Assembly: GCA_050257045.1 (NCBI GenBank) | Contig: JBLMWD010000074.1 | Location: 6,442-70,441 of the forward strand | Direction of reading: 5' to 3' | DNA length: 64,000 nt | DNA from: Bacteroidota bacterium | GTDB taxonomy: Bacteria > Eisenbacteria > RBG-16-71-46 > SZUA-252 | Shown here: piece by piece, positions 1 through 64,000 of the stretch | Layout of the letters: the number at the start of each line of letters is the position of its first letter | Numbering within the stretch: the first letter of the stretch is position 1 | Position numbers and translations under genes: made by a program | The notes under the pieces: generated by a model | Databases searched by the model: none | Told to the model about the DNA's origin: nothing | The model's input: the letters and a program-made list of their open reading frames with translations, nothing else

Positions 1-2
1 TC

Positions 3-743
3 CACATGATCGAAGAGAACGATCTCCAGTGGTACCTGCTCCTGCTCGCGTCCGTCGAGGGACGCATCCGGCCCGACTGGAACGGCCGCGCGGGCGTGGC
101 CCGGTCGTTCAACTGGACCGGCAGGGATCGCGCCCGGCCCATCGACACCTATCAGGCGAATACCATCATGCGGCTCGCCCGGGGGCTCGACCTGACCGCC
201 AACTCGCAGGTGAGCGTCACCGATGCATCGGGACGCGCCCTGGCCGACTCGATCGGACGGAATTCCCGCGTGGTCTCGCAGGGGTCGATCGCCGTCACCG
301 CCACGCCGCTCCGCCGCATCACCGCGGTCTGGTCGCTCCAGGGCTATCGCTCGGGGCCGGGGCTCTGGCGCCCCGCGTCCACCTCGCGCTCGGGCTCGCT
401 CGACCTGCGCTGGACGCCGGTCGCGACGCTCGATCTCAATGGGAGCGTCCAGCGCACGCGCGGACTTCGGCGTGGCGATCCGACCGTCACGTCCTGGCGC
501 GGGACCGGCCAGTGGACTCCGTCCCGGAATCTGGAACTCTCCGGAACGTACCTGCGCAGCCAGCAGCCGCGGGGCGAGGCGGGCGCCGATCTCCCCGCGG
601 GCCTCGAGACCTGGAGCGCGCGCGCGCTGGTCGGCTTCTCCAATGATCTACGGCTGCAGGCCCTCTGGAGCATCGTCGACCCCGGGCGGACGACCCGGGC
701 GACGCGGATCGAGCTGGGCGCGACCCTGGCCTTGCGGAGGTGA
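3..743 (+). CDS. Outer-membrane beta-barrel protein, C-terminal part (5' end outside window)
   Basis: Frame is open from the window edge. Alternating amphipathic strands with aromatic girdle residues (LRWTPVATLDLNGSVQ, QWTPSRNLELSGTYL, IELGATLALRR) ending in a terminal beta-strand. First visible gene of the operon ending in the multiheme cytochrome. Confidence 0.7.
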   Translation, partial: HMIEENDLQWYLLLLASVEGRIRPDWNGRAGVARSFNWTGRDRARPIDTYQANTIMRLARGLDLTANSQVSVTDASGRALADSIGRNSRVVSQGSIAVTATPLRRITAVWSLQGYRSGPGLWRPASTSRSGSLDLRWTPVATLDLNGSVQRTRGLRRGDPTVTSWRGTGQWTPSRNLELSGTYLRSQQPRGEAGADLPAGLETWSARALVGFSNDLRLQALWSIVDPGRTTRATRIELGATLALRR

Positions 744-744
744 C

Positions 745-1335
745 GTGAACCGAGCGCGAAACCACGGATGGATCGCGAGTGCCCTGCTCCTGATCGCGGG
801 CATCGCGGGCTGCGCCGCTCCGGGGCGCCTCTTCGTGAACCGCGAAGCGGACATGGCCTACTACAAGAAGGTGGCCGTGCTCCCCTTCGCCAACCTCACC
901 AACGACCGGTTCGCGGGAGAGCGCGTCACGCGGATGTTCGTCACGGAGCTCACGATCGCCGATCGGTTCCAGGTCGCGGATCCGGGCGAGATCCGATCCG
1001 TGCTGGAACGCACCGGCGGCCTCCCCACCTACGAGGGAACATACGACCCGAAGAAACTGAAGGACGCGGCCGTGGAGGTCGGCGCGAACGGCCTCATCCG
1101 GGGTGCCGTCTCCGAATACCAGATGGTCGGAACCAACGTGTCGCCGCGCCCCTCGGTCGCCTTCGACGTGGAGATGGTCGACGTCGCCACCGGGAACGTG
1201 GTCTGGAAGGCCTCGATTTCGAAGCGCGGGAAGGCCCGATTCCCGATCGTCGGGGGCGGTGCCGCTACCCTGAGCCGCCTCACGGAGGATGCGTGCCGCG
1301 ACGTCGTCCGGCGGATCGATCACGAGGCGTTCTGA
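745..1335 (+). CDS. Lipoprotein, PelC/CsgG/GNA1162-like alpha-beta fold
   Basis: GTG at 745, 1 nt after the upstream stop. Lipobox IAG-C; motif KVAVLPFANL; C-terminal V.F.VEMVDVATGNVVW typical of this lipoprotein class. Confidence 0.7.
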   Translation: MNRARNHGWIASALLLIAGIAGCAAPGRLFVNREADMAYYKKVAVLPFANLTNDRFAGERVTRMFVTELTIADRFQVADPGEIRSVLERTGGLPTYEGTYDPKKLKDAAVEVGANGLIRGAVSEYQMVGTNVSPRPSVAFDVEMVDVATGNVVWKASISKRGKARFPIVGGGAATLSRLTEDACRDVVRRIDHEAF

Positions 1336-1940
1336 GGCGCGCCACAGCGTGGCTTGCCGTGAGTGCCCTGGCCGTCATGGCCGCGGGTTGCGCCGGCAGT
1401 CGGCCGCGCGCCTCGCACGCGCGAGTCACGGTGCCCGATGGCGCGGCCGTGGCCATGCTCCCGTTCGAGGACCTCTCCGGACGTCAGAACGTGGCCGAGG
1501 AATTCACTCGCGTGTTCATGGCGGAGCTCGTGCGGACCGGGACGTTCCCCGTCGTGGAATCCGGAATCGTGGAGGAGACCATGGACCGGCTCTCGATCCG
1601 CTCCACGCGGGCCCTGAGCGCCGCCGAGATCCACCGGCTGGGCGACAGCCTCCACGTCACGCACGTGCTGCTCGGGAACGTGCTCGAGGCGGGCGACCTG
1701 CAGAGCGATGAAGGCGCCGTTCCCTCGGTTGCCGCGGCCCTGCGCCTCGTCGAGGTCTCCTCAGGACGTGTGGTCTGGGCCTGCCATCACAGCCGCACGG
1801 GTGAGGATCGCGAAACGGTGTTCCAGTGGGGCCGCGAGCGGAGCCGGGACAAGCTCATCGCGAACCTCGCCGTCGAGATGTTCGACGACCTACGAAAATC
1901 GGGCGCCCACCACGGCGCCCGGGGAGGATCCAAGTCATGA
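1332..1940 (+). CDS. Lipoprotein, paralogue of the preceding gene (start uncertain: CTG 1332 or GTG 1359)
   Basis: Lipobox AAG-C; AVAMLPFEDL; ALRLVEVSSGRVVW; visibly similar to 745-1335. Confidence 0.65.
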   Translation: MRRATAWLAVSALAVMAAGCAGSRPRASHARVTVPDGAAVAMLPFEDLSGRQNVAEEFTRVFMAELVRTGTFPVVESGIVEETMDRLSIRSTRALSAAEIHRLGDSLHVTHVLLGNVLEAGDLQSDEGAVPSVAAALRLVEVSSGRVVWACHHSRTGEDRETVFQWGRERSRDKLIANLAVEMFDDLRKSGAHHGARGGSKS

Positions 1941-2650
1941 AGTCCGGACGCATCGCGCGCAGCGCCGCCGTTCTCGCCCTGGGGGTTGCCACGATGGCGG
2001 CTGCCCCGGCCCCCAAACTCAAGTCGGTGACGATCGCGATCCGGAACCGGGTCTTCCACGAGTTCGCCGATCAGCAGACCGTGGGCCAGGGAAAGAGCTT
2101 CGTCATCGGCGACACCGACTATTCCGCGAGGATCGTCCAGTTCGTCCCGGACTTCGCCATGGATCTCGGGACCGGGAAGGTGATCTCCCGGTCCTCGGAG
2201 CCGAAGAATCCGGCCTTCAAGGTCGTCGTCTCCCAGAACGGCAAGCCGCAGGACACGACGTGGGCGATGATGTCGCTGCCGCCCCACTTCACCCGCCGTT
2301 CGTTCCTGGCGTTCAAGGTCATGCGCATCGACTTCATGAACCACGCGCCGATCGTCGTGGATTCGGTGCAGGCCTACAAGGAGCTCGAGGCGCTGAAGGA
2401 ACAGGCGAGGAAGAACGCGCGCGCCTCGGGCGAGGACGATCCCGGCCCGAGCGGCGGGATGGGCTTCAATCCCCACGGCCCCGGCGGCCCGATGCCCCAC
2501 GGCGGAGCGGCCGGAATGAACCCGCACGGGGCGGCGCCCTCCGGAATGAACCCGCATGGCACCGGGGCCTCACCCCACGGCGGCACGCCGATTTCCCCCG
2601 TCCCGTCGCACGGAAGCGGCGGCACTGACAAGACCAAGGACGCCAAGTGA
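1937..2650 (+). CDS. Secreted protein with ResB-like periplasmic beta-domain and His/Met/Pro/Gly-rich C-terminal tail
   Basis: ATGA overlap with the upstream stop; Sec-type signal peptide. The FVPDF...SRSSEPKNPA segment resembles ResB/CcsB-type periplasmic inserts (recognised from memory only). Tail has six (P/S)HG units. Confidence 0.55.
   Translation: MKSGRIARSAAVLALGVATMAAAPAPKLKSVTIAIRNRVFHEFADQQTVGQGKSFVIGDTDYSARIVQFVPDFAMDLGTGKVISRSSEPKNPAFKVVVSQNGKPQDTTWAMMSLPPHFTRRSFLAFKVMRIDFMNHAPIVVDSVQAYKELEALKEQARKNARASGEDDPGPSGGMGFNPHGPGGPMPHGGAAGMNPHGAAPSGMNPHGTGASPHGGTPISPVPSHGSGGTDKTKDAK
2511..2559 (+). repeat. Two 19-nt direct repeats (ccggaatgaacccgcaYgg) 30 nt apart, encoding GMNPHG
   Basis: Read directly at 2511-2529 and 2541-2559. 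Confidence 0.9.
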
Positions 2651-5600
2651 ACCGTTCCCGCTGGCTCGTCATCCTGCTTGCCGTCCTTTCCTTCGCCGCC
2701 GCCCCTCGCGCGGAGGCGGCGAAGGAGCCGAAATCCAAGAAACCGACTCGCGCCTGCTACGACTGCCACAAGGAATCCCGAACGGAATTCCAGAAGAAGA
2801 CCGTTCACGCGCCGGTGGCCAAGGAGAACTGCGCGGCCTGCCACGAGAGCCATGGGTTCTCGCAGATGCTCGTGCTGAAGCAACCGCTCCCCGATCTCTG
2901 CTTCTCCTGCCACGGCGAGATGAAGAAGGCGGCGAAGCCTGCGCACGAGCACGCCGCCTTCACGCAGGGGCAGTGTCTCGGCTGTCACGACCCTCACGCC
3001 TCGAACCTTCCCAAGCTCGTCCGCGACGGCGGGCCGGAGACGTCCTGCTTCAAGTGCCACAAGGATTCCGCGGCTCAGGCGAAGGCGGCACACGTCCATC
3101 CGACCTTCGCCAAGGGCGAGTGCTATGCCTGCCACACGGCGCATGGAGGGGCCAACGCGTCGCTCACGAAGGCCGAGGGGGACGCGCTCTGCCAGACGTG
3201 CCACGCGCCGGAGAACCTCGCGGGCAAACACGCCAAGGTGACGACGGGCGGCCTCAAGTGCCTCGATTGCCACGCGCCGCACGCATCCCGAGAGAAGTCG
3301 CTCCTACGCGAGGACGCGCACGCCCCGGTGGCCGGCGGCGAGTGCGACGCCTGCCATGTCATGGAGGGTGGAAAGCCCACGCCCAAGGTGGTGGCCACCG
3401 CGCCGGCGCTCTGCGTGAAGTGCCACGACGACCTGGCGAACGCCAAGTCGGCACCGCACCCGCACGACCCGGTGGCGGAGGGAGACTGCCTCACGTGCCA
3501 CGATCCTCATCGCGGGGCAGCCAAGGGCCTGCTCAAACAGAAGCCGGTCGCACTCTGCGGGAGCTGCCACGACAACGTCGACGAGGACTTGAAGAAGGCC
3601 GTCGTGCACGCCGCCTTCCAGAACGGCTCGTGCGCCTCCTGCCACGACGTGCACGGGTCCAAGAACGCCTCGCTCCAGAAGACGACGGACGGGACCATGT
3701 GCGTCGCGTGCCACAAGGACATCGGCGAGAAGGCCGCGGCGGCCAAGGGAGTCCACCCGCCGGTCGCAAAGAAGGACTGCCTCCGCTGCCACCAGCCGCA
3801 CGCCGCGTCGAACGCGAGGCTCCTCCGCAAGGAGCCGCGCGAGCTCTGCCGGTCCTGCCATGGCGACCTCGAGAAGAACCTGGCGGGACTCGAGGTTCAC
3901 CCGCCGTTCCGTTCCGGTCAGTGCGCGGCCTGCCACGACCCGCACCAGTCCGACCGTCCCGGGATGCTCCGCGCCGACGCCCGCACCGTGTGCGGGAAGT
4001 GCCACAACGACCCACAGCGGGAGGCCGCGCGCGAATACCCGCACAAGCCCGTCGTCGAGGGGCAGTGCCTCACCTGCCACGCACCTCACGCCGGCACCGG
4101 GTCCGCGTTGCTCGTCTCTTCGCAGAGCCAGTTCTGCGTCAAGTGCCACGCCGACATCGGCGCCAAGATCACGGGACCTGCCCCGCACACGCCGGCCGCG
4201 GCGGGACGCTGCACGGCCTGCCACGAGCCGCACGGCGCCTCGAAGAAGAAGCTGCTCAAGGCCGATGCCTCGGCACTCTGCCAGTCCTGCCACGAATCGA
4301 TCGGAAAGGAGGGGGACAAAGTCCACTCACCGGTCGGCGAGAAGGACTGCCTCGCCTGCCATGACCCGCACGGCGGCACGGCGGCGCCCGCGCTCGTCAA
4401 GGCCGTCCCGGCCCTGTGCGCCAGCTGCCACGATCTGGACGACAAGGATCTCGCGGCCAAGCACCAGGGAGCGACCCTCACGGCCGTGAACTGCCTCTCG
4501 TGCCACACGCCGCACGCCTCGAAGAACGACGCGCTCCTGGCCGCGCAGGCGCATCCCGGGTTCATGGAGAAGGATTGCACCAAGTGTCACGCGGCGGGGG
4601 CGCCCCCGGGAGCGAAGAGCCTGAAGAAGCCCGCGACCGCGCTCTGCGTCTCGTGCCACGACATCCCGAAGCGCGCGGGCGCCGCGTCCGCGGCCGCCAA
4701 GGGCGCCCGCAAGGGCATGGCCGGCCCCGGCGCCACGCGCGCGGCCGGGCTCCTGATCCACCCGCCCGTCGCCCGGGGCGAGTGCGTGACCTGCCACACG
4801 CCGCACGCCTCCTCGCGCGACAAGCTGCTCGTCTCCTCGACGCGGCAGCTCTGCGTCACGTGCCACAAGGAGGTCATCCAGCAGTCTGCGGCGAAACACG
4901 GCCATCCGCCCGCCGCAGACGGCGAGTGCGCCCGCTGCCACGAGCCGCACGAGAGCTCCGTCCCGGGGCTGCTCGTCAAGCCGGCGCTCGAGCTGTGCGC
5001 GTCCTGTCACAAGGCGCTGACGGACCGGATCGCGGCGGGCTCCCCCCACTCTCCGGTCGCCAAGGGGCAGTGCTTCAAGTGCCACGCGAGCCATGGGTCG
5101 GACAACGAGGGGATGCTGGTCAAGAACGTGAACGCCACCTGTGCCTCATGCCATGGATTGGCCGGGCCGCGCCTCACGAACGCCCATAAGGGATTCAAGC
5201 TCGCGGGCGCGAACTGCGTCTCCTGTCACGACCCGCACGTGCAGCCGCTCGGGAAGAAAGGGCTGATGCGTCCTGCGCTCCACGCCCCCTTCGCCAAGGG
5301 AGACTGCACCAAGTGCCATGGGACCGCGACGACCGGGGCGCTCGCGCAGCAGGTGCCGGACCTCTGTTACTCCTGCCACCAGACGGCACGCACCTGGTCG
5401 AAGAAAGAGGTCGTGCATGGCCCCCTGAAGACGGAGGCATCCTGCATCTCCTGCCATGGGCCGCACGGGGGGCCCGCGTCGCCAATCCTCAAGGCCGAGC
5501 AGCCGAAGCTCTGCTTCCGCTGCCACGACAAGAAGATCGTCTCCGGCAAGACGAGACACGCGGCCCTCGACGAGGGGTGCACGGCGTGCCATGAGCCGCA

Positions 5601-5853
5601 CTCGTCGGACAAGAAGAAGCTGCTCAACAACGACGTGAACACGCTCTGCCGCGGGTGCCACGAGGACATGAGCAAACACTTCCACCCGACCACGGGCGGC
5701 AAGGACCCGCGCACCGGAGATCCGCTCTCGTGCGTCGGATGCCACAACCCGCATTCGAGCAACCAGGAGCACCTGCTCACCCACGAGCCGAAGCGTGAGC
5801 TCTGCCTCCAGTGCCACGACCCGTCGATGGAGATGTTCAAGAAGAAGGATTGA
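2647..5853 (+). CDS. Giant periplasmic multiheme cytochrome c, 42 CXXCH motifs (paired-CXXCH type)
   Basis: 42 CXXCH motifs counted by hand in the translation (first at nt 2755, last at 5803). SPI-type signal peptide, no lipobox. Repeating unit HxP-x5-6-CxxCH-xPH-x-LL-x-LCxxCH. Confidence 0.97.
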   Translation: MNRSRWLVILLAVLSFAAAPRAEAAKEPKSKKPTRACYDCHKESRTEFQKKTVHAPVAKENCAACHESHGFSQMLVLKQPLPDLCFSCHGEMKKAAKPAHEHAAFTQGQCLGCHDPHASNLPKLVRDGGPETSCFKCHKDSAAQAKAAHVHPTFAKGECYACHTAHGGANASLTKAEGDALCQTCHAPENLAGKHAKVTTGGLKCLDCHAPHASREKSLLREDAHAPVAGGECDACHVMEGGKPTPKVVATAPALCVKCHDDLANAKSAPHPHDPVAEGDCLTCHDPHRGAAKGLLKQKPVALCGSCHDNVDEDLKKAVVHAAFQNGSCASCHDVHGSKNASLQKTTDGTMCVACHKDIGEKAAAAKGVHPPVAKKDCLRCHQPHAASNARLLRKEPRELCRSCHGDLEKNLAGLEVHPPFRSGQCAACHDPHQSDRPGMLRADARTVCGKCHNDPQREAAREYPHKPVVEGQCLTCHAPHAGTGSALLVSSQSQFCVKCHADIGAKITGPAPHTPAAAGRCTACHEPHGASKKKLLKADASALCQSCHESIGKEGDKVHSPVGEKDCLACHDPHGGTAAPALVKAVPALCASCHDLDDKDLAAKHQGATLTAVNCLSCHTPHASKNDALLAAQAHPGFMEKDCTKCHAAGAPPGAKSLKKPATALCVSCHDIPKRAGAASAAAKGARKGMAGPGATRAAGLLIHPPVARGECVTCHTPHASSRDKLLVSSTRQLCVTCHKEVIQQSAAKHGHPPAADGECARCHEPHESSVPGLLVKPALELCASCHKALTDRIAAGSPHSPVAKGQCFKCHASHGSDNEGMLVKNVNATCASCHGLAGPRLTNAHKGFKLAGANCVSCHDPHVQPLGKKGLMRPALHAPFAKGDCTKCHGTATTGALAQQVPDLCYSCHQTARTWSKKEVVHGPLKTEASCISCHGPHGGPASPILKAEQPKLCFRCHDKKIVSGKTRHAALDEGCTACHEPHSSDKKKLLNNDVNTLCRGCHEDMSKHFHPTTGGKDPRTGDPLSCVGCHNPHSSNQEHLLTHEPKRELCLQCHDPSMEMFKKKD

Positions 5854-5857
5854 TGTA

Positions 5858-5958
5858 CGGGGCGCCGTCAGGCGCCCCGGCGCGCGGGGACCTGGGACGC
5901 CCGGCAGCGTCCCGGGAATACGACGGCGGTCCGTTTGTCCACGGACCGCCGTTCTTAC
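5858..5958. terminator. Three consecutive GC-rich hairpins between convergent genes; the third is terminator-like
   Basis: Stems 5858-5879 (cggggcgcc/ggcgccccg), 5891-5916 (cctgggacgc/gcgtcccggg) and 5923-5952 (acggcggtccgt/acggaccgccgt), followed by tcttact. Confidence 0.6.
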
Positions 5959-6004
5959 TCGGGGCGGACGCTTGGAGCCGACTCGTATGGAGCCGCGGAC
6001 CGCT

Positions 6005-9000
6005 CTACAGGCTCGCGACCGCCTGCTTCCGCCGGAGCTGGAGGACCCGCACGTCGGGGTCGACCACGATCTGCTTCGGCAGGAACGCGCAGTGGACCGT
6101 GACGCGCTTCGATTCTCCGGCCGCGAGAGTCACGAGGGTGCGCGCTTCCCGGTAGGACGGGTCCTGTTCGGCGAGGAGCCGCGCCGCGTCACTCGAAGCC
6201 GCCGCTCCCGACGACGCGGGCGGCGCCGGCTTCTTCCAGCGCTCCCCGGCCGTCGCCGCGATCTCGACCGGCATCGTGCCGGTCCCCACGTTCCGCACGA
6301 CCGCGGTCACGTCGTAGCCCGATCCGATCTTCCGCTTCGCGGCGTTCTCGACGCGGTACTCGGGCATCGCCTTCTCCTCGAACCACTGCTTCGCGAAGGC
6401 GTCGTACTTCACGGGATCGGCCGCGTAGGGACGCATGGCGAGCACCAGATCCTGAAGCGCGGGGTGATCGCGGCTGACGCTCCACTCGCGGCAGAAGGCG
6501 CGGTACCCCGCGAGCGCCCGGTCGTGGCCGAGGTAGTCGTAGAGCATCCAGAAGACCCAGCCGCCGCGGTCGTAGACCACGGTCTCGTCCGACGCGCGCT
6601 TGCCGTCGATGTCGTACATCGGGCGCTCGTCGTCCACGCGCCGCCGGTCGCCGTAGCGCGATTCGACTCCCTTCGCGAACTCCATCCGCTCCCGCGGGCC
6701 GAGCACCTGGTCGAAGAGGAGCATCGTCGAGAAGTGCGCCATCCCCTCGCTCAGGAAGTCGGCGCCGGGGCCCTTCGCGGGCGTCACGATGTTTCCCCAC
6801 CACTGGTGGGCTGCCTCGTGGGCGGTCACGAGGAACGTGGCGTTCGTCTTCGCATCGTTCTTCGTGAGGAAGCCGATGTTCTCGCTGAACGTGATGTCGG
6901 TCCCGAATCCCTGGGCGTAGCCGGCGAGTGCCGGGAACTCGGAAAGCTTGAGCTCCTTCCATGGGTACGGCAGGAACCACTCCGAGTACCAGCGGCGCGC
7001 CGCGTCGAGCGTGCTCGACATCTGCGCCACGTTGTACGGATGGACCGCGTTGTAGTAGATCGTCGTCCCGTTCCCGCGCTTCACCTTCCACCGCCCGCAG
7101 ACGATGTTCAGGAGCTTCACGGGATGGTCGGTCTCCCAGACCTGGGTCCGCCATCCGTTCTTCACCGTGTCGCTCGTGCAGACGCCCACCGAGTTGAGCG
7201 TGTAGCCGGCGGGGCCGGTCACGGCGACGCGCGCCGGGAACCAGGCCGTGGCCCCGTACCCGGCCTGCGTGACTCCCTTCCAGTAGTCGCGCGGGTAGCG
7301 CCGCGGCTCGGTCTTGTTGTCCTTCGTCTCGCCCACGTCCTCCATGAACCCGAGCACCGGCATGAAGCTCGGCGTGAATCCGGTGAGAACCACCCCGGAG
7401 GGAAGCACGAACTCCTCCAGATTCCCGCTGTTCTTGCTGATCCCCGCGGGGAGCGCGTTGTCGAAGGTCCAGCCGATCACGACGCTGTCCCCTTTCGCGA
7501 GCGGCCGTGGCGGCGTGAAGAGATAGAGGTGCTTCGAGTCCTCGGGGGTGACCGGACGCCCATTCATCGTCCAGGAGACGTGCCGCCAGCTGATGTCGCC
7601 AGTGAGGGGGATCTGTGCGAGCGTCGTGTCGAGGCTGTTCACGAGGACGATCGCGCCCCGGCTCTCGAGCCGGCTCCGTCCCGGGTCGACCTTCACCGCG
7701 AGGTCGGCGCGCGCGATGTCGGGGAGCGGCGCATCCAGCCACGTCTTGAGGTTCTTCGCCCAGTAGTCCTTCCGCTCCTTCTTCGCCGCACCTCCCTCCG
7801 TTCCCTGGGCGACCTGGAAGAGGAGCGTGATCCAGAGCGCGAGGGGCACGACGGCGTAGGGCATGAGCCGGAGGGCGGACCGGAAGAGCGGGCCCGGCGC
7901 CAGGCGATGCATCGTGCGGACCGGATCACGCCCGCGGCGGCGGAAGAGCCGGACGGCGAGCGCGATGAAAAAGACCGCCGCGCCGAGCACCATCACGCGA
8001 TTCAGGACGAGAGCCATCCGGTCGTGCTCGAAGGGGCCGAGATCGCTCCAGCGGAGCGCGCCCCAGAGCGGCCAGTTCCCCGCCCAGCTGATCTGGTTCG
8101 TGAGGAACCGGTACGTGGTGTAGGCCAGCGCCGCGAGCGAGAGTCCGTACGCTGCGTACCGGTTCCCGACCAGCGCGTAGACCGCGGTCACGAACGCGGT
8201 CCAGAAGAGGAACGTCGGTATGAGCAGCAGCCCCCAGACGAGGAGGTACGGTCCGAGCGTGAACGGCACCGTGTGCTGGACCTGGATCGCGATCCAGCTC
8301 GCAAGCAGCGCCATGGCGATCACCGCGACGCCGATCAGGCTGTTCGCGACCGCCTTCCCGAACAGGAGCGCCCCGGTCCGGACGGGGGTCGCGTAGACCA
8401 GCGCGGCGAGGCCCGTCGCGTGCTCGCGCTGCAGCGATTCCACCGTGTAGAAGAGGAGGAGGAGGCAGACCAGCGTGACCGCCTGGCTCGCGACCGCGAC
8501 GGCGGTCATCCCCGGCGTCAGGAGGAGCGGCGTGTCGAACGCGCCGACCGCGAGGAGCACGTTGCCCAGCACCTGCACGAGGATCAGGACGAGGAAGGGA
8601 TAGAGGCCGGCCTGGCGCCGGAGCTCTTTCGCTTCGGCGCGGGCGACCGCGACGACCGTTTCGCGCAGGGAGGGGGATCCACCCCTCATCGCCAGGGACT
8701 GGATCGGCGCCGGTTGCGGCGCTCCGAGTCCGGGGACCGGCTCGGCGGGGACCGCGGCCGCCGCCTTCCGGCGCGCGCGGGCGGTCTCGACGCCCCGCCG
8801 CGCGCGGGCGACCGACCGCTGGGTGAGAAGGACGCCGCCGACCCCGAGCGCGACCAGCCAGAGGCGGTTCAGCGCAAAGAGGAGATCGTAGGGGACCGGC
8901 TGGGTGTTGTAGTACTTCACGCCCCGGTCCACCTTGAGCAGGTTCTCGTTCAGCCACCGGAATCCCGACGGTTCGACGAGCTGGAGCAGGCGATTCACCT

Positions 9001-9643
9001 CGAGGGAGAGCCACGAGGGCGACCAGGTCCAGAGGAAGAATCCGCAGAAGACGAGCGCCGCGATCGGCGCGAGGAAGACGATGACCGCGCTCCTCGTCCG
9101 CTCCCCGACCCACATCGAGAAGCCGGCGAAGAAGACGAAGAACGGGATCCCGATCACGAGGGCGGGACGGAGGTAATGCCCCCACGCGAACGGACCCCGG
9201 ATCTCCTGGGCCGCGCCGTTGGGGATCGCGTGGTTGAAGAACGCCGCGGTCAGCGCCTGCCAGACGAAGAGGATCGCGAACGTGGCGCCGATCGCGAGGA
9301 AGCGGCCCCAGACGTATTCGCCGGCTGTGAGCGGGGTCGAGCCCAGGATGACGTCGACCCGCTCCTCGCGATCCTTGAGCAGCGTGAGCCCGGCCGCGGC
9401 GGCGATGAAGAACGAGAAGTAGAGGAGGGTCAGGTAGGTCATCATCTGCGTCTGCGCGAACTCGGACGTGATCCACGCCTTGGTCCCGCCGACGGAGCTG
9501 TCGCCCGAGGAGATCTGCATCTGTCCGGTCGACAGGCCCCAGGAGACGAGCAGGATGATGAGCGCCAGGATGAGGACCAGCGGCCGCCGGAAGGAATGCG
9601 CGAACTCGACGCGGAAGGTGGCGAACAGCCGGCGCGGGCTCAT
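6005..9643 (-). CDS. ABC-2-type permease fused to a C-terminal M1-family (gluzincin) aminopeptidase domain
   Basis: Start re-called to ATG 9643 (MSPRRLFATF), which overlaps the ATPase stop. Two multi-TM permease halves, then a soluble domain with HEAAHQWW and a downstream Glu (SEGMA). Confidence 0.85.
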   Translation of the reverse strand: MSPRRLFATFRVEFAHSFRRPLVLILALIILLVSWGLSTGQMQISSGDSSVGGTKAWITSEFAQTQMMTYLTLLYFSFFIAAAAGLTLLKDREERVDVILGSTPLTAGEYVWGRFLAIGATFAILFVWQALTAAFFNHAIPNGAAQEIRGPFAWGHYLRPALVIGIPFFVFFAGFSMWVGERTRSAVIVFLAPIAALVFCGFFLWTWSPSWLSLEVNRLLQLVEPSGFRWLNENLLKVDRGVKYYNTQPVPYDLLFALNRLWLVALGVGGVLLTQRSVARARRGVETARARRKAAAAVPAEPVPGLGAPQPAPIQSLAMRGGSPSLRETVVAVARAEAKELRRQAGLYPFLVLILVQVLGNVLLAVGAFDTPLLLTPGMTAVAVASQAVTLVCLLLLFYTVESLQREHATGLAALVYATPVRTGALLFGKAVANSLIGVAVIAMALLASWIAIQVQHTVPFTLGPYLLVWGLLLIPTFLFWTAFVTAVYALVGNRYAAYGLSLAALAYTTYRFLTNQISWAGNWPLWGALRWSDLGPFEHDRMALVLNRVMVLGAAVFFIALAVRLFRRRGRDPVRTMHRLAPGPLFRSALRLMPYAVVPLALWITLLFQVAQGTEGGAAKKERKDYWAKNLKTWLDAPLPDIARADLAVKVDPGRSRLESRGAIVLVNSLDTTLAQIPLTGDISWRHVSWTMNGRPVTPEDSKHLYLFTPPRPLAKGDSVVIGWTFDNALPAGISKNSGNLEEFVLPSGVVLTGFTPSFMPVLGFMEDVGETKDNKTEPRRYPRDYWKGVTQAGYGATAWFPARVAVTGPAGYTLNSVGVCTSDTVKNGWRTQVWETDHPVKLLNIVCGRWKVKRGNGTTIYYNAVHPYNVAQMSSTLDAARRWYSEWFLPYPWKELKLSEFPALAGYAQGFGTDITFSENIGFLTKNDAKTNATFLVTAHEAAHQWWGNIVTPAKGPGADFLSEGMAHFSTMLLFDQVLGPRERMEFAKGVESRYGDRRRVDDERPMYDIDGKRASDETVVYDRGGWVFWMLYDYLGHDRALAGYRAFCREWSVSRDHPALQDLVLAMRPYAADPVKYDAFAKQWFEEKAMPEYRVENAAKRKIGSGYDVTAVVRNVGTGTMPVEIAATAGERWKKPAPPASSGAAASSDAARLLAEQDPSYREARTLVTLAAGESKRVTVHCAFLPKQIVVDPDVRVLQLRRKQAVASL

Positions 9644-10599
9644 CCCACCGCCTCGACGGACGCGTTGGTCCCGCTGATGCGCCCCGCGAGCGGCGCGGGC
9701 TCTGGTCCGGCGCCGTTCCCCCCGGGGAGCGACCCCAGGCGCATGGAGACGAGGTAGGCGTCCTCGAGCGTGGCCGGCGCGGGGACGAAGCCCGAGGGTG
9801 CCACGCCCGACGGCTCGTAGACGCGGGCCCGGTTCTTCCCTTCCACGATCACCGACTGCGTCACCATCTGGTCTTCCCGCAGCCGCTCGAGGTCCTTCAC
9901 CGGGACGAGCCCTTCGAACATCCGCCCGCCGATCGAGGCGCGAGCCTCGCCCGGGGTGGTGAGCGCGATCAGCCTTCCCGAGCGGATCACCGCGAACCGC
10001 GGACACAGGACCGCCACGTCCTCGACGATGTGCGTCGAGAGGAGGACGATCCGGTCGGCCGCGAGCTCGGAGAGGAGTTGGTAGAAGCGGAGCCGCTCCT
10101 CGGGATCGAGCCCCGCGGTCGGCTCGTCCACGATGATGAGGCGCGGATCGCCCGCGATCGCCTGCGCGATCCCGAGCCGCTGCCGCATGCCGCCGGAGTA
10201 GCTCTTCACGGGCCGCTTCGCCGCGAACGACAGGTTCACGCGGTCGAGGAGCTCGGCCACGAGCTTCTTCTTCCCCTGGGGCGCCTGCACGCCCTTGAGA
10301 TCGAGCAGATGCCCGAGCATGGCCGCGCCGGAGAGATGCGGATAGAAGCCGAACTCCTGGGGCAGGTATCCGAGCCGGGGCCACACGGCCTGCGGATTGG
10401 CGGCGATGTCGACTCCGTCGAGCATGGCGCTTCCGGACGTCGGCTCGAGCAGCCCGGCGAGGATCTTCATGAGCGTCGACTTCCCCGCCCCGTTGGGACC
10501 GAGGAGGCCGAACATCCCGGGGGGAACGTCCAGGTCCACGCCGTTCAAGGCGGTGACGGGGCCCGGGTAGACCTTGACGAGACCGCGGGTGCTGAGCAT
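9640..10599 (-). CDS. ABC transporter ATP-binding protein
   Basis: Walker A GPNGAGKS, signature YSGGM, Walker B IIVDEPT, H-loop STH. Confidence 0.95.
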   Translation of the reverse strand: MLSTRGLVKVYPGPVTALNGVDLDVPPGMFGLLGPNGAGKSTLMKILAGLLEPTSGSAMLDGVDIAANPQAVWPRLGYLPQEFGFYPHLSGAAMLGHLLDLKGVQAPQGKKKLVAELLDRVNLSFAAKRPVKSYSGGMRQRLGIAQAIAGDPRLIIVDEPTAGLDPEERLRFYQLLSELAADRIVLLSTHIVEDVAVLCPRFAVIRSGRLIALTTPGEARASIGGRMFEGLVPVKDLERLREDQMVTQSVIVEGKNRARVYEPSGVAPSGFVPAPATLEDAYLVSMRLGSLPGGNGAGPEPAPLAGRISGTNASVEAVG

Positions 10600-10741
10600 C
10601 GGGGCCCTCCTCTGGGCGGGTTCCGGGGCTGCGGCGATGGATTCTCTACGATCCGATTCTCGGGTGGGTTTCCGGTCCGGGAACGAGGATACTCGTGCGC
10701 TCGCGGCATCAAGGCAGCTTTTCTGGAATGCGGAGAGCCGG

Positions 10742-12622
10742 TTGGACCGACCCCCAGAGAAACCGCTCCTCGTCTACGACGGCGATTGCGGCTTCTGCCG
10801 GCTCTGGATCGACCGCTGGCGCGCCACCACGGGCGACCGCGTCGACTACGCCCCGTTCCAGGAGGTCCTGAGCCGCTTCCCCGAGATCCCCCGCGAGCGC
10901 TTCGCGCGAGCGGTCCAGCTCCGGGACCCGGACGGCCGCTGGTACGGCGGCGCCGAGGCGGTCTTTCGCGCGCTCGCCGTCGAACCGGGTCGGCGCTGGC
11001 CCCTGTGGCTCTACCGCCGGGTCCCCGGCGTCCGCCCGTTCACCGAGGCCGCCTACCGCCTCGTGGCGGCGAACCGGAATCCGCTCGATCGCCTCACGCG
11101 CTGGGTCTGGGGGAAGCACGTGACACCCCCCGGCGAGACCTTCACCTCGTGGATCTTCCTTCGGCTCCTCGCCATGGTCTATCTCGTGGCGTTCGTCTCG
11201 ATGTGGGTCCAGGCGGGCGGTCTCGTCGGCACGCACGGCATCCTCCCGGCGCGCGACTTCCTCGCGGCGATCCACGTGCGCTACGGCGTGCTCGGCTACT
11301 GGATCGCCCCGACCCTCGGATGGCTCGGCGCGAACGACACGCTCCTCACCATCCTCTGCGCGTCGGGAACCGCGCTCGCGGCGCTCCTCTTGCTCGGCGT
11401 GGCCCCGATCGCCTGCCTCGCGGGACTCTGGATCGGCTATCTCTCGCTCTCCATCCTCGGCCAGGACTTCTTCTGGTTCCAGTGGGACAGCCTGCTCCTC
11501 GAGACGGGTCTCCTCGCGATCCTGATCGCGCCGTGGCGCGGATGGTCGCGCCCCTGGAGCGATCCGCCCCCGAGCCGCGCGGGGCTCTGGCTCCTCCGCT
11601 GGCTCTTCTTCCGCCTCTCGTTCTCCTCGGCCGCGGTGAAGCTCCTGAGCGGCGATCTCTCCTGGCGGGCGGGAACGGCGCTCCGGCACCACTTCGAGAC
11701 GCAGCCGCTCCCGCCCTGGACCGCCTGGTACGCGCACCGGCTGCCGCCCGGGCTCCTCGATGCCGCCACCTATGGAACCCTCCTGATCGAGGGACTCGCA
11801 CCCTTCCTGGTCTTCGGTCCCCGGCGGATCCGGTTCCTGGGTGCCGGTCTCGTGGCGGCCCTCCAGATCCTCATCCTGCTCACCGGGAACTACGGCTTCT
11901 TCAACTGGCTCACGCTGGCGCTCTGCGTCGCCTGCCTCGACGACGGCGTCTGGCCCGCGTCATGGCTGCGGCGCATGCGCGAGGAGGACGCGGCCCGCGG
12001 CGAGCGGGCGCGGCGCGGAGGGTGGTACGGCTGGGCGATCCGGCCGCTCGCCGTGGGCCTGTTCTTGATGTCCCTGGTCCCCTTCCTCACGTCCCTCCAG
12101 CTCCCGACGTCCTGGCTCGGACCGGTCGAATACGTCTCGAGCCTCGCCTGGCCCTTCCGCTCGTTCAACCGGTACGGTCTCTTCGCGGTCATGACCACGC
12201 GCCGCCTCGAGATCGTGATCGAGGGGAGCGACGACGGCTCGCGATGGCTGCCGTACGAGCTTCCGTTCAAGCCCGGCGACCCATCGCGCCGCCCCGACTT
12301 CGTGGCCCCGCACCAGCCGCGTCTCGACTGGCAGATGTGGTTCGCCGCGCTGAGCGACTTCCGCCAGCAGCCGTGGTTCCTGCTCCTCTGCCGCGCCCTG
12401 CTCGAGGGCTCCGCGCCGGTAGCCGCGCTCTTCGAGCGGAATCCCTTTCCCCGCGCGCCCCCCCGGTTCCTGCGGGCCGTGGTCTACGACTACCACTTCA
12501 CGGACGGGGACGAGATGCGCCGAGCCGGTGCGTGGTGGACGCGGAGGGCGGTCGGGCTCTACTGCCCGGTGCTCGCGGTGCAGGGAGGACAGCTCGTGGC
12601 GGTGGGTGCCGCGCCTCCGTGA
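10742..12622 (+). CDS. DCC (DUF393) thiol-disulfide oxidoreductase domain fused to lipase maturation factor (LMF) family membrane protein
   Basis: N-terminal LVYDGDCGFC; LMF motifs QWDSLLLETG, HHFETQPLP, GNYGFFNWL, YGLFAVMT, PHQPRLDWQMWFAAL. Start uncertain; TTG 10742 chosen. Confidence 0.85.
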   Translation: MDRPPEKPLLVYDGDCGFCRLWIDRWRATTGDRVDYAPFQEVLSRFPEIPRERFARAVQLRDPDGRWYGGAEAVFRALAVEPGRRWPLWLYRRVPGVRPFTEAAYRLVAANRNPLDRLTRWVWGKHVTPPGETFTSWIFLRLLAMVYLVAFVSMWVQAGGLVGTHGILPARDFLAAIHVRYGVLGYWIAPTLGWLGANDTLLTILCASGTALAALLLLGVAPIACLAGLWIGYLSLSILGQDFFWFQWDSLLLETGLLAILIAPWRGWSRPWSDPPPSRAGLWLLRWLFFRLSFSSAAVKLLSGDLSWRAGTALRHHFETQPLPPWTAWYAHRLPPGLLDAATYGTLLIEGLAPFLVFGPRRIRFLGAGLVAALQILILLTGNYGFFNWLTLALCVACLDDGVWPASWLRRMREEDAARGERARRGGWYGWAIRPLAVGLFLMSLVPFLTSLQLPTSWLGPVEYVSSLAWPFRSFNRYGLFAVMTTRRLEIVIEGSDDGSRWLPYELPFKPGDPSRRPDFVAPHQPRLDWQMWFAALSDFRQQPWFLLLCRALLEGSAPVAALFERNPFPRAPPRFLRAVVYDYHFTDGDEMRRAGAWWTRRAVGLYCPVLAVQGGQLVAVGAAPP

Positions 12623-12648
12623 TCGGCGGAGACCGCGCGGGAGGGGCT

Positions 12649-13848
12649 CTAGGAGATCGAAGCGGGAACGGGAGCGCGCGCCACGGTCGCCAGGGAGAGG
12701 CCGCCGAGGACCCGCTCGGCGTTCCGGTCCCACGTGTGGTGCGCGAGGATGTGCTCGCGTGCCCGGGCGCCCATCGCGCGGCGCCGCCCGTCGTCGGCGA
12801 GGAGCCCGGCGATCGCGTCGGCCATCGCGGGCACGTTCCGGGGCGGGAAGAGGATCCCGGCCCCGTCCGCGATCCCCTCCTCCAACGGCCCGAGCCGCGG
12901 AGCCACGACCGGCTTTCCCATGGCCATGTACTCGTAGATCTTCACCGGCGAGGCGTATTCGTTCGCATTCGGCTGCACGGCCACGTCGAAGGCGGCGATG
13001 TGCTCGGGGAGCGACTCGTGGACGACCCAACCCGCGAAGATCACGCGGTCCGATACGCCGCGTTCGCGCGCCTGCGCCTCGAGTCCTGGGCGCGCCGGGC
13101 CGTCTCCGACCAGGAAAAGACACGCGTCGGGAATCCGCCGCAGAATCTCCGGGAGCCCGTCGATCAGGAGATCGACGCCGTGCCAGGGAACAACCTGCCC
13201 CGTGAAGCCGATCACCGGCGCGTCGCCGAGGCCGAAGCGGGCCCGGACCGCGGCCCCGGATATCTCGGGCCGGAACCGCTCGGGATCGGCCGCGTTCGGC
13301 GTCACCACGACGCGGCTCGGGTCGGCGCCCGCCGCGATCACCTGCCGGCGGAGCTCGCCCGTCACGGCGTTGATCACCGCGGCCCTCCGGAATACGAACC
13401 GCTCGAGAACGCGCGCGAGGGGGAGCAGGATCCGGCTCCGCTTGCGGTAGAGCTTCGTGCGCGTCGTGTAGTTCACCTCGAGCACCAACGGCACGCGCCT
13501 GAGCCGCGCCGCGAGCGCGCCCGACACGTTGAAGTAGGCGTAGCGTTCGTAGAGGAAATCGGTCGGAGCCTGCCTGAGGGCAGTCCGGAGCCTACCCAGC
13601 GCCGGCACGTTGTACGCGATCTCCATCAGCTCGAAGACCGCCTCGGGCATGCGCGCCGCGAGCACGTGCCAGAGCCCGCCGAGCCCGCCGTGCCGCACCG
13701 GCGGCTCGCCGCCGCTCCCGAGCACCACGCCCGGAGGCGAGACGATCTCCACGTCGGCGCCGGCCCGTCGGAAGGCGTTCGCCATCCCGAGGAGATGGAC
13801 GCTCTCGACGCCGTGGCCCTGGGTGCGGTGGTGCATGAGGATGCGCAT
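12649..13848 (-). CDS. Glycosyltransferase family 4 (GT-B)
   Basis: SPVKIYEYMAMGKPVV motif; PNAAD; HTWDRNA terminus. Confidence 0.9.
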   Translation of the reverse strand: MRILMHHRTQGHGVESVHLLGMANAFRRAGADVEIVSPPGVVLGSGGEPPVRHGGLGGLWHVLAARMPEAVFELMEIAYNVPALGRLRTALRQAPTDFLYERYAYFNVSGALAARLRRVPLVLEVNYTTRTKLYRKRSRILLPLARVLERFVFRRAAVINAVTGELRRQVIAAGADPSRVVVTPNAADPERFRPEISGAAVRARFGLGDAPVIGFTGQVVPWHGVDLLIDGLPEILRRIPDACLFLVGDGPARPGLEAQARERGVSDRVIFAGWVVHESLPEHIAAFDVAVQPNANEYASPVKIYEYMAMGKPVVAPRLGPLEEGIADGAGILFPPRNVPAMADAIAGLLADDGRRRAMGARAREHILAHHTWDRNAERVLGGLSLATVARAPVPASIS

Positions 13849-13946
13849 CGCCCTCGTCTCGCGTCCGTGGATTAGCTTGCGGGAAGTGACTGAAACGTTG
13901 GCACTTCAGGGGCATTCCATCAAGGGGATTCGAGGCGCGATCGAAT

Positions 13947-14030
13947 TGCCCGGGGCAGGAATCGAACCTGCATGGCCTTTCGGCCAGGGCATTTTAAGTG
14001 CCCTGCGTCTCCCATTTTCGCCACCCGGGC
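13947..14030 (-). tRNA. tRNA-Leu (anticodon TAA), CCA not encoded
   Basis: Cloverleaf: acceptor GCCCGGG/CCCGGGC, anticodon stem GGGCA/TGCCC with loop CT-TAA-AA, long variable arm TGGCCGAAAGGCCA, T-loop GGTTCGATTCC. Confidence 0.97.
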
Positions 14031-14091
14031 CATGATCCGCGTCGCAGCGGAGACAGCATTCGCTAGCGCTGTGCCGCCGCGCTCCAGACCG

Positions 14092-15168
14092 CTACCTCGT
14101 TCCCACCACGTCGTGCTCGTCCTCGATGTCCCCGACCAGCTCCTCGACGATGTCTTCGAGCGTGATGATGCCGATCGGGATCCCCGCCTCGTCGATCACG
14201 ACCGCCATCTGGCGCCGCGCGCGTCGGAATTCCTTCAGCTGATCCGCGGTGCTCCGGTCGGCGGGCGCCCACGTCACGGGGTACATCGCGTCCTCCAGGT
14301 TCACGAGCCCGCTCGTCGCGTAGATCGCGAAGAGGTCCTTCGCGTTCACGATCCCGACGACGCGCGTCGGTTCGCCGTCGTAGACCGGGAAGCGCGTGTG
14401 CACGCTGTCCTGGAGCGCGTAGAGGATCTGCTGCGGCTTCATCCGATACTCCAGCATCACCGCCTTGGCCAGCGGGAGCATGGCGTCGCGAACCTTCTTC
14501 TCGGGGAGATCGAACGCGCGCGTAAGGATCTCGGCCTGCTCGGGCGACATCTTCCCCGCCTCGCTCACGTCCTCGACGATGAGCTGCAGCTCGTCCACGG
14601 AGTGAACGTGCGTCTGGTGCGCCGCCCGCCGGAACCCGAGCAGCCGCACGAGCAGGTTCGCGGTCCAGTTCATCATGCGGATGAGCGGCCGGAAGACGCG
14701 CTCGAAGGCGAGCGTCGGCCCGGCGAGCACGATCGCGGCCGTGTCCGGGATCCGGATCGCGATCGCCTTGGGCGCCTGCTCGCCCACGACCACGTGCACG
14801 AAGGTGATGATGAGGAAGGCGAAGGCGGTCGCGACGCCGTGCGCGGCGAAGATCCCCCAGTTCTCCGGGAGCCACTGGAACCACGGCATCAGGACGCGGG
14901 CGAGCCCGGGCTCGCCGACCCAGCCCAGGCCGAGGCTCGTCATGGTGATCCCGACCTGCGTCGCCGCGATCATGTCGTCGACGCGACGGACCGCCTCCTG
15001 CGCCACCGCGGCGCCCGGGACCTTCTTGTCGACCAGCTCCTCGAGGCGCGTCCTCCGCACCGTGACGAGGGAAAACTCCGCCGCCACGAAGACGGCGTTC
15101 CCGAGCACGAGCAGTGGGATCGCGAAGACCTGGACCCAGGTGAGGAAGTGTCCCCAGAAGCCGACCAT
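14092..15168 (-). CDS. CNNM/DUF21 plus CBS-pair membrane protein (hemolysin/CorC-like)
   Basis: GNAVFVAAEFSLV, TQVGITMTSLGLGWVGEP, HTRFPVY, GIITLEDIVEELVGDI. Confidence 0.9.
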   Translation of the reverse strand: MVGFWGHFLTWVQVFAIPLLVLGNAVFVAAEFSLVTVRRTRLEELVDKKVPGAAVAQEAVRRVDDMIAATQVGITMTSLGLGWVGEPGLARVLMPWFQWLPENWGIFAAHGVATAFAFLIITFVHVVVGEQAPKAIAIRIPDTAAIVLAGPTLAFERVFRPLIRMMNWTANLLVRLLGFRRAAHQTHVHSVDELQLIVEDVSEAGKMSPEQAEILTRAFDLPEKKVRDAMLPLAKAVMLEYRMKPQQILYALQDSVHTRFPVYDGEPTRVVGIVNAKDLFAIYATSGLVNLEDAMYPVTWAPADRSTADQLKEFRRARRQMAVVIDEAGIPIGIITLEDIVEELVGDIEDEHDVVGTR

Positions 15169-15187
15169 CCTGGTTCGCCTCGGGGCC

Positions 15188-17071
<1,884 letters not shown>

Positions 17072-17077
17072 GGGCCT

Positions 17078-17086
17078 ACGATAGCA
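17078..17086 (-). promoter_or_regulatory. Putative extended -10 box (TGc-TATCGT) 6 nt before the Trx-NHL start
   Basis: Spacing fits a leaderless transcript. Confidence 0.5.
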
Positions 17087-17152
17087 GGAAACCCCCGTTC
17101 GCGGGGCCCGTCCGTTCCGATTCGAAACCCTCCTCGCGGCATCTAATCGAAG

Positions 17153-17881
17153 GTGCGGCTCTCCCAGTCCGAAATCGACGCCATCCTCCGGGAGGAAGCG
17201 GACCACTGCTGCGGTGGGATCGGCGAGCAGAAGATCTGCGTCAAGATCGTGGCCATCGCCGAGCTCCCTACCCGGTTCGGCCGCTTCCAGATCGCGGCCT
17301 TCTGGAACAACCGGGACGGCAAGGAGCACGTCGCGGTCATGAGCGGCCGCCCCTACGGCCAGTCCGACGTGCCGGTCCGCATCCACTCGGAGTGCCTCAC
17401 CGGGGATGCCCTCGGCTCCCTCCGCTGCGACTGCAGGGACCAGCTCGAGGTCTCGCTCCGCGCCATCGCCAAGCTCCCGATGGGGGTGGTGCTCTATCTC
17501 CGACAGGAGGGGCGCGGGATCGGGCTGCTCAACAAGATCCGCGCGTACGAGCTGCAAGACCGGGGGCTCGACACGGTCGAGGCCAACCAGGCGCTCGGCT
17601 TCCGGGACGACGAGCGCGAGTACGCGATCGCGGCTCACATGCTGATGAGCCTCAAGATCCGCTCGATCGAGCTCATGACCAACAATCCGCGCAAGGTTTC
17701 GGAGCTCGCCCGCTACGGCATCGTGGTGGCCGGGCGGGAGCCGCTCGTGATCCCCCCCAACGAGCACAACCGCTTCTACCTCGAGACCAAGGCCCTCAAA
17801 TCGGGGCATTACATCGACTTCTCGGGAAAGCCTCACCTTCCCGAGCAGGGAGAAACCGTCCAGGTCGAGGGTATGAAGTAG
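17153..17881 (+). CDS. ribA: GTP cyclohydrolase II
   Basis: VRIHSECLTGD..GSLRCDC (Zn ligands), QEGRGIGLLNKIRAYELQD, MTNNPRK. Confidence 0.95.
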   Translation: MRLSQSEIDAILREEADHCCGGIGEQKICVKIVAIAELPTRFGRFQIAAFWNNRDGKEHVAVMSGRPYGQSDVPVRIHSECLTGDALGSLRCDCRDQLEVSLRAIAKLPMGVVLYLRQEGRGIGLLNKIRAYELQDRGLDTVEANQALGFRDDEREYAIAAHMLMSLKIRSIELMTNNPRKVSELARYGIVVAGREPLVIPPNEHNRFYLETKALKSGHYIDFSGKPHLPEQGETVQVEGMK

Positions 17882-17953
17882 GGTATGAATTGAAGTCGAA
17901 GGGGTGCCGCGATTTCGGTTAGGATCACGGGCTCGTAGGGGGGTTCTTCCGAA

Positions 17954-18607
17954 GTGCTTTCCCAGGCGGCCTCGGGCCGGCTTTTCAAAATCCTGCTCAT
18001 CGTCGTGGCGATCGCCGCCTTGGCGCTCGCCCTCGCGACCTTGCTCGGCGGACCGCGGCCGGTCTCGGCCCAGGACATCCGGATCGGGCTCCCCGCGTAC
18101 GTGCCGAGCGACCCGCCCCAGAGCCGGCGGGTCATGTTCGCCGACTCGTCGATCTCCCTCAACACCATCTGTCCTGTCCGCAAGGCCAAGGTCGACCCGA
18201 ACCGCGATCCGGTCTACGTGAACGGGAGGGCGATCGCCTTCTGCTGCCACCCCTGTCCGTCGGTCTTCTCGCAGGATCCCGAGCGCTATCTGCGCGAGCT
18301 CAAGATCGCGGTGCGGTGCCCGGTGAATCCCGCGCGCCGCGCCATCATCGATTCGTCCCTGCGGATGAAGATCAACCAGGACATCTTCTTCTTCTCGAGC
18401 CGGACCGCCATGCAACGCTTCGAAAAGGATCCCCTTCGCTTCTGCGGCAAGCTGACCGACCCGGTGACCCGCACCCGGTTCCGGCCCACCAGCGCCTCGC
18501 CCCACGTCACCTTCCGCGGCCGCATATACTTCTTCGCCTCCGACTCGACCCTGGCCCGCTTCCAGGCGACGCCCGAGAAGTTCTACGAGCGGCTCGCGGG
18601 GACGTGA
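17954..18607 (+). CDS. Exported or membrane-anchored protein with three YHS-like repeats
   Basis: N-terminal hydrophobic segment, then three units of the type (C/D)PV...(I/Y)(A/F/Y)F(C/F/A)...F..DP..(Y/F). Confidence 0.65.
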   Translation: MLSQAASGRLFKILLIVVAIAALALALATLLGGPRPVSAQDIRIGLPAYVPSDPPQSRRVMFADSSISLNTICPVRKAKVDPNRDPVYVNGRAIAFCCHPCPSVFSQDPERYLRELKIAVRCPVNPARRAIIDSSLRMKINQDIFFFSSRTAMQRFEKDPLRFCGKLTDPVTRTRFRPTSASPHVTFRGRIYFFASDSTLARFQATPEKFYERLAGT

Positions 18608-19440
18608 GCCAGGCCGAAGCCCTTCCCTCGGGAACCCCCGCAGTTCGCACGCTGGAGCAGATCCACGTGCCGGCCGTGCGCGCGGCGCTCGAGGAGCACC
18701 TCGCGTGTCCCGACACGCTCGGACTCCTGCTCTGCGGCAGCCGCGTGCTGGGGTGGGCCGAGCCCGACGGCGACTACGACGCGCTGATCGTCGTCACGCG
18801 CGAGCGCTTCCGCTCGCTCACGCCCGAGGAGACCCTCCTGCGCATCTGGGCGGAAGGGGAATCGCCGCGGCGCATGATCGGCGACTTCTCCATCTTCTCC
18901 GACGAGACCTTCGAGGAAGCGCTCCGCTCCCCGCTCGACATCGACCACTGGCTGTACGCCGACGCGGTGGTGCTCGCGGATCGCGCCGGGACGTTGGAGG
19001 AGTGGCGCCGCCGGCTTGCGGCCTTCCCCGAGGCCTCCTTCCGGGAGCGCGCCCTGCATCGCTACCTCGCCCTCGTCATCGCGGTTCACTACGCCACGGT
19101 GGACGACGTCCGCGGCTTCGCGGCGGACCGCCAGATGAACTTGCATCGCGCCGCGCTCGCCGGCGTACACCTCTGGTTCACGCTGCGGAAGCGCTGGGCT
19201 CCGCCGCTCAAGTGGTGGACGCGCGAGGTGGACCGGCTCGCGATCCGGCCCGACACGCGCGCGGTGCTCGAGGCGGCCGTGCTGAACCCGACCGTCGAGA
19301 CGGCGACGCACCTGCGCGAGCACCTGAAATCCGAGATGCGCCACGCCGGCATCGGCGAGGTCGACGACATCACCGCGGTGTTCGCCCGCACGCTCCTTCC
19401 CGAGCGCCGCGCGGCGGTCTACCGCGATTCCTTCTTATGA
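18604..19440 (+). CDS. Pol-beta-superfamily nucleotidyltransferase domain with helical C-terminal domain
   Basis: GTG overlapping the upstream stop; LLCGSRVLGWAEPDGDYD (hGS...DxD). Confidence 0.7.
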   Translation: MSQAEALPSGTPAVRTLEQIHVPAVRAALEEHLACPDTLGLLLCGSRVLGWAEPDGDYDALIVVTRERFRSLTPEETLLRIWAEGESPRRMIGDFSIFSDETFEEALRSPLDIDHWLYADAVVLADRAGTLEEWRRRLAAFPEASFRERALHRYLALVIAVHYATVDDVRGFAADRQMNLHRAALAGVHLWFTLRKRWAPPLKWWTREVDRLAIRPDTRAVLEAAVLNPTVETATHLREHLKSEMRHAGIGEVDDITAVFARTLLPERRAAVYRDSFL

Positions 19441-19495
19441 ACGTCGTGCCGCGCCTCCGGCGCGGTCCGACGACACCGTAACGCCAGGAGGGTCC

Positions 19496-21610
19496 GTGCG
19501 CCATTCCACGCTCGTCCGTTTCGCCCGGCTCCGGCCCGCGCTCGCGGCAATCGCCCTGCTCGCAGCCGCGGCCGCCGCGGCCGCCGTGCCGCCCCCGGCG
19601 CGCGCCGCCGGAAATCCGCCCCTCTTCTACAGCGACCGCCCCGATGCGGGCGGCTTCCGCACGCTCTGCGAGGCCGAGCTCGCGAACGCGCAGGAGGCGC
19701 TCGACCGCATGGTCAAGGCCCCCGGGCCGCGCACCGTCGACAACACCCTCGTGCCGTACAACGAGGTGATGCTCCACGCCGACAACGCCTCGTACTACGC
19801 GGGGCTCATGCAGGAGGTCCACCCCGACTCGAGCTTCCGGGCGACGGCCGAGGAGATGACGCAGAAGGCGCAGAAGTTCCTGAACGACGTCTCGCTGAAC
19901 CGCGGCGTCTACGACGCGATCCGGGCGGTGCGCCTGGGCGGCGCCACGCCGGACACCCGCTTCCTCGTGGAGCGGACGCTCCGCGACTTCCGGCGCGCCG
20001 GCGTCGACAAGGACGAGGCCACGCGCGCCCGCATCGCCACCCTGCGCGATCAGCTCGTCGTGATCGGCCAGGAGTTCGACCGGAACATCCGCAACGACTC
20101 GCGCACCGTCAAGGCGCCGGCCGCCGAGCTCGACGGATTACCTGAAGATTTCGTCCGATCCCACCCCGCCGACAAGGACGGCAACGTCGCGATCTCGATC
20201 GAGTATCCCGATCGCTTCCCCGTCATGCGCTACGCGAAGAGCGACGATCTCCGCCACCGACTCCAGATCGAGAGCCGGAATCGCGCCTATCCGCAAAACA
20301 TGGCCGTCCTCGACAGCATGCTCGCGAAGCGGTACGAGCTGGCCCGCATCCTCGGCTACGCCACGTGGGCCGACTACGTCACCGAGGACAAGATGATCCG
20401 GACGCCGAAGCGCGCGGCCGAGTTCCTCGACAGGGTCGGGAAGCTGGTGGTCGACCCGGGGAAGCGCGAGTACGCGGTCTATCTACAGCGCAAGCGCGAG
20501 GACGACCCCAAGGCGACGGGGGTCGAGGACTGGGAGTCCGCCTACTACGGGAACCTGATCCGGAAGCGCGATTACGACTTCGACGCGCAGGAGGCGCGCC
20601 CCTACTTTGCCTTCGACGCGGTGAAGAAGGGCGTGCTCGACGTCACGTCGCGGATCTTCGGCGTCACGTACAAGCGGATCGACGACGCGGTCGTCTGGGA
20701 CCCGGGCGTCGAAGCCTACGAGGTCTACGAAGGGGATCGCCTCCTCGGGCGCTTCTTCTTCGATCTCCACCCGCGCGCGGGGAAGTTCAACCACGCCGCC
20801 CAGTTCACGATCCGCCAGGGATGCGCCGGGGTCCAGATCCCCGAAGCGTGCCTCGTCTGCAACTTCCCCGGCGGGAAGGCGGGCGATCCCGGGCTCATGG
20901 AGCACCAGGACGTGGTCACGTTCTTCCACGAGTTCGGGCACCTGCTGCACACGATCTTCGCCGGCAGCGGGCGCTGGGAGCCGCTCGCGGGTATCTCGAC
21001 CGAGTGGGATTTCGTCGAGGCGCCCTCGCAGATGCTCGAGGAGTGGGCCTGGTACCCTTCGTCGCTCCGGACGTTCGCGAAGAACTACCAGACGGGCGAG
21101 CCGATCCCCGACGCCATGGTGGACAAGATGCGGCGCGCCGACGCGTTCGGCCGCGGCATCGACGAGGGCTTCCAGGACTACCTCGCCGAAGCGTCGCTCC
21201 ACATGTACGACCGGCCGCCGGCCCGCGTGAACTCCGACTCGATCATGGTGCAGGCGCAGCGGCCGATCCTCCCCTTCCCCCCGATCCCGAACACGCACCT
21301 CCAGTGCTCCTTCGGCCACCTGGACGGCTACTCCGCGATCTACTACACGTACCTCTGGTCGCAGGTGATCGCGAAGGACCTCTTCAGCCAGTTCGACCGG
21401 GAGCACCTGCTCGACCCGGCGGTGCCGACGCGCTACCGGAAGGCGGTGCTCGCGCCGGGCGGATCGAGGCCGGCGGCGGAGCTGGTTCGCGCGTTTCTCA
21501 AGCGCGACTTCAGCTACAAGCCGTTCGAAGAGTGGGTGGCCGCCGAGGGGTCGCTCGGCAACGGGCGGTCGAAGGGAGGCGTGGAAAAGGCGGGGGCTTC
21601 GATCCGCTAG
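19496..21610 (+). CDS. M3-family (thimet oligopeptidase-like) metallopeptidase with signal peptide
   Basis: FHEFGHLLH, DFVEAPSQMLE, FGHLDGYSAIYYTYLWS; AGGAGG ribosome-binding site upstream. Confidence 0.92.
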   Translation: MRHSTLVRFARLRPALAAIALLAAAAAAAAVPPPARAAGNPPLFYSDRPDAGGFRTLCEAELANAQEALDRMVKAPGPRTVDNTLVPYNEVMLHADNASYYAGLMQEVHPDSSFRATAEEMTQKAQKFLNDVSLNRGVYDAIRAVRLGGATPDTRFLVERTLRDFRRAGVDKDEATRARIATLRDQLVVIGQEFDRNIRNDSRTVKAPAAELDGLPEDFVRSHPADKDGNVAISIEYPDRFPVMRYAKSDDLRHRLQIESRNRAYPQNMAVLDSMLAKRYELARILGYATWADYVTEDKMIRTPKRAAEFLDRVGKLVVDPGKREYAVYLQRKREDDPKATGVEDWESAYYGNLIRKRDYDFDAQEARPYFAFDAVKKGVLDVTSRIFGVTYKRIDDAVVWDPGVEAYEVYEGDRLLGRFFFDLHPRAGKFNHAAQFTIRQGCAGVQIPEACLVCNFPGGKAGDPGLMEHQDVVTFFHEFGHLLHTIFAGSGRWEPLAGISTEWDFVEAPSQMLEEWAWYPSSLRTFAKNYQTGEPIPDAMVDKMRRADAFGRGIDEGFQDYLAEASLHMYDRPPARVNSDSIMVQAQRPILPFPPIPNTHLQCSFGHLDGYSAIYYTYLWSQVIAKDLFSQFDREHLLDPAVPTRYRKAVLAPGGSRPAAELVRAFLKRDFSYKPFEEWVAAEGSLGNGRSKGGVEKAGASIR

Positions 21611-22101
21611 CGCTTCGTCTTGCGGGTCTCGCGGAGCGGCGTCAGGACTTCCCTCTCGAAGCGCGCGGCGTCGAACGCCTTGTCGAGGTACGGGAGGATC
21701 ACCTCCTCCGTCACGACGAAGTGCGCGGCCACGAGCCCGAGGATCCCGTAGCAGAGGTGCATCAGCTTCCCGGGCGCCGCGCCCGCGCCGATCGCCTTCT
21801 CGAGGGCGTCGCACCGGCGCGCCACGAGGACGTGCTCGAAGCGGACCGGCTCGGTGAGCTTCGAGCCTTCCCCTGCCGCCCAGTCGGCCGCGGGATAGAG
21901 CGTGTACTCCTCGGCGTGCGCGTGCGGGGCGATCTGGCGCCGGACGAAGTCGACGACCTCGCGCGCGGTCGAGAGCTGGTCGAGGGTGGTCTGCTCGTGG
22001 AGCGTCTCGATCCGTTCGGCCAGCGCCTGGACACGCGTCATGAGCGTGGCGTGCTCGGCCCGCAGGGACGCGGTCGGCCGGCCCGAATCGGATGTCGCCA
22101 T
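21607..22101 (-). CDS. Hemerythrin-like (HHE cation-binding) domain protein
   Basis: EH...H.HAEE..LYP...EH...HF..EE pattern. Confidence 0.75.
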   Translation of the reverse strand: MATSDSGRPTASLRAEHATLMTRVQALAERIETLHEQTTLDQLSTAREVVDFVRRQIAPHAHAEEYTLYPAADWAAGEGSKLTEPVRFEHVLVARRCDALEKAIGAGAAPGKLMHLCYGILGLVAAHFVVTEEVILPYLDKAFDAARFEREVLTPLRETRKTKR

Positions 22102-22132
22102 AGGGCCCGGAGTCTCGGGGTTTCCCCAGGCG

Positions 22133-22170
22133 GTGTCAACTCGGCTGTTCGGTGTGTCAACTCCCCTGTT
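22133..22170. repeat. Two 17-bp direct repeats (GTGTCAACTCnnCTGTT) with a 21-bp period in the divergent promoter
   Basis: 22133-22149 and 22154-22170, 15/17 identical; each contains TTGACA on the minus strand. Confidence 0.8.
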
Positions 22171-22197
22171 GCGCGCCCCCCTCGCCGGACCTAGTCT
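22169..22197 (+). promoter_or_regulatory. Putative sigma70 promoter of the rpiB operon (TTGCGC-17-TAGTCT)
   Basis: The -10 box ends 8 nt before ATG 22206. Confidence 0.55.
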
Positions 22198-22205
22198 CGA
22201 TCGTC

Positions 22206-22658
22206 ATGAACATCGCCGTCGGCGCCGACCATGCCGGATTCGAGATGAAGGAGCGGGTGCGGCGCTACCTCGAATCGCGCGGCCACGCCGTGCTCGACAT
22301 GGGCACGCACTCCACCGAATCGACCGACTACCCCGCCTACGCCTTCCGCGTCGCCGAATCCGTCCGCGACGGCACGGCCGACCGCGGCGTCCTCGTCTGC
22401 GACTCGGGCAACGGGATCGCGATCGCGGCAAACAAGGTCGAGGGGATCCGGGCCGCGCTCGCGGTCAACACGTGGCAGGGTGAGATGGCGCGCCGCCACA
22501 ACGACGCGAACGTGCTCGTCCTCGCCTCCAAGGTGACGCCGCAGGACCAGGAGGACGCGATCGTGCAGGCGTGGCTCGACGCGCCGTTCGACGGCGGCCG
22601 CCACGCGCGCCGCGTCGGTCAGATCGCCGACTACGAGCGCGCGCACGAGCGGAGCTAG
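22206..22658 (+). CDS. rpiB: Ribose-5-phosphate isomerase B
   Basis: GADHAG, STDYP, CDSGNGIAIAANKVEGIRAA, RRHNDANVL, GGRHARRV. Confidence 0.95.
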   Translation: MNIAVGADHAGFEMKERVRRYLESRGHAVLDMGTHSTESTDYPAYAFRVAESVRDGTADRGVLVCDSGNGIAIAANKVEGIRAALAVNTWQGEMARRHNDANVLVLASKVTPQDQEDAIVQAWLDAPFDGGRHARRVGQIADYERAHERS

Positions 22659-22662
22659 CGGC

Positions 22663-24414
22663 GTGGCGGGCTTCTCGCGGCAGACCGAATCCACCGGCTC
22701 GCTCGAGGGCCCGTTCCGCGAGACGATCGAGGCCCTCGGCCGGGCCGGCGCCGTCGCACGTCTCGCCGACCGCGACCCTTCCCTCTGGAAGGACGACCCC
22801 GCCCACGCCGCCGTGATCCGGAACCGCCTCGGCTGGCTCGACGAGCCGGGACGGCTCCGCGGACGCATCGGCGAGCTCCAGTCCTTCTCGGCCGAGGTGC
22901 GCGCGGCCGGCTACACCCGCGTCCTCCTCCTCGGCATGGGCGGCTCGAGCCTCGCTCCCGAGGTCCTGAAGCGCTGCATGACCCCCGGCCCGGGCGCGCC
23001 GATCCTCGACGTCCTCGACTCCACCGATCCCGACGCCATCCGCGCCGCCGAAGGAAGCGCGCGCCTCGACCGGAGCTTCTTCCTCGTCGCGAGCAAGTCG
23101 GGGACGACGCTCGAGACGCTCTCGCAGTACCGCTACTTCCGCGCGCGCGTCGAGGCGGCCGGCCTCTCCGACGCCGGCTCGCGCTTCGCGGCGGTCACCG
23201 ATCCGGGCTCGCCGCTCGAGGCGCTCGCCGGCGCGGAGAAGTTCCGCCGCGTCTTTCGGAATCCGCCCGACATCGGCGGCCGCTACTCGGCGCTCTCCTA
23301 CTTCGGCATGGTGCCGGCCGCGCTCCTGAACCTCGACCTCGCCACGCTCGCCTCGCGAGCCGAGGCGGCGCGCGAGGAATCGCTCGCGCCGGACCCCGCG
23401 GCGAACGGCGCGCTCCGTCTCGGCGCCCTTCTCGCCGCGGCCGCGAAGGGAGGCCGCGACAAACTCACGATCCTCACGGCTCCGTTCCTGCGCCCGGTGG
23501 GATTCTGGATCGAGCAGCTCATCGCCGAGAGTACCGGGAAGGAGGGGAAAGGGATCGTGCCGGTCGAGGGGGAGCCGCTCGGCGCGCCGCACCACTACGG
23601 CGCCGACCGGATCTTCGTCTCGATTGAGCTCGACGGCGAGCCGGTCGCGGACCTCGAGCGCCTCGAGCGCGATCTCACGCGCTCCGGCGCGGCGTGGGTC
23701 CGGATCGTCCTCTCCGACCGCGACCAGATCGCCGCCGAGTTCGTGCGCTGGGAGGCCGCGACCGCGTTCGCCGGCTCGGTCCTCGGGATCGATCCCTTCG
23801 ACGAGCCGAACGTCCAGGAGAGCAAGGACGCGACGAAGAAGATCCTCCAGCAGTTCGAGTCGTCGGGATCGATGCCTTCCGGCGAGCCGGTCGCGCGCGA
23901 CCTGGGCATCGAGGTCTACGCCGAGGCCGGCTTCTGGGCGCGGATCGTGGAGGGCTCGCCCGCGCACCCGAGCCTCGAGATGGTCCTCCAGCGCTTCCTC
24001 ACCCGTGCGCGACCCGGCGAGTACGTGGCGCTCCTCGCTTACCTCGAGCGAACCGCGGGGAGCGAGGCTTCGTTCGCCCTCATGCGCCGCGCCATCCGGA
24101 ACGCCCATCGCGTCCCGGTCCTTCAGGGCTACGGCCCCCGCTACCTCCACTCGATCGGGCAGCTCTACAAGGGCGGCCCGGGGACGGGACTCTTCCTGAT
24201 CCTGACCGCCGCGGGCGAGATCGACGTCCCGATCCCCGGCAGCCCCTACACGTTCGGGCAAGTGGAGACGGCGCAGGCCCTCGGCGACGCCGCCTCGCTC
24301 ACCTCGCGGGGGAAGCCGCTCCTCCGGCTCCACATGACCGAGGGCGCCGCCGCCGGTCTCGACGCCCTCGGGGCCGCCATCGAGCGGGCCATCGCGGCCA
24401 CCGCAAGCGCCTGA
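22663..24414 (+). CDS. pgi: Glucose-6-phosphate isomerase (type found as the Pgi half of Tal-Pgi fusions)
   Basis: LGMGGSSL, SKSGTTLET, IGGRYSALS, EQLIAESTGK, DPFDEPNVQESK. Confidence 0.88.
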   Translation: MAGFSRQTESTGSLEGPFRETIEALGRAGAVARLADRDPSLWKDDPAHAAVIRNRLGWLDEPGRLRGRIGELQSFSAEVRAAGYTRVLLLGMGGSSLAPEVLKRCMTPGPGAPILDVLDSTDPDAIRAAEGSARLDRSFFLVASKSGTTLETLSQYRYFRARVEAAGLSDAGSRFAAVTDPGSPLEALAGAEKFRRVFRNPPDIGGRYSALSYFGMVPAALLNLDLATLASRAEAAREESLAPDPAANGALRLGALLAAAAKGGRDKLTILTAPFLRPVGFWIEQLIAESTGKEGKGIVPVEGEPLGAPHHYGADRIFVSIELDGEPVADLERLERDLTRSGAAWVRIVLSDRDQIAAEFVRWEAATAFAGSVLGIDPFDEPNVQESKDATKKILQQFESSGSMPSGEPVARDLGIEVYAEAGFWARIVEGSPAHPSLEMVLQRFLTRARPGEYVALLAYLERTAGSEASFALMRRAIRNAHRVPVLQGYGPRYLHSIGQLYKGGPGTGLFLILTAAGEIDVPIPGSPYTFGQVETAQALGDAASLTSRGKPLLRLHMTEGAAAGLDALGAAIERAIAATASA

Positions 24415-24553
24415 CCCCGCGCCGCCGACCTTGCGCCGTTTCGCGAGGTTGCGGCATCATCGGCGGGTAGAGGCGACTGGACGGCGCGACGCCTCGCCGC
24501 TCTCGCCGGAACATCCCGGCACGCGCTGGTCGGACTCGAACACGGAGGGTTCC

Positions 24554-25090
24554 ATGCCTGCTCGGAAGAAGGCTTCCAGGAAGTCCGCCAAGAAGCGGCC
24601 GGTCGCACGGACGGCCAAGAAGAAGGGCGCCGCCCGGAAGTCCGCCGCGCGCAAGAGTTCCCAGCGCGCGTCCACTCCCGCCCGGCGTCCCGCGGCGCCG
24701 CCCGCGACGCCGAGCGCGATCGGAATGACGATCCACCACCTCGACTTCACGACGAACGACCTCGAGGCCGTGAAGCGCTTCTACGTCGAGCTCCTCGGCT
24801 TCAGGAACCACGAGCACGATCCCCAGTACAACTACCTCTGGGTGCAGACGGGCGGGACGTCGAGCCTCGGGTTCATGCCGCCGATGCAGGGGATGGGCGA
24901 GGCGAGCCCGCCGAAGGAGCCGACGCTCTACTTCATCGTGGAGGACGTCGATCGCGCCTATGCGGCGCTGAGCGCGCGCGGAGTGATGTTCGAAGGCCCC
25001 CCTGCCGACATGCCGTGGGGCCACCGCGTCGTACGAACCATCGATCCGGAGGGGCGGGTCGTGATGCTCGCCACCCGGAAGCAGGCATAG
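24554..25090 (+). CDS. VOC/glyoxalase-superfamily protein with Lys/Arg/Ala-rich N-terminal tail
   Basis: GGAGG RBS before ATG 24554; FYVELLGF, YFIVEDVD, MPWGHR, DPEG motifs. Confidence 0.8.
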   Translation: MPARKKASRKSAKKRPVARTAKKKGAARKSAARKSSQRASTPARRPAAPPATPSAIGMTIHHLDFTTNDLEAVKRFYVELLGFRNHEHDPQYNYLWVQTGGTSSLGFMPPMQGMGEASPPKEPTLYFIVEDVDRAYAALSARGVMFEGPPADMPWGHRVVRTIDPEGRVVMLATRKQA

Positions 25091-25115
25091 ACCCTCTCTG
25101 GGACAGGAGCGCGCC

Positions 25116-26258
25116 ATGAAGCCGACCCCCGCGACCCAGCTGCACGAGCTCGGACAGAGCGTCTGGCTCGACAACATCAACGACGGATGGATCCAGTCGG
25201 GCGAGCTCGCCCGGTGGATCGCCGAGGGGTCGGTGTACGGCGTCACCTCGAATCCGACCATCTTCAAGAACGCGATCGGGAGCAACCAGTACTCCTACCC
25301 CGCGGAGATCCAGCGTCTCGCTTCCGCGGGCAAATCCCCGGACGAGATCTACGAGGAGCTGGCGGTGCGCGACATCACGCGCACCGCCGACCTGCTCGCC
25401 GAGACCTACCGCCGCGGCACCGGCCGGGACGGCTTCGTGAGCCTCGAGGTCATGCCCGACAAGGCGAACGACACGGACGCCACGATCGAGCAGGCCCGCC
25501 ACTACCGGAAGATCGTGAACCGCCCGAACCTCTTCGTGAAGGTGCCCGGCACGGCGGCGGGCGTCCCGGCCATCGAGGCGCTGATCGCCGAGGGGATCAG
25601 CATCAACGTGACGCTCCTCTTCGGGCGGAAGCAGTTCGCCGCGGCCGCGGAGGCGTACCGGCGCGGCATCGAGCGGCGGCTTTCCTCGGGCGCCTCGATC
25701 GAGGGGCTCCACTCCGTCGCGAGCATCTTCGTGAGCCGGCTCGACACCTCGGTCGACAAGGAGCTCGACGCGAAGGCGGCCGCGGCCGACGCCGTCGCCG
25801 ATCGCGAGCGGTTCCTCTCGCTCCGGGGGTCGGCCGCGGTCGCGAACGCCCTCGACGTCTGGGAGGAGTACCGCGCGCGCTTCTTCGGCCCCGCGTTCGA
25901 GGACCTCCGCCGCCGCGGCGCGCGACCGCAGTGGATGCTCTGGGCTTCCACCGGGACGAAGAACCCGGCCTACTCCGACGTGAAGTACGTGGACGAGCTG
26001 GCCGGACCCGATTCGATCAACACGATGCCGAAGGAGACGCTGGACGCCTGGCTCGAGCACGGCGTGGTCCAGGGCAACCGTCTCGATCCGCGCGTGGAGA
26101 CCGCGCGCACGACGCGGCGCGTCCTCGCCGACGCCGGGATCGACCTCGGGAAGCACTGCGATCAGCTCCAGAAGGACGGCGTCGTCCTCTTCGAGAAGTC
26201 GTTCACGGAGATGATGGACACGATCCGCGAGCGCTCGGCCGCGCTGGCGCGGCGCTGA
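25116..26258 (+). CDS. tal: Transaldolase
   Basis: SVWLDN, GVTSNPTIF, FVKVPGT (Schiff-base Lys), NVTLLF, WASTGTKNP. Confidence 0.95.
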   Translation: MKPTPATQLHELGQSVWLDNINDGWIQSGELARWIAEGSVYGVTSNPTIFKNAIGSNQYSYPAEIQRLASAGKSPDEIYEELAVRDITRTADLLAETYRRGTGRDGFVSLEVMPDKANDTDATIEQARHYRKIVNRPNLFVKVPGTAAGVPAIEALIAEGISINVTLLFGRKQFAAAAEAYRRGIERRLSSGASIEGLHSVASIFVSRLDTSVDKELDAKAAAADAVADRERFLSLRGSAAVANALDVWEEYRARFFGPAFEDLRRRGARPQWMLWASTGTKNPAYSDVKYVDELAGPDSINTMPKETLDAWLEHGVVQGNRLDPRVETARTTRRVLADAGIDLGKHCDQLQKDGVVLFEKSFTEMMDTIRERSAALARR

Positions 26259-26272
26259 CGCGGGGGGCTCAC

Positions 26273-27172
26273 GTGGAGATCGGATTCGTCGGCCTCGGCC
26301 GAATGGGAAAGAACATGGTGCTCCGCCTCCTCCAGGGCGGGCACCGGGTCGTGGCGTGGGACCCCAACGCATCCAGCGTGGCGGAGGTCGCCGGCGCGGG
26401 CGCTGCGGCCGCGTCGGGACTCTCGGACATCGCGGCGAAGCTCGCCGACCGCCCACGGGCCATCTGGGTCATGGTCCCCTCGGGAAATCCCACGGAGCAG
26501 GTGATCCAGGACCTCGGCCGCTTGCTCGACCGGGGCGACATCGTGGTCGACGGCGGAAACTCCCACTACACCGAGTCGGTGCGCCGCGCGGCGTCCCTGC
26601 GCGAGCGCGGCGTGCAGTTCATCGACTCGGGGACCTCGGGCGGCATCTGGGGGCTCGCGAACGGCTACTGCCTCATGGTCGGAGGCGACGCGGCCTCCTG
26701 CCGGCGGCTCGAGCCGGTCTTCACGACGCTCGCGCCCCCCGACGGCTATCTCCGCGTCGGCGAGAGCGGCGCCGGGCACTTCGTGAAGATGATCCACAAT
26801 GGCATCGAGTACGGGCTCATGGAGTCGTACGCGGAGGGCTTCGAGATCCTCGCCTCCTCGTCGTACGGCCTCGACCTGCCCGGCATCGCCTCGCTCTGGC
26901 GGAACGGCAGCGTCGTCCGCTCCTGGCTCCTCGACCTCGCCGCGGACGCGCTGCGCGACGATCCTCGCCTCGACCACGTGAAGGACTACGTGGAGGACTC
27001 CGGCGAGGGGCGCTGGGCCGTGATCGAATCCGTCGACCGCGCCATCCCGGCCCCGGTGCTCACCCTCGCGCTCCAGGCCCGCTTCCGCTCGCGCCAGCCG
27101 TCCTCGTTCGCCGGGAAGCTCCTCGCCGCCCTGCGGAACAAGTTCGGCGGCCACGCCGTCAAGACGACGTGA
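26273..27172 (+). CDS. gnd: 6-phosphogluconate dehydrogenase (decarboxylating, short type)
   Basis: GTG 26273; GFVGLGRMG, DGGNS, GTSGG, GHFVKMIHNGIEYG, FGGHAVK. Confidence 0.95.
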   Translation: MEIGFVGLGRMGKNMVLRLLQGGHRVVAWDPNASSVAEVAGAGAAAASGLSDIAAKLADRPRAIWVMVPSGNPTEQVIQDLGRLLDRGDIVVDGGNSHYTESVRRAASLRERGVQFIDSGTSGGIWGLANGYCLMVGGDAASCRRLEPVFTTLAPPDGYLRVGESGAGHFVKMIHNGIEYGLMESYAEGFEILASSSYGLDLPGIASLWRNGSVVRSWLLDLAADALRDDPRLDHVKDYVEDSGEGRWAVIESVDRAIPAPVLTLALQARFRSRQPSSFAGKLLAALRNKFGGHAVKTT

Positions 27173-28716
27173 CGCCCGACGCCGGCACGGGTCTCGCGGC
27201 CGCGCCGAATCCGCTGCGCGAAGGGAGCATGACGCTCCGCGCGGCGGAGCCCTGCACGTTCGTCGTCTTCGGCGCGAGCGGCGACCTCACGCACCGAAAG
27301 CTCCTCCCCGCCCTCCTCGAGCTCTCACGCGACCGTCTCCTCGATCCCAAGACGGCGATCGTGGGCTTCGCGCGAACTCCGAAGACCGACGAGCAGTTCC
27401 GCGACGAGGCGGCCGCGGTCGCCAAGGAGCACGGCGTCGCCGACGCGGTCTGGAAGAATTTCGCCCCTTCCCTCTTCTACCGCTCGGGCGACTTCGGGAG
27501 CGCGCCCGATTTCCAGGCGCTCCGCGGCGAGCTGGAGAAGATCGAGCAATCGCGCGGGATGCCGGGGAACCGGATCTACTACCTCGCCGCGCCGCCGCCG
27601 ACGTTCCCGGCCATCTTCGACCAGCTCGGAGCCTCCGGCCTCGCCCAGCCCGCGCCGGGGGCGTGGAAGCGCGTGATCGTCGAGAAGCCGTTCGGGCGCG
27701 ACCTCGCTTCGGCGCGCGAGCTGAACGCCCGCATCCACGCCAGCTTCGACGAGCGCCAGATCTACCGGATCGACCATTACCTCGGGAAGGAGACGGTCCA
27801 GAACATCCTGGTCTTCCGCCTCGCGAACGGGATCTTCGAGCCGCTCTGGAACCGCCGCTACGTGAGCCACGTGCAGATCACGGTCGCGGAGACGGTCGGC
27901 GTGGAGGGGCGCGCGGGTTACTACGAGCAGGCAGGGGTGCTCCGCGACATGCTCCAGAACCACATGTTCCAGCTCCTCGCGCTCACCGCGATGGAACCCC
28001 CTTCGCGGTTCGACGCCGACTTCGTGCGCGACGAGAAGGCGAAGGTGCTCCGCGCCATGGAGCCCCTCGCCGCCGACCAGGTGGCGAAGCGAACCGTGCG
28101 AGGGCAGTACACGGCCGGCTCGGTCGCCGGGGAGGCGGTCCCCGGCTATCGCGAGGAACAGGGTGTCGATCCCAACTCCACGACCGAGACCTACCTCGCC
28201 GTGAAGCTCGAGGTCGACAACTGGCGCTGGGCGGGCGTCCCCTTCTACCTCCGCTCCGGGAAGCGGCTCGGGAAGCGCGCGACGGAGGTGGCGATCTCCT
28301 TCCGGCGCCCGCCGACGTCGCTCTTCCGTTCGGTCGGCTGCGCGCCGATCGATGCGAACGTCCTCCGGCTCCGGATCCAGCCCGACGAAGGCGTTTCGCT
28401 GTCGTTCGGGACGAAGGCGCCGGGACAGGCGATGCAGATCCAGCCGGTGCGGATGGACTTCAACTACATCACCGCCTTCGGCGCCGATCCTCCGGAGGCC
28501 TACGAGCGGCTCCTCCTCGACTGCAACCTCGGCGACTCGACCCTGTTCGCGCGCGAGGACGAGGTGGAGCTCGCGTGGGAGCGCGTCGACGCGATCGGCC
28601 GCGCGTGGGCGGAGCGCGGCGAGCCGCCGCTCCTCCCCTATCCCGCCGGGACCTGGGGCCCGCGCGAAGGGGACCTCCTCCCCGAGCGGGACGGCCACCG
28701 CTGGTACCGGGTGTGA
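27169..28716 (+). CDS. zwf: Glucose-6-phosphate 1-dehydrogenase
   Basis: FGASGDL, VEKPFG, RIDHYLGKE, RDMLQNH, NWRWAGVPF, EAYERLL. Confidence 0.97.
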   Translation: MTPDAGTGLAAAPNPLREGSMTLRAAEPCTFVVFGASGDLTHRKLLPALLELSRDRLLDPKTAIVGFARTPKTDEQFRDEAAAVAKEHGVADAVWKNFAPSLFYRSGDFGSAPDFQALRGELEKIEQSRGMPGNRIYYLAAPPPTFPAIFDQLGASGLAQPAPGAWKRVIVEKPFGRDLASARELNARIHASFDERQIYRIDHYLGKETVQNILVFRLANGIFEPLWNRRYVSHVQITVAETVGVEGRAGYYEQAGVLRDMLQNHMFQLLALTAMEPPSRFDADFVRDEKAKVLRAMEPLAADQVAKRTVRGQYTAGSVAGEAVPGYREEQGVDPNSTTETYLAVKLEVDNWRWAGVPFYLRSGKRLGKRATEVAISFRRPPTSLFRSVGCAPIDANVLRLRIQPDEGVSLSFGTKAPGQAMQIQPVRMDFNYITAFGADPPEAYERLLLDCNLGDSTLFAREDEVELAWERVDAIGRAWAERGEPPLLPYPAGTWGPREGDLLPERDGHRWYRV

Positions 28717-29834
28717 GCGAGACGCCCGCCGCGGGGCGCGCGCCCAGCGACACGACCGCGCCGTTCCTTCTCCTGTCCGACGAGGGGGAGCAGCCCTTCG
28801 ACGCGGCCGCACTCGAGCGCCAGCTGCAGACGATGTGGAAGACGCGGCCGCAGTCGACCGCCTTCTACCGTGCCGCACTGGCGAACCTGATCGTACCCCT
28901 CGGGGGCCTCGATCTCGACCAGATGGCGCCAGTCATCGCGGAGGTGTCGCGGCGCCATCCGGCGCGAATCCTCCGCATCGATCCGGCCCCGGGAACGCCG
29001 GCCGACCCCGCGCGGCTCCGGGCGCGCGCGAGCGCTCTCTGCCATCTGCGCGAGGGAGGGGGCGGGTTCGTCTGCTCCGAGATGGTCGTGCTCGAGTACA
29101 CGGAGACGACGGCCCCGCTCGTGCCGAGCGCCGTGCGCTCGCTCCTGATCGGCGACCTCCCGGCGGTGCTCCTCGCCATGACGCCGGGGCCGCAGCCGTC
29201 CTGGATGGAGGCGCTCGTCGCCGTTGCCGATCTCGTGATCGCGGACAGCTGCGTCGAGGAGGAGCCGGCCGCGCTCGCGGCGATCTGGGAGCGGACCGGG
29301 CGAAAAGGCACGCCGATGCGCGACCTCGCCTGGGCTCGACTCGAACCGTGGCGGTCGGCGCTCGCGCGGCTCTTCGACACGCCGGAGGCGAGCCCCGCGC
29401 TCACCGGGCTGCGCGACCTCACGCTCGCGCACGGCGGTGCGGCGCCCTCCTCCACGGTCTGGCTCCTCGCGGGGTGGATGGCGAGCCGGCTCGGGTGGAA
29501 GCTAATCCGGCGGGACGGGACCCGCTGGACGTTCCGGTCCGCGGGCGGCCCGGTCCAGGTGACGCTCCAGCGGGACGAATCGGTCGCCGCCGCGGTGCTC
29601 CTCTCGGCGCACGTGCGCGCGGCAGGGACGCACCCACTCGACGCCCGCATCGGGCACGTCGCGGGGGAGGACACCGCACGCCTCGAGCTGCTCGCGCCGC
29701 GAAACGACGTCCGCGCGATCCCCTTCGAGCGCCGGGATCTGGCGACGGCCATCGTCGGTGAGATGCAGCGCCGCCTTCCCAACCCGGCATTCCACGACGC
29801 GGCGCGCGCGGCCCGGGCCATGATCGAGGCATGA
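28713..29834 (+). CDS. opcA: G6PDH assembly/activator protein OpcA
   Basis: Directly follows zwf; RHPARIL, VCSEMVVL, DLAWARLEPWR. Confidence 0.85.
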   Translation: MSETPAAGRAPSDTTAPFLLLSDEGEQPFDAAALERQLQTMWKTRPQSTAFYRAALANLIVPLGGLDLDQMAPVIAEVSRRHPARILRIDPAPGTPADPARLRARASALCHLREGGGGFVCSEMVVLEYTETTAPLVPSAVRSLLIGDLPAVLLAMTPGPQPSWMEALVAVADLVIADSCVEEEPAALAAIWERTGRKGTPMRDLAWARLEPWRSALARLFDTPEASPALTGLRDLTLAHGGAAPSSTVWLLAGWMASRLGWKLIRRDGTRWTFRSAGGPVQVTLQRDESVAAAVLLSAHVRAAGTHPLDARIGHVAGEDTARLELLAPRNDVRAIPFERRDLATAIVGEMQRRLPNPAFHDAARAARAMIEA

Positions 29835-30844
29835 GCGGGGCCGGCGGCGCCGTGACGAACGGGCTGATCCTCGCCGGCGACGTCGGCGGAACGAAGACGC
29901 ATCTCGCCCTCTTCCCCGCCGAGGGGCGCGGCCGGATCGGCGCGCCGGTCGCGGACGAGACCTACCCGAGCGGCGACTTCCCCACGCTCGAGGCGATGGT
30001 CGACCACTTCCGGGCGAGCCACGACGGACCGGTCGCGGCCGCTTCGATCGGTTTCGCCGGCGCGGTCTCGGAGGGACGCGGCGTCGGCACCCACGTCGCC
30101 TGGGTCGCGGACGAGCAGGTCCTCGCGCGCCATCTCCGCATTCCCCGCGCCCACGTCATCAACGACCTGGTCGCGGCCGGATGGGGCATCCCCGCGCTCA
30201 CCCCGCGCGATCTCGCCACGCTCCTTCCGGGGCGGCCGGATCCCGACGGGAACGCCGCGATCGTCTCCGCAGGGACCGGCCTGGGCGAGACGTCGCTCGT
30301 CCGCTACCGCGGCGACCTGATCCCGGTCGCGTCCGAGGGGGGCCACGCCGACTTCGCGCCGCGGACCGATCTCGAGATCGAGGTCTTTCGCGCGCTGCGC
30401 GCCGAGTTCGGCCGCGTCTCCGTGGAGCGGGTCCTCTCGGGTCTGGGCCTCGCGAACGTCGCGCGGGTCCTCCACCGGATGGAGGGCGCCGAGACGGCGC
30501 TCCGGGAGCACGAGCGCGAGGCGGGAGCGGGCGGACTCCCCGCAGCGATCTCGGGAAACGCGCTCGCGAGAACGTGCGCCGCGTGCGCGCAGACCCTCGA
30601 CCTCTTCGTGGGCGTCTACGGCGCCGAGGCCGGGAACGCCGCCCTGCGCGCCCTCGCCCTCTCGGGCGTCTACCTGGGGGGCGGCATCGCGCCCCAGATC
30701 CTCCCCGCGCTCCAAAAACCGATCTTCATGGAGGCATTTCTCGCCAAGGAGCCGCACCAGGCCCTCCTCGAGCGCGTGCCGGTCCACGTCGTCGTGAACG
30801 ACCGATCCGCGCTCCTCGGCGCCGCGCGCTACGCCACGCTGTAG
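29831..30844 (+). CDS. glk: Glucokinase
   Basis: AGDVGGTK, INDL, AGTGLGE, SEGGH, ERVLSGLGL, YLGGGIAP. Confidence 0.93.
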   Translation: MSGAGGAVTNGLILAGDVGGTKTHLALFPAEGRGRIGAPVADETYPSGDFPTLEAMVDHFRASHDGPVAAASIGFAGAVSEGRGVGTHVAWVADEQVLARHLRIPRAHVINDLVAAGWGIPALTPRDLATLLPGRPDPDGNAAIVSAGTGLGETSLVRYRGDLIPVASEGGHADFAPRTDLEIEVFRALRAEFGRVSVERVLSGLGLANVARVLHRMEGAETALREHEREAGAGGLPAAISGNALARTCAACAQTLDLFVGVYGAEAGNAALRALALSGVYLGGGIAPQILPALQKPIFMEAFLAKEPHQALLERVPVHVVVNDRSALLGAARYATL

Positions 30845-30981
30845 ACCACCGGGCGCATCGACGGAGATGCGCCATGGGGAGAACCGCGAAGATCGCCGCG
30901 CTCGTGAAGAAGGCGGTGCGGTGAGCCAGGCGACGGCATTTCAGCCACTTAGCTGACCTTGTCGGCTCCGATTCCCGACCC

Positions 30982-30987
30982 TATAAT
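30982..30987 (+). promoter_or_regulatory. Perfect -10 box TATAAT 6 nt before the fbaB ATG
   Basis: No Shine-Dalgarno between box and ATG; leaderless-type spacing. Confidence 0.65.
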
Positions 30988-30993
30988 CGCGCC

Positions 30994-31968
30994 ATGAATC
31001 CAACTACGGCCGTCGCCGAAAAGACACCGCCGACCACGAAGAGCAGCAAGCGCGTTCGCGAGATCCTCTCCTGGTACGCGTCCGACAATCCGGGAAGCAA
31101 GGCGAACCTCGCCCGCATGATGAACCACGGCGTCCTGGCCGGGACGGGGCGCATGGTGATCCTCCCGGTCGACCAGGGCTTCGAGCACGGCCCCGCCCGC
31201 TCGTTCGCGCCCAATCCCGCGGGCTACGACCCGCGCTACCACGTCGAGCTGGCGATCGAATCGGGCTGCAACGCCTACGCCGCGCCGCTCGGCTTCATCG
31301 AAGCCGGCGCCGCCGACTACGCGGGCGACATCCCGCTCATCTTGAAGCTGAACAATCACGACGTCCTCCACGACGAGAAGGATCCGCTCTCGTCGGTCAC
31401 GGGGAGCGTGGGGGAGGCGCTCCGCCTCGGATGCGCCGCCATCGGCTTCACGATCTACCCCGGCTCCACGCAGGCGGGACGCATGTACGAGCAGATCCGC
31501 GTGCTGGCCGAGGAGGCGAAGCGGGTCGGCCTCGCCGTCGTCGTCTGGTCCTATCCGCGCGGCTCCGAGCTCTCCAAGGAAGGCGAGACCGCGATCGACG
31601 TGGTCGCCTACGCCGCGCAGATCGCGGCCCAGCTCGGCGCGCACGTGATCAAGGTGAAGCTCCCCACCGCGCACGTCGAGCAGCCCGAGGCGCAGAAGGT
31701 CTACCAGAAGTACGCGATCCCGGTCGGCACGCTGGCCGAGCGCGTGCGCCACGTGGTCCAGTCATCGTTCGACGGCCGGCGCATCGTGATCTTCTCGGGA
31801 GGGGCGAAAAAGGACAGCGACGAGGACGTGCTGCAGGAGGCGCGGGCCATCCGGGACGGCGGCGGCTTCGGCTCGATCATCGGCCGGAATTCGTTCCAGC
31901 GGAAGAAGGCCGACGCGATCCAGCTCCTCCACCGGATCATGGCGATCTACTCGGGAGACGCTCCCTAG
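30994..31968 (+). CDS. fbaB: Class I fructose-bisphosphate aldolase (DhnA/FbaB type)
   Basis: ILPVDQGFEHGP, ILKLN, TIYPGS, VVWSYPRG, VIKVK, FSGG, IIGRNSFQR. Confidence 0.92.
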   Translation: MNPTTAVAEKTPPTTKSSKRVREILSWYASDNPGSKANLARMMNHGVLAGTGRMVILPVDQGFEHGPARSFAPNPAGYDPRYHVELAIESGCNAYAAPLGFIEAGAADYAGDIPLILKLNNHDVLHDEKDPLSSVTGSVGEALRLGCAAIGFTIYPGSTQAGRMYEQIRVLAEEAKRVGLAVVVWSYPRGSELSKEGETAIDVVAYAAQIAAQLGAHVIKVKLPTAHVEQPEAQKVYQKYAIPVGTLAERVRHVVQSSFDGRRIVIFSGGAKKDSDEDVLQEARAIRDGGGFGSIIGRNSFQRKKADAIQLLHRIMAIYSGDAP

Positions 31969-31972
31969 CGTC

Positions 31973-32179
31973 TCAGGGCTTCTTCAGCGTTCCCGGCGGG
32001 AGTGTGGCGAGCCAGCGCACGAAGGCGAACCCCGCCGAGGCGAGCACCAGGCAGAGGAGCACGATGACCGCGAGCATCTTCCGGATGCGCGCGCGCACCG
32101 CCTTGTCCCGCCCGGGATCCAGCGCGGCCGGTTCCTGCGACGCCATCATCGAAGCCGTCCCCTTGCCCGACTCGCTCAC
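31973..32179 (-). CDS. Small single-TM protein (68 aa) closing the oxidase operon
   Basis: GTG overlaps the ctaG TGA by 4 nt; basic stretch followed by MLAVIVLLCLVLASAGFAFV. Confidence 0.55.
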   Translation of the reverse strand: MSESGKGTASMMASQEPAALDPGRDKAVRARIRKMLAVIVLLCLVLASAGFAFVRWLATLPPGTLKKP

Positions 32180-32769
32180 AGCGACTTCTTCCCCGCGAGC
32201 GGCGACTTGTCGCTCTCGTTCCGCGGGAAGAGCGTGTAGTTGAGCTGCACCTCGTTCACGCTGAGCGGCACGCGGGGCGAGAGGGCGAAGTAGACCGGCA
32301 GCACGCGCGTCTCGCGCGGCCCGAGCGCCTGGTCCTCGAAGCAGAAGCACTGGATCAGCTGGAATTCGCGCGCGGCCTCCACCGGCGCGATCGAGTGCAC
32401 CGCGCGGAAGAAGACCGAGTCGTCGCTCATGTTCGTGAACGTGTAGTCGAGGTGCACCGGGCGCCCCGGAATCGTGTGTACGAGCGGGACCGAGGGGCCG
32501 AACCGGATCGGAAGTCCCGTGGCCGAGACCCCCATGAACTTGACCTGGATGTCGCGGTTCTCGATCGGCTCGGTGGCCGAGGAGAGCGTGGCCGGCTCGC
32601 CCCAGGGACTCCCCTGGTACGCGGCCTTCCCCGCGCCGCCGAGTCCGAAACGGGCGCAGAAGAGCTTGAAGAGGGGAACGTTCGAGTAGGCGAAGCCGAA
32701 CATCACCGCGACCACGACGGCCATGCCCGCCGCGAGCGCCCCGTTCGAGAACCGCCGCTCGGAGGCCAC
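32176..32769 (-). CDS. ctaG: Cytochrome c oxidase copper chaperone, Cox11/CtaG type
   Basis: N-terminal TM, VPLFKLFC..FG.GG, QCFCFEDQ. Confidence 0.88.
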   Translation of the reverse strand: MASERRFSNGALAAGMAVVVAVMFGFAYSNVPLFKLFCARFGLGGAGKAAYQGSPWGEPATLSSATEPIENRDIQVKFMGVSATGLPIRFGPSVPLVHTIPGRPVHLDYTFTNMSDDSVFFRAVHSIAPVEAAREFQLIQCFCFEDQALGPRETRVLPVYFALSPRVPLSVNEVQLNYTLFPRNESDKSPLAGKKSL

Positions 32770-32770
32770 G

Positions 32771-33640
32771 CTACGAGCGGAGCGGGATGCGCCAGATCGC
32801 GTCGGCGATCATCCCGAGGAAGAGGACGAAGAGATAGACGATGGAGTAGGCGAAGACGTCCCGCGCCGCCCTCACCGTCGGCGCGCGTCGCGCCCGAAAC
32901 GCCTTCACCACGAACGCGGCGCCGAGGAAGAGCGCCGTCACCCCGAGCACGAGCCCGCCTGCGTTCGCGAACGGCATGAGGAGCGTCACGAGCACGAGCA
33001 CGAGCGTGTAGAGCTCGATCTGCCGGTAGGTCTCGGCCTCGCCCCGCACGATCGGGAGCATCGGGATCGCCACGCGCCGGTAATCGTCCTGGACGCAGAT
33101 CGCGAGCGCCCAGAAGTGGGGCGGCGTCCAGAGGAAGATCACGAGGAACATGAGCACGGGCGCGAGCGCCAAGTGCCCCGCCGCCGCGGCCCAGGCGATG
33201 ACCGGGCCCATGGCGCCCGCCGCGCCGCCGATCACGATGTTGTGCACGGTGCGCGGCTTGAGCCAGAGCGTGTAGAAGAAGCCATAGAAGGCGATCGTTC
33301 CGAACGCGAGCCAGGCGGCGAGCGGGCTGCCGTATTCCGCGAGCGCGACCACGGAGAGGACGCCGATCCCGATCGCGAAGGCGAGGGCGCGGCCGGGCGC
33401 GACCCGGTGGAGCGGCAGCGGGCGGCGCGCGCGCGTCCGCTCCATCTGCGCGTCGAGGTCGCGCTCGAAGTACTGGTTGAAGGCGTTCGCCGATCCGGCC
33501 GTCAGCATGATCGCGCCGAGCACGACCAGGAGGCGTAGCGGGTCGTGGAGGAGCGAGCGCTCGGTCACGACGCCGGCGAGCGCCGTGATCATGACGAGCG
33601 CCACGATCCGGGGTTTCGTCAGCTCGATGTAATCACGCAC
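32771..33640 (-). CDS. ctaB: Protoheme IX farnesyltransferase (heme o synthase)
   Basis: LTKPRI, NQYFERDLDAQMERTRARRPL, WTPPHFWAL, DDYRRVAIPMLP. Confidence 0.95.
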   Translation of the reverse strand: MRDYIELTKPRIVALVMITALAGVVTERSLLHDPLRLLVVLGAIMLTAGSANAFNQYFERDLDAQMERTRARRPLPLHRVAPGRALAFAIGIGVLSVVALAEYGSPLAAWLAFGTIAFYGFFYTLWLKPRTVHNIVIGGAAGAMGPVIAWAAAAGHLALAPVLMFLVIFLWTPPHFWALAICVQDDYRRVAIPMLPIVRGEAETYRQIELYTLVLVLVTLLMPFANAGGLVLGVTALFLGAAFVVKAFRARRAPTVRAARDVFAYSIVYLFVLFLGMIADAIWRIPLRS

Positions 33641-34556
33641 GGGACAGCTCGTAACTCGCCACGGTCAGGGTTCCGAACAGCATCAGCGCCGTGCCCAGAT
33701 GGCTGGCGCTCACGGGAAGCGGTACGCGGAGGACCACGTTGGCCACGCCCAGCAGGAACTGCACCGCCAGAAGTATACCCGATATCCGGAGGGGCCAGCG
33801 GGCCCGGGGCGGAAGGGCGACCGGCGCGGCCCGGAAGAGGAGCCCCAGCACGATGAGGACCACCGCGTAGGCGCCGAGCCGGTGGGCGTAGTGGATCCCG
33901 AGGAGCCCCTTCATCGGCGGGAGCCACATCCCCTGGCAGGTCGGGAAATCGGGGCAGGCGAGCGCCGCGCCCGACGAGGAAACCCAGCCCCCGAGCGCCA
34001 CCTGGACGAGCACCGCTCCGGCCGCGACGCGCGCCCAGACGGCGATCCCCCGGCGCTTCCCCGGGTCGACCGACGATCCCTCCCCCGAGGCCGCCGCCGG
34101 GGAGACGCCCGCAGCGTCCTCCGCGTCGCGGGCCACGAGCGCCATCCGGAGGAGAATCGCGAAGAAGAGGAACGCGATCAGGAGATGGGCCACCACCCGG
34201 TCGACGGGAAGCTCCTCGAGCACGACGCGCGCGCCCATGAAGACCTGGAGCCCGAGGGTGATCAGGGCGGCCACCGTGAGCGCGCCCAGGCGGCCGCGCC
34301 AGCGCGCGCTGCGGAAGACGAGGAAGGCGACCGCCAGGGTCGCGATCGAGACGAGGCCCGCGATGGCGCGGTGGGCGTACTCGATGAGGACGTTGTGCTG
34401 CGGCCGCGGGATCACCTTTCCCTGGTCGAGGGGCCAGTCGGGAATGGCCAGCCCGGATCCGGAGAGGCGGACCACGCCGCCCCAGACGACGAGCACGAAG
34501 ACGAGCAACAGGGTGATCCGGAGGACTGTGGCGAGGCGGTCCGACCCGCGGTTCAT
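33633..34556 (-). CDS. ctaA: Heme A synthase
   Basis: GGVVRLSGSGLAIPDWP, EYAHR, VAHL, CPDFPTC, IHYAHR, SHL. Confidence 0.88.
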   Translation of the reverse strand: MNRGSDRLATVLRITLLLVFVLVVWGGVVRLSGSGLAIPDWPLDQGKVIPRPQHNVLIEYAHRAIAGLVSIATLAVAFLVFRSARWRGRLGALTVAALITLGLQVFMGARVVLEELPVDRVVAHLLIAFLFFAILLRMALVARDAEDAAGVSPAAASGEGSSVDPGKRRGIAVWARVAAGAVLVQVALGGWVSSSGAALACPDFPTCQGMWLPPMKGLLGIHYAHRLGAYAVVLIVLGLLFRAAPVALPPRARWPLRISGILLAVQFLLGVANVVLRVPLPVSASHLGTALMLFGTLTVASYELSRA

Positions 34557-34596
34557 GGCTTCGGGCGGCGCGCGCGGCACCGCCGTTCATCGTCTC

Positions 34597-36210
34597 CTAT
34601 CGGATCACCGGGATCCGCGAGAAGTTCTCGGCGGGCGGCGGCGAGGAGATGGTCCATTCGAGCGTCTTGTTGTACTCGGCGTGATCCCAGGGATCGACCG
34701 GGGCGCGCTTGCCGCGCCAGAGGCTCATGAGGACGTTGATCAGGAAGATGCTCATCGCGACGAAGAGGATCCCGGCCCCGATCGTGGAGATCTGGTTCAG
34801 CCCCTCGTACTGGGGCTTGTACGTGTAGATGCGCCGCGGCATCCCGAGCATCCCCATCACGTGCATCGGCATGAACACCACGTTCATCCCGATGAAGGTC
34901 AGCCAGAAGTGCACCTTCCCCATGAGCTCGTTGTACATCTTTCCCGAGATCTTGGGGAACCAGTAGTAGAAGCCGGCCATGATCCCCATCAGCGAGCCGC
35001 CGAAGAGGACGTAGTGGAGGTGGGCCACGACGAAGTAGGTGTCGTGCACCTGCACGTCGAAGGGCACCAGGGCGAGCCACACGCCCGTGATCCCGCCGAT
35101 GATGAAGAGGCAGATGAAGCCGAGGGCGAAGAGCATCGGCGTCCGGAAGCGGATCGCGCCGCCCCAGACCGTGGCGAGCCACGACCAGATCTTCACGCCG
35201 GTCGGCACCGCGATGACCATCGAGGCCAACGAGAAGAAATAGCGGAGGTTCTTGTCGATGCCCACGGCGAACATGTGGTGTCCCCAGACCAGGAACCCGA
35301 TGAAGCCGATCCCCGCCGTCGCGAACACCATCCCCTTGTAACCGAAGAGCGGCTTGTCGGAGAGCGAGGGGAGCACCTGCGAGATCATCCCCATGGCCGG
35401 GAGCACCATGATGTAGACCGCGGGATGGGAGTAGAACCAGAAGAGGTGCTGCCAGAGCACCGGGTCGCCGCCGGCGGCCGGGTGGAAGAAGCCGGTCCCG
35501 AAGAGGCGGTCGGTGAGGAGCATCGTGAGCCCGCCCGCGAGCACCGGGGTCGCGATCAGGATGATCATCTGCGTGATGATCACGTTCCAGCAGAACATCG
35601 GCATCTTCATGAGCGTCATGCCGGGGGCGCGGAGGTTCAGGATCGTCACGACGAAGTTGATCCCGCCGAGGATCGACGAGAGCCCCGCGAGATGGAGTCC
35701 CAGGATCCAGAGGTCGACGCCCGGACCCGGCGAGAACTGCCGGTCGGAGAGCGGCGGATAGTTGGTCCAGCCGGCCGCGGCCGCGCCGCCCTGGAGCAGG
35801 AGGCTCGTCAGCATGAAGCCGCCCGCCGGCACGAGGAGCCAGAACGAGATCGCATTCAGGCGCGGGAAGGCCATGTCGCGCGCCCCGATCTGGATCGGCA
35901 CGACGTAGTTCGAGATCCCCGCGAGCACCGGGATGGTCCAGAAGAAGACCATGAACGTGCCGTGCAGCGACATGATCTGGTTGTAGATCTCGGGGTGGAG
36001 CAGGTGGAGCCCCGCCTTCGAGAGCTGGGCCCGCATGACCATCGCGAAGGCCCCGGCGATGAAGAAGAAGGTGAACGACAGCCAGAGGTACATGACCCCG
36101 ATCAGCTTGTGATCGGTCGTGAGCAGATACTTGAGAATCCCCGTCCGCGGCTTCGGCCCGACGTGGACGACCTCGGTCGGGACCGGCCCGACCAGCGTGC
36201 CCGCTTCCAT
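34597..36210 (-). CDS. ctaD: Cytochrome c oxidase subunit I, heme-copper family A2
   Basis: TTDHKLIG, HGTFM, GARDMAFPRLN (D-channel), FWFYSHPAVY (YS motif of A2), VWGHHMF, PTGVK (K-channel), VAHLHYV. Confidence 0.97.
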   Translation of the reverse strand: MEAGTLVGPVPTEVVHVGPKPRTGILKYLLTTDHKLIGVMYLWLSFTFFFIAGAFAMVMRAQLSKAGLHLLHPEIYNQIMSLHGTFMVFFWTIPVLAGISNYVVPIQIGARDMAFPRLNAISFWLLVPAGGFMLTSLLLQGGAAAAGWTNYPPLSDRQFSPGPGVDLWILGLHLAGLSSILGGINFVVTILNLRAPGMTLMKMPMFCWNVIITQMIILIATPVLAGGLTMLLTDRLFGTGFFHPAAGGDPVLWQHLFWFYSHPAVYIMVLPAMGMISQVLPSLSDKPLFGYKGMVFATAGIGFIGFLVWGHHMFAVGIDKNLRYFFSLASMVIAVPTGVKIWSWLATVWGGAIRFRTPMLFALGFICLFIIGGITGVWLALVPFDVQVHDTYFVVAHLHYVLFGGSLMGIMAGFYYWFPKISGKMYNELMGKVHFWLTFIGMNVVFMPMHVMGMLGMPRRIYTYKPQYEGLNQISTIGAGILFVAMSIFLINVLMSLWRGKRAPVDPWDHAEYNKTLEWTISSPPPAENFSRIPVIR

Positions 36211-36214
36211 GCCT

Positions 36215-36919
36215 CTAGGCTCCCCTCTTCTTCTGCTCGATCCAGCGGGCAAATTCCTCGGGCGGGACCACGTTCACCGTGATGAACATCTCCGCATGGA
36301 GGACGCCGCAGAGCTCGGCGCACTGTCCTCGGTAGGTCCCGGGCTGATCCACGCGGAACCAGGTGTGGTTCACGCGCCCGGGGTTGGCGTCCATTTTGAC
36401 ACCGAAATCGGGAAGGAACCAGGAGTGCACGACGTCGATCGACGTCACGTCGGCGGCGATGGTCTTCCCGGCCGGGATCACGAGCGGCTCGTTCGCGAAG
36501 ACCACCCCGTAGCCCGGGTAGCGGTACTCCCAGAACCACTGGTGCCCGATGATCTCGACGGTCATGTCCGACTTGGGAACCGTCTCGAGGTAGTGGAGCG
36601 TCGAGAACGACGGGCCCGCGAGGTAGAGGAGGGCGGCCACCGGGACCGCCGTCCAGAGGATCTCGAGGCGCAGGTTCTCGTGGAAGGTCGCCGCTTTCAC
36701 CCCCGGCTTCGCCCGGAAGCGGACGATCACGACCAGGAGGAGCCCCTCGGCGATGAGCAGGAAGAAGGAGGTGACGATCACCGCCTTGAACCAGAGGCTC
36801 CGGACCTCGTGCGCGACGGGGGTCGCGGGGTGGAGGAGCCACGCGAAGGCAGCCGGCGCGATGAGGAGGCCGGCGAGAATGCCGAGGATGGCGAGCCACC
36901 GGGGGGAGCGGGGCGTCAT
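36215..36919 (-). CDS. ctaC: Cytochrome c oxidase subunit II (CuA; no fused cytochrome c)
   Basis: GHQWFWEYRY, DVVHSW, CAELCGVLHAEM; the protein ends right after the CuA domain. Confidence 0.95.
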   Translation of the reverse strand: MTPRSPRWLAILGILAGLLIAPAAFAWLLHPATPVAHEVRSLWFKAVIVTSFFLLIAEGLLLVVIVRFRAKPGVKAATFHENLRLEILWTAVPVAALLYLAGPSFSTLHYLETVPKSDMTVEIIGHQWFWEYRYPGYGVVFANEPLVIPAGKTIAADVTSIDVVHSWFLPDFGVKMDANPGRVNHTWFRVDQPGTYRGQCAELCGVLHAEMFITVNVVPPEEFARWIEQKKRGA

Positions 36920-36926
36920 GCGCATG

Positions 36927-36932
36927 ATTGTA
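36927..36932 (-). promoter_or_regulatory. Putative internal -10 box TACAAT 7 nt before ctaC ATG (36919)
   Basis: Sits in the short gap after the diheme cytochrome stop codon. Confidence 0.5.
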
Positions 36933-38036
36933 CTAGCTCCGTGCGCCCGCGGCACTCGCGAGCCGGGCGCGCAGCGATTGGGTGAAGTCGTAGAGCGCCC
37001 GGATCTGGTCGGACGTGAGGTCCCCGTTGGCGGGCATCATACCCCCCGAGAGGCCGTAGAGGATGACGCGCTGGAACGAGGCGGCGTCGCCGGAGAGCGG
37101 TCCCTGCGCGGCGAGGCTTCGGGTGGTGAGATAGACGTAGGGCGCCGACCCCATGATGCGCGTGCGCACGCCGCCCTGGCCCCACGGGCCGTGGCAGGAG
37201 GCGCAGCGCGCGGCGTAGAGCATCCCGCCCTCGCTCGAGTCGGCCGGCGCGCCCGTCATCGCCGCCGCGGCGGCCGGAGCCGGCCGCTGGGCGATCAGCG
37301 CCATCGCGCGTGCGATCGGGATCGTGTCGCCCGGGGCCGGGCCGGTCGCGACGGCCGTGCTCGCGCCCGCGCCGCCAGCCTTCTTGCCGCCGCCAAACTG
37401 GTCGAGCCACGCGAGGTCCTCGGGCTTGTCGGCTTCCTGCTTCGAGGGATTGAACGTGCGCACGTAGTGGGCCAGCGCGAAGCGGTCCTCGAGCGGGATG
37501 CCGGGGAACGGCGCCATGGCGGTTCCCGGCGAGCCGTTCGTGATCGTCTGCACGATGCGCGCGACGCCGCCGCCGTAGCGCCAGTATCCCGACGTGTAGT
37601 CGCGCGGCTTGGGATTGAGGGCGGACGCGGCCGGGCCGTCCCCCTTGCCGTCCGTGCCGTGGCACGAGGCGCAGTTCACGTCGAAGATGCTCTTCCCTTT
37701 CGCGATCAGCGCGGGGGTCGGCTTGAGGAGCGCCTGGACGTCGACCGACGCGGCCTGCTGCGTGCCGCCGCCGGCCGCGCCACCGGGCGCCGCGGCCTCG
37801 CCGCCGCCCTTTCCGGAGCGGAGCCCGGCCGTGTACATGAGGCCCGCCACGACGGCGATGACGACGCCGGTGAAGAGGAACTGCGCGATCGCGACCGTTC
37901 CCGGGAGCCGGTCGCGGTCGGGTGCTGCGGTGTGCCGCGGCGCGTCATGCCCCGCTCCGGCGGCGTGCTCGGTGGTTCCGACGATCCGGCCGGCCGAACC
38001 CGGCGCGGGCTCCTGCGGCGTCTGGTATTCGGTCAT
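36933..38036 (-). CDS. Membrane-anchored diheme cytochrome c
   Basis: ATG 38036 overlapping the actF stop; one TM helix; CASCH at 37659-37673 and 37191-37205, each followed by a candidate distal Met (GTAM, GGMMP). Confidence 0.88.
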   Translation of the reverse strand: MTEYQTPQEPAPGSAGRIVGTTEHAAGAGHDAPRHTAAPDRDRLPGTVAIAQFLFTGVVIAVVAGLMYTAGLRSGKGGGEAAAPGGAAGGGTQQAASVDVQALLKPTPALIAKGKSIFDVNCASCHGTDGKGDGPAASALNPKPRDYTSGYWRYGGGVARIVQTITNGSPGTAMAPFPGIPLEDRFALAHYVRTFNPSKQEADKPEDLAWLDQFGGGKKAGGAGASTAVATGPAPGDTIPIARAMALIAQRPAPAAAAAMTGAPADSSEGGMLYAARCASCHGPWGQGGVRTRIMGSAPYVYLTTRSLAAQGPLSGDAASFQRVILYGLSGGMMPANGDLTSDQIRALYDFTQSLRARLASAAGARS

Positions 38037-39244
38037 CCGTGGAACCTCACGCTCGACTCGTAGGCGGGGTCGCCGACCGGCGAGACCGGATGGCGCGAGA
38101 GGAACCCGAGCACGATCCAGCCGAAGAGGCCGAGGAAGCCGAGCGTGACGCCGATCTCGGTCCATCCGAAGACCACCTGCTCCGGCGAGAACGCCGGGAG
38201 GATCACCCAGTAGAGGTCGAGCCACTGTCCGATCAGGACGATGGAGCAGACCGCGATCAGCCAGTTCCCGCTCTCCTTCACCTTGACCGGCATCAGCGCG
38301 AAGAACGGAATGCCGAACTTGCAGACCATGAGAGCGATCCCGATCAAGCCCCATCCGGTGTACGTGCGCGGGATGAACCAGACCGTCTCCTCGGGCAGGT
38401 TCCCGTACCAGATGAGCATGAACTGGGAGAAGGCGATGTACATCCAGAAGATCGAGAAGGCGAAGACGTACTTCCCGAGGTCCTGGTAGTGGAACCGGCT
38501 CACGATCCCGGCGAGCGCGCCCTGGCGGCGCAGGAGGACCACGGCGATCGCGAGCGCGGCGAGCAGGCTCTGCCAGGCTCCCGCGAAGCAGTAGACCCCG
38601 AACATCGTGCTGTACCAGAGCGGCTCGAGCGACATCAGGAGGTCGAACCCCAGGAGCGTGAGCGTGACCGCGAAGAGCACGATGAAGATCGGCGCCACGC
38701 GGAGGCTCTTCTTCGTGAGCGCCGGGTCGCGCGTGGCGTCCTGGCGCGTCGAGTTCCGCACGAAGTACCAGGCGAAGAGGCTCCAGACCGCGAGGATCAC
38801 GAGGTTCCGGACCGTGAAGAACGGAACCGAGAGGTAGCCGCCCTTCGTGACGTGCTCCGCCGCGACGTCGGCTCCCACGGGAGGGTTCGACCAGACGTAG
38901 AGCTTCGGCACCCCCACGAGGAGGATCACGAAGAGGAGGAGCGCGTACGGCAGGTACGACGTGAAGGCCTCGGCCACGCGCCGGACCACCACGCTCCAGG
39001 TCGCACCGACCAGGTAGTGGAGCGCCGTGAAGAAGACGCCGGCGACGGCGAGGAAAAGGAAGTAGACGTAGCCGAGCAGGAACGCCGCGTAGGCGCGCGT
39101 CGCGTCGCCGCCGCCGTAGTACTCGATCAGGAAGCTCACGATCCCGAGCAGGATGAAGATCCCGAACATCGCCTTGATCCCGCCCGGAACGGCGAGCGGC
39201 TCCGCGGCGCGGACCGGGGCGGCGTGCGAAGCGTGGCCGCTCAT
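38033..39244 (-). CDS. actF: Alternative complex III membrane subunit ActF
   Basis: About 10 TM; MSLEPLWYSTMFG, DLGKYVFAFSIFWMYIAFSQFMLIWYGNLPEE. Confidence 0.92.
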   Translation of the reverse strand: MSGHASHAAPVRAAEPLAVPGGIKAMFGIFILLGIVSFLIEYYGGGDATRAYAAFLLGYVYFLFLAVAGVFFTALHYLVGATWSVVVRRVAEAFTSYLPYALLLFVILLVGVPKLYVWSNPPVGADVAAEHVTKGGYLSVPFFTVRNLVILAVWSLFAWYFVRNSTRQDATRDPALTKKSLRVAPIFIVLFAVTLTLLGFDLLMSLEPLWYSTMFGVYCFAGAWQSLLAALAIAVVLLRRQGALAGIVSRFHYQDLGKYVFAFSIFWMYIAFSQFMLIWYGNLPEETVWFIPRTYTGWGLIGIALMVCKFGIPFFALMPVKVKESGNWLIAVCSIVLIGQWLDLYWVILPAFSPEQVVFGWTEIGVTLGFLGLFGWIVLGFLSRHPVSPVGDPAYESSVRFHG

Positions 39245-39912
39245 CGTCCACTCCCGGCAACCGGGGCCGCCCCGGCCTGGGAGCTGTCCGCGGGCGCGGC
39301 CGCGGGCTTCGCCTTGGCCGGCAGATCCTGGGGCAAGGGGCGGGCCGCGCGCTGCAGCGCGCGCACGTACCAGATGACCGCCCAGCGGTCCTCGGGGAGG
39401 ATCTGCGACGCGTAGCTCGGCATGAGGTTCTGTCCCCGCGTGATGACGTGGAAGATCCGCGAGTCGGGCCAGTTCCGCACCTTGTCCGAGAAGAGGACCG
39501 GCGGCTGCGGGAAGATCGGGACGATGTACCCCTGCCCGTCCCCGCGCGGACCGTGGCAGACGACGCAGGTGTTCATGTAGACGCGCTGCCCGCGCCCGAT
39601 CACGTCGGGCGTCGGCTGGAGCGGATTGACCAGCGCCGCCATCGCCTGGGTCGTGTCGGCCTGGGCGAAGCGGTACGGCGTGATGTCGCGCGGCACGGTC
39701 CCCTCGACGGGAGGCCGCTCCACCGAATAGCCGGGACGGAGCGGGTCCTCGTGCTGCGCCGCGAGGCGCGGCCCGTAGGCCATGTTCGGCATGTACTCGA
39801 TCGCGGGCTGCCGCTTCGAGCAGCCGGCCGCGAAGGCGAGGGCCGCGAGGAGCAGCGCGCCGGCGGCGGCGTCCGCGCCGCGACGCGCGACCCGGGCTCG
39901 TCCGTTACGCAC
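39241..39912 (-). CDS. actE: Alternative complex III monoheme cytochrome c lipoprotein ActE
   Basis: Lipobox AAG-C; YMPNMAY, PVEGTVPR, CVVCHG, GQNLMPSYA, DRWAVIWYVRALQ. Confidence 0.9.
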   Translation of the reverse strand: MRNGRARVARRGADAAAGALLLAALAFAAGCSKRQPAIEYMPNMAYGPRLAAQHEDPLRPGYSVERPPVEGTVPRDITPYRFAQADTTQAMAALVNPLQPTPDVIGRGQRVYMNTCVVCHGPRGDGQGYIVPIFPQPPVLFSDKVRNWPDSRIFHVITRGQNLMPSYASQILPEDRWAVIWYVRALQRAARPLPQDLPAKAKPAAAPADSSQAGAAPVAGSGR

Positions 39913-40444
39913 GGATCACCCGCACGTCGGTGGCGCCCGTGGACTGGAGGAACTGCAGCGCCCGGCTCTCGTTCCACCCCGGTCCGACGTCCGGGAGGAA
40001 GAGCGCGAAGCGGTCGTCCGTGAGCGAGCGGTCGAGGATCGGCGCCCCCAGGTTCGGGAGCCCGCACGCGATCAGCAGCGCCGCGAGCGTCATCGTGCCC
40101 CCGATCAGCACCCCCGACTCGAACATGACCGGGATGAACGCCGGGAGGGAGACGAACGGCTTCCCGCCGACGTTGATCGGCCAGTCGATCGCCGACGTCC
40201 AGATCTCGAAGGTGAGCCCCAGGATCGCTCCGGAGAGTCCCATCACCAGCGTGACGTACGGCACCCACGACTTCTTGATGCCGAGCGCCTCGGAGAGGCC
40301 GTGCACCGGATAGGGCGTGAACGCGTCGGCGTTCCGGAAGCCGTGCTCCCGGACGCGCGCAGCGGCGCCGAGGAGCGTGTCGGGATTGTCGTAGAGAGCG
40401 AGCACCCCGCGGAGCGGCTTCGGCTTGCGGAAGAGGTCAAACAT
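39905..40444 (-). CDS. actD: Alternative complex III subunit ActD (DUF3341)
   Basis: [31 protein letters not shown]. Confidence 0.92.
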
Positions 40445-41894
40445 GGGCGCCCTCCCGCTCGGGCGGATGCGGCGCCGGGGGCGCCATCCCCGCCCGATGC
40501 TTCGACGTCCAGAGGACCGACTTCACCTCGGCGATCGAGATCGTCGGGAAGAAGCGGCAGAAGAGCAGGAACCACATGAAGAAGAACCCGAACGATCCGG
40601 CCGTCACGGTCCAGTCGAACACGGTCGGCTTGTAGTACGACCAGTTCACCGGCAGGAAGTCGCGGTGGAGCGACGTCACGATGATGTTGAACCGCTCGAA
40701 CCACATCCCGATGTTCACGCAGATCGAGACGGCGAACATGATCGGGAGGCTCCGGCGGAGGCGGCGGAACCAGAAGAGCTGCGGGATGATCACGTTGCAG
40801 GTGATCATCGTCCAGTAGGCCCAGGCGAACGGCCCCGTGGCGCGGTTGATGAACGTGAACGCCTCGAACTGGTTCCCGCTGTACTGCGCGATGAAGAACT
40901 CGGTGGCGTACGCATAGCCGACCATCATCCCCGTGACCAGGATGATCTTGTTCATGTTCTCGAGGTGATGGATCGTCACGTATTCCTGGAGACGGAAGAC
41001 CTTGCGCAGGATCACGAGGAGCGTGACCACCATCGCGAACCCGGAGAAGATGGCTCCGGCCACGAAGTAGGGCGGGAAGATCGTCGTGTGCCAGCCCGGG
41101 AGGATCGCCGTCGCGAAGTCGAAGGAGACCACGCTGTGCACCGAGAGCACGAGCGGCGTCGAGAGGCCCGCGAGCATCATGTAGGCGCGCTCGTAATGCT
41201 GCCAGTGCCGCTCCGAGCCGCGCCATCCGAGCGAGAGGACTCCATAGATCGCCCGCTTCCAGCCGCTCGAGCGATCGCGGATCGTCGCGAAGTCGGGAAT
41301 CAGCCCCGTGTACCAGAAGCAGAGGGAGATCGTGAAGTAGGTGCTCACCGCGAAGACGTCCCAGACGAGCGGCGAGCGGAAGTTCACCCAGAGGAAGCGC
41401 CAATTCGGGTACGGCACGAGCCAGTAGGCGAACCAGGGGCGCCCGGTGTGGATGAGCGGGAAGAGCCCCGCGGTCATGACCGCGAAGATCGTCATCGCCT
41501 CCGCCGAGCGGTTGATCCCGGTGCGCCACCGCTGGCGGAAGAGGTGGAGGATCGCCGAGATCAGCGTGCCGGCGTGTCCGATGCCGATCCAGAAGACGAA
41601 GTTGGTGATGTAGACGCCCCACCCGACGGGGTGGTTGATCCCGAGGATCCCGAGCCCCTTGTTGATCTGGTACGTCACCGTCGCGGCCATCGCGAGGAAG
41701 AGGAGCACCGAGATGCTGAAGAAGACGAGCCAGAGCGGACCCGGCTTCGTGTCGATCGGCGCGCTCACCTCGGTGGAGACGTCGGAGAAGCTCTTGCGCG
41801 GGTCGATGAGGAGCGGCTCGGCGAGCGGCAGCACGGGCTCGGTGAGCGCCGGCGCCCCGGTCCGCAGTTCTTCGGCGGCGGTCGTGGGGTTCAC
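40437..41894 (-). CDS. actC: Alternative complex III quinol-oxidising subunit ActC (NrfD/PsrC family)
   Basis: [58 protein letters not shown]. Confidence 0.95.
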
Positions 41895-44800
41895 GCGTTC
41901 GCCTCCTCGCGGTTCCGGACCTTGGTCATGTAGGTGATCGAGGGGAGCGTGTTCAGGTCGGCGAGCACGGTGTAACCCCGCTGGTTCTTCGCCATCCCCG
42001 CGACATGGCTCTTCGCGTCGTTCTGGTCGCCAAACGTGATCGCCTGGGTCGGGCAGGTCTGCTGGCAGGCGGTGACGATGTCCCCCTCCTGCACGGGGAT
42101 GTTCAGCGCCTTCGCGCGCTCCTTCGCGTCACGGATCCGCTGCACGCAGAAGGTGCACTTCTCCATGATCCCCTTCGTGCGCACGGTCACGTCGGGGTTC
42201 AGCACGAGCCGGAGCGACTTGGGCTTGTCGGTGTAGTCGAACCAGTTGAACCGGCGCACCTTGTAGGGGCAGTTGTTGGAGCAGTAGCGCGTCCCGACGC
42301 AGCGGTTGTAGACCTGGATGTTGAGGCCCTCGCTCGAGTGCACCGTGGCGAGCACCGGGCAGACCGTCTCGCACGGCGCGTTCTCGCACTGCTGGCAGAG
42401 CATCGGCTGGTAGACCGTCTCCGGATTCTCCGCCGGGCCCGAGTAGTAGCGGTCGATGCGGAGCCAGTGCATCTCGCGCCCCTTCAGCACGACGCTCTTC
42501 CCCACCGCGGGGACGTTGTTCTCCACCATGCAGGCGATCATGCAGGCGCTGCACCCGGTGCAGGCGTTCAGGTCGATCGCCATGCCCCACTTGTGCCCGG
42601 GGTACTTGTGCCGCGTCCACATCGAGGGAAGGAGCTCGCCCCCCTCGTTCCCCGCCCCCGGGTCGCGCTGCCACTCGGAAAACGTGGTCTCGTAGATGAT
42701 CGGGCGCCCCTCGGTGTACTGGTGCCCCTGGACGCAGGCCATCTTCGCGATCCGCCCGGTCCGCGTGACGCGCACGGGGATGCCCGCGAGGCCCACGCGA
42801 CCGGCGGTCGCTTCGGCGAGGGCGAATCCGTTCTGCCCGACCTTGTCGCCGACCACGCCCGACCCGGTCCGGCCGTAGCCGAGGGGGATCGCGACGACGT
42901 CATCGTGGAGGCCGGGCTGGACGTGGACCGGGAGGTCGAACCGGGCGTGTCCCACGTCGATCGTGACCACGTCGGACTTCATCTCGTATTCGGCGACGCC
43001 GAGCTGGCGCGCGCGGTTGGGCGAGATGGCCGCGAAGTTGTCCCAGACGATCTTCGAGACCGGGTCGGGCAGCTCCTGGAGCCAGGCGTTGTTCGCGCTC
43101 CGTCCGTCGGCGAGCGTGTTCGACGGATAGAGGACGAGCGTGAGGGCTCCGTTCGTCGGCGCGTTCCCCGTCGGGAGCGCCGCCGGAATGCCGGCCGCCT
43201 TCGGCGAGCGCGTCGTACCGCCCCGCTCGTTCTCCTCGCCGCGCGCGATCACGCCGGCCCGGAGCGCCCCTTCCCAGAAGAGGTCGAACGGGGCAGCGGC
43301 GCCAGCGCCGGGATAGACCTGGGTCCGCCACCGCTCGCGCAGGTACTCGTGGTAGGAGCCGGCCGTCTCCGCCAGCGGCCCGCGGCCGAGATAGCGCGAC
43401 CACGCGAGGAGCGAGTCCTGGAACGAGCGCACGTCGTAGAGCGGCGCGATCGCGGGCTGCATCAGCGAGACGACGCCCGCGCGCGGCGCGTGGTCGTCCC
43501 ACGATTCGAGGTAATGGGTGACCGGCGCCACCACGTCGGCGAGCCGCGCCGTCTCGTCCGCCCGGTCGGACATGCTCGCGATGAACGGGACCCGCTTCGC
43601 CGCGTCCGCGAAGCCGACCGCGGCCGGGAGCGAGTACGCCGGGTTCGTGCCGTAGACGAGGAGCGCCTGGATCTCGCCGGCGCGCATCCGCTCGACCAGC
43701 CGGAGCATATCCTCGTCGGAGCCGAGCGTCGCGCCCGAGGGGCGCGAGGCGTCGACGGTGATCCCCTCGTTCCCGAGGGCGCTGTTGATCACGTTCGCCG
43801 CGACCTGGAGCGCCACCGCGTGGGCCGCCGGCGCCGCGTTCGGATCGGCGAGAACGAGGCTTCGCCCGCGCGACTGCGAGAGCTCGTCCGCGATCGAGGC
43901 GATCGTCCCGGCCGGCAGGTCGGCGGCGGACTCGACGGCGTCGGCGGTGTAGCCGCCCCCGGCCGAGCCGGCGCCCACGGCGCCGTGCGCGCCGAGCCGG
44001 TCGGCGAGCGCCATCGCGAACGGATAGAGCTGGTCGGGACGGACGCGGACGCGCCGGTCGGCGTTCGTGCCGGTCAGGGTCAGGATCGACTCCACCGCGA
44101 TCACGCGCGACATCGGCCCCGACTCCGGCCGGCGGCGCTTCGCGAAATCGCGGTTCTGCTCGACCGTCGAGAGGAACGTGCCGAGCGGGTCGGCGCCGAG
44201 CGTCACGAGGACGTCGGCCTTGTCGAGCCGGTAGCGCGGCACCGCGCGCTCGCCGTACGTCGTCTCGCTCGCGCGCGCCACCGCGTCGTTGGAGACGCCC
44301 TCGTAGGCGACGTGCTCGGCCGACGGGAAGCCGGCGAGGAAATCGTGGATCAGGGCCTGCGTCGAGGGGCTCGCCATGGTGCCGGTGAGGAGGACGATCC
44401 GCCCGCCGCCGTCACGCGCGCGGCGGAGTCCGACCGTCACGCGCTTGTCGCAGGGCCCCCATCCGACGGAGGTGGTCTTCCCCGTGGCGCGGTCGACCGT
44501 GACCGGGCCTTTCAGGCGGTCGGGGTCGTAGAGGTTGATCACCGACGCCTGCCCGCGCGCGCACAGCGTGCCGCGGTTCACCGGATGGTCCGGATTCCCC
44601 TCGAGCTTGATCGGGCGCCCCTCGCGCGTCTTCACGAGGAGGCCGCATCCATTCGCGCACTCGCCGCAGGTGGAGGCGTAGTAGACCGGGTTCCCGGGCG
44701 ACATGTCCTCGGGCGCCTTCACGTACGGGAGGATCTTCTCGATGGGCTTTCGCGCGCAGCCGGCGGCGAGGAACGTCGCGCCGACGCCCACGAGCTTCAG

Positions 44801-44941
44801 GAAGTCGCGCCGCGAGGGCGCCGTGACCTCTTCCGAGGGGGTCAGGAATTCCTGGCTGCGAAGCTCCTCGACGCGCGGGGAACCCTCCAGCTCCTCGACC
44901 GTGGACCAGTGCTTCGGAGGGCGTCCGTCTACATGTGGCAT
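41891..44941 (-). CDS. actB: Alternative complex III subunit ActB (molybdopterin-oxidoreductase-like domain plus Fe-S domain)
   Basis: Start re-called to ATG 44941; Tat motif SRRDFLK then AAG-C; C-terminal [43 protein letters not shown]...CQQTCP. Confidence 0.93.
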
Positions 44942-45444
44942 GTGTTGCACTCCGTCGAGGCCTTGTTCTGGCGGTGGCACTGGATGCACCACCCCATCTT
45001 CAGATTCGCGTACTGCCGCACCTCGTCCTCGGTCTCGACGGGTCCGTGGCACTTCTGGCAGGTGAAGCCCTTCGCCACGTGCCAGCGGTGGCTGAAGTAG
45101 ACGTAGTCGGGGAGGCGGTGGATCCGGACCCACGGGACCGGCTTGTCGGCCTGGTAGAGCGCCGTGAGCTCCTTGATCGCGGGGCGGTCCGTGCGCGCCA
45201 CGGTGTGGCAGTTCATGCAGACGTTCATCGAGGGCACGGTGGCGTGCCGCGAGTGCTCGGCGCTCGAGTGGCAGTAGAGGCAGGGGATCTTCCGCGTGCC
45301 TGCGTGCAGCTTGTGGCTGAAGGCGATCGGCTGCTTCGGCATGTAGCCGACGTTCGAGAACGAGTCGAAGAACGCCCACGCCCCCACGGCCAGCAGAACC
45401 AGGACGAGAAGCGGCAATAACCTTCTTGAGCTCTGTTCGCTCAC
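44929..45444 (-). CDS. actA: Alternative complex III pentaheme cytochrome c ActA
   Basis: One N-terminal TM; QPIAFSHKLHAG; five CXXCH (CLYCH, CMNCH, CQKCH, CIQCH, CNTCH). Confidence 0.95.
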   Translation of the reverse strand: MSEQSSRRLLPLLVLVLLAVGAWAFFDSFSNVGYMPKQPIAFSHKLHAGTRKIPCLYCHSSAEHSRHATVPSMNVCMNCHTVARTDRPAIKELTALYQADKPVPWVRIHRLPDYVYFSHRWHVAKGFTCQKCHGPVETEDEVRQYANLKMGWCIQCHRQNKASTECNTCHM

Positions 45445-45505
45445 GCCTCTGACGTGCCTCGTAGTTCGTTCGAATGCGCGAAGAAAGGCCCGAAGCAGAA
45501 TTTGA

Positions 45506-45527
45506 GTTTGTGAATAGTGTCACCAAC
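45506..45527. promoter_or_regulatory. Palindromic Rex- or CRP/FNR-like operator upstream of actA
   Basis: TTGTGAA-TAGT-GTCACCA (12/14 to the Rex consensus TTGTGAA-N4-TTCACAA; 9/10 to CRP TGTGA-N6-TCACA) in an AT-rich patch. Confidence 0.55.
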
Positions 45528-45825
45528 TTTTGCCAAGGTCAAGCCGATTGCGTGAGATAGAACATGCCTGAGCGCGATGAGCATCACCCCGACGAGGCGC
45601 TCGAAGAAGGCGCGGTATCCCGGGAGCGCGGCGCGCACGACGCTTCGCTCGCGCGTCACGATCGTGCTCATCGCGACGATATGATCGCCGTCGAGCGCGT
45701 GGCGCATTCCCGGCGCGAAGCCGAGAAGAAGCGGCGCTCTGCCAAAGTCCGCGGAGAACATTCGCGGCAGGATAGGCGACGATTCCGGTGATGCCAAAGG
45801 TTTTGTGGGGTGCGTGACGGCGGGC

Positions 45826-45831
45826 TATACT
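45826..45831 (+). promoter_or_regulatory. Putative -10 box TATACT 8 nt before menF GTG
   Basis: Leaderless-type spacing; supports a start at 45840. Confidence 0.55.
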
Positions 45832-45839
45832 CGCGCGCC

Positions 45840-47186
45840 GTGGCCTCTTCGACGACTCCCTCCGAGTCCCGCGCGCTCGACCTGCGGGCCCCTTTGAACA
45901 GCCTCGTTTCCCCGGCTGCGACCGCGGGGGCCGAGATGGTGGCGCCCGCGCTTTGCGGCCGCGCGGAGCCGCTCGGGGGATCCGAAGCCGACTGGCTGAA
46001 CGAGCTCCCTTCCGGCACGGGCCGGACCGCCGCGCTCAGGGAGCGGCTCGCGGGAGCGGACCCCGCGTTCGTCTACGTCACCCCCGACGGGGAGACGATC
46101 GCCGCGTTCGGAACCGTGGCCCGCTTCGAGGCTTCCGGGCCGGGCCGGTTCCAGACCGCGCGGCGCTGGTTGGACGGCCTCGCGGCCGCAGCGGAGGGGG
46201 ACGCCCCTCCCGTCGCCGTGGGCGGCTTCTCGTTCGTCGAGGGCTCGGCCGGATCGCCGGCGGGATTCGGCGACGCGGTCTTCGTCGTCCCGGCCGAGCT
46301 CTGGTGGAGCGGCGAGCCGGCGCGGCGGATCACGTGGAGGCGCCTCGACGGCGCCGCGGAGGGGGGGCGCGCCGCGCGCGCGCTCGCGCGCCCGAAGCTC
46401 CCCGAGTGGACGGAGGCGGACTGGGCGTCGGGCGTCCGGCGCGTCCTCGACCTCATCGAGTCGGGCGAGCTCGACAAGGCGGTCCTCGCCCGGGCGGTCT
46501 CCATCGAGCGTCCCGATCCGATCGACCCGGCGGGCGTCTTCGAGAGCCTCGCGAGGGAGCATCCGGGCTGCTTCCGGTTCCTCTTCCGCCCCTCCGGCGA
46601 GGCCGCGTTCGTGGGCGCGAGCCCGGAACGGCTCGTCTCCTGCCGCGACGGGGTGGTGGTCTCCGACGCGGTCGCCGGCACCGCCGCGGACGGGGCGCTC
46701 CTCACGAGCGCGAAGGACCGGAGCGAGCACGACTTCGTCGTGCGGCACATCGTCGAGGCGCTCGCGCCGCTGACGCGTTCGATCCGCGCCGACGCCGAGC
46801 CCTCGCTCCAGCACCACCGCCGGCTCACGCACCTCCGCACCCGCGTGGCGGGAACGGCGGCCGCGGGCGCCCACGTTCTCGATCTCGTCGAGCGCGTGCA
46901 TCCGACCCCGGCGGTGGCGGGCTCGCCTCCGGCGGCGGCGCTCGAGACGATCCGGTCGCTCGAGCCGGCGCACCGCGGATGGTACGCGGGCGCGATCGGG
47001 TGGATGCGCGGGGACGGCGCCGGCGATTTCGCGGTCGGGATCCGCTCCGCTCTCCTCCACGGCCGCTCGGCCGTACTCTTCGCCGGCGCGGGGATCGTGG
47101 CGGGCTCCGATCCCGCCGCCGAGTGGGCGGAGACCGAGGTGAAGCTCACGGTCATGCGGGAGGCGATCGACGATGCCGCGCGTTGA
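45840..47186 (+). CDS. menF: Isochorismate synthase
   Basis: KAVLAR, FVGASPERL, DAVAGT, KDRSEH, HPTPAVAG, HRGWYAG, FAGAGIVAGSDP..EWAET..K; first gene of the men operon. Confidence 0.88.
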   Translation: MASSTTPSESRALDLRAPLNSLVSPAATAGAEMVAPALCGRAEPLGGSEADWLNELPSGTGRTAALRERLAGADPAFVYVTPDGETIAAFGTVARFEASGPGRFQTARRWLDGLAAAAEGDAPPVAVGGFSFVEGSAGSPAGFGDAVFVVPAELWWSGEPARRITWRRLDGAAEGGRAARALARPKLPEWTEADWASGVRRVLDLIESGELDKAVLARAVSIERPDPIDPAGVFESLAREHPGCFRFLFRPSGEAAFVGASPERLVSCRDGVVVSDAVAGTAADGALLTSAKDRSEHDFVVRHIVEALAPLTRSIRADAEPSLQHHRRLTHLRTRVAGTAAAGAHVLDLVERVHPTPAVAGSPPAAALETIRSLEPAHRGWYAGAIGWMRGDGAGDFAVGIRSALLHGRSAVLFAGAGIVAGSDPAAEWAETEVKLTVMREAIDDAAR

Positions 47187-48969
47187 GAAGAGCGCGGCTC
47201 CATCGGAAGCGGCGGATACCGGCGCTCTGAATCTCCTCTGGGCTTCCGCATTCGCGGGAGCTCTCGCCGAAGCCGGCGTGCGCGAGGCGGTCATCGCGCC
47301 CGGCTCGCGCTCGGCGCCGCTCGCGGTGGCGCTCCATCGCTCATCGATCCGCACCCACGTCGCGCTGGACGAGCGCGCCGGCGCCTACTTCGCGCTCGGG
47401 ATGGCCAAAGCCTCGCGTCGCCCCGCCGCGGTCCTCTGCACGTCCGGCACCGCGGCCGCCAACTTCCATCCCGCGATCCTCGAGGCGCGGCACGCGCGCG
47501 TCCCGCTGATCGCGCTCACGGCCGACCGGCCGCCCGAGCTGCGCGATACCGGTGCGCCCCAGACCGTGGACCAGATCCAGCTCTTCGGAAACGCGGTGCG
47601 CTGGTTCTGCGAAGTGGGCACGCCGGAGCCAGGGACCGACGCCCTTCGGTACGTCGCGTCGCTCGGCGCGCGAGCCGCGCGCGAGGCGCTGGGCCCGCCG
47701 GCAGGTCCCGTGCATCTCAACTTCCCCTTCCGCGAGCCGCTCCTGCCAGATTCGGGCTCCGCGTCTTCCGCGGAGCCCGCGTCCGACGCATCGCCCGCCG
47801 AGCTCGAGCTCCCCGACGACGGCCCCGCCCCCGCACCGCGCGTCGTCGAGCGATTCGCCCGACTGCTCCGTGCCCGGCGCCGCGGCCTCATCCTCTGCGG
47901 TCCGGGCGACGGCGGACCCGACTTCAGAGAAGCGATCGGTGCTCTCTCTGCCGCGACGGGTTATCCGATCCTCGCCGACCCGCTCTCGGGGATCCGCTAC
48001 GGCTCCCGCGAGCAGGACCGCGTGTTCGGCGCGTACGACGTCTTTCTCCGCTCGTCCCGCTTCGTCGGGGGCGAGGCGCCCGAGGCGTTCGTGCGCTTCG
48101 GCGCCGCGCCCACGTCGAAGGCGCTCGCGCGGTACGCCGCGCGCTTCCCCGAAGCCATCCACCTCGCGGTGGACGCCGCCGGAGAGGCGCGCGATCCGAG
48201 CCGCCTCGTACGGGAGGTCGCCGCCGCGTCTCCGGCTCCGTTCGCGCGCGCGCTGGCCGAGAAGCTCGCGCGCGGCGCCGAGCCGCTCGCAGCCTGGGGC
48301 GACCGCTTCGGCGCCGCGGAAGAGGCTGCCCGCTACGCCGTCGAAGCGGCGCTCGCCCGCGAGCAGGGCGCGATCTCCGAGGCGGGGCTCTTCCCGGCCC
48401 TCCTCGACGCGGTTCCCGAAAACGGACTCTTCTTCGTCGGGAACAGCATGCCGGTGCGCGACCTCGATTCCTTCGCACCGGGCGGCAAGCGCCCGGTGCA
48501 AGCCCTCGCCAACCGCGGCGTGAACGGAATCGACGGCGTCCTCTCCACGGCGCTCGGCGCGAGCGCGGCGTCGGAAGCTCCGGTTCTCGTGGCGCTCGGC
48601 GACCTCTCGTTCCATCACGATCTGAACGCGCTCGCCGCGCTCCGCGAAGGGCGGGCCCGCGCCGTGATCGTGGTCGTGAACAACGACGGCGGCGGGATCT
48701 TCTCGCTCCTCCCCGTCGCGGAGCACGGGGACGTCTTCGACCGCTACTTCGGAACGCCGCACGGGCTCGACTTCGCACACGCCGCGGCGCTCTACGGGAT
48801 TCCGTACGCGCGCCCGGCCCGTCTGGACGAGCTGCGCGAGCGCGCGAGCGAGGCGCTTCGCACCTCACGCAACGAGATGATCGAGATCCGGACCGACCGC
48901 GCCGCCGGCGCCGCGCACCGCCACGCGATCCTGGCCGAGGCGGTCCGCGCCGTGGAGCGCGTGTCGTGA
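47173..48969 (+). CDS. menD: SEPHCHC synthase
   Basis: [70 protein letters not shown]. Confidence 0.97.
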
Positions 48970-49838
48970 GCGGGAGCCGCCTCTGCGTCGAGCGCGGGCT
49001 CCGCTACCACTTCCTCCTCTGGGGCTCGCAGCGCGTCCAGGCTCCGGCCGCCGTCTTCCTGCACGGCTTCGCCGGCTCGGCTCGCGACTGGGAGCGATTC
49101 GGCGAGGCGGTGGACCGGCTCGGGCTCCGCGCGATCGCCGTCGATCTGCCCGGACACGGCGACACCGAGGCGCCGGCGGATCCCGCGCGCTTCACCGTCG
49201 AGGAGACCGCGCGCGACCTGAACGCGCTCCTCGAGCTCACCGGCGTCGCCGAGGCGCACTGGGTCGGCTACTCGATGGGCGGCCGGATCGCGCTCTACGC
49301 GGCCGCGGCCTGTCCGGAGCGGACCCGCTCGGTGCTCGCCGAGAGCGCCTCCCCGGGAATCGAATCCGAAGAGGAGCGCGCCGCGCGCCGCGCCTCCGAC
49401 GAGGCGCTCGCGGGCGAGATCCTGCACCGCGGCGTCGAATGGTTCGCGGAGCACTGGGAGGCGCAGCCGATCTTCGCCACCCAGCAGTCGCTCGCCGCGC
49501 GCACGCTGGCCGGGTTGCGCGAGGCGCGGCTCCGGAACCGTCCGGCCGGGCTCGCCGGGTCGCTCCGTGGCGCCGGGCAAGGGGTGCAGCCCTGGCTGGG
49601 CCCGCTCCTTCCCCAGATCCGCTGCCCCGCCCTCTTCGTGACCGGCTCGCTCGACGCGAAGTACGGTGCGCTCGCGGATCGCATGGCCGCCGCCGTGCCC
49701 GGCGCCCGGCGGGTCACCGTCCCCGCCGCGGGGCACAACGTCCACCTGGAACGCCCCGAGGCGTTCGAGCGGACGCTCCTCGAGCACCTGATTCCCTTCG
49801 CGGGCGTGACGCGACCGTCGGCCCGCTCGACCCTCTAG
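48966..49838 (+). CDS. menH: SHCHC synthase (alpha/beta hydrolase)
   Basis: [35 protein letters not shown]; position in the operon. Confidence 0.9.
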
Positions 49839-49852
49839 CACAGGAGCACGCC

Positions 49853-50683
49853 ATGCCCGTCGCCACCACGCTCGCCTGGAAGCCGGCGAGGACCTTCACC
49901 GACATCCTCTACGAGAAGGCGGAGGGTATCGCCAAGATCACGATCAACCGCCCCGACGTGCGGAACGCGTTCCGCCCCCTCACGGTCCGGGAGATGGGGC
50001 AGGCGTTCGAGGCCGCCCGCGAGGATCCGGAGGTGGGCGTGGTCATCCTGACCGGCGCGGGCGACGAGGCGTTCTGCTCGGGAGGCGACCAGCGCGTGCG
50101 CGGCGAGCAGGGCTACGTCGGCGACGACCAGGTCCCCCGTCTCAACGTGCTCGATCTCCAGCGGCAGATCCGCACGCTCCCGAAGCCGGTGGTCGCGATG
50201 GTCGCGGGCTACGCCGTGGGCGGCGGGCACGTGCTGCACGTCGTCTGCGATCTCACGATCGCGGCCGAGAATGCACGGTTCGGCCAGACGGGACCCAAGG
50301 TCGGCTCGTTCGACGGCGGCTTCGGCTCGTCCTACCTCGCGCGCATCGTGGGCCAGAAGCGCGCGCGGGAGATCTGGTTCCTCTGCCGGCAGTACGATGC
50401 GCAGCAGGCGCTCGCCATGGGTCTCGTAAACGCCGTCGTGCCGCTCGACCGCCTCGAGGAGGAGACGGTCGGCTGGTGCCGCGAGATGCTCGCAATGAGC
50501 CCGCTCGCGCTCCGGTGCCTCAAGGCGGCCCTGAACGCCGACTGCGACGGACAGACCGGACTTCAAGAATTGGCGGGGAACGCGACACTCCTCTTCTACA
50601 TGAGTGAGGAGGCGCAGGAGGGGCGGAATGCGTATCTCGAGCGCCGGAAGCCCGACTTCTCGCGGTTCCGGCGGCTGCCGTAG
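49853..50683 (+). CDS. menB: 1,4-dihydroxy-2-naphthoyl-CoA synthase
   Basis: CAGGAG RBS; [51 protein letters not shown]. Confidence 0.97.
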
Positions 50684-50685
50684 CC

Positions 50686-51570
50686 GTGACCGACCGGGCG
50701 AGCGCCTGGCGACTCGCGCTCCGCATCCCGACCCTCGCGGCGGCGGTCGTCCCGGTGTTCGTCGGGAGCGCCGTCGCCGCGCGGCAGGGCTTCTTCCGCG
50801 CGGGTCCCGCGCTCGCGGCGCTCGCCGGCGCGCTCCTGATCCAGGTCGGGACCAACTTCGCGAACGATCTCTACGACCACGAGAAGGGCGCCGATCACGG
50901 CGGACGGGTCGGTTTCACCCGCGTGCTCGCGGCCGGCTGGCTCACGCCGCGCGACGTACGCCGCGCCATGCTCCTCGCCTTCCTCGGCGCCTCGCTGGCG
51001 GGGGTCTACCTCGCCTTCGCGGGCGGATGGCCGGTGATCGTGATCGGCCTCGCCTCGATCGCGGCCGGCGTGGGCTACACCGCGGGGCGGTGGGCCCTCG
51101 GCTACCACGGGCTGGGCGACGCGGCCGTCTTCCTCTTCTTCGGGATCGTCGCGGTGTGCGGCACGTACTACGTGCAGGCGCGCGCGGTCTCACCCCTCGC
51201 GATCGCGGCGTCGCTCCCGGTCGGCGCACTCTGCACGAACATCCTCGTCGTGAACAACGTGCGCGACATCGAGGCCGACCGAGCGTCCCGTAAGAGAACG
51301 CTGGCGGTCCTGCTCGGGCGGGGCGCCGCGTGCGCGGAGTACGCCCTGCTGCTCGTGCTCGCCTACGCCGTGCCGCTGCTCCTCTGGCTCGGGCACGAGC
51401 TCTCGCCGTGGGCGCTCCTTCCGCTCCTCACTTTGGGGATGGCCGCCGTGATCTTCCGGGTCGTGGTCACGCGGCGGGATGGGCCCGCCCTGAATACCGC
51501 GCTCGTGATGACGGCGCGTCTCCACGTCCTGTTCGGTTCTCTCTTCGCCATCGGGATCCTCGCGCCGTGA
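50686..51570 (+). CDS. menA: DHNA prenyltransferase (UbiA family)
   Basis: [45 protein letters not shown]. Confidence 0.93.
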
Positions 51571-52682
51571 CGATCGAGTCGGTGCGGCTCCTTCCCTACG
51601 CTCTCCGGCTGCGCGATCCCTGGCCGGCGGTACCCGCGCCCATCGCCGAGCGGGCGGGCTGCCTCCTCGTCCTGACGGACTCGGACGGCCGGATCGGACT
51701 CGGGGACGCGGCGCCCTACCCTGGCTTCGGGATCGAGACGCTCGGATCGAGCACGGCCGCGCTCCGGGCCGCGGCGCATCGCCTCGTGGGGCTCCCCGCC
51801 GGGGCGTGGCTCGAGGCCGCCGCCAGCCTCGAGCACCTCGCGCAGGCCGCCGCGACGCCGGCCGCGCGGTGTGCGATCGACCAGGCGCTCCACGACCTCG
51901 CGGCGCAGGCAGCCGGCACTTCGATCGCGGCGCTCCTCGGTGGCCAGGACGCGCTTGCTGCGGTTCCCGTCAACGTCGCCATTCCGCGCGTGACGCCCGA
52001 TCGAACGGCGGCGCTCGCCCGCGAGGCTCTCGCCCTGGGCGCGCGCGTGATCAAGGTGAAGGTCGGGGGCGCGCCGCTCGCCGAGGATCTCGCGCGCGTC
52101 CGGGCCTTGCGCGAAGCAGCCGGGGACGCGGTCGCGATCCGCGTCGACGCGAACGAGGCGTGGACCGAGGAAGAGGCCTTCGCCGCGCTCGCTGCGCTTC
52201 GCGTTTATGAGATCGAGTACGTGGAGCAGCCGGTCCCGGCCGGCGACGTGGCGGCACTCGCGCGCCTCCGCGCCGCGGCCCTCGTGCCGGTCGCCGCCGA
52301 CGAGGCGGTGGTGGACGCGCACTCCGCGCGCCGCGTCCTCGACGCCGAGGCCGCGGATCTCCTCGTCCTCAAGCCGATGGTCCTGGGCGGTCTCCACGCG
52401 GCGCGCGCGGTGGCGGCGCTCGCCGCCGAGCGCGGCGTGGGCGTCGTGGTCACGTCGCTCGTCGAGAGCGCGGTCGGGCGGACCGGCGCGCTCCATCTCG
52501 CCGCTTCGCTCGGTACAGCAAAGCACGCGCACGGCGTCGCGACCGGAAGCGCGCTCGTCGAGGACGTGGCCGAGGCGCCGCGGATGGACGGCGGCGCCCT
52601 CCGGGTTCCGCGCGGCCCGGGGCTCGGAGTGACGCTCGACCCCGAGCGGCTTCGGAGCGCCGCGCCCGTGATGGCCGCATGA
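51567..52682 (+). CDS. menC: o-succinylbenzoate synthase (enolase superfamily)
   Basis: KVKVG, DANE, EYVEQP, ADE, VLKPM; position in the operon. Confidence 0.88.
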   Translation: MTIESVRLLPYALRLRDPWPAVPAPIAERAGCLLVLTDSDGRIGLGDAAPYPGFGIETLGSSTAALRAAAHRLVGLPAGAWLEAAASLEHLAQAAATPAARCAIDQALHDLAAQAAGTSIAALLGGQDALAAVPVNVAIPRVTPDRTAALAREALALGARVIKVKVGGAPLAEDLARVRALREAAGDAVAIRVDANEAWTEEEAFAALAALRVYEIEYVEQPVPAGDVAALARLRAAALVPVAADEAVVDAHSARRVLDAEAADLLVLKPMVLGGLHAARAVAALAAERGVGVVVTSLVESAVGRTGALHLAASLGTAKHAHGVATGSALVEDVAEAPRMDGGALRVPRGPGLGVTLDPERLRSAAPVMAA

Positions 52683-54268
52683 CAGGCCTCACGCACGATC
52701 CGGTCCGGTTCTGGGCCGCGGTGCGCCCCAATCGCACCGCGCTCCGGAGCGCGCACTCGTCGTGGACCTACGGCGACCTCGACCGCGCCGTCTGGACGAC
52801 CGCCGACGCGCTCCTCGAGCGCGGGCTCGGCTCGGGGGAGCACATCGCGCTCGAGTTCGCGCCCGAGGACGCGGTCGCGTTCGCGATCGCCTTCCACGCC
52901 GTGCAGCGGATCGGCTCGCTCCCCGTGCTCGTGGGCGCGCACGGGACCGAGGCCGAGCGGCAGGCGATGCGCGAGCGCGCGCAGGTCGATTTCACCTTGA
53001 ACGCGGGCGATCTCGACATTCCGATGCTGGACCCCGAGGAAACGACAGTTTCCGAGGGAAACGGAGCGGCCGGTCCGGCGGAGGGAACCTCGCCTTCAGG
53101 CGCGGCGGCGCCGCGATCCCCACATCAAGGTGAGGCCACCGGCACCGCCGCGGTCACCGCGCCCGATGTGCCCACCGACGCAGACCTTTTTGTGGAGCGC
53201 CGCCTCGACGCGCCTGCCGCGATCCTCTTCACGTCGGGCACATCGGGCGAACCGCGGGCGGTGGTCCTCACCCACGGCAACTTCCTCTGGAGCGCGCTGG
53301 CCTCGGCCCGGAACCTCGGCGTGCGCGAGAACGACGTCTGGCTCGCCTGCATGCCGCTCCATCACGTGGGCGGCGTCTCGATCCTCGTTCGCGCCGCGAT
53401 GGCCGGAACGGCCGCGCTCCTCCACGAGCGCTTCGATCCCGACGCCGTGAACGACGCGATCGACGCGCGCGGGGTCACGCTCCTCTCGCTCGTCCCGACC
53501 ATGCTCGCGCGGCTCCTCGAGGCGCGCCGTGGGCGCCGCTTCCCTGATACGCTGCGCGCCGCCCTGATCGGCGGCGGGCCGGCCCAGCCGGCTCTGCTCG
53601 AGGAGGCCGCCCGGCTCGGCATGCGCGCGCTCCCGACCTACGGCATGACCGAGACCGCCTCGCAGGCGACCACGCTGCCCCTCCGAGAGTGGCCGCGCGG
53701 CCTCGAGACCGCGGGGCGGCCGCTCCCCTTCACCCAGGTCGAGATTCGCGGCGAGGACGACCGGCCGCTCGGTCCCGGCGCCGAAGGGGAAATCGTCGTA
53801 CGCGGCCCCACGGTGATGGCCGGGTATCTCGGCGACCCCGACGCGACGGCCGCGGCGTTCCAGAAGCGCTGGCTCCGCACCGGCGACGTCGGTCTCTGGG
53901 ATCCGGAGGGGCGGCTCGTGGTTCTCGACCGGCGCGCCGACCGCGTGGTGACGGGCGGCGAGAACGTCTCCCCCGAAGAGGTGGAGCGGGTGCTCGCGAC
54001 GCACCCCGCCGTGCGGGCCGCCTGCGTCGTGGGGCTTCCCTCGCGGGAATGGGGTCAGGAGGTGGCAGCCGCCGTGGAACTGAAGCCGGGCGCGGCGGTC
54101 ACGCCGGAGGCGCTGCGGGAGCACGCGCGCGGCGCGCTCTCCGGGTTCAAGATCCCGCGCCGGGTCCTGATCCTCGACGCGCTCCCCCGCTCCGCCGGCG
54201 GCAAGCTACTTCGGCGCCTGGTGCGCGAGCGGTTCCTCGACGAGATGGCGAAGCAGAAGCACCCGTAG
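52679..54268 (+). CDS. menE: o-succinylbenzoate-CoA ligase
   Basis: FTSGTSGEPR, PLHHVGG, TYGMTETASQ, TGDVG, GGENVSPEEVE, GKLLR. Confidence 0.9.
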   Translation: MTGLTHDPVRFWAAVRPNRTALRSAHSSWTYGDLDRAVWTTADALLERGLGSGEHIALEFAPEDAVAFAIAFHAVQRIGSLPVLVGAHGTEAERQAMRERAQVDFTLNAGDLDIPMLDPEETTVSEGNGAAGPAEGTSPSGAAAPRSPHQGEATGTAAVTAPDVPTDADLFVERRLDAPAAILFTSGTSGEPRAVVLTHGNFLWSALASARNLGVRENDVWLACMPLHHVGGVSILVRAAMAGTAALLHERFDPDAVNDAIDARGVTLLSLVPTMLARLLEARRGRRFPDTLRAALIGGGPAQPALLEEAARLGMRALPTYGMTETASQATTLPLREWPRGLETAGRPLPFTQVEIRGEDDRPLGPGAEGEIVVRGPTVMAGYLGDPDATAAAFQKRWLRTGDVGLWDPEGRLVVLDRRADRVVTGGENVSPEEVERVLATHPAVRAACVVGLPSREWGQEVAAAVELKPGAAVTPEALREHARGALSGFKIPRRVLILDALPRSAGGKLLRRLVRERFLDEMAKQKHP

Positions 54269-54649
54269 GTCCTCGGGGATCGGGATCGGCCGCATCGTGG
54301 CGCGCGCGACGAACGCGTGCACCGTCTTCGCCGTGGCCCGGAGGTCGCCCGCGCCGCCCGGTCCTGTCACGCGGTAGCCGAGCGTGAACGACGCGCGCCC
54401 CACGCGCGTCACGTCGACGCGCACCGTCACCTTCTCCCCATGCCGCAGCGGGGACTTGTAGTCCGCCTCGCTGTGCGCGATCGGGATCAGGAAGTCGGCC
54501 CCCGAGAAGATCCAGGCGCGATCGACGCCGGCCGAGACCCAGAGCTCCTCGTAGGCCTGATGGCAGTAGTCGTAGATCCGGCCGAAGAAGAGGACGCCGG
54601 CGGCGTCCACGTCCTGGAAGCGGACCGGGAGGGTGGTCTCGACGCTCAC
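54206..54649 (-). CDS. menI: Hot-dog thioesterase, probable DHNA-CoA hydrolase
   Basis: GTG overlapping the menG stop; VRFQDVDAAGVLFF resembles the 4HBT-type (cyanobacterial-like) DHNA-CoA thioesterase motif; men context. Confidence 0.75.
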   Translation of the reverse strand: MSVETTLPVRFQDVDAAGVLFFGRIYDYCHQAYEELWVSAGVDRAWIFSGADFLIPIAHSEADYKSPLRHGEKVTVRVDVTRVGRASFTLGYRVTGPGGAGDLRATAKTVHAFVARATMRPIPIPEDLRVLLLRHLVEEPLAHQAPK

Positions 54650-55344
54650 GCGACCACGCCGACGTAGATGTAGGCTACCCCGCCCGTGAGCGCGCGCGTG
54701 CGCACCTCGTGGAAGCGCCCCGTCGCGCGCATCACCTCGGCGAACGCCTCCCCTGCGGGAAAGCTCGCGGCGGTCCGATCGAGATACTCGTACGCGGACC
54801 GCCGGCCGCTGATCCAGCCACCCACCCGCGGCAGCACGGCGCGGCTGTACCACCGGAAGAAGGGCCCGAAGAAGGCGCCGCCAGGCTGACCGAACTCCAG
54901 CACCACGACGCGCCCTCCCGGCCGCGCCGCGCGCGCCATCTCGCGGATGCCCCGCTCGGGGTCCTCCACGTTCCGGATGCCGAACGCGATCGAGACGACG
55001 TCGAAGGCACCGTCGGCATACGGCAGCGCGAGGAGGTCCGCGACCTCGAAGCGCACCGGCATGCCGGCGCGCTCCGCCTTCGCGGGCCCCAGCGCGAGCA
55101 TCTCCTCGCAGAAGTCGGCGCCGACCACCTCGCCGCGGTCCCCCACCGCCCGGCGGAACTCGATGGCGAGATCGCCCGTTCCGGTGGCGCAGTCGAGGAC
55201 GCGGTCGCCGGGACCGGCCCCGCTCTCCCGGACGGCGATCCGCCGCCAGCGGTGGTGCATGCCGAGGGAGAGGACCTGGTTCGCGCGGTCGTAGGAACGC
55301 GCGACCGAGGCGAACATGGATCGGACTTCGGAGGCGGCCGGCAT
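54646..55344 (-). CDS. menG: Demethylmenaquinone methyltransferase
   Basis: MFASVARSYDRANQVLS.G.H..WR, VLDCATGTGD, FGIRNV, LEFGQP, YEYL. Confidence 0.92.
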   Translation of the reverse strand: MPAASEVRSMFASVARSYDRANQVLSLGMHHRWRRIAVRESGAGPGDRVLDCATGTGDLAIEFRRAVGDRGEVVGADFCEEMLALGPAKAERAGMPVRFEVADLLALPYADGAFDVVSIAFGIRNVEDPERGIREMARAARPGGRVVVLEFGQPGGAFFGPFFRWYSRAVLPRVGGWISGRRSAYEYLDRTAASFPAGEAFAEVMRATGRFHEVRTRALTGGVAYIYVGVVA

Positions 55345-55351
55345 GGGCGGG

Positions 55352-55360
55352 AGTGTACCA
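55352..55360 (-). promoter_or_regulatory. Putative extended -10 box (TGg-TACACT) 7 nt before menG ATG
   Basis: Leaderless-type spacing. Confidence 0.55.
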
Positions 55361-55439
55361 TCGGCCGCGTGCGGCCGCCCTCCGTGGCGCCTCGCCCCGC
55401 TCTCCCGGTGGCGCCTTTGACCCGCTCCCGGGCCAGGGT

Positions 55440-55445
55440 TAGACT
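55440..55445 (+). promoter_or_regulatory. Putative -10 box TAGACT 6 nt before ispG ATG
   Basis: Leaderless-type spacing. Confidence 0.55.
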
Positions 55446-55451
55446 GGGTCG

Positions 55452-56717
55452 ATGCCCCTCATCCGCCTGAAACCGACGACCTCCCCCGGCGGCAGTCCGC
55501 GCCGGGCCTCCACGACCGTCCGGATCGGCCCGGTCACGATCGGCGGCGGGCACCCCATCGCCGTCCAGTCGATGACCAACACCGAGACGGCGGACGCCGC
55601 CACTACTGCGGCGCAGGTGGTCGCGCTCGCGGAGGCCGGCTCGGAGCTGGTGCGCGTCACGGTGAACACTCCCGAAGCGGCGCGCTCCGTCCCCGAGATC
55701 GTCCGCCGCGTGCGCGACGCGGGGCTCGCCACTCCGGTCATCGGCGACTTCCACTTCAGCGGTCATCTCCTCCTCGCCGACCACCCCGAGTGCGCCCGGG
55801 CGCTCGACAAGTACCGCATCAATCCCGGGAACGTGGGCGCCGCCGAGCGCCACGACGAGCACTTCCAGCAGATCATCCAGGCCGCGGTCGAGCACGGAAA
55901 GCCGGTCCGGATCGGCGTGAACTGGGGCTCGCTCGACCGCGAGCTCCTCACCTCCCTCATGGACGAGAACGCGCGCCGGCCGGCTCCGCGTCCGGACCAC
56001 GAGGTGATGCTCGACGCGATGTTCCAGAGCGCGGTCCGCTCGGCCGTGCTCGCCGAGGAGTGCGGACAGCCGCACGACGCGATCGTCCTCTCGGCCAAGG
56101 TCTCGGGCGTGCGGGATCTGATCGCGATCTATCGCCGCCTCGCCGCCGAGACCGATTACGCGCTCCACCTCGGCCTCACCGAGGCGGGGATGGGCATGAA
56201 GGGCGCGGTCGCTTCCACCGCCGGGCTCGCCGCGCTCCTCCTCGAGGGGATCGGCGATACCATCCGCGCGAGCTTGACGCCGGCGCCCGGCGGCGACCGG
56301 CGCGAGGAGGTCCTCCTGTGCCAGCAGGTCCTCCAGTCGCTCGATCTCCGAGCGTTCGCGCCGCAGGTCACGTCATGCCCCGGCTGCGGGCGCACGACGA
56401 GCAGCTTCTTCCAGGAGCTCGCGGAGTCGGTGAACGATCGGCTGCGCGAGCGGATGCCGCTCTGGCGCGAGCGCTACCCGGGCGCGGAGGAGCTGCGTGT
56501 GGCGGTGATGGGATGCGTGGTGAACGGGCCTGGGGAATCGCGGCATGCCGACATCGGGATCTCGCTCCCCGGCACCGGGGAGCATCCGAAGGCGCCGGTG
56601 TACGTGGACGGGGCGCTCCGCACGACCCTCTCGGGGCCGCGGATCGCTGAGGAGTTCCTCGCGCTCGTGGACGAATACGTGGCGGCGCGTTTCGGGAACG
56701 GCGCCGCGGCGAAGTAG
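55452..56717 (+). CDS. ispG: HMBPP synthase (MEP pathway)
   Basis: [55 protein letters not shown]. Confidence 0.97.
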
Positions 56718-56719
56718 GC

Positions 56720-57541
56720 CTACCGCGCCCCCCGCGCACGGCCCCAGCGGAACCGAGGCTCCTCCACCTCCTGCCCCATGCCGTCCGATGCGCGCTCGCC
56801 CAGGACTTTGAGCCGCCGCTTCGGCCCCTCCGCCTCGTGCCGCAGATCCCGGACGTAGATTCGATAGCGGCGCACGAGCCACCACGTGATTCCGAGCTGC
56901 ACGTAGACGACCGCAAGGAGCGCGGGGTGGATGCGCGCGAGGACGAGCACGGTGACGGAGAGGACGAGGCCGTAGATCGCCTCCACGAGACCCGGGCCTT
57001 CGAAGGCACCCCAGCGCGGCGTCTCGTCCCCCTGCTCCAGCCGGAGCGCCACGCTCCGGAAGAGGAGGTAAAGGATCACTGCCGACGCCGCGATCATCAG
57101 CTCGAGCGCGGCGCGCTCGGCCGGATGGAAGAGGATCTCCGCCGGACGCGGCCCGAGCTCGAAGAGGAGCGCCGGCGCGACGTAGGCGAGAATCGCGGTC
57201 GAGAGGTTGAAGACGATCCGGTAGGCGCGCACGCCGCGGATCAGCTCGGAGAGCGTGATCGCGAAGCAGATCGCCGCCGTGAGCATGGCGGGCGGGAGGA
57301 GGAACATCCCTGCGATGTAGAACGCCGGCGCCACCGAGTAGGACGCGAGCGTGCGATTCCGACCCGGCATGATGAGCGGCCAGATGGCGAGCGCGGCCGC
57401 GCTCGCGGCGAAGAGCGCGGCGAGCGGCCACGCGGGCACGGCGCTCTTCTGCTCGTGCCCGGCGCGCGCCGCGACCAACAGCGCGAACACCGCGAGCATC
57501 ACGCGGAAGAGGACGATCTGGACGTAGCGTCGGGAAATCAG
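56720..57541 (-). CDS. Multi-pass membrane protein resembling a sensor input module with no output domain
   Basis: About 7 hydrophobic segments; GGAGG 7 nt before CTG 57541 suggests a non-canonical start; short basic C-terminus. Confidence 0.55.
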   Translation of the reverse strand: MISRRYVQIVLFRVMLAVFALLVAARAGHEQKSAVPAWPLAALFAASAAALAIWPLIMPGRNRTLASYSVAPAFYIAGMFLLPPAMLTAAICFAITLSELIRGVRAYRIVFNLSTAILAYVAPALLFELGPRPAEILFHPAERAALELMIAASAVILYLLFRSVALRLEQGDETPRWGAFEGPGLVEAIYGLVLSVTVLVLARIHPALLAVVYVQLGITWWLVRRYRIYVRDLRHEAEGPKRRLKVLGERASDGMGQEVEEPRFRWGRARGAR

Positions 57542-57671
57542 TGGGGCGCCTCCCTGCCGGAGCGGACGGGCTCCCTGCAAGGGAGATATCGGCGCGCAGG
57601 GGTCTCGACTTGAGGCCATAATCCACTGTCAGTCCGTCGCTTGCGAGCCGCCGGTTGAATCCCGCGGCGGC

Positions 57672-58058
57672 ATGGCCGAGATTGGCCCGATGCGCTCCTT
57701 CCTGACGGGCCTGAGCCTCTTCGCGATCCTCGTCGGCGCGGTCGCGATCGCCCTCTCATTCCTCACCCACGCGCCGCGCCTCGCCTTCCGGATGGTGGCC
57801 GCGGTGCTCCTCATCGATCAGGCCACGCTCGCGCTCCTCTATACGCGACTCCCGGCCGAGATCCCCGCGATCCGCACGGCGCTGCGTGTCGGATCGGCAC
57901 TCGTCATTGCCGCAGGCGCGCTCGTGATCGTCTGGAGCGCGCTTCCGCACGGCGGCTCCGGCGAAATCGCAATGCCCGCCGTCGGCGCGATGATGATCGC
58001 GCACGGTGTCGTGACGCTTCTCGCGTTGCGGGGGAGTACGCGCTCCCAAAGCGTCTAA
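57672..58058 (+). CDS. Small 4-TM hypothetical membrane protein
   Basis: Four hydrophobic segments; divergent from the previous gene. Confidence 0.55.
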   Translation: MAEIGPMRSFLTGLSLFAILVGAVAIALSFLTHAPRLAFRMVAAVLLIDQATLALLYTRLPAEIPAIRTALRVGSALVIAAGALVIVWSALPHGGSGEIAMPAVGAMMIAHGVVTLLALRGSTRSQSV

Positions 58059-58174
58059 ACTTTCCTTCCCTCCTGCCGATGCATGGATGTCGCGGCTCCG
58101 CGCACGTGGTTCGGCGCGGTGGTCCTCCGCGGCCAGGGTTCGAAACTTCCCACTCGAATCGAAAGGGGCGGTGC

Positions 58175-58588
58175 ATGCAGGAGGAATCGTTGGCGGAGCA
58201 GTCCCTCGCGCGCCGGATCGAGCGGCTGGAGCGGCAGAACCGCCGGCTCCGGATCGGCGGCGCGATCGCGGCGCTGGCGGGAGCGGCCGCGCTCTGCGTC
58301 GGAGCGAGCGCTCCGCGCAAGACGGTGGAGTCGGATCTCCTCGTCTTCAAGGACGTGAAGGGAACGACGCGGATGATCGTGGGGATGGCGGACGACGGCC
58401 CGGCGATCACCATGCTCGACGACAAGGGAAAGCTTCGGGCGAATCTCGGCGTGACGGAAAAGGGACCGTCTCTCGATCTACTCGACGAGACGGAGACCCC
58501 GCGCGTGCAGGTGTTCATCGACGACAAGCAGGTTCCCCGCGTGAACCTCTTCGACAGCAAGGGAACGCAGGTGACGTTCCGGCCGTAG
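58175..58588 (+). CDS. Hypothetical protein: short coiled coil, TM, then repeated beta units
   Basis: RIERLERQNRRL, TM, then units like GPAITMLDDKGKLR / GPSLDLLDETETPR / VPRVNLFDSKG. Confidence 0.6.
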   Translation: MQEESLAEQSLARRIERLERQNRRLRIGGAIAALAGAAALCVGASAPRKTVESDLLVFKDVKGTTRMIVGMADDGPAITMLDDKGKLRANLGVTEKGPSLDLLDETETPRVQVFIDDKQVPRVNLFDSKGTQVTFRP

Positions 58589-58603
58589 TCGGATCGGAAG
58601 CCG

Positions 58604-58640
58604 GCGGGCCGGTCCTTCGGGGCCGGCCCGTTTTCGTTTC
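58604..58640 (+). terminator. Rho-independent terminator
   Basis: Stem gcgggccggtcc / gggccggcccgt with TTCG loop, followed by tttcgtttc. Confidence 0.8.
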
Positions 58641-58673
58641 GTCCCGCCGCGCGCTCTGGCAAGATGCCGCCCG

Positions 58674-59603
58674 ATGACCCCGGCCCCGCGCACCGATATC
58701 GCCGACGAGCGGACCCCCGCCGCGTACGCCGGCTTCGCCGTGATGTCCCTCATCTGGGGGAGCACGTTCCTCGCGATCCGGATCGGCAACGAGGCGGTGG
58801 CCCCGGTCTGGAGCGCCGTGATCCGCCTCGCGATCGCGATGCCGCTCTACCTCGCGATCGCCGCCACGACGCGCGCCGAATGGCCGCGGGGCGCCGAGCT
58901 CCGGGCGACCCTCGGCTACGGCGTCCTGAACTACGGCGTCAACTTCGTGCTCCTCTACTGGGGCGAGCTCCAGGTGGCGAGCGGCACGGCCTCGGTCCTC
59001 TACGCGACGATTCCCCTCATGACGTCGCTCACGGCGGCGCTCCTCGGGGTGCAGCCGCTCCGTGCGGGCGATGTGACGGGCGCCGTCGTCGGACTCCTGG
59101 GAGTCGCGCTCGTCTTCTCCGGCGAGCTCTCGCAAGGAGGCCCGCTGTTCGCGCTCGGGATCGTGTTCGTGGGCTCGATCGCCGCGGCGCTCTCGGGCGT
59201 GGTCCTCAAGACCGCCCCGCCCCGCTCGACGTGGGTCGTGAACGGGCTCGGCGCGGCGGCGGGGCTCGCGGTATGCTTGCCCGCCAGCTTCGCGCTCGGC
59301 GAAGCGCGTGTCCTCCCGCGCGGTCTCGAGGGGTGGGGACCGATCCTCTACCTCGTCGTCGCGGGCAACCTGGGCGCCTACGCGCTCTACGGATGGCTGA
59401 TCACGAAATGGAAGGTCACGAGCGTGAGCGCCATCTCGCTCGTGATCCCGGTCATCGCGGTGCTCCTCGGCGCGCTGGTCCGCTCCGAGGCTCTGACCGC
59501 CGGCACGTTCGCCGGGACGGCATTGGTCCTCGCGGGCGTGGCGATCACGCTGTTCACCGGGCGGCGCAGGGTCGCGCCGTCCCCCTCCAGGGAGGTGTCA
59601 TGA
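58674..59603 (+). CDS. EamA/DMT-family transporter
   Basis: LIWGSTFLAIRIG; about 10 TM in two repeats. Confidence 0.9.
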   Translation: MTPAPRTDIADERTPAAYAGFAVMSLIWGSTFLAIRIGNEAVAPVWSAVIRLAIAMPLYLAIAATTRAEWPRGAELRATLGYGVLNYGVNFVLLYWGELQVASGTASVLYATIPLMTSLTAALLGVQPLRAGDVTGAVVGLLGVALVFSGELSQGGPLFALGIVFVGSIAAALSGVVLKTAPPRSTWVVNGLGAAAGLAVCLPASFALGEARVLPRGLEGWGPILYLVVAGNLGAYALYGWLITKWKVTSVSAISLVIPVIAVLLGALVRSEALTAGTFAGTALVLAGVAITLFTGRRRVAPSPSREVS

Positions 59604-59965
59604 AGACGCTGACCGCCGTGCTCCGCCCGCGCCGTCGCGCGGTGCTCCCGCTGCTCCTCCTCGCGCTCGCCATGGGGCTCGCCGGCTGTAAGGGCGCCAC
59701 CAAGATCAAGACGCTCCTCGACGATCCCGGTCGCTACGACGGTCAGGTCGTGCGGGTCGGAGGCAACGTGGTCACATCGGTCGGTCTGCTGGGCTACGGC
59801 GCATTCAAGCTGGACGACGGGACGGGGTCGATCCTCGTGGTCACGAAGCACGGGGTGCCGCGTGAGGGGGCGAAGGTGGGCGTGGAGGGAACGTTCCACT
59901 CGGTCTTCACCTTCCACGACGAAGGCGGAGCCGCCATCGAAGAGACCACTCGCTACGAACCGTGA
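59600..59965 (+). CDS. Small lipoprotein with OB-fold-like domain
   Basis: GGAGG RBS; lipobox LAG-C; VRVGGNV...FKLDDGTGSILVV...VGVEG. Confidence 0.7.
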   Translation: MKTLTAVLRPRRRAVLPLLLLALAMGLAGCKGATKIKTLLDDPGRYDGQVVRVGGNVVTSVGLLGYGAFKLDDGTGSILVVTKHGVPREGAKVGVEGTFHSVFTFHDEGGAAIEETTRYEP

Positions 59966-60891
59966 GCCGCGTTCTCGCGCGCCCAGTAGGCGGCCGCCTC
60001 CGCCATGCCGGAGGCGTAGTCCCGTCGCGGGCGGTAGCCGAGCTCGCGGCGGACGCGGCCGGCTTCGAAGCGCGCCGTGGAGTATCCGCCGATCTCCGCC
60101 TCGGGGATCGACTCGAGCGGGGGCGCGCCGAACCACCCCCGAACCTCGTCCGTGTAGTCGCGCCAGGTGACCGCTCCGTCGGTCATGTCGTAGATCCGCC
60201 CCACGGCGCGATCGTCCTCGAGCGCGAGGAGCACCGTGTCGGCCAGATCGTCGACATGCAGCCAGGGAATCGTCTCGCGGCCATCGCCGCGCAGCTTCAT
60301 CTGCCGGTCCCGGATCCGGCGTGGCATCCTCACCGCCCACGTCGACGTGCGATGGAAGCCGAGGATCGCCCCTGGACGGAAGATCACCGAGGAGAGCCCG
60401 CGCTCCATGGATTCGAGCACGACACGATCGGCTTCGGCCTTGGTGAGCCCGTACGGGTCGCCCTCTTCCTTGATCGGGGCCGATTCGTCCATCGTCTCGA
60501 GCGACGTCCGGGCGTAGACCGACAACGTGGAGACGTGGACGTAGCGGAGGACTCCCGCGGCGCGCGCCGCCTCGACCATCGAGCGCGTCCCCTCGACGTT
60601 CACGTGCCGCGCGGTCTCCATGTCGGGGCCCGCCGTGGCGGCGCAGTGGACCACCGCGTCCACGCCCCGCGCCGCGGCCGCGGCCGTCTCGGGTCGGGTG
60701 AAGTCCCCCTCGATCTCGTCGATCCACGGCGCGACATCGGGATCGGCGAGCTCCGGCGCTCCCTTCGCGCGCACGATCGCGCGCACGCGGCTCCCGGCTT
60801 GCGCCAGGCGCCGCGCCACGCGGCTCCCCACGAACCCGGTGGCGCCGGTCAGGAGGACCGGTCCCCGTCCGTTATCATCTCGCTCGGTCAT
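59953..60891 (-). CDS. NAD-dependent epimerase/dehydratase (extended SDR)
   Basis: TGATGFVG, HCAA, STLSVY, YGLTK, RPGAILG. Confidence 0.9.
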   Translation of the reverse strand: MTERDDNGRGPVLLTGATGFVGSRVARRLAQAGSRVRAIVRAKGAPELADPDVAPWIDEIEGDFTRPETAAAAARGVDAVVHCAATAGPDMETARHVNVEGTRSMVEAARAAGVLRYVHVSTLSVYARTSLETMDESAPIKEEGDPYGLTKAEADRVVLESMERGLSSVIFRPGAILGFHRTSTWAVRMPRRIRDRQMKLRGDGRETIPWLHVDDLADTVLLALEDDRAVGRIYDMTDGAVTWRDYTDEVRGWFGAPPLESIPEAEIGGYSTARFEAGRVRRELGYRPRRDYASGMAEAAAYWARENAAHGS

Positions 60892-60920
60892 CGTCGATTC
60901 CCTTTCTCGAGAGGAGCGGC

Positions 60921-61340
60921 ATGCGGCGCACCAAGGACTACCTGAATTCGATCGGCATCCTGCTCCTGCGCGTCGGCGCGGGCTCGCTCCTCCTCTTCGG
61001 CCACGGCCTTCCCAAGCTGCTCCACTGGAGCGACCGGATCGCCCACTTCCCGAACCCGATCGGGCTCGGCCCCCAGGTGAGCTTCTCGCTGGTCGTGTTC
61101 GCGGAGGTGGTCTGCGCGGCCGCGGTCACGCTCGGCGTCGCCACGCGGCTCGCGACCGCGCCGATCATCTTCTTCCTGCTCGTCGGCGCGCTCGTGCAGA
61201 GCCCCTCGGTGCCGTTCTCCGACCGCGAGCTGGCGTTGATCTACCTCGTCCCCTTCGCGGCGCTCGCGCTCACGGGGGGAGGACGCTACGCGGTCGACAC
61301 GGTGATCCTGCGCGGCCGGGCGGGCCGCCGGCGGCTCTAG
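60921..61340 (+). CDS. DoxX-family membrane protein
   Basis: LLLRVGAG..L..HGLPK, AEVVCA, LATRLA, GGGRYAVD. Confidence 0.88.
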   Translation: MRRTKDYLNSIGILLLRVGAGSLLLFGHGLPKLLHWSDRIAHFPNPIGLGPQVSFSLVVFAEVVCAAAVTLGVATRLATAPIIFFLLVGALVQSPSVPFSDRELALIYLVPFAALALTGGGRYAVDTVILRGRAGRRRL

Positions 61341-61383
61341 CCCCCCGCGCCGGCTCTCCGGCGAACCGGGGTGGATCCGGCGC

Positions 61384-62151
61384 TCAGCGGAGCTGGTACT
61401 CCACCGTGGCGACGACGCGCACGATCTTGTACATCTGCGTCGCCTCGGGAACCGACGGGCCCTGGTCGGAGCCGGCCGCGTCCCGCGGGAGGATCACGAA
61501 GACGCCCTGGTTCGCGCGGTGGATCCCGCCGAGGTTGCTCTTCGAGTCCTTGGCGAACTGCTCGGCCGACTTGCGCGCCTCCGCGGTCGCCTCGGCGATC
61601 ATCGCGGGCTTCAGGTCGTTCAACTTCCGGAAGACGTAGCTGGGCCCGCCCGGGCCCCATTCCGGGCCTGACGAGAGGACGACGCCCGCCTCCACCAGCT
61701 GACCCACCTTCTGGCTCGTCGCCTGGACGCGGTCGGGATTGCCCGAGCGCACGTTCACCGCCTGCTGGAGGATGAAGCGCGTTCCACCGGGACGCTGCTC
61801 GGTGCGGAAGGGATTGGCAAGGATGTCGGTCACCTTGAGCGTCTGCGGCTCGATCTCCGTCGAATCGATCCCGTTCGCCCGGAGGAAGGCGACCACGCGC
61901 GCCACGTTCTGGCTCATGCGCGTCTGCGCGGCGGCGAGGTCGTTGTCGGTGACCGCGAGCTGGATCGGCCAGAGCGCGAGATCGGCCTTCACCTCGCGCT
62001 CGGCAACCCCCTTCACCGTGACGAAGCGGTCCGCGGTGCGGACGTTCTGGACCCCCATCCCCACGAACCAGCCGGCCAGCGCGACGCCGAGCGCGAGGAC
62101 GATCCCGACGAGTCCCCGGCCGCGCGGCGCGTCCACCCTTTCGGCCGCCAT
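61384..62151 (-). CDS. SIMPL (DUF541) domain protein
   Basis: N-terminal TM; VTVKGVAEREVKADLA, LKPAMIAEAT..AR..A.QFA.DS, ANQGVFVI, K.VRVV.TV.Y. Confidence 0.88.
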   Translation of the reverse strand: MAAERVDAPRGRGLVGIVLALGVALAGWFVGMGVQNVRTADRFVTVKGVAEREVKADLALWPIQLAVTDNDLAAAQTRMSQNVARVVAFLRANGIDSTEIEPQTLKVTDILANPFRTEQRPGGTRFILQQAVNVRSGNPDRVQATSQKVGQLVEAGVVLSSGPEWGPGGPSYVFRKLNDLKPAMIAEATAEARKSAEQFAKDSKSNLGGIHRANQGVFVILPRDAAGSDQGPSVPEATQMYKIVRVVATVEYQLR

Positions 62152-62280
62152 GCGTTCCCTCCCCCTGGATCCGGCGATCCCACGACGGCGGCAGTATAGA
62201 CGAAATCGGCGGGCCGCCACGTGGACGGCCCGCCGAGGAAATGGGAGCGTGACGGAGCCCCTCCGCCCCGCGCACCCGAT

Positions 62281-62553
62281 CTACTTCACGATCGTCGTGC
62301 TGTCGCCGCCCCCTCTTCGGGTCAAGGCAATGATGAGAATGATCAGGACGACGGCTCCGACCAGTGCCCAGAGCCTCCAGTCCGATACGAACTCCGAGGT
62401 GGTCGTCGTGGTCACGGCGGAGTGGCTGGTCGCCGAACCGGACGTGACCGACGAAGAATCCTGCGCCCGAACCGCCGGTGCGAGCAGCATCGCCGACGCC
62501 GTCGTCAGGCCGATGGAGATGCGGCGGCACAGTGTGAGGCCGAAGCGTTTCAT
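62281..62553 (-). CDS. Secreted/membrane miniprotein (90 aa): signal peptide, Ser/Thr linker, C-terminal TM; paralogue 2
   Basis: GAGGAGG RBS; AxA cleavage site; SDWRLWALVGAVVLIILIIALTRR...STTIVK. Confidence 0.75.
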   Translation of the reverse strand: MKRFGLTLCRRISIGLTTASAMLLAPAVRAQDSSSVTSGSATSHSAVTTTTTSEFVSDWRLWALVGAVVLIILIIALTRRGGGDSTTIVK

Positions 62554-62619
62554 GGGTGCCTCCTCAGTCGGGCGACATGGGAGCCCTGCAAGGCCCCACG
62601 CGCCGCCCTCGATCGGGGG

Positions 62620-62901
62620 TTACTTGACCACGGTGGTACTGCTTCCGCCCCTGCCTCGAGTCAATGCGATGATGAGAACCACGAGGACCACGACGCCGAC
62701 CAGCGCCCAGATCCTCCAGTCGGAGGTCCAGGAAGCCGCCGAGGTCGTCTCGGTCGTGGTGGACGTAACACTCCCGCCGCCACCCACCTCGCCTCCGCCG
62801 CCACCCTGCTGTGCCCACGCCGGAACCGCCGTAAGGGCGAGCAAGGACACCATGAAGCCGGTCTGCCAGAACCGACGAAGTGCCAGACCGAAGCGTTCCA
62901 T
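62620..62901 (-). CDS. Secreted/membrane miniprotein (93 aa): signal peptide, Gly/Ser/Thr linker, C-terminal TM; paralogue 1
   Basis: AAAGGAG RBS; AWA cleavage site; SDWRIWALVGVVVLVVLIIALTRGR...STTVVK. Confidence 0.75.
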   Translation of the reverse strand: MERFGLALRRFWQTGFMVSLLALTAVPAWAQQGGGGGEVGGGGSVTSTTTETTSAASWTSDWRIWALVGVVVLVVLIIALTRGRGGSSTTVVK

Positions 62902-62928
62902 ATCGGACTCCTTTCTATGTAATTCACA

Positions 62929-62954
62929 GGAGGGGAGCCTCGCGGCTCCCCTCC
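62929..62954 (-). terminator. GC-rich hairpin downstream of the OmpA-family gene
   Basis: Perfect 11-bp stem ggaggggagcc/ggctcccctcc with a 4-nt loop; T-tract weak. Confidence 0.55.
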
Positions 62955-62991
62955 CGCCTGCCGTGTTCGGAATGAAGCAAAGACAGTGCCG

Positions 62992-63999
62992 CTATTCGCC
63001 CTTCTGCAGCAGCCGCCGGCGTTCCCTCTCCTTCTTGAGTTCTTCGGTGTTGAGGACCTTGAACTCGACGCGGCGGTTCTTCGCCATCCCTTCCACGGAC
63101 TTGTTGGAGGCCACCGGCCTGTTCTCGCCGTAGCCCACCGCCGTGTACTGCTCCTTGTGGATCTGCGGGAAGTTCTGGATCAGGTAGTCCAGGACCGCCT
63201 GCGCGCGCTTCTGCGACAGATCCTTGTTGTACGCGTTCGACCCGCGCGCGTCGGTGTGGCCGCCGACCTCGATCCGCAGCTGCGGCCACTGGATGAGGAT
63301 CTTGCCGATCTCGTCGAGCACCGGGCGCGACTCGGGGAGGATGTCCCACTTCGCGGTCTCGAAGTGGATCTCACGCGTCGTGATGGTCCCCTTGTCGAGC
63401 AGCTGGGTCTCCTTCTCCGTGAGCTCGATCGGGCAGCCGTCCTTGTCGACCTTCACGTTCGGCGGCGTGTTCGGGCAGAGATCCTGGCTGTCCGAAACAC
63501 CGTCGTTGTCCGAGTCGACCGAGCAGCCGCGCGCGTCGACCTGCGTGTTCGGAGGCGTGTTCGGGCACTGGTCGATGCCGTCGGGAACGCCGTCGTTGTC
63601 GGAGTCCTTCGGGCAGCCGCGCTCGTCCACGACCGCACCCTGCGGCGTGTTCGGACACTGGTCGACGCCGTCCGGAACGCCATCGCCGTCCGAGTCCTTG
63701 GGGCAACCGCGCGCGTCGACCTGCGTGTTCGGCGGCGTGTTCGGGCACTGGTCGATGCCGTCGGGAACGCCGTCGTTGTCGGAATCGGTCGTGCAGCCGC
63801 GCGCGTCCACGGTGGCGCCCTTCGGCGTGTTCGGGCACTGGTCGATGCCGTCGGGCACGCCGTCGCCGTCGGAATCGAGCGGGCAGCCGTGCTCGTCCAC
63901 CCGCGCGCCGCGCGGCGTGTTCGGGCACTGGTCGTTCTTGTCGGGCACGCCGTCCCTGTCGGTGTCCTTACCCGTGATCGAGCCGCCCAGCGAGAGCTG
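62992..63999 (-). CDS. OmpA-family protein with thrombospondin type-3-like repeats (5' end outside window)
   Basis: C-terminal OmpA-like domain (GGHTDARGS..YN..LSQKRA, GYGENRP, NRRVEF) preceded by D-x-D-x-DGVPD..DQCP repeats. Confidence 0.92.
   Translation of the reverse strand, partial: QLSLGGSITGKDTDRDGVPDKNDQCPNTPRGARVDEHGCPLDSDGDGVPDGIDQCPNTPKGATVDARGCTTDSDNDGVPDGIDQCPNTPPNTQVDARGCPKDSDGDGVPDGVDQCPNTPQGAVVDERGCPKDSDNDGVPDGIDQCPNTPPNTQVDARGCSVDSDNDGVSDSQDLCPNTPPNVKVDKDGCPIELTEKETQLLDKGTITTREIHFETAKWDILPESRPVLDEIGKILIQWPQLRIEVGGHTDARGSNAYNKDLSQKRAQAVLDYLIQNFPQIHKEQYTAVGYGENRPVASNKSVEGMAKNRRVEFKVLNTEELKKERERRRLLQKGE
63431..63966 (-). repeat. Six tandem ~90-nt (30-aa) TSP3-like calcium-binding repeats
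   Basis: Unit DSDxDGVPDGxDQCPNTPxxxxVDxxGC; several are near-identical at DNA level. Confidence 0.9.
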
Positions 64000-64000
64000 G

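Follow-up and report, generated by a model that had tools for sequence, protein, structure and literature searches.

The cytochrome gene and its neighbourhood

The window, that is, the whole stretch of 64,000 nucleotides analysed here, opens with a series of genes on the forward strand, and the final gene of this operon encodes a c-type cytochrome with 42 hemes (Table 1). A motif scan of the translation gives exactly 42 CxxCH motifs and zero variant motifs in the reading frame. The GTG start codon overlaps the stop codon of the preceding gene (GTGA), and no lipobox cysteine is found when the translated signal peptide is read. Judged by its sequence, the product is a soluble protein exported by the Sec route and built with a minimum of peptide, about 25 residues per heme. 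The first-pass annotation of this DNA had placed heme 1 at 2755, the end of heme 42 at 5817 and a 99-nt connector after heme 27 at 4660-4758, all of which hold exactly, and its three joints (hemes 7-9, 24-26 and 33-35) are correct to the nucleotide.

Table 1. Genes and features of the 42-heme cytochrome locus, in window coordinates.
Feature	Position	Strand	Remark
C-terminal part of an upstream protein of the 540-570-aa type, cut by the window edge	1..743	+	likely outer-membrane barrel; adjoins the cytochrome in relatives too
LpoB/GNA1162/CsgG-like lipoprotein, lipobox IAGC	745..1335 (start approximate)	+	homologue of the 203-aa lipoprotein of Geobacter sp. AOG1 (L020), E 4e-22
Second LpoB/CsgG-like lipoprotein	1329..1940 (start approximate)	+	both halves of the AOG1 (L020) 370-aa protein are homologues, E 2e-13
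Small exported protein with a His/Gly/Pro-rich NPHG-repeat tail in the window	1937..2650 (start approximate)	+	conserved immediately 5' of fused 42-heme genes
42-heme c-type cytochrome ORF	2647..5853	+	1068 aa; full-length alignment to 42-heme homologues
Sec signal peptide MNRSRWLVILLAVLSFAAAPRAEA	2647..2718	+	from the translation; cleavage site predicted by the A-x-A rule
Module 1, hemes 1-9, B (AB)x3 S A'	2755..3357	+	
Joint 1: B heme 7, extra S heme 8, A' heme 9	3190..3357	+	
A'-to-B connector 1	3358..3411	+	15-25 aa from heme to heme, depending on the homologue; local pLDDT minimum 69
Module 2, hemes 10-26, B (AB)x7 S A'	3412..4590	+	one 17-heme module
Joint 2: hemes 24 (B), 25 (S), 26 (A')	4417..4590	+	
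A'-to-B connector 2, the fusion junction	4591..4644	+	gene ends and starts of split genomes map here
Module 3, hemes 27-35, B (AB)x3 S A'	4645..5319	+	
Heme 27-28 connector	4660..4758	+	~21-aa lineage-specific Ala/Gly/Lys insertion; AF2 low-confidence helix, residues 672-690
Joint 3: hemes 33 (B), 34 (S), 35 (A')	5140..5319	+	
A'-to-B connector 3	5320..5364	+	heme-to-heme distance of 17-23 aa in homologues
Module 4, hemes 36-42, B (AB)x3	5365..5817	+	divergent C-terminal end without S/A' joint
Likely intrinsic operon terminator, G+C-rich inverted repeat ACGGCGGTCCG...CGGACCGCCGT then TCTT	5921..5950	+	read by eye

Both lipoprotein genes upstream of the cytochrome (745-1335 and 1329-1940) encode channel-like lipoproteins similar to OscF/G. 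The protein at the window edge was considered as a possible MtrB/PioB-type porin; Pfam gives no match for the truncated sequence or for its full-length homologues of 541-570 aa, and BLAST of the window fragment against the 754-aa protein of Geobacter sp. AOG1 finds zero similarity. A C-terminal phenylalanine is present in two of four homologues of this barrel candidate. The small exported protein shares 38% identity with the corresponding neighbour in Krumholzibacteria (E 1e-24). In relatives, the cluster additionally includes an NHL beta-propeller and two hexaheme cytochromes. For the hexaheme cytochromes of one related cluster, sequence searches of the PDB detect zero relatives, and the label OmcS-like for them reflects size, heme count and synteny only. 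The window is cut upstream and does not show the other cytochromes of the cluster.

Heme pairs and candidate ligands

The chain is composed almost wholly of paired-CXXCH units (PF09699). The Pfam family Paired_CXXCH_1 is defined by a domain of ~41 aa with two CXXCH motifs ~23 aa apart and a score above the curated cut-off; the window protein reaches 726.8 bits against a cut-off of 20.6, in 21 stretches, and NCBIfam TIGR01905 gives the same 21-stretch reading with 680.7 bits against 25.2, so that the protein belongs to both families. The first heme of a pair (type A) has the form H-x-P...CxxCH-x-x-H, and the second (type B), 23 aa downstream of A, the form L-CxxCH. This pairwise alternation, already proposed from the first reading of the DNA, is plain both in a per-heme listing and in an offset scan. 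Each joint adds one extra heme S (hemes 8, 25 and 34), with a histidine at -10 and the sequence CH-x-x-H; 28-30 aa further on comes heme A' (hemes 9, 26 and 35), which resembles A but is devoid of the downstream histidine.

These features were followed in 48 homologues with 34-40% identity, in which all 42 motifs are invariant, the joint positions are kept and the S-to-A' spacing is constant at 28/28/30. A and S hemes have the histidine at +7 in 98-100% of cases, A' hemes in 0%; for nearly all B hemes the figure is 0-6% (heme 42 was unscored). Outside the motifs, 40 histidines are conserved in at least 90% of the homologues, in addition to H195 (81%) and H924 (73%). Candidate distal ligands thus number 42 for 42 hemes, and within each module the spare histidines equal the hemes in number. 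Since the 42 motifs, the joints and the 42 candidate distal histidines are all kept in homologues, bis-His ligation of every heme, as had been suggested earlier, is plausible.

Module plan

The order of heme types reads best as a plan of 9+17+9+7 hemes, namely [B(AB)3 S A'] [B(AB)7 S A'] [B(AB)3 S A'] [B(AB)3]. The modular character of the protein and the role of the joints as module ends, both put forward in the first-pass annotation, are borne out, with the boundary between hemes 26 and 27 as a natural break at which split genes are cut exactly. Likewise, its nine-heme units 1-9 and 27-35 and its seven-heme end stand, but the division of the middle part into eight hemes (10-17) and nine (18-26) turns out to be arithmetic rather than a sequence feature. 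In profile comparison, the module-initial hemes 10, 27 and 36 resemble one another, and heme 18 is an ordinary internal B heme; the 17|18 boundary was rejected for want of the module-initial signature. The supposed likeness of the three joints is evident in their pattern and in family profiles but not in identity within the window protein, where the joints share 39-44%, which is not above the four-heme background windows (mean 38%, maximum 49%).

Hemes 9, 26 and 35 are each followed by an A'-to-B connector of variable length (15-25 aa), rich in Gly, Pro and Ala, which coincides with a local pLDDT minimum (69, 75 and 80, respectively). The 33-aa Ala/Gly/Lys linker following heme 27 had been regarded as a hinge, and its role as a conserved or designed hinge is not borne out: the insertion is restricted to the window and one fragment with 60% identity. 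The spacing between hemes 27 and 28 is 46 aa in the window, 38 aa in that fragment and an ordinary 25 aa in the closest Eisenbacteria genomes. Other clades have insertions at different sites.

Fused and split forms

In about 30 genomes, Geobacter included, the place of the single gene is taken by adjacent genes for a 26-heme and a 16-heme protein, cut exactly at 26|27. The 26-heme protein stops 1-12 aa past heme 26, and the 16-heme protein has its own signal peptide before heme 27. The spacing pattern of the window protein, joints after hemes 8, 25 and 34 included, equals that of the 26-heme plus 16-heme proteins of loci L004, L005, L020 and ~27 further ones. The window protein can thus be identified as the single-chain form of the adjacent 26-heme and 16-heme pair, with the second module boundary as the point of cutting or joining. 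Altogether, about 30 split and 17 fused loci, distributed by record label over about eleven phyla, keep a total of 42 hemes in one chain or two. Fused forms are monophyletic in 0 of 200 bootstraps, and 2-4 state changes are required, which indicates that the two forms have interconverted at least twice.

Apparent further splits at 9|10 or 11|13 in L065 and L064 were dismissed as frameshifts, their ORFs overlapping in different frames and lacking a signal peptide. The closest database homologue, P0001 with 29 hemes, is frameshifted as well. The B(AB)n S A' grammar also fits relatives with 21 hemes (7+7+7) and 38 hemes, and possibly those with ~130. A literature search by heme number for 42-heme or 26-heme cytochromes returned nothing relevant.

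The question of duplication

The earlier reading assumed that a nine-heme module (1-9, 18-26, 27-35) had been duplicated in tandem, with the joints and the Ala/Gly/Lys linker serving as mechanical hinges. Several features agree with such a history. Modules 1-9 and 27-35 have the common plan B(AB)3 S A'; S hemes are mutually best profile matches, as are A' hemes; hemes 19-20 find their best match in hemes 28-29 and vice versa, the DNA of the two pairs being 72% identical over 108 nt; and plain tandem module repeats in P0124 (52 hemes) and similar relatives imply that the mechanism operates in the superfamily. The predicted pair of hexads, 19-24 with 28-33, is indeed top-ranked among hexad comparisons, but the excess similarity expected of duplicated units is marginal (13.2 vs 10.5 and 10.2), and its largest share comes from the pair immediately before the joint. 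Moreover, self-comparison of units within the window protein makes only a di-heme period visible. The gene contains no long DNA repeat and no tandem array, only motif-centred repeats of 18-108 nt with 60-89% identity. To this are added the ordinary character of heme 18, where a module start would be expected to bear its signature, and the absence of the linker in the nearest genomes. On balance, tandem duplication of the nine-heme module looks rather unlikely. A four-heme super-period in hemes 11-24 was also considered and dropped as weak (14.4 at offset 4, 12.3 at offset 2).

As the architecture predates the split of lineages that are now at 34-40% identity, any duplication would be ancient and is now untraceable. 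The evolutionary event that can be demonstrated from the sequences is gene fusion or fission rather than recent duplication.

Relation to known cytochromes

The osc cluster is said to have been defined by Shen et al. in 2025 (Cell Chem Biol 32:239). Of its genes, oscI (GSU2495) and oscJ (GSU2494) belong to the omcS-companion operon, and both products are predicted to be periplasmic (PMC13194489); GSU2495 has 26 hemes and a mass of ~70 kDa (bioRxiv 10.1101/2025.11.06.686851; PMC2996986). With Geobacter sp. AOG1 (L020) as a proxy, to whose pair the window protein aligns full-length with ~31% identity, and with the published heme counts and gene order, the G. sulfurreducens counterpart of the split pair is probably GSU2495/oscI plus GSU2494/oscJ. 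The published heme count, size and gene order of OscI/OscJ agree with the split homologues of 26 and 16 hemes, including those of AOG1, whose heme spacing matches window hemes 1-26 and 27-42. The neighbourhood of the window family is also of the osc type, comprising LpoB/CsgG-like lipoproteins, a large protein without Pfam match and an NHL beta-propeller. OscI and OscJ are two chains, and the window protein a single polypeptide of 42 hemes in which an 18-aa connector replaces the stop codon and signal peptide of the split forms. In the window, a small unrelated conserved protein occupies the place of the OscH-like PPIase. A PPIase gene adjoins the cytochrome in the split loci; none of the SurA-like kind does so in the window, and the upstream gene has neither a Pfam match nor similarity to the PPIase of L020; such a gene could lie beyond the window edge.

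Among solved structures, MtrA (6r2q_A) ranks first in sequence searches of the PDB (E 4e-16 for the single sequence, 2e-32 for the profile) and is the sole Foldseek match (E 6e-8, probability 1.0); the superposition is loose, with a TM of 0.44 normalised to MtrA and an rmsd of 17 Å. The AF2 model has a pLDDT of 83.9, a pTM of 0.55 and dips at the connectors, and this combination of high local and low global confidence would be expected for a long chain with only local contacts. A low ratio of amino acids to hemes counts as a mark of wire-like cytochromes, and MtrA is ~100 Å long (PMC5566968). The window protein has in common with MtrA (PDB 6R2Q chain A) the paired-CXXCH block, bis-His hemes (candidates in the window protein) and this low ratio. 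However, MtrA has 10 hemes against 42, and its alignment falls on profile positions 307-539, within the uninterrupted run and away from any joint; furthermore, unlike the MtrA system, the window locus has no MtrB-type porin recognisable by sequence and no MtrC partner. The protein also falls outside the MtrA/DmsE decaheme family TIGR03508 (ten CXXCH, ~300-350 aa), since its 1068 aa carry 42 motifs; it is eight partial repeated matches alone that lift its HMM score (438) past the cut-off.

The giant cytochromes of PCC3 clusters (periplasmic with ~21 hemes, extracellular with 34-85) resemble the window family in their many hemes, 22-39 aa per heme, proposed wire function and location next to a porin (PMC5566968), but the inner-membrane protein and the extracellular giant cytochrome of PCC3 are not seen in the window, and heme count and module plan differ. 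A 21-heme family found in the searches has the identical joint grammar in three 7-heme modules, which does not imply identity with the PCC3 periplasmic cytochrome. As for polymerising nanowires (OmcS/OmcE/OmcZ, with subunits of 4-8 hemes), the PDB profile search yielded only a weak partial match to 7tfs_A (E 1e-6, ~30 residues), and Foldseek gave no match beyond MtrA. The dodecaheme 'nanowire' GSU1996 of G. sulfurreducens is likewise an extended modular chain of repeated small heme domains, ~12 nm long. Unlike the window protein, it consists of c7-type triheme domains with some His-Met hemes, has 12 hemes and is not of the paired-CXXCH type.

Possible function

How electrons cross the periplasm (20-30 nm) in metal-respiring and electroactive bacteria is debated, the usual answer being small diffusing cytochromes. 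For the protein described here, the reading we hold reasonably probable is that of an exported four-module chain of 42 hemes, the fused form of a 26 + 16 pair, acting as a periplasmic wire toward an outer-membrane channel. The 42 hemes would line up without a break over roughly 30-40 nm, and electrons would hop along them from the inner-membrane side of the periplasm to the outer-membrane channel and the extracellular cytochromes. The linear decaheme MtrA as the only solved relative, together with the ratio of ~25 aa per heme, makes it likely that the protein is a wire measuring tens of nm. Since the total of 42 hemes is kept in one polypeptide or two, the length of the chain is probably under selection.

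Buffering of electrons is ascribed to the periplasmic multiheme pools of Geobacter, and the protein might instead be a compact periplasmic electron store (a capacitor), its hemes folding back at the joints, and not a directional wire. The three joints could serve as turns, and the low global confidence of the AF2 model (pTM 0.55) may leave room for such an arrangement. Nevertheless, a capacitor seems improbable: at ~25 aa per heme, a globular core would have little peptide to draw on, MtrA, the one relative with a solved structure, is linear, and the strict number of 42 in fused and split forms fits a length constraint more easily than a capacity constraint.

Another location may be imagined as well. 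The gene lies directly 3' of homologues of OscE/F/G, proposed OmcS secretion proteins in Geobacter (PMC13194489), its product carries a Sec signal without a lipid anchor, and extracellular cytochromes with 34-85 hemes have been reported in PCC3 clusters (PMC5566968), all of which would suit a protein exported through the neighbouring barrel/lipoprotein channel as a surface or extracellular conduit or a filament component. We give this little credence, however, as Geobacter OscI and OscJ are predicted to be periplasmic (PMC13194489), the protein has no evident polymerisation feature, and the split form would need two chains to be exported and then assembled outside.

A bolder version of the periplasmic wire, advanced here as a tentative possibility, is that the 42-heme chain, single or docked as 26 + 16, has a fixed length that bridges the whole periplasm, plugs into the osc-type barrel/lipoprotein channel and feeds extracellular hexaheme cytochromes directly. 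If so, diffusing periplasmic carriers would be replaced or supplemented, the invariant number of 42 across about eleven phyla would reflect the distance spanned, and the S-A' joints, as conserved ends of modules, would permit cutting and rejoining with the heme path intact. If the protein is compact, it would be merely one more large periplasmic cytochrome. Because exactly 42 hemes are kept in one gene or two and proposed nanowire export machinery adjoins them, the family appears as a concrete candidate for a static periplasmic wire. As a single chain to express, the fused form would ease structural work, and the B(AB)n S A' grammar, which brings its own supply of histidine ligands and is cuttable at the A'-to-B connector, could help in designing heme wires to a chosen length.

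Repeat plan and its conservation

All of the heme motifs in the window protein, exactly 42, are canonical CxxCH; in total it has 90 His and 84 Cys against just 13 Met. Every coordinate of the first-pass annotation is correct. Pfam and NCBIfam resolve it into 21 Paired_CXXCH_1/TIGR01905 stretches. Two types of hemes alternate along the chain: type A bears His at −8 followed by CxxCH-x-x-H, and type B, 23 aa past A, has a hydrophobic residue ahead of CxxCH and no extra His. In three additional hemes (type S: 8, 25, and 34), the His stands at −10 ahead of CxxCH-x-x-H, and each of them is followed after 28–30 aa by an A-like heme without the downstream His (type A′: 9, 26, and 35). The whole chain is best written as [B(AB)3 S A′] [B(AB)7 S A′] [B(AB)3 S A′] [B(AB)3], or 9+17+9+7 hemes.

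About 50 full-length homologues (1014–1100 aa; source labels Zixibacteria, Krumholzibacteria, Gemmatimonadaceae, and GN15) have been found by protein search. They share only 33–39% identity with the window protein; apart from a single protein that is two motifs short, each carries exactly 42 CxxCH, and the long inter-heme gaps recur between the same hemes. Across 48 aligned homologues, 126 of 126 motif residues are invariant; a His at +7 accompanies A and S hemes in 98–100% of cases, A′ hemes and nearly all B hemes in 0%. The A-to-B spacing is nearly always 23 and the S-to-A′ spacing 28, 28, and 30, with variable A′-to-B spacing at the three connectors (15–25, 19–24, and 17–23). Forty non-motif His conserved at 90% or above, along with H195 (81%) and H924 (73%), bring the candidate distal ligands to 42, which heme 26 divides into 26 ahead of it and 16 beyond. 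Since motifs, His residues, and spacings are conserved throughout the alignment, the paired-heme pattern and the bis-His ligation proposed from the single sequence are family-wide signatures rather than chance.

Fused and split forms

A further size class of homologues carries 26 hemes, spaced as window hemes 1–26, and ends 1–12 aa past heme 26. In every split locus examined, the gene that follows codes for a 16-heme protein with its own signal peptide and the spacing of hemes 27–42. With each species represented by one genome, a scan has given 17 fused 42-heme loci and about 30 split 26+16 loci, the latter including Geobacter sp. AOG1, Geobacteraceae, Desulfurivibrionaceae, Nitrospirota, Anaeromyxobacter, Chloroflexota, Myxococcales, and Acidobacteriota. 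Nearest to the window protein are homologues from four Candidatus Eisenbacteria MAGs (48–55% identity), all of them fused. Other apparent split points were rejected as frameshifts.

In unrooted neighbour-joining trees, the fused forms are monophyletic in 0 of 200 bootstraps, one fused protein (L022) is nested within a split clade, and parsimony counts 2–4 changes between the two states. Thus, the boundary between hemes 26 and 27, already drawn in the first-pass annotation, is a real and repeatedly used module boundary. Judged by sequence, the window protein is the single-chain form of a 26+16 pair, the total stays at 42 hemes from phylum to phylum, and the joints mark off self-contained modules; a literature search has found no paper on any of these three points.

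Modules, duplication, and the linker

The nine-heme units proposed earlier are 1–9, 18–26, and 27–35. In family profile comparisons, S hemes best match S hemes and A′ hemes best match A′ hemes, and the module-initial B hemes 10, 27, and 36 are weakly alike; heme 18 acts as an ordinary internal B heme, and a 17|18 boundary is not supported. The three joints do share the S/A′ pattern and profiles, but within the window alone their mutual identity is 39–44% against a background mean of 38%. The predicted pairing of hemes 19–24 with 28–33 tops the hexad comparisons (13.2 versus 10.5, 10.2, and 9.7 after row/column correction), but the margin is small, the excess is unsupported, and the lead is carried by the pair just ahead of the joint (23–24 with 32–33).

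A recent duplication finds no counterpart at the DNA level, where just short motif-centred repeats are detected. A hinge role for the Ala/Gly/Lys linker (4660–4758), proposed earlier, is not supported: the linker is confined to the window protein (46-aa heme spacing) and a single fragment of 60% identity (38 aa), and the Eisenbacteria genomes have the normal 25-aa heme spacing at its site. Insertions in other clades sit elsewhere, after hemes 10, 20, 21, or 29. An ancient nine-heme duplication with hinges, for which the leading hexad would speak, is an unlikely account. Any module duplication in the window protein is older than the divergence of all members and no longer traceable. The original observation is thus confirmed and its interpretation partly supported.

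Whole-module duplication does occur in the superfamily: the 52-heme relative P0124 (1629 aa, 52 CxxCH) consists of plain tandem repeats of a ~16-heme module, with three occurrences of the spacing string 25 23 25 28 21 22 23 23 23 25 28 18 23 35 50 86, and shows that such duplication has been recent there. The same S-A′ joint recurs every 5 hemes in a 38-heme family (P0054, P0130, and P0132) and every 7 in a 21-heme family (e.g., P0091 and P0108), which reads as 7+7+7; therefore, one grammar, B(AB)n S A′ with n = 1, 2, 3, or 7, seems to hold for modules in general. Among giant multiheme cytochromes, wire-like aa:heme ratios and up to 85 hemes are already known (PMC5566968). Two relatives with short-period repeats of the same spacing classes, P0133 (3592 aa) and P0176 (3274 aa), have 131 and 129 CxxCH, well above that cited record.

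Predicted structure and length

The AlphaFold2 model built from the 48-sequence alignment has a mean pLDDT of 83.9 and pTM of 0.55, with pLDDT minima at the three A′-to-B connectors (69, 75, and 80) and the Ala/Gly/Lys linker (51–69). The sole Foldseek match in the PDB is MtrA of the Mtr complex (6r2q_A; E 6e-8, probability 1.0, TM 0.44 on MtrA length), to which PDB sequence and profile searches also lead (E 4e-16 and 2e-32). High local and low global confidence would fit, indirectly, a long chain with nearest-neighbour contacts only. A compact electron store is an improbable alternative. MtrA in 6R2Q reportedly carries 10 hemes over ~8 nm. A length of ~100 Å is cited in PMC5566968. Scaled from MtrA (10 hemes over ~8–10 nm), 42 hemes would span ~34–42 nm if straight.

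Gene neighbourhood and related clusters

The cytochrome, encoded by a single ORF, is the final gene in a tightly coupled set and is followed by a G+C-rich hairpin and a T-rich tail 3′ of its stop codon. The protein begins with a typical Sec signal peptide, and no lipobox is present. All 4 operon junctions overlap or abut by a few bases (743/745, 1335/1329, 1940/1937, and 2650/2647), including ATGA overlaps and the GTGA in which the cytochrome GTG start overlaps the preceding stop, which suggests translational coupling. The partial protein upstream is likely an outer-membrane barrel, and the two minus-strand genes downstream look unrelated to the cluster. The tail of the small exported protein has NPHG-like repeats (GFNPHGPGGPMPHGGAAGMNPHGAAPSGMNPHGTGASPHGG), is absent from the Krumholzibacteria homologue, and may bind metal or heme.

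Features of the window and of two related loci (L003, Krumholzibacteria; L007, Eisenbacteria)
Feature	Position	Strand	Remarks
540–570-aa-type protein		 	C-terminal part only; upstream of cytochrome; no Pfam match
Two LpoB/GNA1162/CsgG-like lipoproteins			upstream of cytochrome, same gene set
Small conserved exported protein	1937-2650	+	directly before cytochrome
His/Gly/Pro-rich tail of the small protein	~2424-2647	+	
42-heme cytochrome	2647-5853	+	1068 aa
ABC-2 permease fused to M1 peptidase domain	6005-9481	-	convergent, downstream of cytochrome
ABC ATPase	9640-10599	-	convergent, downstream of cytochrome
DCC1-like thiol-disulfide oxidoreductase domain + lipase maturation factor (LMF1) domains	10574-12622	+	one protein
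ORF with 5 CxxCH	44929-45519	-	196 aa; sole other window ORF with several heme motifs
Hexaheme cytochromes	L003:4153-5250, 5428-6615		365 and 395 aa; wide heme spacing
9-heme protein	L007:931-2511		526 aa; wide heme spacing

Related loci additionally encode an NHL beta-propeller and two hexaheme cytochromes of 365–395 aa. The hexaheme proteins of L003 and the 9-heme protein of L007 have no PDB relatives by sequence; they may be extracellular partners. In split loci, a gene for a SurA-like prolyl isomerase lies directly upstream of the 26-heme gene, and natural fusions of such an isomerase (PF13145, PF00639) with a 26-heme or 22-heme paired-CXXCH cytochrome exist (P0084, 1217 aa; P0089, 896 aa), which suggests that isomerase and cytochrome are functionally linked.

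The Geobacter sp. AOG1 locus reads large protein, lipoprotein, double lipoprotein-like protein, prolyl isomerase, 26-heme, 16-heme, and NHL, and both window lipoproteins have homologues there (E 4e-22 and 2e-13). In Geobacter sulfurreducens, the ~70-kDa protein GSU2495, conserved across the genus, has 26 heme motifs (PMC2996986; bioRxiv 10.1101/2025.11.06.686851). It is OscI, and GSU2494 is OscJ, both predicted to be periplasmic and belonging to the omcS-companion operon (PMC13194489). That source, citing Shen et al. 2025, gives the proposed roles of osc products for OmcS nanowires as folding (OscH), secretion (OscE/F/G), and shaping (OscD). The window protein is therefore read as a fused OscI–OscJ homologue in an osc-like cluster, the probable G. 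sulfurreducens link being drawn from heme counts and synteny.

An exported surface conduit, with which the signal peptide would agree, has a small chance beside a periplasmic one of the kind predicted for OscI and OscJ. The sequence data establish the signal for export, the number of hemes and of matching His ligands, the arrangement of modules with its natural break point, the constant sum of 42, and the MtrA-type units. The window protein would probably form one continuous heme chain, extended and periplasmic. It would conduct electrons from the inner-membrane side to the outer-membrane channel and extracellular cytochromes, and the length of the chain is probably under selection.

Follow-up and report, generated by a model that had tools for sequence, protein, structure and literature searches.

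Between actF and ctaC lies a gene for a diheme cytochrome c with a membrane anchor. Judged from sequence comparison, this protein is reasonably likely to relay electrons from ACIII, as a dedicated and membrane-tethered carrier, to an aa3 oxidase that lacks a cytochrome c of its own. We favor this reading because of the synteny of the gene, its complementarity with caa3-type CtaC, the occurrence of this module in fusion with oxidase subunit IV, and the closest folds, namely ActE and QcrC. The gene lies in the window, that is, the whole 64,000-nucleotide stretch of contig JBLMWD010000074.1 (assembly GCA_050257045.1, Eisenbacteria) that was analyzed, and all coordinates refer to this stretch. The cytochrome is not peculiar to the source genome, as members of the family follow actF in MAGs of about eight phylum labels.

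How ACIII hands electrons to the oxidase is debated, with transfer from ActE to the caa3 heme, a mobile sixth ActA heme and soluble carriers as the documented routes. The first-pass annotation of this DNA had named ActE, an extra monoheme domain on ActA and the caa3 heme as known links, in agreement with the literature (PMC5928083, PMC8552683). The cytochrome family would represent a fourth and apparently common solution, in which a separately anchored protein carries one or two hemes. A tethered c-type cytochrome that wires complex III to an oxidase is as such of a kind already known. Nevertheless, no description of the post-actF cytochrome as a family, of its architecture, of its either/or relation to caa3 or of anchor swapping was found in the literature searched, with the ACIII gene-cluster reviews (Refojo 2010, 2013) lying outside its scope, and the same literature yielded no paper on Eisenbacteria and ACIII together.

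Anatomy of the gene and the protein

The gene is real, because 270 homologues were recovered at E<=1e-3 among those scored and because sequence conservation in the alignments is centered on the heme ligands. It starts with the ATG at 38036 and ends with a TAG stop at 36935-36933 on the minus strand; the plus-strand translation of the same interval was discarded as an artefact rich in Arg and Gly. The following features were assigned.

36933..38036, minus strand: cytochrome gene, stop codon included, for a 367-aa membrane-anchored diheme cytochrome c (Pfam and homologues)
37911..38036, minus strand: residues 1-42, cytoplasmic N-terminal tail, differing in length among relatives (pLDDT below 50-55)
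37812..37910, minus strand: residues 43-75, single transmembrane helix serving as anchor (pLDDT 78-95)
37749..37811, minus strand: residues 76-96, flexible Gly/Ala linker (15 of 20 residues G or A; pLDDT below 50 at 77-93)
37392..37748, minus strand: residues ~97-215, heme domain D1, a class I cytochrome c of ActE/CcoP-like type (PF13442/PF00034; pLDDT 88-97)
37659..37673, minus strand: heme motif 1, CASCH (C122, C125, H126), invariant in 47 sequences
37515-37517, minus strand: Met174, distal ligand of D1, invariant in 47 sequences
37242..37391, minus strand: residues 216-265, Ala/Gly/Pro inter-domain linker (32 of 51 residues A, G or P over 216-266; pLDDT below 50 at 223-236)
37287..37325, minus strand: residues 238-250, TIPIARAMALIAQ, conserved short linker helix resembling the ActG signature HIPIDRAMDL (alignment, hhalign and motif HMM)
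36936..37241, minus strand: residues 266-367, heme domain D2, class I cytochrome c (PF13442 E 6e-10 for D2 alone; pLDDT 80-96)
37191..37205, minus strand: heme motif 2, CASCH (C278, C281, H282; motif scan and alignment)
37035-37040, minus strand: Met333/Met334, candidate distal ligands of D2, at a position that differs among relatives

The protein is a class I c-type cytochrome, scoring 76.6 bits against PF13442 (cut-off 27) and 72.9 bits against PF00034 (cut-off 21.3), with two matching stretches each, CASCH present twice and Met174 invariant. D1 is the conserved core of the family. Across the 47 sequences the invariant positions comprise Gly114, C122, C125, H126, M174 and the glycines 127, 130, 132 and 134, joined by L140-N141-P142, P144 and R145 of an LNPKPR motif inside D1, Gly155, Thr164, Gly168, and Ala244 of the linker helix. 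In that helix I239, P240 and A244 are invariant in alignment A1, A244 also in the 47-sequence alignment A3, while the inter-domain linker as a whole varies in length among the aligned relatives. The anchor helix carries a conserved AQF..T motif, and is predicted to insert with the N terminus inside, congruent with the DRDR charges directly before it.

An AlphaFold model computed from the 47-sequence alignment reached a mean pLDDT of 77.6 and a pTM of 0.46, the latter meaning that the relative placement of D1 and D2 is not confident. D2 is modeled with pLDDT 80-96 over residues ~266-360, and low confidence is restricted to the N-terminal tail and residues 77-93 and 223-236. An earlier model built from 26 close sequences had a mean pLDDT of 54 and left D2 unmodeled, which the 47-sequence alignment mended. 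Pfam, the motifs and the model all agree with the anatomy read at first pass, i.e. a transmembrane anchor, a Gly/Ala linker, a first heme domain, an Ala/Pro-rich linker and a second heme domain.

The surrounding ACIII and oxidase genes

The ACIII and oxidase genes of the cluster are all read from the minus strand, and most of them overlap or are separated by a few bases.

44929-45444, minus strand: actA (171 aa; five CxxCH, no sixth)
41891-44941, minus strand: actB, with an SRRDFLKL twin-arginine (Tat) export signal
40437-41894, minus strand: actC
39905-40444, minus strand: actD
39241-39912, minus strand: actE, the canonical monoheme subunit, with a lipobox-like AAGC
38033-39244, minus strand: actF, its stop overlapping the cytochrome start
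36215-36955, minus strand, likely start ATG at 36925: ctaC, for oxidase subunit II, which has a CuA site but lacks heme c
34597-36252, minus strand: ctaD
33633-34580, minus strand: ctaA/COX15
32771-33640, minus strand: ctaB
32176-32769, minus strand: cox11

The cytochrome ATG overlaps the actF stop in GGATGA (ATGA) and is preceded by GAGG 8 nt upstream, and the likely ctaC ATG follows 7 nt past the cytochrome TAG. Two statements of the first-pass annotation hold here: ActA consists of the five-heme domain only, and CtaC (246 aa) lacks a fused cytochrome c, containing COX2_TM and COX2 domains only and zero CxxCH. Hence subunit II is not of the caa3 type, in which a heme-c domain is fused to the CuA domain. 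The same genome also has three more heme-copper oxidase homologues (four COX1 in total) and three cytochrome b genes, so further partners of the cytochrome are possible.

Distribution within Eisenbacteria

The names borne by close homologues place the window in Candidatus Eisenbacteria. In a phylum sample of 201 genomes, ActF is present in 151. Full-length orthologues of the cytochrome (49-80% identity) occur in 38 of the 40 other genomes of the source family, in four genera, these family tallies including one unpublished genome (G015), on which no individual claim depends; the remaining 17 families of the sample gave weak single-domain matches only. The gene order actE-actF-diheme-ctaC-ctaD was seen in all 29 family loci fetched (L003-L031) wherever the contig permits. 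Across these loci the cytochrome is 46-75% identical, compared with 58-89% for ActF, 66-89% for CtaC and 70-93% for CtaD, and is thus the faster evolving component.

The sister families were sampled through 20 ActF regions from nine other families of the phylum. Seventeen regions from eight families (f3, f4, f6, f9, f12, f13, f15 and f16) share the arrangement actF, a gap of 0.4-1.5 kb, ctaC and ctaD, whereas the three f2 regions contain ACIII with no oxidase adjoining. The anchored cytochrome is absent from all 17 of these ACIII-cox clusters, and in each a CxxCH lies just beyond the ctaC match, in an open frame whose length would accommodate a caa3-type subunit II. L113 was the one cluster resolved into its individual genes. 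Its gap contains a single-helix protein of 109 aa and SCO (PF02630, E 3.4e-7), and its CtaC bears a heme-c domain; a small protein like that of L113 was found in 12 further sister-family clusters. Within the phylum, CtaC bears a heme c where the anchored diheme cytochrome is missing and lacks it where the cytochrome is present, which is to be read as a pattern and not as a statistical test, because the genomes compared are related.

Variants and fusions beyond the phylum

With each species represented by a single genome, a scan returned 551 confirmed relatives, and the best 80 of the 551 loci were inspected, with taxon names being those of the MAG labels. Three types of cluster were distinguished.

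Type A, 26 loci: Eisenbacteria, Zixibacteria, Sumerlaeota, Calditrichota, one Ignavibacteria and a few likely mis-binned labels; actABCDEF, a 1-TM diheme cytochrome (314-365 aa), heme-less ctaC, ctaD
Type B, 38 loci: Ignavibacteria, Melioribacter and "Bacteroidetes" MAGs; actABC, an actD-E fusion, actF, a 1-TM monoheme cytochrome, SCO, ctaD, ctaE, ctaF, heme-less ctaC
Type C, 9 loci: Bdellovibrionota and Oligoflexia; actCDEF, SCO, ctaC with heme c, ctaD, ctaE, then a 3-TM protein bearing D1-helix-D2

ActA has five hemes throughout types A, B and C. In the Zixibacteria, Sumerlaeota, Calditrichota, Ignavibacteria and Melioribacter MAGs the homologue directly follows actF, with CtaC heme-less and ActA of the five-heme form wherever these genes are on the contig. 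No homologue away from an ACIII or oxidase cluster was found among the best 80 of the 551 loci. A synteny survey of act clusters had been named as a check in the first-pass annotation; it places the cytochrome after actF, a position kept in the source family and under several other phylum labels.

The type B cytochrome, of ~310 aa, has one heme, its D2 being a heme-less remnant. As the D2 heme is lost in Ignavibacteria, a two-heme relay is not the conserved feature of the family. In type C the membrane helices belong to PF03626, the prokaryotic cytochrome oxidase subunit IV (E 1e-11 to 1e-15), and the periplasmic part is 35-42% identical to the source-genome cytochrome over both domains. This fusion sits at the end of the ACIII-cox cluster in the Bdellovibrionota/Oligoflexia MAGs. 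A part working at the ACIII-oxidase interface would be expected to show such a distribution, with the module joined to an oxidase subunit in one lineage and encoded right behind actF in the others. On the other hand, the Bdellovibrionota have the module alongside a heme-c-fused CtaC, and the complementarity with caa3 is therefore not absolute.

Two further forms delimit the core. A Holophagaceae-labelled MAG encodes a 230-aa form that ends soon after the conserved linker helix, and a Cloacimonadota-labelled MAG a triheme form, in which the anchor-D1-helix core is continued by two caa3-like c domains. Together they indicate that anchor, D1 and helix constitute the core and that the C-terminal part is exchangeable. 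The position of the D2 distal ligand is mostly occupied by Met; Sumerlaeota and four close relatives (MHP) have His there, while two sequences have Lys, a variation pointing to differences in potential or role. Longer fusions (644-2000 aa) were also sought, and the matches were generic cytochrome c domains only.

Relationships of the heme domains

In profile comparisons with hhalign, D1 matched ActE with E 3e-24 and D2 with E about 5e-19 to 4e-18, while D2 matched ActE and the caa3 c domains with ~2.5e-9 each. At the level of sequence D1 is an ActE-like domain of a distinct family, because D1 domains are 40-55% identical between phyla and only ~30% identical to ActE. D2 is probably an old duplicate of D1; an origin of D2 from the caa3 heme-c domain was rejected, as D2 was closest to D1 in the profile comparison. 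The best solved relatives by sequence are the Kuenenia diheme protein (6H5L_B), CcoP, ActE (6F0K, 6LOD, 8K9E, 6BTM) and QcrC, and those by fold are 6H5L_B, QcrC of bcc-aa3 supercomplexes and ActE. Assignment to established families was nevertheless not warranted: CcoP (TIGR00782) was rejected at 62.4 bits against an NCBIfam cut-off of 179.95, QcrC (NF050122) at 43.8 bits against 200, and diheme peroxidase and cytochrome c4-type assignments likewise on curated cut-offs.

An ActG-like helix between the heme domains

The 109-aa post-actF protein of the sister family matches PDB 8K9E chain G (ActG of Chloroflexus aurantiacus ACIII) via VHIPIDRAMDL (E 1.9e-4), and the thirteen small post-actF proteins align with a conserved LNSYGWVD...IPIDRAMEL. 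The inter-domain linker of the cytochrome reads DLAWLDQF...TIPIARAMALIAQ, and type B proteins have Y-x11-IPV..A(M/I), with the spacing of ActG. When the ActG-like alignment was compared with the diheme alignment by hhalign, the motif ranked first, with E 4.8e-5 and a probability of 68% over just 14 columns, and the ActG motif was likewise the best match against each of the type A, B and C profiles taken separately (E 3e-4 to 5e-3). An HMM of the motif only ranked the cytochrome ORF second when the 31,934 six-frame ORFs of the genome were scored, albeit with E 0.92; of the 28 loci with any match to it, 24 had the top one within the post-actF cytochrome.

Other searches point the opposite way. 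A full-length ActG HMM run against all genome ORFs detected no separate ActG and nothing significant, with the cytochrome ORF 13th at E 21, and phmmer searches of PDB with the source-genome linker or the minimal Holophagaceae tail did not retrieve ActG. The motif is also present in the subunit-IV-fused forms, which counts against a relationship to ActG. The protein resembles ActG in place and anchor, directly after actF and with a single N-terminal membrane helix, but at 367 aa and with two hemes it differs from a small cofactor-free subunit (~100-150 aa).

Given the motif in the linker, the cytochrome may be a cytochrome-bearing derivative of a described subunit, i.e. a cytochrome-bearing ActG, which from these sequence matches we regard as possible if somewhat doubtful. 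If true, the plain ActG of caa3-type clusters would be the ancestor or a heme-less remnant of it, and the family may explain the purpose of ActG. More tentatively, the family could constitute an unrecognized class of ACIII subunit, in which an ActG anchor and docking helix with a one- or two-heme extension would hard-wire ACIII to aa3 in an obligate supercomplex, the relay module having perhaps been swapped in evolution between an ActG-like helix as the anchor on the side of ACIII and, in Bdellovibrionota, subunit IV as the anchor on the side of the oxidase. The first-pass annotation had the gene occupying the slot of actG/sco: the position after actF stands, while the ActG-like linker motif suggests that the protein may be more than the occupant of a slot.

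Proposed electron transfer and alternatives

As a dedicated relay, the cytochrome would be co-produced with ACIII and the aa3-type oxidase from one tightly packed operon and would face the periplasm. Electrons would run from menaquinol at the ActC site through the FeS clusters of ActB and the five ActA hemes to the ActE heme, and from there via heme D1 and heme D2 to CuA of CtaC. D1 is probably proximal, beside the heme wire of ACIII, where the linker helix (IPIxRAM, ActG-like) could be its dock, whereas D2 on the Ala/Pro-rich tether may act as the distal, mobile donor to the oxidase. D2 would then do the job that elsewhere falls to the heme-c domain of caa3 subunit II or to the sixth-heme domain of Flavobacterium ActA. 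The ACIII-oxidase bridge suggested at first pass has in this manner gained synteny, complementarity with caa3 and the subunit IV fusion in its favor, though physical association of the three partners, and with it the bridge, is something we infer.

Other roles have to be weighed against the dedicated relay. The protein could be a general membrane-anchored carrier of the cytochrome cy/c552-like kind, serving several donors (ACIII and bc-type) and acceptors (other oxidases and periplasmic reductases), with its place in the operon reflecting co-regulation only. Sharing the architecture of cytochrome cy, and found in a genome with four COX1 homologues and three cytochrome b genes, it might be so employed; this is however unlikely in view of the strict synteny with actF and cox genes across many phylum labels, the covalent fusion to subunit IV in one lineage, and the finding that none of the best 80 of 551 loci is away from an ACIII/oxidase cluster. 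Quite improbable, too, is a mainly structural ACIII subunit equivalent to ActG, whose hemes would form a side branch (an entry for periplasmic donors or an electron buffer) while ActE donates to the oxidase directly. Such a subunit would fit the ActG-like helix and the ActG gene position, the direct donation by R. marinus ActE to its oxidase (PMC5928083) and the loss of the D2 heme in Ignavibacteria. Yet the acceptor in R. marinus is the caa3 heme-c domain, which is absent from CtaC here, the D1 heme ligands are invariant in 47/47 sequences, and the sister families with plain ActG all have caa3-type CtaC.

The similarity of D1 to ActE (hhalign E 3e-24, and ActE among the PDB matches) and the name ActE given to Mros0040 (PMC3534657) could finally be taken to mean that the protein is a second ActE, a paralogue replacing ActE in the complex, as the orthologue was labelled in the Melioribacter paper. 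This is very improbable, since every cluster has a canonical lipoprotein-type ActE between actD and actF, D1 domains are far closer to each other across phyla (40-55%) than to ActE (~30%), and anchor type, gene position and extra domain are all different. We thus retain the dedicated relay as the preferred reading.

Comparison with known systems

Cytochrome cy (Rhodobacter) and c552 (Paracoccus) consist of an N-terminal anchor, a flexible Ala/Pro-rich linker and a class I cytochrome c. The likeness to the present protein is one of architecture only, comprising N-terminal anchor, flexible linker and periplasmic class I domain; cy and c552 are monoheme, have bc1 as partner and are encoded outside the complex III operon. 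An engineered CcoP-cy fusion, 6XKX, was among the PDB matches. A further comparison is QcrC ('cytochrome cc' of actinobacterial bcc-aa3; PDB 7QHM, 6ADQ, 7RH6), which is likewise membrane-anchored with two class I c domains and wires a quinol oxidoreductase straight to CuA of aa3 with no soluble carrier, the very role that the cytochrome may have. QcrC, however, belongs to a Rieske/b complex, is anchored at the C terminus and has its domains packed together, whereas the cytochrome has ACIII as its putative partner and a ~50-residue linker between the domains.

Among the ACIII subunits, ActE (PDB 6F0K_E, 6LOD_E, 8K9E_E, 6BTM_E) is homologous to D1, with the same fold and in the same operon, but has one heme, a lipid anchor and a gene between actD and actF, in contrast to the two hemes, helical anchor and post-actF position of the cytochrome. 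ActG (PDB 8K9E_G, Chloroflexus aurantiacus) shares the position directly after actF, the N-terminal membrane helix and the conserved periplasmic IPIxRAM helix, yet comprises ~100-150 aa without a cofactor, and the likeness is limited to ~14 residues and statistically weak. In F. johnsoniae the sixth-heme domain of ActA, and in R. marinus the heme-c domain of caa3, provide the last c-type heme between the ACIII wire and CuA, as proposed for the cytochrome; they are fused to ActA or CtaC, while the cytochrome is encoded on its own, with a separate anchor and two hemes. The caa3 heme of R. marinus receives its electrons from ActE (PMC5928083), and in F. johnsoniae the mobile sixth-heme domain of ActA is the proposed donor to aa3 and ActE is dispensable (PMC8552683), leaving the route inside ACIII itself unsettled.

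The 2013 genome paper of Melioribacter roseus lists Mros0040 as "ActE" and Mros0042 as an ActD-ActE fusion (PMC3534657), and later multi-omics work on Melioribacter does not discuss Mros0040 (PMC5492636). Mros0040 is an orthologue of the anchor-D1-helix core and is located after actF, but has one heme and a C-terminal heme-less D2 remnant, with SCO next and ctaC after ctaD-E-F. The gene has consequently been seen before without being recognized as a separate family. The ActG-like motif, a weak signal, touches on a point that the first-pass annotation had named as refuting its reading, namely that the protein is an already described ACIII subunit. For annotation, the labels "c-type cytochrome" and "ActE" on the post-actF gene conceal a distinct family. 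The family offers bioenergetics a concrete and testable candidate, with Melioribacter roseus, and probably Ignavibacterium, as cultivated carriers.

Variation in the second heme domain and related forms

The position of the presumed distal ligand of heme D2 in the window protein (37035-37040, minus strand) is variable among its relatives, as seen in sequences from loci L063, L065, L079, L059, L052 and L054 and in the related proteins P0004, P0005, P0010 and P0014. Met occupies this position in the majority of sequences. His is found in those from Sumerlaeota and, as GGMHP, in four proteins closely related to the one in the window; a single sequence from Bdellovibrionota and another from Zixibacteria have Lys. 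Such variability hints at bis-His or other ligation of heme D2, with differing potentials. A triheme version, encoded in a Cloacimonadota-labelled MAG (L105:9821-11089), combines the anchor, D1 and the conserved helix with two tandem caa3-like c domains; its gene is placed after ctaD-ctaC-ctaB, with no ACIII genes nearby within the fetched stretch.

Organization of the operon and respiratory context

32176-36955, minus strand: oxidase genes ctaC-ctaD-ctaA-ctaB-cox11
33633-34580, minus strand: ctaA, hidden in ORF lists behind a longer out-of-frame ORF (33619-34590)
44941, minus strand: ATG start of actB, overlapping the end of actA

Among these oxidase genes (32176-36955), none encodes subunit III or IV, and SCO is absent as well. 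COX3 matches of the genome (G000) are located on other contigs, C81 and C40, and the sole SCO-like match, on contig C10, is sub-threshold. Three further heme-copper oxidase subunit I homologues (C40:42572-43912, C40:81403-82770 and C116:7849-9099) and three cytochrome b genes (on C33, C15 and C125) are present in the same genome, and thus its respiratory chain is branched. One of the cytochrome b genes has a weak cytochrome c match (C15:10817-11092) in its vicinity.

At the N-terminus of ActB (44791-44941, minus strand), a twin-arginine signal, SRRDFLKL, is followed by AAGC, a possible lipobox. The genuine ActE of the Ignavibacteria/Melioribacter clusters is fused to ActD in a single protein of about 380 residues (L088:7432-8571 and the other type B loci, those with a monoheme post-actF protein), a fusion already noted in the 2013 Melioribacter genome paper (PMC3534657). 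Mros0040 of Melioribacter roseus, published as 'ActE', is not the ActE of these clusters.

Origin of the ACIII-aa3 module

In the window's family, the ACIII-aa3 module resembles that of Zixibacteria and Ignavibacteria MAGs (L054, L055 and L060; 45-47% identity for ActF, 58-62% for CtaD) more closely than it does the ACIII-caa3 modules found in sister families within Eisenbacteria (L113-L131; 30-44% and 34-46%, respectively). One family member, genome G052, carries three ActF genes. Whole-module transfer or an ancient duplication may underlie this picture. Clusters 54-65% identical to that of the window were also detected under the MAG labels Limnocylindrales, Hyphomicrobiales, Binatia and Dormiibacterota (L032, L034, L036 and L037), contigs that look like Eisenbacteria DNA placed in wrong bins.

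Follow-up and report, generated by a model that had tools for sequence, protein, structure and literature searches.

A tandem pair of small predicted type I membrane proteins in an Eisenbacteria genome belongs to an unnamed conserved family

The analyzed window is a stretch of 64,000 nucleotides from a metagenome-assembled genome of Candidatus Eisenbacteria, and near its end two tandem genes, A and B, encode miniproteins of 93 and 90 residues. We propose that A and B are resident small type I proteins of the inner membrane (N-out/C-in) that would bind a partner through their single helix and are not cargo tags; on the sequence and modeling data presented here, this reading has a probability of about 0.55. 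By profile comparison, they are members of an unnamed conserved family of Eisenbacteria and Chitinophagaceae, and the class to which this family belongs, small single-pass membrane proteins, is already familiar. Small membrane proteins are under-studied, and this family has neither a name nor a Pfam or NCBIfam model. It pairs a specific conserved core (A-Q site, W..W.W, invariant Gly, A-L-x-R-G, and TT[VI]xK) with a low-complexity stalk. Annotation, in which spurious JGI names (MlaD, PulF, and FtsW) now occur, would benefit from a definition of the family, and the members in cultivable Chitinophagaceae make the family a tractable target. Ruling out a sorting signal averts a false lead. For the biology of the window, the significance is modest, as the genes appear to be a lineage-specific accessory pair of the envelope.

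Gene A (62620..62901, stop codon TAA) and gene B (62281..62553) are both located on the minus strand, at the position given in an earlier note made from the DNA alone, which had described two tandem ORFs of 90–93 residues with strong ribosome-binding sites. The Shine–Dalgarno sequence of A is AAAGGAG (62908..62914, minus strand), 6 bases 5' of the ATG, and that of B is GAGGAGG (62559..62565, minus strand), 5 bases 5' of the ATG; both were read directly from the DNA, and the site of A is kept at all orthologous loci. The proposed paralogy was confirmed by BLASTP (49% identity over the full length, E = 5e-23). The divergence between A and B sits in the linker, and the C-terminal blocks SDWR[IL]WALVG..VL..LIIALTR and STT[VI]VK are nearly identical. 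The genes were also thought to be easily missed by annotation, which is not the case: NCBI and JGI already call both, as "hypothetical protein." In a collection of 5.8 billion proteins, 22 homologues of A and 39 of B were found, all 83–103 residues long and all derived from metagenomes or metagenome-assembled genomes.

Long ORFs overlap in other frames in this region, as is usual for high-GC DNA, and A and B might on that ground be spurious ORFs of GC-rich DNA and not genes. The selection analysis, for which DNA from eight loci with both genes and six loci with one was used, speaks against this explanation. Differences between orthologues at codon positions 1, 2, and 3 numbered 506, 350, and 1001 for A and 544, 331, and 876 for B, and median dN/dS values were 0.24 (A), 0.29 (B), and 0.32 (single-copy genes). 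The excess of third-position changes together with the dN/dS values of 0.24–0.29 indicates that both reading frames are under purifying selection. Moreover, the start, stop, length, and Shine–Dalgarno site are kept across genera, and homologues occur in a low-GC phylum. The spurious-ORF explanation is effectively refuted. The spacing between the two genes varies, from 66 nt in the window to 11 nt at one orthologous locus (L001) and an overlap in another genome (G009).

The architecture of both proteins can be read along the minus strand. In A, a predicted signal peptide (residues 1–30, 62812–62901, predicted cleavage between AWA and QQ) is followed by a Gly/Ser/Thr linker (residues 31–57, 62731–62811), the motif W58-T-S-D-W-R-I-W with a membrane helix extending to T81 (62659–62730), and a predicted cytoplasmic tail, RGRGGSSTTVVK (62623–62658). 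In B, the predicted signal peptide (residues 1–30, 62464–62553, predicted cleavage between VRA and QD) precedes a Ser/Thr linker, an EFVSDWRLW motif with the membrane helix, and the tail RRGGGDSTTIVK. The signal peptides consist of a basic n-region, a hydrophobic core of 12–14 residues, Pro, and A-x-A, after which comes Gln. The stalk is a disordered Ser/Thr/Gly-rich segment of about 27 residues; it leads into the juxtamembrane aromatic motif W/F-x-S-D-W-R-x-W, after which come a membrane helix of roughly 20 residues and a conserved C-terminal TT[VI]VK tail. The stalk is acidic, and R-G-R and a final Lys lie beyond the helix. AlphaFold2, run with a 57-sequence alignment, gave a model of only helix and coil (mean pLDDT 64) with one helix at residues 4–31 (the signal peptide), low-confidence disorder at residues 32–55, a second, confident helix at residues 62–82 (pLDDT of about 89), and a coil tail. 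By sequence and model, A and B thus have the features of Sec/SPI-exported type I membrane proteins: n-, h-, and c-regions ending in A-x-A, a second helix of about 20 residues, and a positively charged C-terminal side.

The same features are conserved in the alignment of 324 family members. The predicted A-Q cleavage site, formed by A27 (302 members) and Q28 (323 members), comprises the most conserved profile positions, and W55 (309), G58 (315), A68 (293), L69 (292), T81 (260), and K84 (249) are conserved as well; R71 is followed by Gly, forming an R-G stop-transfer element. The family stalk has a median length of 26 residues and contains 31% Thr and 19% Ser. In most lineages the aromatic motif takes the form W-Y-x-Q-P-W-x-W, and W/F-x-S-D-W-R-x-W is the form of the window's lineage. 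The tail after R-G comprises 9–12 residues in A and B and can reach about 25 in relatives, with TT[VI]xK at its end or inside it. With an acidic stalk and a basic tail, the proteins are predicted by the positive-inside rule to have the N-terminus outside and the C-terminus in the cytoplasm. Sec export, a signal peptidase site, and a single helix with N-out/C-in charge asymmetry are well supported by these sequence features, as is the view that the whole small protein is retained as the functional product.

The extent of the family was evaluated by a profile search of 1.84 billion representative proteins (E ≤ 1e-3), which matched 190 relatives. The best 150 of these 190 are all 65–156 residues long and match nearly end to end; in the longest of the listed relatives, the start was called too far upstream, ahead of an M-K signal peptide that lies inside the annotated protein. 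The relatives share an A-Q signal peptide, a Ser/Thr stalk, a Trp-rich motif, a helix with the invariant Gly, R-G, and often TT[VI]xK. Many matches are low-GC proteins of the same architecture, and a search seeded with them gave at least 446 clusters at 90% identity. The family comprises at least 190 clusters at 50% identity in two phyla. Named sources of the low-GC members are few and all belong to Chitinophagaceae; the proteins themselves are annotated as "hypothetical protein" or bear plainly spurious JGI names, among which phosphate-transport permease also occurs. NCBI organism labels are likewise inconsistent: two contigs of the window's own genus (L025, accession DATGVG010000089.1, and P0031) are labeled "Candidatus Limnocylindrales bacterium" and "Candidatus Binatia bacterium."

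Searches with A, B, and ten diverse relatives gave nothing above threshold in Pfam, NCBIfam, PHROGs, PADLOC, or the sequences of the PDB. The best sub-threshold matches were to the Pfam families PF09534 (Trp_oprn_chp) and PF21827 (New_glue), with scores of 18.7 bits for B (cut-off 29.6) and at best 27.5 bits for a Chitinophagaceae member (cut-off 31). Like A and B, these two families have a low-complexity Ser/Thr stretch beside a membrane helix; membership was rejected, as the scores are below the cut-offs and the matches are compositional. In the published literature, no paper describing such a family was found. The earlier note had suggested an undescribed family of tiny surface glycopeptides. 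With 190 relatives and no match to a curated family, the "undescribed" part of that suggestion stands. The "surface" part probably does not: in a diderm, a protein that combines a Sec signal with a hydrophobic helix stays in the inner membrane, which makes a surface location unlikely.

Across 41 relatives, a close profile detected the A–B pair in five of the nine other genomes of the window's genus and a single copy in three sister genera, and no match of this profile falls outside the window's GTDB family (f1). With a broader profile, a member was detected in 39 of 201 Eisenbacteria genomes. This patchy distribution, both in the genus and in the phylum, indicates that the gene is dispensable. 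Members from two other Eisenbacteria families (f9 and f15) have the variant WYGQWWVWAVG...ALTNRGGRxx and lack the TT[VI]xK tail. In the phylogenetic tree, A and B form separate clades (support values of 90/88 and 98/96, respectively) with congruent internal topologies, which indicates a single duplication at the base of the genus, after which both copies were retained; the single-copy genes of the sister genera group with B. Further multiplication is seen on a Chitinophagaceae contig (L030:4914-6192), where three paralogues are packed into 1.3 kb; one of the three is encoded on the opposite strand and lacks a tail of the TT[VI]xK type.

At their C-terminal ends, A and B share with Sec-exported PEP-CTERM, GlyGly-CTERM, and LPXTG proteins the succession of a short motif, a hydrophobic helix, and basic residues, and the earlier note had raised the possibility of a new CTERM-like sorting signal with a co-occurring peptidase. 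This reading was rejected. A 40-column HMM of the C-terminal module, searched for larger carriers among all six-frame ORFs of the 3.4-Mb genome, detected only A (89 bits) and B (81 bits), the next match being below 10 bits. Likewise, no cargo-bearing protein is found among the best 150 of the 190 library matches, none of which exceeds 156 residues, and the module therefore does not recur as the same tag on several larger proteins. The NCBIfam CTERM models match neither A nor B, and the Pfam PEP-CTERM model (PF07589) matches three other ORFs of the genome. An exosortase is encoded in 10 of the 12 family-f1 genomes with a miniprotein and in 9 of the 13 without, a similar share, and no peptidase gene is present in any of the conserved neighborhoods examined. 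Known sorting signals stop right after the basic cluster, and PEP-CTERM, GlyGly-CTERM, and LPXTG signals have no equivalent of the TT[VI]xK tail; the miniproteins do not end a few residues past their basic residues but continue into this conserved tail. They also differ in the motif itself (W-x-S-D-W-R-x-W or W-Y-x-Q-P-W-x-W instead of PEP, GG, or LPXTG), in the absence of a cargo domain among the listed members, and in copy number: one or two per genome, with no co-occurring or neighboring sortase, as opposed to the client set of PEP-CTERM-type systems. The sorting-related loci of this genome (C31:27924-28676, C15:9542-9901, C112:19813-19881, C27:70211-70276, and C126:129948-130016) comprise a single exosortase gene (233 bits), a single sortase gene (112 bits), and three ORFs with a canonical PEP-CTERM signal at the end.

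Two further explanations concern the fate of the polypeptide. A and B might be substrates, though without cargo, of an intramembrane or sorting protease resembling rhomboids, rhombosortases, or exosortases, in which case the motif–helix–basic layout would be the recognition signal and the cut would free or transfer a Thr-rich peptide of about 30 residues. The resemblance to tripartite sorting signals and the presence of an exosortase and a sortase in the genome are consistent with this idea, and so is the V-G-A or V-G-G stretch of small residues in the helix's outer half, a feature of rhomboid substrates. It is nevertheless improbable in view of the evidence above: the lack of cargo carriers in the genome and among the 150 best library matches, the model matches that fall on other proteins, the similar exosortase frequencies with and without a miniprotein, the tail of up to about 25 residues past the basic cluster, and the neighborhoods devoid of peptidase genes. 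The other explanation is that the N-terminal segment stays uncleaved, giving a hairpin of two helices whose termini are both cytoplasmic and whose Thr-rich loop lies outside. The AlphaFold2 model, in which residues 4–31 form one long helix, agrees with such a hairpin. The short hydrophobic core of 12–14 residues, the Pro and A-x-A that follow it, the basic n-region, and the conservation of A27 and Q28 (302 and 323 of the 324 members), as expected of a signal peptidase I site, all favor cleavage, and we regard an uncleaved hairpin as no more probable than the protease substrate.

The remaining explanation assigns A and B to a particular neighbor. Directly upstream, a gene encoding an outer-membrane β-barrel, TSP3 repeats, and an OmpA domain occupies 62992..64000 on the minus strand with its C-terminal 335 residues (TSP_3, 3e-27; OmpA, 2.4e-19); it runs beyond the end of the window, with a frame of 607 codons from stop to stop on the contig. 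According to this explanation, the miniprotein would be a dedicated partner of the OmpA-TSP3 protein: the genes would form one module, with the stalk in contact with the periplasmic TSP3/OmpA part, which it would tether or whose binding of peptidoglycan or calcium it would regulate. The OmpA-TSP3 gene lies upstream on the same strand and ends about 90 nt away at 13 of 14 independent family-f1 loci from four genera, where SIMPL, DoxX, and other neighbors vary, and the hairpin between the two genes is conserved with covariation. One family-f1 locus (L017), however, lacks the OmpA-TSP3 gene, and none of the distant relatives examined (f9, f15, and Chitinophagaceae loci) has it as a neighbor. Conversely, the other OmpA-TSP3 paralogues in the window's genome are followed by neither a miniprotein nor any small membrane protein, and close homologues in two other genomes (G003 and G011) are not followed by a miniprotein. 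A dedicated partnership is therefore unlikely, although it ranks above the two explanations in the preceding paragraph. The family as a whole is not strictly dependent on OmpA-TSP3, given the relatives without that neighbor.

The conserved neighbor differs by lineage, and thus no single partner can be named. At three Chitinophagaceae loci other than the one with three paralogues, an AraC regulator is located upstream, and at two of these a TonB-type outer-membrane gene lies downstream on the opposite strand; the f9 and f15 loci have mixed neighbors. A membrane-bound AraC partner was considered and rejected, as the two AraC sequences read fully have no obvious hydrophobic segment. The SIMPL/DUF541 gene downstream of B (61384..62220, minus strand; SIMPL, 2.2e-22) was rejected as a partner because its position varies or the gene is lost: in the window's genus (g1) it comes after B, in g2 and g4 it precedes OmpA, and L021 and L025 lack it. 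The earlier note's idea of a regulator of neighboring envelope proteins can thus be narrowed to a possible role with OmpA-TSP3 in the window's lineage only, as judged from gene order. A general pairing of OmpA-like proteins with small anchored proteins was also rejected, on the grounds of the unpaired paralogues here and an unrelated follower in G011. In that genome, which belongs to a sister genus, the gene after an OmpA-TSP3 homologue with 75% identity (L038:966-1454, minus strand) encodes an unrelated protein of about 130 residues; it has a signal peptide and a helical domain and ends in a hydrophobic anchor (…TVTTIIIILLLIIILAN).

The A–B pair is bounded by two RNA elements. Between the OmpA-TSP3 stop codon and gene A (62926..62957, minus strand), a 14-bp GC-rich hairpin, GCGGGAGGGGAGCC-GCGA-GGCTCCCCTCCTGT, has no U-tract; it is kept in four genera, 7 of its 14 pairs show compensatory changes over 10 loci, and no Rfam match was found for it. 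Its 5' arm is Shine–Dalgarno-like (GGGAGGGGAG) and its 3' arm is CCUCC-like. The hairpin is a candidate for a partial terminator, a processing site, or an mRNA-stabilizing element between the OmpA and miniprotein cistrons. An intrinsic terminator predicted 3' of gene B (62196..62236, minus strand) is strong and consists of a 13-bp stem (11 GC pairs), in a hairpin at 62236–62206, followed by TTTCGTCTAT, and as read from its sequence it closes the A–B transcription unit before the SIMPL gene. In most orthologous loci, a GC-rich hairpin, usually with a T-run, follows B or the single-copy gene. With the hairpin before A and the terminator after B, the pair forms a compact expression unit behind OmpA-TSP3, and this arrangement suggests that the job of the miniproteins in the window's lineage is probably envelope-related. 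The long GTG frame of SIMPL shares its first codons with the terminator, and SIMPL orthologues align only from residue 32; the true start is therefore probably the ATG at 62151. Past the terminator, several loci share a conserved CTATACT or TATAAT-like box, a possible promoter for the following gene.

Here, we propose how a resident small type I inner-membrane protein of this family might work. After cleavage by signal peptidase I, a mature peptide of about 60 residues would stay in the inner membrane. The hydrated Thr-rich stalk, possibly O-glycosylated, would face the periplasm as a brush, and the 12-residue β-prone tail would face the cytoplasm, where TT[VI]xK, with its alternating polar and β-branched residues, could serve as a short docking strand. 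By inspection, W55, G58, A68/L69, and R71 appear to lie on roughly one face of the helix, which would be a specific surface for helix–helix packing. Such a surface would lead to oligomers (A with B in this genus) or to accessory subunits of a larger membrane or envelope protein, and the miniproteins would then act like other bacterial small membrane proteins. MgrB, AcrZ, and KdpF are bacterial small regulatory membrane proteins, mostly without a cleavable signal peptide or a Thr-rich stalk. The miniproteins resemble them in having fewer than 100 residues, a single membrane helix, and an expected action by helix packing with a larger protein, but they possess a signal peptide and a Thr-rich stalk and show no sequence similarity. 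In eukaryotic glycophorins, a signal peptide precedes a stalk rich in Ser and Thr outside the cytoplasm, and one helix with conserved small residues connects this stalk to a short tail in the cytoplasm. The stalk–helix–tail layout of these glycophorin-type mini-mucins resembles that of the miniproteins in architecture only, as the latter are bacterial, predicted to face the periplasm, and not homologous.

A bolder and quite unlikely extension, less so than the protease or hairpin explanations alone but more so than the OmpA-TSP3 partnership, is that A and B are founding members of a widespread group of periplasm-facing mini-mucins of Bacteroidota and Eisenbacteria, two phyla that we take to be both placed in the FCB group. 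Their stalk would be O-glycosylated and capped by pyroglutamate, the helix would anchor it in the inner membrane, and the helix face and TT[VI]xK tail would dock a defined partner, perhaps linking the inner membrane, in the window's lineage, to an OmpA-TSP3 tether of the outer membrane; or else they would be cargo-less substrates of an intramembrane protease that frees a small glycopeptide. Polyprenol-dependent glycosyltransferases are encoded 4–6 kb from the miniproteins at two loci (GT87 in L001, 2416-3870; PMT_2 in L020, 193-1500); a nearby glycosyltransferase was rejected as the modifier, as GT87/PMT_2 is not conserved in L021.

The O-glycosylation sequon of Bacteroidota is D-[ST]-[AILVMT], located in a non-cytoplasmic segment (PMC12871550). 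It is absent in its canonical form from A (QQG) and B (QDSS, with D-S-S). Among 250 parsed family members, the stalks of 107 contain the sequon, compared with 68 expected from shuffled stalks; it is located at mature position +2 in 98 of the 250, and Q-D-S follows the predicted cleavage site in 133 of the 250. In Bacteroidetes, a Q-rule applies to mature Sec/SPI substrates, most of which have Gln at position +1 (PMC5837995, PMC10653852). The miniproteins resemble such Q-rule and sequon-bearing Sec substrates of Bacteroidota in having Gln after the predicted cleavage site, and many members come from Chitinophagaceae. Unlike the Q-rule organisms, the Eisenbacterium of the window has no general Q-rule, and A and B lack the canonical sequon. 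A crude prediction of signal peptides in its genome gave 179, of which about 15% have Gln at +1 after A-x-A, an enrichment that is far from a Q-rule. The N-terminal Gln is thus a feature of the family, in which 323 of 324 members have it, and not of the organism. Its invariance in both phyla may hint at an origin of the family in Bacteroidota or at a specific role of the N-terminal Gln.
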